From Candidatus Krumholzibacteriia bacterium (GTDB lineage: Bacteria > Krumholzibacteriota > Krumholzibacteriia > WVZY01): 13,450 nucleotides of DNA. The stretch's first letter is position 1; every line of letters begins with the position of its first letter. The notes beneath the pieces are model-generated. The model made no database searches, had not been told where the DNA came from, and saw only the letters and a list, made by a program, of their open reading frames with translations. Below, piece after piece: positions 1 through 13,450 of this stretch. The DNA is taken from positions 1-13,450 of the forward strand of contig JAZGDW010000091.1 of assembly GCA_036478295.1 (NCBI GenBank), read 5' to 3'. A program made the position numbers and the translations under genes.

Positions 1-1
1 C

Positions 2-349
2 CTCGCCCGGGACTTTGCCGAACGGACTCGGCGGGACCGCGTGGAATTCTATCTCGAGTGGAACCTAGAGCCGGAGAAAGCGCTTCGCCTCGCCTCCCAG
101 GAGTCGCGAAAACGACGCGACCCCGGCGCGTACAGCCTGCTCGCCTGGGCCTACTACCGGAACGGCAACTACGACCTCGCCTGGTCGAGCATCGCGCTGG
201 CCCTGCGCAGGGGTGTCCAGCACCCCGAGTTCTTCTACCGTGCGGCAGTCATTGCCAAAGCGGCCGGCAAGATGGACAAATACCGGACGTTCGCAAAAAA
301 AATTCGCGACATAACTCCAAATGTTGAACAGGTATATGGGCCGCTCTAA
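2..349 (+). CDS. Tetratricopeptide-repeat protein, C-terminal part (5' end outside the window)
   Basis: The frame is open from position 2 (LARDFAERTRRDRVEFYLEW...) to TAA 347-349. TPR-like helix pairs: AYSLLAWAYYRNGNYDLAW and PEFFYRAAVIAKAAGK. Confidence 0.75.
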   Translation, partial: LARDFAERTRRDRVEFYLEWNLEPEKALRLASQESRKRRDPGAYSLLAWAYYRNGNYDLAWSSIALALRRGVQHPEFFYRAAVIAKAAGKMDKYRTFAKKIRDITPNVEQVYGPL

Positions 350-376
350 GCGGCCACCGCAAAAAAATCCCGATCG

Positions 377-409
377 AACCTTGAACAAAGCTTCAACCTT
401 GACTACATT
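377..409 (+). promoter_or_regulatory. Promoter of the merR-family gene, overlapped by an operator dyad (probable autoregulation)
   Basis: TTGAAC (381-386), 17 bp, TACATT (404-409). The dyad TTGAA-caaagc-TTCAA (381-396) covers the -35. Positions 377-396 match 938-957 at 17 of 20 bases. Confidence 0.65.
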
Positions 410-415
410 ACATGT

Positions 416-883
416 ATGGAAGGCGGACGAACCATAGGGCAGCTGGCCGGTGAGCTGGGGCTTCCTGTTTCCACCCTGCGCTACTACGAGCGCGCGGGGC
501 TCGTTGCCCCCAGCGGCCGGAGCGACGGGAACTACCGCATCTATGATCGCGCAGCCGGAGACCGAATCCGGTTCATCCGCATGGCGCAGTCGACCGGGTT
601 TACGCTCGCCGATATCCGCTCGCTGCTCGCTCTGCGGGACGACGAGACGGCTCCTTGCGGAGAAGTTCGCGGGCTGATCGAAAAGCGGCTCGCCGACACC
701 GCCGAACGCATAAAGGAATTCAAAGAGGTTCAGCTGCTTCTCAAGACGTTTCTCAAGAAGTGCGAGGCCGCTGAAGCGGACGAAGAGTGCCACGTGATGG
801 AGGAGCTCGAGCCGACGGACAGCGACAGCTCTGTCGATGAGTTGAAACCGGTCAAGCGCACCAGGCGGCGGACCCGACAATAG
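416..883 (+). CDS. MerR-family heavy-metal-responsive transcriptional regulator (MerR/CadR/ZntR/PbrR type)
   Basis: N-terminal HTH TIGQLAGELGLPVSTLRYYERAGLV...GNYRIY, then RFIRMAQSTGFTLADIRSLL, and three Cys at 81, 116 and 125. Confidence 0.95.
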   Translation: MEGGRTIGQLAGELGLPVSTLRYYERAGLVAPSGRSDGNYRIYDRAAGDRIRFIRMAQSTGFTLADIRSLLALRDDETAPCGEVRGLIEKRLADTAERIKEFKEVQLLLKTFLKKCEAAEADEECHVMEELEPTDSDSSVDELKPVKRTRRRTRQ

Positions 884-937
884 ACCCCCCCCGGGTGCCC
901 GCCCACCCGCCACTATCATTTTCCAAAAAAAGTTAGT

Positions 938-959
938 AACCTTGAACCCAGGTTCAAGG
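938..959. promoter_or_regulatory. Perfect palindromic operator, probable binding site of the MerR-family regulator
   Basis: CCTTGAACC-ca-GGTTCAAGG (940-959) is a perfect 9-bp inverted repeat with related copies at 377-396 and 1212-1232. Confidence 0.7.
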
Positions 960-1049
960 AGTCTAATAGGTATGGAAGAACGGGATGCTTGCGGCCCTAT
1001 TTCGATTAGCAGCCTAACCCGTTGAAAAATAGCAATTAGGAGAAAAGCC

Positions 1050-1151
1050 ATGAAACGTATCATCTGGATAGCCACAGCGGCCTTACTGGTCGTGGCCAAA
1101 GCGTTGGGCAAGGCGATCCACTCCGCGGCCCTCTCTGTCATAGGACGCTAG
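1050..1151 (+). CDS. Small 33-aa hydrophobic or signal-peptide-like ORF (possibly a gene remnant)
   Basis: AGGAG RBS at 1038-1042 and ATG at 1050. Translation MKRIIWIATAALLVVAKALGKAIHSAALSVIGR, then TAG. It is below the ORF-track length cutoff. Confidence 0.45.
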   Translation: MKRIIWIATAALLVVAKALGKAIHSAALSVIGR

Positions 1152-1208
1152 GAGAACCTGGTGGAACGGGGGGCTCCGGGTACCGTGCCCTATCGCGGCC
1201 CCGGGGGC

Positions 1209-1240
1209 TTGACCTTGCACTACGGTTCAGGTTTTAGACT
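1209..1240 (+). promoter_or_regulatory. MerR-type long-spacer promoter for the selenoprotein/metal operon
   Basis: TTGACC (1209-1214), 20-bp spacer, TAGACT (1235-1240), with an imperfect dyad ACCTTGCAC-TAC-GGTTCAGGT over the -35 and spacer. A 19-20 bp spacer is the hallmark of promoters activated by MerR-family proteins. Confidence 0.8.
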
Positions 1241-1257
1241 GTTTAGTGAGGGCCATT

Positions 1258-2022
1258 GTGAAATTGCGAAAGATGAAATCCTGGATGTTGCTTGTGACCC
1301 TGTGGCTGGTTATCGGGCTCGGTCCGGTTGCCGGCGATGGTGGGCCGCAGGCCCGTGGACTGTGCGAAACGGCCTCGGGCAAGGAGGAGTCCCGGGAGGG
1401 TGACACCGAACTCGCCACTGTGACGCTCGCCGTCAAGGGGATGATGAAGAGCCGCAGCGGCGCTACCTGATTCGGCTGACCCGACGGGGTTCGGGCGGCC
1501 CTGGAAGGGCTGCGAGGAATTAAAAAGGTGACGATGCTTGCCGAGAGCGATGCATTTATCGTCCAGTACCAGAGGAGCCGTGTGAGCGTCGCCGCGATGA
1601 TGGAGAAGATACGCGCCCTCGGCTACCGCCCGGAGGAAGTCCAATTCTTGAAGCGCGGCGACAAGACCGCCCCGACGTTCAGCGACCTGCCGGAGCCCAT
1701 CGCGGCCGCATGGGAATCGGCAAAGCGGAAGGGCAAGATCCTGGTGCTGGATTTCTATGCGTCCTGGTGCGCTCCCTGCAAGATACTCGAGCGCGATGTC
1801 CTGCGTTCCGCCAGGGTCGAGAAGGCACTCGGCGAATTCGTTTTTCTCAAGGTAGACACGGATCGTTACCCGAAGGCGGCCGAGCATTTCAGGGTAAGGG
1901 CGCTGCCCACATTGATTATGATCGACACACGGGGCCACCTGCGCGACAAGCACGTCGGCTTATTGAGCGTCGATGAACTCGTCGAGAAGTTGGACGCTTT
2001 GAAACGGAGCGCCGTAGACTGA
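1258..2022 (+). CDS. Predicted secreted di-selenoprotein: signal peptide + HMA (MerP/CopZ-like) domain with UxxU + thioredoxin (WCAPC), about 254 aa, Sec at TGA 1468-1470 and 1477-1479
   Basis: Track ORFs 1246-1470 and 1528-2022 are in the same frame, joined by ACC TGA TTC GGC TGA CCC. Read-through gives VTLAVKGM-MKSRSGA-T-U-FG-U-PDGVRAALEGLRGIKKV...MMEKIRALGYRP, a full HMA fold, followed by ILVLDFYASWCAPCK...RALPTLIMID. The start is GTG 1258 (GAGGG at 1248-1252), with GTG 1246 and ATG 1273 as alternatives. Confidence 0.85.
1474..1513 (+). other. Candidate bacterial SECIS hairpins for the two UGA codons
   Basis: Hairpin A (1474-1500): GGCTG-a-CCCGA[cggggt]TCGGG-CGGCC. Hairpin B (1495-1513): GCGGCCC[tggaa]GGGCTGC. 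Both have G at loop position 2. Folded by eye. Confidence 0.55.
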
Positions 2023-2053
2023 CGAGAGCACCGCCCCCCTAAGGGAGATATCG

Positions 2054-2365
2054 ATGAAGAAGATTACGATTTTTTATTTTGAAGGCTGCCCGAACTACGA
2101 TCCAACGGTAACCCTGATCCAGCGGGTTCTGGATGAACTGGGTATCGAGGCCGTTGTGGAATCGGTCGAAGTGAGGGGCAGCGATGACGCCCAGCGCCTG
2201 CGCTTCTTCGGGTCACCCACCGTGCACGTGGAGGGAGCCGACATCGATCCGGCGACGGAAGGGCGCTCGGATTACGGTATCAGCTGCCGCAAGTATGGTC
2301 CCTCGGGTACCCCGAGCCGTAACATGGTCGTCGAAGCGCTCGAGAAAATCGAAGGTGAATCATGA
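2054..2365 (+). CDS. Small thioredoxin/glutaredoxin-fold protein of the type found in mercury/heavy-metal operons
   Basis: RBS AGGGAG upstream. Motifs IFYFEGCPNY, FFGSPTVHVEGADID (cis-Pro loop) and GISCRKY. The stop overlaps the next start (ATGA 2362-2365). Confidence 0.85.
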   Translation: MKKITIFYFEGCPNYDPTVTLIQRVLDELGIEAVVESVEVRGSDDAQRLRFFGSPTVHVEGADIDPATEGRSDYGISCRKYGPSGTPSRNMVVEALEKIEGES

Positions 2366-3894
2366 CGGCAACCGGTGGTGGGCGCGCGAATCTCTGGACG
2401 GCGGGTGGTTCCATTGTGGCCGCCGTGGCGGCGTCGGCCTGTTGTTGGCTGCCGCTCGCACTCATCGTCTTTGGCGCCTCGGCCGGGGGGCTATCGGCGG
2501 CGTTCGATCGGCTCCGGCCATTGTTTCTGGCGATTTCAGTGGTCCTCTTGTCCGCCGGGTTTTACTTGAACTATTTTCGCAAGGAAAGGTGTGAACCGGA
2601 TATGGCATGCGCGAATCCGAATCCGAAACTGAAGCGATTCAACCGCGTGGTTCTGTGGGTGGCCACCGCCGGCGTTCTGGCGTTTGGGCTTTTTCCAAAC
2701 TACGTGGGGGCGCTGTTCGGCGGGAGTGACTACGCGGTAGCGGCGGAGCGTAAAGACAATTCGCAGATGCTCCTCAGGGTGGACGGCATGACCTGTGCCG
2801 GATGCGCCTCCAACGTCAAAAGGTCTCTCATCGGCGTTATAGGTGTCCTCGATGTAACGGTGAGTGTCGCGGAGAGCCAGGCAATCGTGAGGGTGGACCC
2901 GAAACACCCGCCGGCCATGGAGACCCTGATCGTCGCCGTAAACAAAACGGGCTACCGGGCCAGTTTATGGGTTAGCACCGCAGCCGCGGCGCCTGCCGGG
3001 GAGGTTGCCGGCGCCGACGCGGAGGACGAGCGAGCAGAAATCATCGTCGGGCACTGGTCGGGTACCGTCAAAACACCCGATGGGGACATACCGGTGGTGG
3101 TCGATATTACGCGTCTCGATGACGGACGCTGGCTCTCGGAAATCGATCTCAAAGATTACGACATGGAAAACTACGCGGCCGACGTCGACCGGCGTGGACG
3201 GACGTTGACCCTGCGGCTGAGCGGCATCGAGCTGGTCGGCAACATTTCCGAGGACGGAACCACGTATGCGGGTCGTTTCCTGAGCGGTGACGCCGAGTTC
3301 ACGTTCGAGCTGACTCGCCGGGGCGAGCCGGAGATTTCGGAATTGCGGCTCGAGCTGGAAACGTCGAAGGTCGACGTTGCCGCGCTGAAAACGCTTTCCA
3401 GCGACGCCGCCGAACTCAAGAAACTCTTCAATGACCAGGATAATTCGGTGCGGCTGGTGGCGCTTCTGTCACCCTCGTGACCGATGTGCCAATTCGGCGC
3501 CCGTGTGGTGCAGCAGCTGCTCTACGAGATCGAGGACGAGAACTTTCGTGCGTACGTTGTGTGGGAACCCATCCTTCGGACGGATAACCGTGAGGCCGCG
3601 GTAAAGGCTACCGCGCTCATCGAGGATCCGCGGGTCACACACTACTGGACCGATAGCCGCGACGTGGGGCACCTCTTCAGCCCCTCGATCGCCCTCGAGA
3701 ACGAGCCCGCCTGGGACGTGTATCTCCTCTATCCGGCGGGAAACCGCTGGCAGGCCGAAGCCCCCAAACCGGACTACTTTCAGCACCAGCTCGGTGGACG
3801 TCTGCCGCCGGATCAGCGTCTGGACGGAGATGCCCTGGCCGACCGAACGGAGACGCTTCTCGAGAAGCTGTCGCGGCTCGAAATGTCGCGCTGA
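2362..3894 (+). CDS. Predicted selenoprotein fusion: MerT-like membrane domain + HMA (GMTCAGC) + beta-rich linker + thioredoxin-like UxxC domain, 510 aa, Sec373 at TGA 3478-3480
   Basis: MerT features are AASACCWLPL in TM1, the cytoplasmic pair CEPDMAC, and three TM segments. The HMA motif GMTCAGC is at 2785-2805. ORFs 2362-3480 and 3484-3894 are in frame, joined by TCG TGA CCG ATG TGC, giving VRLVALLSPS-U-PM-C-QFGARVV (beta strand, redox motif, helix). There is no RBS before ATG 3484. Confidence 0.85.
3497..3511 (+). other. Candidate SECIS apical hairpin downstream of UGA 3478-3480
   Basis: GCGCC[cgtgt]GGTGC. The loop starts 22 nt after the UGA with G at loop position 2, nearly the same spacing as hairpin B after UGA 1477-1479 (23 nt). 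Confidence 0.45.
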
Positions 3895-3945
3895 CGGAAC
3901 CCCCCACCGCAGGCGCTGCGCTTGACGCGGTGGCGCGCCACGGTG

Positions 3946-3985
3946 ATGCCTCCTTCAAGTAACGACTTGAAGGAGGCATTTTTTT
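3946..3985 (+). terminator. Rho-independent terminator closing the metal operon
   Basis: Perfect 15-bp stem ATGCCTCCTTCAAGT[aacg]ACTTGAAGGAGGCAT followed by a T-run. Confidence 0.9.
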
Positions 3986-4025
3986 CGTGTGTAGGGGGGA
4001 CGTTCGCTCGGAAGCCGGGCGCGGA

Positions 4026-4190
4026 TCAGTGCCGGGGCTCGAGTTTGATATACTTCTGCAGTGTGGCAACCAGCTGCGGTACGACCAACTCGATAAAGTG
4101 CGACTGCTCCCATTTCGGGATGCCGCGCTTGAGACGGTCTTCCAACCGGTTAAGGTCTTCCTTGTCGATCAAACGAGCTTCTTGCCTCAT
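4026..4190 (-). CDS. Small hypothetical protein (54 aa)
   Basis: MRQEARLIDKEDLNRLEDRLKRGIPKWEQSHFIELVVPQLVATLQKYIKLEPRH, with a GAGGTG RBS (complement of 4197-4202) 6 nt before the ATG at 4190. Helical, protein-like composition. Confidence 0.6.
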   Translation of the reverse strand: MRQEARLIDKEDLNRLEDRLKRGIPKWEQSHFIELVVPQLVATLQKYIKLEPRH

Positions 4191-4712
4191 CGTGTACACC
4201 TCAATCCATCCTGGTGACCCATAGATCAAGAGGACAAAGAAAATCAACCCACCGTGCTTGCTCCATCTTGTGCCGTTCTCCCTCGCCGAGGCGTGGGTGA
4301 GCGGATCACGGATACCGGCGCGAAGCCGTTGGGCAAGCCGTGCGGGATGCATTTCATTCGATTTAGGACAACCTGATTGTACCGCAGTTCGACCTCGCGT
4401 GGCAACAGAATTCTGGGACTCTGATGTCTGCTATTTACTTACGCGTCCACAAAGTGTCTCAAACTTCCCTGTTGTTACCTGTTCTTCCCGATTGGGGTTT
4501 GTTCGTGACGCGTTTTGCGCGGCGGCCTGGCGGGGGGTTCGGACACGGACACTGGGGAGCCTTGGGTAACGCTTTGCCATTCGGCGGACGTTCCTTCGGG
4601 GAAACCGGGCGCAAACACCCTGCGCGTACCAGCACCACGGGTGGTCGGCGGACCTGATGCGTTACATATAGAGTGACAGACGAGTGAACATGCAACCGAA
4701 TAGGGAGCGGTT

Positions 4713-5447
4713 ATGTTCAGAGTACACAATATCTTGAGGTTCTCCGTAGTGCTCCTCTGTCTCGTTCTCCTCGTTGTCGTGGCGACGGGTTGCTCCCCGC
4801 AGGGTGACCGGTCGGCGATCTTTTCCGTGACCGCATTAACAGTGGTCGAGGCCGTGCCGGCGATCGGCGGCGACGTCGTGGTAGGTGTCCGCGCGCGGGT
4901 GACCCTGGTAAACGACCCAGGTTCATTTCTTCGCGGGGGCGTCAACGTGGGCGACCTGGTCACGGGCTTTTATCTTTACGACGAGGGGGCCGTGGATACC
5001 AAGAAGAACGATCCCCGGGCGGGCAGGTATGCGTTCAACAGCGCGCCCCACGGTATCAACCTGTCGGTAAGCGGGCTTCCTTTCAACTCGGATCCCAACG
5101 CCGTGGACATGACCATTCGTCTGAAGAACGACGATACCAGGGGGAGCCCCGGGATACCCAAGGATTCGTATGAGGCCCGTAGTCTGAGCAACACGGACGT
5201 GCTGCCCGGCGTGGGTGTGCAGGATATCCGCATAGAGCTCAAGGATTACACCGCCGCGGCGCTTGCCAGCGACGAATTGCTCGGCCTGTTCCTAGACCTC
5301 GGTGATTGGGGGACATTGTCCAGGGTGACACTGCAGGGAGTGGACAATTGGACCATTGAAGCTGACATCACCATCATTTCGCGGCAGAGCACCCAGTCCG
5401 CATCGCACGACGATGGGGGAGAGCAGATCCGCTTCCACCAGCCGTAA
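4713..5447 (+). CDS. Hypothetical lipoprotein, beta-rich
   Basis: AGGGAG RBS, hydrophobic signal with a lipobox-like VATG-C, and a beta-strand-rich mature part. No family recognised. Confidence 0.75.
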   Translation: MFRVHNILRFSVVLLCLVLLVVVATGCSPQGDRSAIFSVTALTVVEAVPAIGGDVVVGVRARVTLVNDPGSFLRGGVNVGDLVTGFYLYDEGAVDTKKNDPRAGRYAFNSAPHGINLSVSGLPFNSDPNAVDMTIRLKNDDTRGSPGIPKDSYEARSLSNTDVLPGVGVQDIRIELKDYTAAALASDELLGLFLDLGDWGTLSRVTLQGVDNWTIEADITIISRQSTQSASHDDGGEQIRFHQP

Positions 5448-5616
5448 CCTCCGCCGAAGACAGGAGGTCGGACCGTTTTCGTGCCCCGAATTAGACCCCT
5501 CGCCCAGAACTGATTTTTCTCGTGTTGCAAGTCCACAGTTTTTCTGTCAACTTCGACGGAACCAATAAGGTAACAATATATCCGTCCAATGACCCAGGAG
5601 TGAAGGGAGGAACGTC

Positions 5617-6180
5617 ATGCGTCGCATGCTGCTGTTCCTGATCGCAGGGGTGTTACTTTTTGCCGGCGCGGCCGGCGCTCAGACGAACCTTGGCATCGTC
5701 GGCGGTATTCTCGTACCCATGGCGGATCTGTCGGACAGGGCCGATCTGTCTCCGTACATCGGCGCGCGCTGGGAGATCCAGGACGTCAGCCCGATGGGCC
5801 CGGCGGTCGTGCTAAGCTTCCTCATCCAGGGAGGTTTCGCGTTTCTGCAGACCGATAAGGACCTGGAGGCTGTGCTCGACGCGCTCGGGCAGAGCGACGA
5901 CGGCACGTATTTCGATATCGGCGCGGGAGTGCGGGTGTACTCCACAGCAAGCCCCCTCTTCATTTCTGCCGGGGGGTCCTTTGTGAACCTCGATGTCGCG
6001 AGCATCGCAGGCACAGGGGACTCAAAGAACGGATTCGGCACTCATGTCGGGCTTGGATTCGTACTGGGACAGGCGTCCTTCAAGTTCGACATCGAGGGCC
6101 GCGCCAGCTTCGTGCTCTTTGAAGGCGGTGGCGACGTCGCGCACTTCCAGGTGCTCGCGAGCTTCGGGTTGCCCTTTTGA
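5617..6180 (+). CDS. Outer-membrane beta-barrel protein (8-stranded OmpA/OMP_b-brl-like)
   Basis: GGGAGG RBS, signal peptide ending AGA-Q, alternating amphipathic strands, and C-terminal Phe (ASFGLPF). Confidence 0.85.
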   Translation: MRRMLLFLIAGVLLFAGAAGAQTNLGIVGGILVPMADLSDRADLSPYIGARWEIQDVSPMGPAVVLSFLIQGGFAFLQTDKDLEAVLDALGQSDDGTYFDIGAGVRVYSTASPLFISAGGSFVNLDVASIAGTGDSKNGFGTHVGLGFVLGQASFKFDIEGRASFVLFEGGGDVAHFQVLASFGLPF

Positions 6181-6431
6181 AGCGAGCCGGACCAATTTAG
6201 AGCTTTCTTCAGGCAAGTTCGTGGTGTATACTCACGAACCACACAAGTGCCCCTCCACAGCACTCGTACCTCGGGAGCATGCTGAATCTCACTGCTAAGA
6301 GTCCGACAGCAGTTCTCCGGTTCACCAGTTAGTCGAACGCCGAGAGGCGCCGATGGCTGGCTGGCGAAAACCGGTTGACGTGGTACCGCAGACCCGACCA
6401 TCGGGTCGAAGACATGCACGGAGGATCACTA

Positions 6432-8861
6432 ATGTCCCACCGTCGCTCGTTCGGGCGTCTTTACCTCGCAAGTGTCAGTTTCGTTGTCTTCACGGTCTCA
6501 GCACTGATCCTGGTGCCGTCCGGAAATGGCCGGGTTGCGGCGGCGGAGTGGTCGTGGCAAAACCCCCTGCCCCAGGGGAATCCCCTGGCCGCGGTGCAAT
6601 CGGTAGACGCCACGACGGCGTTCGCTGTCGGGGAAATGGGCACCATCCTGCGCACGACCGACGGGGGAAACACCTGGGAAAGCAGATCGGGCAGGACCAC
6701 AATTTCCCTGAGCGGTCTTTCATTCATCGATGTCATGACCGGGATCGCTGTTGGAGCTGGCGGGACGATCCTTCGCACAACCGATGGGGGGAACACCTGG
6801 GTCAGTCAAACTAGCGGGACGACCGACTGGCTCAATGACGTTTCTTTTGCCGACGCCATGACGGGCTGGGCGGTGGGATGGTCCGGGACGATTCTCCGCA
6901 CGGTCGATGGTGGAAACACGTGGGTCAGGCAAATCAGCGGAACGACCAGCGAGCTCACGGGCATCTCGTTCAGCGATGCCATGACGGGAACGGCCGTGGG
7001 CTACGAGGCCACGATTCTCCGCACGGTCGATGGCGGGAACACCTGGGTTACTCAGGCCAGCCGCGTACCGTGTTTTCCGACCAAGCACGGCCCGGAGTGT
7101 CCCCCGTTCTATGACGTTTCGTTCACTGACGTGTGGAACGGGACGATCGTTGGCTATGCCGGGACAATTCTCCGCACAAACGATGGCGGCACTACCTGGA
7201 ACCTTCAAACGAGTTCGACCTTCGCATCGCTCCATGGAGCCTCGTTTATCGATGCCATGAGGGGCGTTGTCGTTGGAAACGGAGGGACGATCCTGTACAC
7301 GACAAATGGCGGGATCACCTGGCAGAGTCGGCCGAGCGCGACGGGAGAGACGCTCTTCGGCGTTTCGTTTGCCGGTGCGGTGGGGACTGCCGTGGGATCC
7401 TCCGGGACAATTGTCCGGTCCATCGATGGAGGGACCGGGTGGGAACGCAAATCCATGGGATCGACGGCCGCGCTTCAGGGAGTCTCGTTCACCGATGCCA
7501 TGACGGGAACGGCCGTGGGATCCGGCGGGACGATTCTCCGCACGGGCGATGGCGGGCGCACCTGGGTGAGCCAAACGAGCGGAACGACAGAAACGCTTCT
7601 TGACGTTTCGTTCACCGACGCCATGACCGGAACTGCTGTCGGATACGCCGGGACTATTCTCCGCACGACTGATGGCGGGAGCACCTGGGTCGGCCAGACG
7701 AGCCCGGCGACCGAGTGGCTCTCGGGAGTTTCCTTCACCGATGCCATGACCGGGATTGCCGTGGGACGAGATGGCGTGATGGTACGAACCACCAATGGGG
7801 GAAACAGGTGGGTCAAGCTCGCGAGCGGGAACACCCGCCATCTCCATGGGGTCTCGTTCACCGACGCCATGACGGGCACCGCAGTGGGCAACTGGGGCAC
7901 GATCTTGCGCACCGACGACGGGGGGAGCACCTGGAACAGGCAAGCGGTCTGGATATCAGCCCATCTCACTGGCGTTTCGTTCACCGATGCCATGACGGGC
8001 ACAGTGGTTGCGGGAGGGTGCCGGATTTATCGGACCACAAACGGGGGCAGCACATGGTTCCAGCAGTTGTGCGATGATTCGGCCTATCTCCTCGACGTCT
8101 CCTTCGCAGATGCCTTGACGGGAGTCGCAGCGGGAATCGGGGGTGCGATTGTTCGCACGACCGACGGGGGAATCACATGGACCCGGCAAACGAGTGGGGC
8201 ATCGGTGACGCTCCAGGGCGTCGCATGCACGGGCGCCGGGACAGCAGTCGTCGTTGGGACATCCGGGACCATTCTTCGCTGGCAAGATGATACCGTGACA
8301 CCCGTTTTTATCACCGATTTCCGTGCGACACCGGTCGACGACGGTATCGAACTCGCCTGGTCGCTGTTCGCCGACGAGCCCGTCAACGGCATTTACCTCT
8401 ACCGGTCGAGGCTTGACGATGCAATCGAGAGTCCGTTAAATGAGCAGCCCCTGGCGGGCACGGCCCGAAGCTATGTCGACATGACCGCAGTTCCGGCCGT
8501 GCGCTACCGTTACACGCTCGCCGTGTTGGGTGCGGAATCCGGCGAAATCCGCTCGGCACCCGTAGAAGCCGAGCGAGCGCCTCTGGCGGCGCAGTTGTTT
8601 CAAAACCATCCCAACCCGTTCAATCCGGTAACGTCAATTCGGTACACGCTTCCGCGGACAGCCCACGTCACGCTGAACGTTTATTCACCTTCCGGCAAAC
8701 TGGTTCGCACACTGGTCGACCGTGCGGTCCCCGCGGGGAGCCGGCAAGTAACCTGGGACGGAACGAACAACTCAGGCAGCCCGGTCGCGTCCGGCGTTTA
8801 CATGTACCGGCTGCGGATGGGCAAGGTCACACGCTCCAAGAAAATGACGCTTCTCAAATAG
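6432..8861 (+). CDS. Secreted YCF48/BNR-repeat beta-propeller protein with C-terminal FlgD-Ig/T9SS type-A-like sorting domain (809 aa)
   Basis: GGAGG RBS at 6420-6424 and ATG 6432, then a signal peptide. About 14 repeats of L.GVSF.DA.TG.AVG..GTILRT.DGG.TW. C-terminus LFQNHPNPFNPVTSIRY...WDG.N..G..VASGVYMYRL...KKMTLLK. Confidence 0.92.
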   Translation: MSHRRSFGRLYLASVSFVVFTVSALILVPSGNGRVAAAEWSWQNPLPQGNPLAAVQSVDATTAFAVGEMGTILRTTDGGNTWESRSGRTTISLSGLSFIDVMTGIAVGAGGTILRTTDGGNTWVSQTSGTTDWLNDVSFADAMTGWAVGWSGTILRTVDGGNTWVRQISGTTSELTGISFSDAMTGTAVGYEATILRTVDGGNTWVTQASRVPCFPTKHGPECPPFYDVSFTDVWNGTIVGYAGTILRTNDGGTTWNLQTSSTFASLHGASFIDAMRGVVVGNGGTILYTTNGGITWQSRPSATGETLFGVSFAGAVGTAVGSSGTIVRSIDGGTGWERKSMGSTAALQGVSFTDAMTGTAVGSGGTILRTGDGGRTWVSQTSGTTETLLDVSFTDAMTGTAVGYAGTILRTTDGGSTWVGQTSPATEWLSGVSFTDAMTGIAVGRDGVMVRTTNGGNRWVKLASGNTRHLHGVSFTDAMTGTAVGNWGTILRTDDGGSTWNRQAVWISAHLTGVSFTDAMTGTVVAGGCRIYRTTNGGSTWFQQLCDDSAYLLDVSFADALTGVAAGIGGAIVRTTDGGITWTRQTSGASVTLQGVACTGAGTAVVVGTSGTILRWQDDTVTPVFITDFRATPVDDGIELAWSLFADEPVNGIYLYRSRLDDAIESPLNEQPLAGTARSYVDMTAVPAVRYRYTLAVLGAESGEIRSAPVEAERAPLAAQLFQNHPNPFNPVTSIRYTLPRTAHVTLNVYSPSGKLVRTLVDRAVPAGSRQVTWDGTNNSGSPVASGVYMYRLRMGKVTRSKKMTLLK
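6585..8282 (+). repeat. Intragenic tandem repeat, about 126-nt (42-aa) unit x 14
   Basis: 13 DGGxTW-type Asp-box motifs plus a final partial unit. The DNA motifs TTCACCGA(T/C)GCCATGACGGG and GGGACGATTCTCCGCAC recur. Confidence 0.9.
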
Positions 8862-8941
8862 TTTTCCGGTGCGCCCACAAGTCAACGGTTCTGTCGATCT
8901 GACCGCCGGGGGGGGGGGAGTACAATCCGCACCGGAATCCG

Positions 8942-8970
8942 TTGACATCACGCGACCGGCTTACCATATT
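8942..8970 (+). promoter_or_regulatory. Putative sigma70 promoter for the TonB-dependent receptor
   Basis: Perfect TTGACA (8942-8947), 17 bp, CATATT (8965-8970). Confidence 0.55.
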
Positions 8971-9181
8971 TCCGGCGAAAGTCAGCCCGGTTGCTCGCGC
9001 ACTTTCGACCTCACGCTTCACCCGCACGCCGCGCTTAGCGCAAACCCCACATAGAGTTACCACCCCACACAGGTTCTTGGCTTATTTGTAACCCCACACC
9101 CGGGTCCCATCGCTCGAGGGACTCCAAAATCCCGGCTGCCCCACCCGTCGACCGAGAGGTAGGTCAAAAAAGGGGGGGGAC

Positions 9182-12100
9182 ATGTCGAGAAGCACTGCTG
9201 TTAGAGTTCTCGCCATCGTATCGATCGCCGCCACGGCGTTTTGCTTCGCAGGTAACCGCGTGTACGCGCAGTCGCGCGGGACCATCAAAGGAAAGGTTGT
9301 CGACAAGAAGACGAATCATCCCCTGGCGTGGGCGAACATCATTGTCGTGGGTACTGGAAAGGGCGCGATGAGCATGGATGACGGCCGGTTTGTCGTCGAG
9401 GGGGTTCCCGTCGGCACCTACCAGCTGAACGTGTCCATGATGGGATTCAAGACTGTCTCACGCTCAATGGTTGCCGTCAATGCCAACCAGGCCACCGAGC
9501 TTTCCTTCGCATTGGCGGAAACCATCGTTGCGGTAGTGCCGGTCATCGAAGTAATCGGCAGAAAACCGCGGATTGACACTGGAGCGTCGCACACGGTCAC
9601 GATCAAGTCCAAGGAACAGATCACGGAGACGGCGATCGAGACAATATACGATCTCCTGGAACATTCGGCAGGCGTGGTTCGATGGGGTGACCAATACTAC
9701 GTACAGGGCAGCCGGCCCAATGAAATTCAGACGCAAAACGACGGCGTGCTCTTAATGGATCCGCTCGCCAACGGCTCCATCGCGATCGGCAGGCTGGCGG
9801 CCGCCGAGACGGAGTTCATCGCCGGTGGCATGGATGCCGAATACGGCAACGCGCAGGCAGCGATCTTCAAGATTCAAACGCGCGAGGGGGGCAAGCACTT
9901 TGCCGGTGAGCTTCGTTACATGACAGACGACTTCGGCCGCGCGGACAGGACGTATACGAACTATGACAACTTCAGCCTGGGTTTCGGCGGTCCGACGCCG
10001 GTCGAGAACCTGCGGTACTACATATCCACGGAGGCGACGTTTCTCGACGGAGAGAATAGTTCGATTGAGCCGCGCCGCGAACACAAGAACCGCATACTCA
10101 GCTGGCTAAAAGCACGTGACCGCATGTCGCACAGCTTGAACCTCCAGTCAAAGCTCTCGTGGAAGCGGGGCGGCGTCAAGCTGACGGGCGAAGCAATCGC
10201 CCAGCGTTCACGCCGCGAAGAGTACCACCACAACTGGAACATCCAGGGATACGCCCGCAAGGTGTACTACTTCCAGCAGCTCATCGATACCGGCACCGGC
10301 CACGACGTATTCACCTTCGGCGGCATTTCCATTCAGTACGCGGGGCCGTGGCTCGATGATGTAAACGACCCCGGCAAGCCGCCCAATCCCCGGCGGGTGG
10401 TTGTCGAACAGCTCGTCCGCGACCCCGAGACGGGCGAACAGCAGCGGGTGGTCCATGAGAACTTTCGTGCCGTCGATGTCAACGGAGTAACGATTCTGTG
10501 GGACGAGGCGGTCACCGGCGGCGGAGAGGTAGGTCGCAAGCCCTGGGTACTCTTTGAGGGCTTTCAATTTCCGTTCAGCGAGTTCAGCCATGAAAGAGAG
10601 GATTCGTCGTTCGTGTTCTTCAACTCCGCCACACGGTCGCCGGACGTCAAGACAGACAACCTTCAACTCAAACTCGCGTTCAATCACAGTATTTCCGACA
10701 AGGTGCTCTATACGATCCGCCTTAGTCGCCTGGAGTTCAACCTGACACGCAGCGTTGGCGGCAAGGCGCCGCAAGACTATGCTTCTGCCGGGTTGCCGGT
10801 CACCCTGCCCGGCGGCACCTTTCTCGAAGGGGGCGTCTCACAGGCCGCCTGGTACACCGACCCCGACCATCCGTACTTCGTGACGGCCTACGACTTTCCC
10901 GTCTACACGAAACGCAAATCGATCCAGTACCTTTTCCGAAGCGACGTCACGTCGGAGAGATTGGCGGGGCACCGGATAAAGACGGGACTTCAGTTCATCT
11001 ACAACGATCTCAACAACGACAATCGTGTGTTTCCGGCACAGCAGCGGCGTGACCCGTTGAGCGGCACGATTCAACAGGGCCGAAACGTGAACATCTTTCA
11101 CAACTTCAACACCGAGGGGGCAGTGTATCTTCAGGACAAATGGGAATACGAAGGTCTCGTCGCCAATGCCGGCATGCGCTTCGAGTACTTTTCGACGGGT
11201 AACACCGACGAGGTCAAAATCGCCAACTCACAGATCGAACGAGAGGTTCAAAAGTACAAGACGAACTGGTCACCCCGGTTGGGCGTTGCGTTCCCTATTA
11301 GTGACCGTAACAAGTTCTTCTTTCACTACGGCCGGTTTACCCAATGGGCCAGCCGGGCGTTTCTCTTCGCGACGCAGGACGCCATCGGGGCGATTGGCGC
11401 CCTGGGCAACCCAAACCTCGAACCCGAACTTACCGTGTCGTACCAGGCGGGGATCTCACATCAGTTCACCGAGAATACCGTCGGCAACTTTGTGATTTTC
11501 AACAAGGACATCTTTGGTCTGGTTTCGTCGACGCGTGTGACCGATGATTCAACGGGAATCCAGAGCCGGCGATACATAAACCGGACGTATGCCAGTTCGC
11601 GGGGGCTCGAGCTCGCGCTCGAGCAACGCCTCACCCGCCGCTTTGGTTTCGAAGCGTACTATACCTACTCGTTTGCCGACGGAGTGGCGAGCGACGCGGA
11701 CTTCGGGCGCTCGGCGGCCGGGCTGACGCACCTGCCCACCGACGAACTACCACTGGACTGGGACCAGCGCCATACCTTCAACCTCAATTTGCGGTTCCGG
11801 GAGCGTAACAACTGGGGTACGACCATCACGTACCAGTTCGGCAGCGGGCTGCCGTGGACGCCGGTCAACCGGTTCGGGCGACTGCAGGACCCCAAGCTTG
11901 AAAACTCGCGGCGCCACGATGCGGTCCACCGCCTGAGCTTGCAAGGACGGAAACGGTTCAACATCTACGGGCGCGAGCTGACGTTATTCATCGAGGGCAG
12001 AAATCTACTGGATGAAGACATCGTGACGCCCGGGGGCATAGCACCCCAGGTCACACCAAACATGGTCGTGGCTGACATGGATGACGGCGCGTACCTGACC

Positions 12101-12235
12101 GAGACCGGACGGTACGGCGGCGCGTACCTTCAGGATATCGATGACGACGGCGTCAATGACTTCGTACCCGTGAACGATCCAACCGTGTTCGAGCAGCACC
12201 GGGTCTGGCGAGTCGGGTTTGGGTTCGAGTTTTAG
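9182..12235 (+). CDS. TonB-dependent receptor with N-terminal carboxypeptidase-regulatory-like domain (1017 aa)
   Basis: Signal peptide, then GTIKGKVVDKKT..PL..ANI.V.GT.KGA. Plug motif GGMDAEYGNAQAAIFKIQTREG. Barrel motifs WSPRLGVAFPI and GNPNLEPE. C-terminal VGFGFEF. Confidence 0.95.
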   Translation: MSRSTAVRVLAIVSIAATAFCFAGNRVYAQSRGTIKGKVVDKKTNHPLAWANIIVVGTGKGAMSMDDGRFVVEGVPVGTYQLNVSMMGFKTVSRSMVAVNANQATELSFALAETIVAVVPVIEVIGRKPRIDTGASHTVTIKSKEQITETAIETIYDLLEHSAGVVRWGDQYYVQGSRPNEIQTQNDGVLLMDPLANGSIAIGRLAAAETEFIAGGMDAEYGNAQAAIFKIQTREGGKHFAGELRYMTDDFGRADRTYTNYDNFSLGFGGPTPVENLRYYISTEATFLDGENSSIEPRREHKNRILSWLKARDRMSHSLNLQSKLSWKRGGVKLTGEAIAQRSRREEYHHNWNIQGYARKVYYFQQLIDTGTGHDVFTFGGISIQYAGPWLDDVNDPGKPPNPRRVVVEQLVRDPETGEQQRVVHENFRAVDVNGVTILWDEAVTGGGEVGRKPWVLFEGFQFPFSEFSHEREDSSFVFFNSATRSPDVKTDNLQLKLAFNHSISDKVLYTIRLSRLEFNLTRSVGGKAPQDYASAGLPVTLPGGTFLEGGVSQAAWYTDPDHPYFVTAYDFPVYTKRKSIQYLFRSDVTSERLAGHRIKTGLQFIYNDLNNDNRVFPAQQRRDPLSGTIQQGRNVNIFHNFNTEGAVYLQDKWEYEGLVANAGMRFEYFSTGNTDEVKIANSQIEREVQKYKTNWSPRLGVAFPISDRNKFFFHYGRFTQWASRAFLFATQDAIGAIGALGNPNLEPELTVSYQAGISHQFTENTVGNFVIFNKDIFGLVSSTRVTDDSTGIQSRRYINRTYASSRGLELALEQRLTRRFGFEAYYTYSFADGVASDADFGRSAAGLTHLPTDELPLDWDQRHTFNLNLRFRERNNWGTTITYQFGSGLPWTPVNRFGRLQDPKLENSRRHDAVHRLSLQGRKRFNIYGRELTLFIEGRNLLDEDIVTPGGIAPQVTPNMVVADMDDGAYLTETGRYGGAYLQDIDDDGVNDFVPVNDPTVFEQHRVWRVGFGFEF

Positions 12236-12263
12236 AGCAAGGTCGTCCCGGCTACAAAACAGG

Positions 12264-12292
12264 CTGAACTGGCAGGCCACCTGTGGTATAAT
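12264..12292 (+). promoter_or_regulatory. Putative extended -10 promoter for the downstream glycoside hydrolase gene
   Basis: TG-g-TATAAT (12284-12292), with CTGAAC 17 bp upstream of the hexamer. Confidence 0.6.
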
Positions 12293-12402
12293 TCGACTCG
12301 CGGCGGCTCGCAGCGCATCGACCCCTTTGAGCCTTGGAAAAGGAGCGGAACGAACCCACTGTTATCGTTGAGGATCGTGCACACGATACGAGGAGGTGGG
12401 GC

Positions 12403-13450
12403 TTGGTTCGCATTTTTGACCTTGCTGCCGGGGGAGCCAACTGTTTCCCCCGATCCACTCACATTGCATCCAATCGTGTCTTGCGGACACGCACGGGCGT
12501 TCGAGTCCTGGGCCTCGCGACCGCGGGCCTCGTTTTTCTCTCCTTGCTTGTCACACTGGGTTGCGACGACAACCGCGCCGACTCAGCCAGGACCATTTGC
12601 TGTGGCGATGGCGCCGGCCCGATCTTCTTGCAGTCGAAATCGGATGACGACGACGGCGACGGGAATCTGCTAGATGAGGATTTTCCGACAATCAACGATG
12701 AGGACGATGACATCGCCGACCACACCTGGATCCAGGACGGCAACGGTGTCTACCACCTCTTCTTCCACAACGAGGGCTTAGGTGCTGAGAACGAGATCGA
12801 GCACTACATCTGGAGCGATGTCCAAACCCTGGACTACGTCGGCATTGCGCTGCGCACAAACCCGAGCGGCTGGGATGCACAGAATCTCTGGGCCCCCCAC
12901 ATCGTCAAGGTAGGCAATACGTACTTCATGTTCTACACGGGAGTCGAAGGCCGCGGGGCGGATGCAAAGCAGCGGATCGGCGTGGCAACATCGATCGACC
13001 TCACGACCTGGATGCGGGTTCCGATCAACAACTGCCCCGGGACATCCGGCGACGGCTGCATCTACCAATGCGATGAAAGCTGGACCACATGGGGCCAGGC
13101 GCCTGGTTCGTTCAATCAGCAGTGCCGGGATCCGTTCGTCATCTGGGATGCGGCCAATCAGCGCTGGGTCATGTTCATCACGGCGAAGAGTACCAATCAA
13201 TTCGGTGTGGTAACCGTCGCCTACTCAACGGATCTGACTAACTGGACCGGTGCGGGGTACATTAATGCCACGCGTCGACTGGCAACCGGCATCGGAGCAC
13301 AAACGACCGGTGGCCAGGCGGAGAATCCGTTCGTCATGTCACACAAGGGCACGCGCTATCTTCTCTTTTCCGACTGGCAAGACCCGGAAGATGACTTCTC
13401 GGTGGACAATCCCCGCACCATGGTGCAGTACGTTACGTCATCGAGTCTTG
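12403..13450 (+). CDS. Five-bladed beta-propeller glycoside hydrolase (GH32/clan J-like) lipoprotein, 3' end outside the window
   Basis: Frame +1 is open to the window end, so it is not in the ORF track. AGGAGGT at 12391-12397 precedes TTG 12403 (alternative TTG 12481). Lipobox TLG-C. Motifs IADHTWIQDGNGVYHLFF, LWAPHIV...YFMFYTG, QRIGVATSIDLTTW, CRDPFV and AENPFV. Confidence 0.85.
   Translation, partial: MVRIFDLAAGGANCFPRSTHIASNRVLRTRTGVRVLGLATAGLVFLSLLVTLGCDDNRADSARTICCGDGAGPIFLQSKSDDDDGDGNLLDEDFPTINDEDDDIADHTWIQDGNGVYHLFFHNEGLGAENEIEHYIWSDVQTLDYVGIALRTNPSGWDAQNLWAPHIVKVGNTYFMFYTGVEGRGADAKQRIGVATSIDLTTWMRVPINNCPGTSGDGCIYQCDESWTTWGQAPGSFNQQCRDPFVIWDAANQRWVMFITAKSTNQFGVVTVAYSTDLTNWTGAGYINATRRLATGIGAQTTGGQAENPFVMSHKGTRYLLFSDWQDPEDDFSVDNPRTMVQYVTSSSL

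Follow-up and report, generated by a model that had tools for sequence, protein, structure and literature searches.

In the window, by which we mean the whole stretch of 13,450 nucleotides analysed here (contig JAZGDW010000091.1 of Candidatus Krumholzibacteriia bacterium), we find a gene with two conserved in-frame UGA codons, a conserved hairpin downstream of them, predicted HMA and thioredoxin folds in its product, and an operon context of metal-related genes. The explanation that we prefer, and hold to be probable as a whole, is that 1258/1273-2022 is one gene with a product of ~250 residues, predicted to be exported, in which an HMA domain with two selenocysteines (Sec, U) is fused to a thioredoxin; that this is the first gene of a MerR-type-controlled operon, followed by a DF protein and then by a MerT-HMA-...-Trx-fold (UxxC) membrane protein; and that its role is metal capture. 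The features on which the argument draws are given below.

416..883, + strand: MerR-family metal-responsive regulator with three cysteines (C81, C116, C125); Pfam MerR_1, 65.7 bits
1209..1240, + strand: candidate MerR-type promoter, TTGACC-N20-TAGACT, found by eye
1258..2022, + strand: putative selenoprotein gene, signal peptide + HMA(UxxU) + thioredoxin (WCAPC)
1273..1335, + strand: hydrophobic N-terminal export signal (MKSWMLLVTLWLVIGLGPVAG), from the sequence
1411..1638, + strand: HMA domain, ferredoxin-like beta-alpha-beta-beta-alpha-beta, with a 7-residue insert preceding the metal motif (AF2, family profile)
1468..1470, + strand: first in-frame UGA, probably read as Sec, the predicted first metal ligand
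1477..1479, + strand: second in-frame UGA, probably read as Sec, the predicted second metal ligand
1477..1492, + strand: hairpin 1, UGACCC-GACG-GGGUUC, with the second UGA within its stem (alignment A4)
1495..1513, + strand: hairpin 2, SECIS candidate, GCGGCCC-UGGAA-GGGCUGC (alignment A4)
1699..2013, + strand: DsbD-gamma-type thioredoxin domain, active site W-C166-A-P-C169 (Pfam, Foldseek)
2054..2365, + strand: DF family (seleno)protein, Cys form; NCBIfam NF049942, 108.2 bits (cut-off 70)
2362..3894, + strand: second candidate selenoprotein, with MerT, HMA (CxxC), linker and Trx-fold domains
3945..3990, + strand: intrinsic terminator, 16-bp stem and T run, closing the operon

Architecture of the HMA-thioredoxin protein

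The frame may start at GTG 1258, which has GAGG 5 nt upstream, or at ATG 1273, and holds both TGA 1468-1470 and TGA 1477-1479 (T-U-F-G-U-P). Around these codons it reads VTLAVKGMMKSRSGAT-U-FG-U-PDGVRAALEGLRGIKKV...IRALGYRP..., and further along the same 1258-2022 frame ...LDFYASWCAPCK..., terminating at TGA 2020-2022. An AF2 model of the whole protein (pLDDT 88.3, pTM 0.77) contains an HMA fold and a thioredoxin fold, as expected from an earlier, sequence-only reading of the window, which had proposed that an HMA domain is fused to a thioredoxin and secreted; the N-terminal signal sequence, over which pLDDT is low, agrees with the second part of that claim, and a loose pattern finds a lipobox-like motif in 24/32 orthologs.

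Within the HMA domain pLDDT is 95-98 and the modelled elements are E47-55, H68-78, E83-89, E94-100, H106-115 and E119-122, the metal motif lying where strand 1 leads into helix 1. The UxxU occupies model residues 66-69, inside the HMA fold, and the thioredoxin fold begins at about residue 143. With U read as C, the Pfam HMA model (PF00403) gives 19.6 bits against a cut-off of 24.8 and is thus below threshold, so the HMA identity is taken from the family profile and the fold. A profile built from the HMA part of the family recognises 40 solved HMA sequences, including ATP7B, CopA, MerP 1afi and CopZ, and both of its U columns align to the CxxC of solved HMA domains, which is where the earlier reading had placed T-TGA-FG-TGA, on the HMA TCxxC position. 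Its further claim of a complete HMA pattern across the TGAs is upheld by profile and fold, but not by the Pfam score.

The thioredoxin part passes its Pfam model (PF00085) at 55.5 bits and 6e-15, U again read as C, against a cut-off of 23.5, and its active-site cysteines are encoded by TGC 1768-1770 and TGC 1777-1779; the WCAPC thioredoxin said to be attached is indeed there. Its best Foldseek matches are the C-terminal domain of DsbD (1vrs_D, E 2e-8, rmsd 1.8, 105 columns), with thioredoxins matched as well; DsbD-gamma (PDB 1vrs, 2fwf) is the best structural match over residues ~140-249, and the best local NCBIfam matches are DsbD (58 bits) and TsoB (49.7 bits). DsbD-gamma is a periplasmic reductant domain, as the thioredoxin part here would be; unlike in DsbD, the domain is here joined to an HMA domain, without the DsbD membrane domain or DsbD-alpha as target. 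The active site is G-U-x-x-C in 17/32 family members, and a Sec nucleophile at this position would be suited to attacking a diselenide.

Conservation and decoding of the two UGA codons

Orthologs were collected at 32 loci from the window's own phylum and the Planctomycetota. U-x-x-U-P is kept at 31 of them, the remaining locus (L148) being U-x-x-C, and among 150 representatives listed we found no Cys-Cys form with the 7-residue insert. A six-frame search of 401 Planctomycetota genomes gave 51 matches, 42 with exactly 2 TGA codons; in the own phylum (208 genomes) the gene occurs in only 2, the window's and one other, and genomes of the same order matched in the thioredoxin part only. Searches of metagenome and genome contigs with the single protein returned no related loci, nor did alignment A1 against metagenome contigs; against genome contigs A1 found chiefly generic thioredoxins and one useful locus, L037. 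Four distant relatives have W-x-x-W at both U columns of their protein records (P0026, P0028, P0059, P0145), which would fit a gene caller reading TGA as Trp.

Contigs from marine-sediment sequencing runs also span both TGAs (X1 record 1, with 28 differences, and X2 record 9, with 26), as does a contig from an RNA-library run with 3 differences (X14 record 7). Among the differences listed none falls at either TGA, the nearest being 1471 T>C, with 19 less-supported differences outside that listing. All runs are represented by contigs, and the largest share of the window's sampled words in any run is 0.36. The RNA-library contig, which covers 1451-1672, gives a weak hint of transcription. Judged from these comparisons, retention of both TGAs exceeds chance, and the earlier judgement that a double nonsense mutation is unlikely is strengthened by the 31/32 loci and by the differing sediment contigs.

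Two hairpins accompany the UGA codons. Hairpin 2 starts 15 nt past the second UGA and its loop begins 31 nt after the first UGA and 22 nt after the second, a spacing unlike the E. coli fdhF rule; in the protein it encodes A-L-E-G-L. Its stem (A4 columns 28-34/40-46) is paired in 89.7% of cells, with compensatory changes in 5/7 pairs, and position 2 of the loop (U-G-G-A-A) is G in 32/32 sequences. Its covariation scores 0.223, shuffles giving 0.106 (0/500 of them reach 0.223) and slid controls no more than 0.074; the evidence is comparative, from related sequences, and such statistics are inflated by kinship. The comparative data are what the hairpin rests on, since the window's own 106-nt region folds with a z of -1.06 and is uninformative alone. 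An Rfam scan of the window gave no family reaching its gathering score and no bacterial SECIS match. As set out in the available text of PMC13582414, a bacterial SECIS is a stem-loop lying shortly downstream, whose apical loop has G as its first or second base, and hairpin 2 is such a stem-loop, with its G at position 2. Hairpin 1 (A4 columns 10-15/20-25) is paired in 80.7% of cells, one of its six pairs covaries (GC 15, CG 6, UA 1), and we regard it as having moderate support with weak covariation. Both UGAs would be recoded by SelA, SelB and tRNA-Sec, directed by hairpin 2 as SECIS, and the weaker hairpin 1, which contains the second UGA, may assist.

The genome encodes what such recoding needs. 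A tRNA-SeC (tca) has an 8-bp acceptor stem and a G preceding CCA, selB and selA score 383.5 and 476.2 bits, and selD is present as a fragment of 79 positions at a contig end, with an in-frame TGA of its own. Since TGA ends 549/1312 long open frames and so serves as an ordinary stop, it is not recoded globally. From this machinery, the conservation of the TGAs in orthologs and the covarying SECIS-type hairpin, the two TGAs are very probably decoded as selenocysteine, as the earlier reading had it, and incorporation of selenium at both sites is highly likely.

Two other accounts of the TGAs were weighed against this one. They might be true stops, either of a decaying gene or of a 74-residue peptide followed by a 164-residue thioredoxin starting at GTG 1528. 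Database gene calls show the same split (five of five close homologs are 162 aa long, beginning just past the second TGA), and the local RNA fold of the window taken by itself is not significant; against this, protein conservation spans both TGAs at 32 loci in two phyla at 26-38% identity, the split would sever strand 1 of the HMA fold from helix 1, the sediment contigs retain both codons despite 26-28 differences elsewhere, and the hairpin shows compensatory changes, so that we consider true stops exceedingly improbable. A little less remote, although still very improbable, is that Cys, brought by a SelB-dependent tRNA of the tRNA-ReC type, or some other residue is inserted at one of the UGAs or at both, which would make the site C-x-x-C or mixed U/C. 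Genes like tRNA-ReC are enriched in genomes with UXXU hydrogenases, where either UGA might be Cys, according to the available text of PMC13582414, and the assembly analysed here is 91% complete and lacks even a tRNA-Cys, so a second UGA-reading tRNA could likewise be unassembled. What speaks against Cys decoding is that ARAGORN finds a single tca tRNA among 40, with Sec-type features, the second-best Rfam tRNA-Sec match being a tRNA-Leu; that selA, selB and the selD fragment are in the genome; and that TGC or TGT would be the simpler way to encode Cys, yet no Cys-Cys form appeared among the representatives.

Operon context and function

The upstream regulator scores 100.3 bits for MerR (TIGR02051) and 103 bits for ZntR in NCBIfam, both below cut-off. 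Its closest plasmid relative, at 47% identity, lies on pK2D_1 of Planctomycetes K2D, where an annotated merA runs divergently from it, and this relative aligns with the regulator at each of the three cysteines. The sequence at 1209..1240, with a weak ACCT/AGGT dyad within its spacer, may be a MerR-type promoter; a sigma-70 scan of region 850-4100 with 16-18 nt spacers found nothing, as expected because the MerR-type spacer is over-long.

Downstream, the DF gene is joined to the 2362..3894 gene by an ATGA overlap, which suggests translational coupling of the two; in the literature we found no description of the DF family as a selenoprotein. The 2362..3894 gene consists of ORFs 2362-3480 and 3484-3894 in one frame, joined through TGA 3478-3480 (…LLSPS-U-PM-C…). 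Its Cys homologs have C-x-x-C at the TGA site with conserved sequence upstream, it passes Pfam MerT (41.7 bits, cut-off 32.9) and matches HMA at 50.9 bits, and its AF2 model (pLDDT 90.2) has a Trx fold whose first helix has U at its N-end. No significant hairpin came out of a search past this third TGA (3478; z = -0.15). With three Sec codons in two proteins and a MerR-type regulator, selenium use appears tied to mercury-type metal handling. At the other loci of the family a metal neighbour (MerR, CsoR, MerT, HMA or zf_CopZ) lies within 1.5 kb in 12/31 cases and is absent from that distance in 19/31.

In the mechanism that we propose, the two selenolates would trap soft metal, Hg(II) or another, in the envelope, and do so far more tightly than thiolates. 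In the oxidising periplasm they would form a very stable diselenide, which the fused thioredoxin would reopen, itself being re-reduced via DsbD (DsbD is encoded in the genome), and the captured metal would be handed on to the MerT-type protein. Either of the states that the earlier reading had named, a bis-selenolate metal site or a diselenide, may be the way in which the site works. The bis-selenolate should out-bind the MerT Cys pair for Hg, so that a hand-off to MerT would be uphill. On balance we favour the metal-capture role, and regard recycling of the Sec pair by the thioredoxin as evenly poised.

With both Sec residues real, the pair might instead belong to a redox relay and not to a metal store, taking electrons from the thioredoxin in place of DsbD-alpha and passing them to an envelope substrate. 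This could be Cu(II), selenite or tellurite, a partner protein, or Hg(II), which would become Hg(0) with no need of MerA. The natural job of DsbD-gamma, to which the thioredoxin domain is nearest, is to reduce a partner domain, and Sec also occurs in the thioredoxin active site of the 17 members noted above. Of the MerR, MerT/MerP and MerA that together make up a mer operon, a MerR-like regulator (below cut-off) and a MerT domain are present, and in the 91%-complete genome no MerA was found above cut-off (best 324.7 vs 454), which is in keeping with a relay and counts against the preferred explanation. In reviews the related family NF041115 carries the label 'putative mercuric reductase', given, as far as the available texts of PMC9312934 and PMC13188914 tell, solely from HMA similarity to the MerA N-terminus. 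What makes a relay rather unlikely is that HMA domains are known for metal binding and not for reduction, and that the neighbouring genes, MerT for transport and MerR for sensing, include no obvious electron source. A diselenide, moreover, is a poor oxidant and is re-reduced with difficulty, as peptide redox potentials indicate, which likewise weighs against the relay. Metal capture by an exported Sec pair remains our preferred reading. A more far-reaching version, which we regard as speculative and doubtful, would make the family, in which no Cys-Cys form was found, an obligately Sec-dependent HMA subfamily where one SECIS, aided by a hairpin hiding the second UGA, decodes two codons 9 nt apart. 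The diselenol, cycled by a thioredoxin that in half of the members is a selenoenzyme too, would be a MerA-independent envelope system in which selenium chemistry neutralises Hg(II) or methylmercury, through reductive release or through sequestration of the HgSe type; if true, selenium would here provide an alternative to the classical mer pathway.

Relation to known systems

For UxxU, which it called very rare, the sequence-only reading had named the SelL family; the motif extends beyond SelL, HMA-UxxU selenoproteins being already catalogued as NF041115 (UxxU_metal_bind). Here too both ligand cysteines of an HMA domain are replaced by UGA-encoded Sec. The NF041115 model is a stand-alone domain of 74 positions; 73 residues of the window's protein align onto 66 of them, scoring 39.2 bits (28.7 in six frames) against an equivalog cut-off of 95, and a Gemmatales ortholog of the protein scores 40.0 bits. 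The 7-residue insert, the export signal and the C-terminal thioredoxin, all additional to that model, set an undescribed, widespread variant apart. A 2026 review, in the part available, credits NF041115 to Zhang & Gladyshev 2007, and in what is available of the 2007 main text neither 'UxxU' nor 'mercuric reductase' was found. Our literature search found no description of a selenocysteine HMA-thioredoxin fusion with UGA, and nothing relevant on HMA selenoproteins of Planctomycetota among the matches listed.

SelL is a eukaryotic UxxU selenoprotein, capable of forming a diselenide, whose motif lies in a thioredoxin-fold (Prx-like) domain. It has U-x-x-U in common with the protein described here; in the latter, the motif belongs to the HMA fold, and a distinct thioredoxin domain carries CxxC. 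With MerP (TIGR02052; PDB 1afi) the protein shares a signal peptide, a single HMA domain, a Pro following the second ligand and a position beside MerR and MerT genes, and the family profile matches 1afi at E 9e-10; it differs in having Sec for Cys, the insert and the fused thioredoxin, in a genome without MerA above cut-off, and scores 27.9 bits for TIGR02052 against a cut-off of 92.55. Closest in its decoding are the group 4 [NiFeSe] hydrogenases, which, in the available text of PMC13582414 (2026), likewise have a pair of UGAs, spaced by three codons, at the site of a metal-ligand CxxC, and a downstream SECIS-like hairpin whose loop has G in first or second place, one SECIS being proposed to serve both UGAs. 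They are of another protein family, metal and compartment, and Cys and single-Sec forms are described there as common, whereas the present family is nearly uniform in its UxxU.

Because all public gene calls examined truncate or mistranslate the family, neither annotations nor selenoproteome counts include this exported and widespread selenoprotein; a 2-TGA match occurs in 38 of the 401 sampled Planctomycetota genomes, and the family is also found in marine sediment bacteria. If the bis-selenolate binds Hg(II) as expected, it would be relevant to how mercury and selenium antagonise each other in sediments, and to designing metal binders of very high affinity. The gene also offers a compact natural system for SelB/SECIS decoding of two UGAs three codons apart, the two conserved hairpins lying within 46 nt.

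Reading frame, fold and relatives of the HMA-thioredoxin protein

The TGA triplets at 1468-1470 and 1477-1479 share one frame of the window, so that both the location and the TGA pattern given by the sequence-only reading, which had proposed a secreted HMA domain with a double-selenocysteine UxxU motif fused to thioredoxin, are real. With U standing for selenocysteine (Sec), the read-through frame opens with the hydrophobic N-terminus MKSWMLLVTLWLVIGLGPVAG, passes through the metal-motif region ...ATVTLAVKGMMKSRSGAT-U-FG-U-PDGVRAALEGLRGIKKVTMLAESDAFIVQYQRSRVSVAAMMEKIRALGYRP... and a linker, reads on as ...ILVLDFYASWCAPCK... and closes at TGA 2020-2022; translation table 11 splits the locus into 1246-1470 and 1528-2022. 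When U was read as Cys, Pfam recovered the thioredoxin domain (55.5 bits, cut-off 23.5) and left HMA sub-threshold (19.6 bits against 24.8), and the HMA assignment therefore needed support beyond Pfam. Structure prediction agreed with both domains. The AlphaFold2 model, built with U as C from the 34-row family alignment A5 (pLDDT 88.3, pTM 0.77), is disordered over its first 45 residues and then has predicted elements E47-55, a short excursion (the insert of seven extra residues ahead of the metal motif), H68-78, E83-89, E94-100, H106-115 and E119-122, which in the model make up the HMA beta-alpha-beta-beta-alpha-beta fold. Residues 143-247 then form a thioredoxin fold, with DsbD C-terminal domains as the top PDB matches (Foldseek; 1vrs_D, E 2e-8, rmsd 1.8, 105 columns). 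The family profile matched 40 solved HMA sequences, MerP 1afi and CopZ among them, and its U columns coincide with their CxxC.

In public protein sets the family is truncated or mistranslated. A search of 5.8 billion proteins returned six at E 1e-3, five of them close (65-96% identity), all 162 aa long, with first residues MLAE or MLLE directly past the second TGA; the sixth is an unrelated thioredoxin-fold protein. The HMA part searched by phmmer against 1.84 billion representatives gave 274 matches at E 1e-3, of which the best 150 were examined and 149 retrieved, 138 of these carrying the canonical GMxCxxC. Among the best 150, four (P0026, P0028, P0059, P0145) have the insert with W-x-x-W precisely at both U columns, a pattern that fits gene callers reading TGA as Trp; three (P0052, P0114, P0136) begin directly past the motif; and no Cys-Cys form carrying the insert was found. 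On this sequence comparison, Sec dependence of the subfamily is apparently obligate.

In its own phylum the A3 profile (HMA part) found the gene in 2 of 208 genomes, the window's own and G056 (GGMMKSRSGAT-U-FG-U-PDAV and WCGPC), both with two TGAs, and a search of the 35 other genomes in the window's order yielded no ortholog. A Gemmatales MAG (L037, BPJP01000001.1) encodes a 31%-identical lipoprotein with both TGAs (...KGFKKSKSGAV-U-MA-U-PNAV... and ...FYASWCVPC...). With the same profile at E 1e-8, 45 of 401 sampled Planctomycetota genomes have a match; of the 51 matches, 42 contain two TGAs, 3 one and 6 none, and at least one two-TGA match is present in 38 of the 401 genomes. The six stop-free matches score low, none of their alignments begins before about profile position 16, and four lie within open frames of 821-848 aa. 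Among the 32 loci examined as DNA, a set that leaves aside 21 further Planctomycetota matches, the motif is U-x-x-U-P in 31 and U-x-x-C-P in one, L148. By a loose pattern, 24 of the 32 loci have a lipobox-like motif ahead of the domain; the window's protein and that of G056 have a plain signal peptide instead. An IS3-type transposase (rve, HTH_21) at L122:146-1024, immediately upstream of a Planctomycetota member, together with the patchy spread of the gene, hints at horizontal transfer.

The C-terminal thioredoxin site is W-C-x-x-C in 14 of the 32 loci and is lost at a contig end in one; in the remaining 17, all Planctomycetota (L122, L127-L132, L134, L135, L137-L141, L143, L144 and L148), a third TGA occupies it, as ...GPG-U-x-x-C... 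or ...GD[TN]-U-x-A-C..., followed by a normal thioredoxin continuation, and table 11 cuts each of these proteins into three pieces. L134 and L135 have a fourth in-frame TGA about 60 codons past the third (...AIPDT-U-IL...), at a position that is Arg in the relatives L138 and L141 (...AIPD[TV]-R-IL...); either a further Sec or a mutation of CGA to TGA could account for it. Further U-containing motifs occur in L124 (a second HMA-like ORF downstream of the family gene, G-A-T-U-G-A-U), L136 (a second HMA repeat at the C-terminal end, G-M-T-U-P-D-G-U) and L147 (...SGAET-U-U-PS... in a third domain, at the C-terminal end).

RNA hairpins and decoding of the UGAs

Hairpins following the first UGA (window positions)
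1477-1492, + strand, hairpin 1, which holds the second UGA
1495-1513, + strand, hairpin 2, SECIS candidate, GCGGCCC-UGGAA-GGGCUGC, coding A-L-E-G-L

In alignment A4 all 32 loci align gap-free over a 57-nt stretch that starts at the first UGA, with these two recurrent hairpins. Hairpin 2 has 89.7% of cells paired and compensatory changes at five of its seven pairs (for example C-G 29, U-A 2, G-C 1 at pair 33/41 and A-U 15, C-G 9, G-C 2 at pair 29/45), and its second loop position is G in 32/32; hairpin 1 has 80.7% of cells paired and one covarying pair (G-C 15, C-G 6, U-A 1). The whole-structure covariation score is 0.223 against 0.106 for shuffles (0/500 reach 0.223), with slid partners not exceeding 0.074, figures that overstate independence because the sequences are related, and in this alignment the real evidence for the hairpins is the compensatory pairs. 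The window's own fold alone is not significant (z = -1.06), and Rfam returned no family at its gathering threshold for the window. The loop of hairpin 2 starts 31 nt past the first UGA and 22 nt past the second, both within the 16-37 nt range of bSECISearch. A single SECIS has likewise been suggested for UXXU hydrogenases (PMC13582414).

In no public run, all of them Logan contigs, did the share of sampled words reach one half, the highest being 0.36. Contigs from three marine-sediment runs span both TGAs: X1 record 1 (1200-1895, 28 differences), X2 record 9 (1296-2100, 26 differences) and X14 record 7 (1451-1672, 3 differences). Between 1438 and 1531 the sole difference among those listed, which leave aside 19 less-supported ones, is 1471 T>C; both stops are thus kept in relatives diverged elsewhere. 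X14 is an RNA-library run, a weak hint that the locus is transcribed.

The 3.52-Mb assembly (316 contigs, 91% complete; the window lies on contig C308) encodes selB (383.5 bits, over its cut-off), selA (476.2 bits) and a single tRNA-SeC(tca), whose acceptor stem is 8 bp long and whose CCA is preceded by G; a second Rfam tRNA-Sec match proved to be a tRNA-Leu. The selD gene is a fragment at a contig end (G000:C118:2-229) with its own in-frame TGA, which makes SelD, too, a selenoprotein in this genome. TGA closes 549 of the 1312 long open frames in the genome and also several genes of the window, so the recoding is local and the genetic code as such is not a variant one.

The operon and its neighbours

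Features of the operon (window positions)
416-883, + strand, MerR-family regulator (Pfam), upstream of the HMA-thioredoxin gene
1209-1240, + strand, candidate promoter TTGACC-N20-TAGACT, read by eye
2054-2365, + strand, DF family (seleno)protein, Cys form (NF049942, 108 bits, cut-off 70)
2362-3480, + strand, MerT and HMA domains (Pfam)
3945-3980, + strand, 16-bp terminator, downstream of 2362-3894

The regulator's best NCBIfam scores, ZntR 103 and MerR 100.3, are below cut-off. Its closest plasmid relative (Planctomycetes K2D pK2D_1, 47% identity) is divergent from an annotated merA and aligns with all of C81, C116 and C125, whose spacing is that of Hg-MerR. A promoter scan with 16-18 nt spacers gave no match, over-long spacers being typical of MerR-type promoters. 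The DF gene, for whose family no literature was found, separates the HMA-thioredoxin gene from a second, candidate selenoprotein gene, with whose start codon its own stop overlaps (ATGA).

The frame 2362-3480 and a "separate" hypothetical ORF, 3484-3894, form one frame joined by TGA 3478-3480 (...VRLVALLSPS-U-PM-C-QFG...), a candidate second selenoprotein of 510 residues. Its longer homologs (P0164, P0189, P0193-P0199) share the upstream sequence and have ...VRLVALLSP[TVR]-C-x-x-C... at this TGA; of 48 others, 38 are 98-136 aa long, and three aligned ones begin at or just past the motif (P0160 and P0165 at M-C-Q). The domain after the TGA matches no Pfam or NCBIfam family and is modelled as a TlpA/ResA/GPx-like thioredoxin fold (pLDDT 90.2), in which U sits at the N-terminal end of helix 1. 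With this TGA read through, the operon carries three Sec codons in two proteins.

Farther along the window, translation alone gives a large BNR/Ycf48-like repeat protein with a T9SS-type C-terminal sorting domain (6375-8861) and a 1017-aa TonB-dependent-receptor-like protein (9182-12235), both unrelated to the finding.

Possible function and known families

The sequence-only reading was correct overall, as seen in the conserved TGAs, hairpin, Sec machinery and folds: a single gene for a predicted-exported HMA-thioredoxin protein has conserved UGAs at both metal-ligand positions, with a covarying hairpin, in a genome with Sec machinery and in a metal-type operon. In the envelope the selenolate pair probably binds a soft metal, with Hg(II) the likeliest candidate, and would then hand it on to the MerT-type protein. 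A diselenide is very stable, hence the need for a thioredoxin to reopen it; the fused DsbD-gamma-like domain, fed by the DsbD encoded in this genome, could do so, which would explain the U-x-x-C upgrade of the thioredoxin site in half of the family.

The main rival is that the Sec pair acts as a redox relay. Of the 31 other loci, inspected over about 1.5 kb of flanking sequence, 12 have a MerR, CsoR, MerT, HMA or zf_CopZ neighbour. The weak points of metal capture are the 19 of 31 loci with no nearby metal gene, a transfer that would run uphill from Se ligands to S ligands, and the lack of a MerA above cut-off in this 91%-complete genome (best 324.7 against 454). Insertion of Cys at a UGA is much less likely: ARAGORN found no further tca or gca tRNA among 40 tRNAs in the incomplete assembly, tRNA-Cys itself being unassembled. 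Much less likely, too, is true termination at the TGAs.

An HMA with UxxU is an already known kind, catalogued as NF041115 and listed in PMC9312934 as "Putative mercuric reductase PRK13748 UxxU". No description of an HMA(UxxU)-thioredoxin fusion was found in a literature search of article main texts, and neither "UxxU" nor "mercuric reductase" occurs in the main text of the 2007 paper to which NF041115 is credited. Over the HMA part, every Pfam and NCBIfam model stays below its cut-off. NF041115, the sole UxxU-HMA family in the catalogues, has a cut-off of 95 bits and gives 39.2 bits for the window's protein and 40.0 for the Gemmatales ortholog. A higher score, 53 bits, goes to the Cys-type HMA in the MerT protein next door. 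The alignment of the window's protein to NF041115 has seven residues more than the model has positions. With its insert, export signal and thioredoxin fusion, the protein represents a distinct HMA subfamily.
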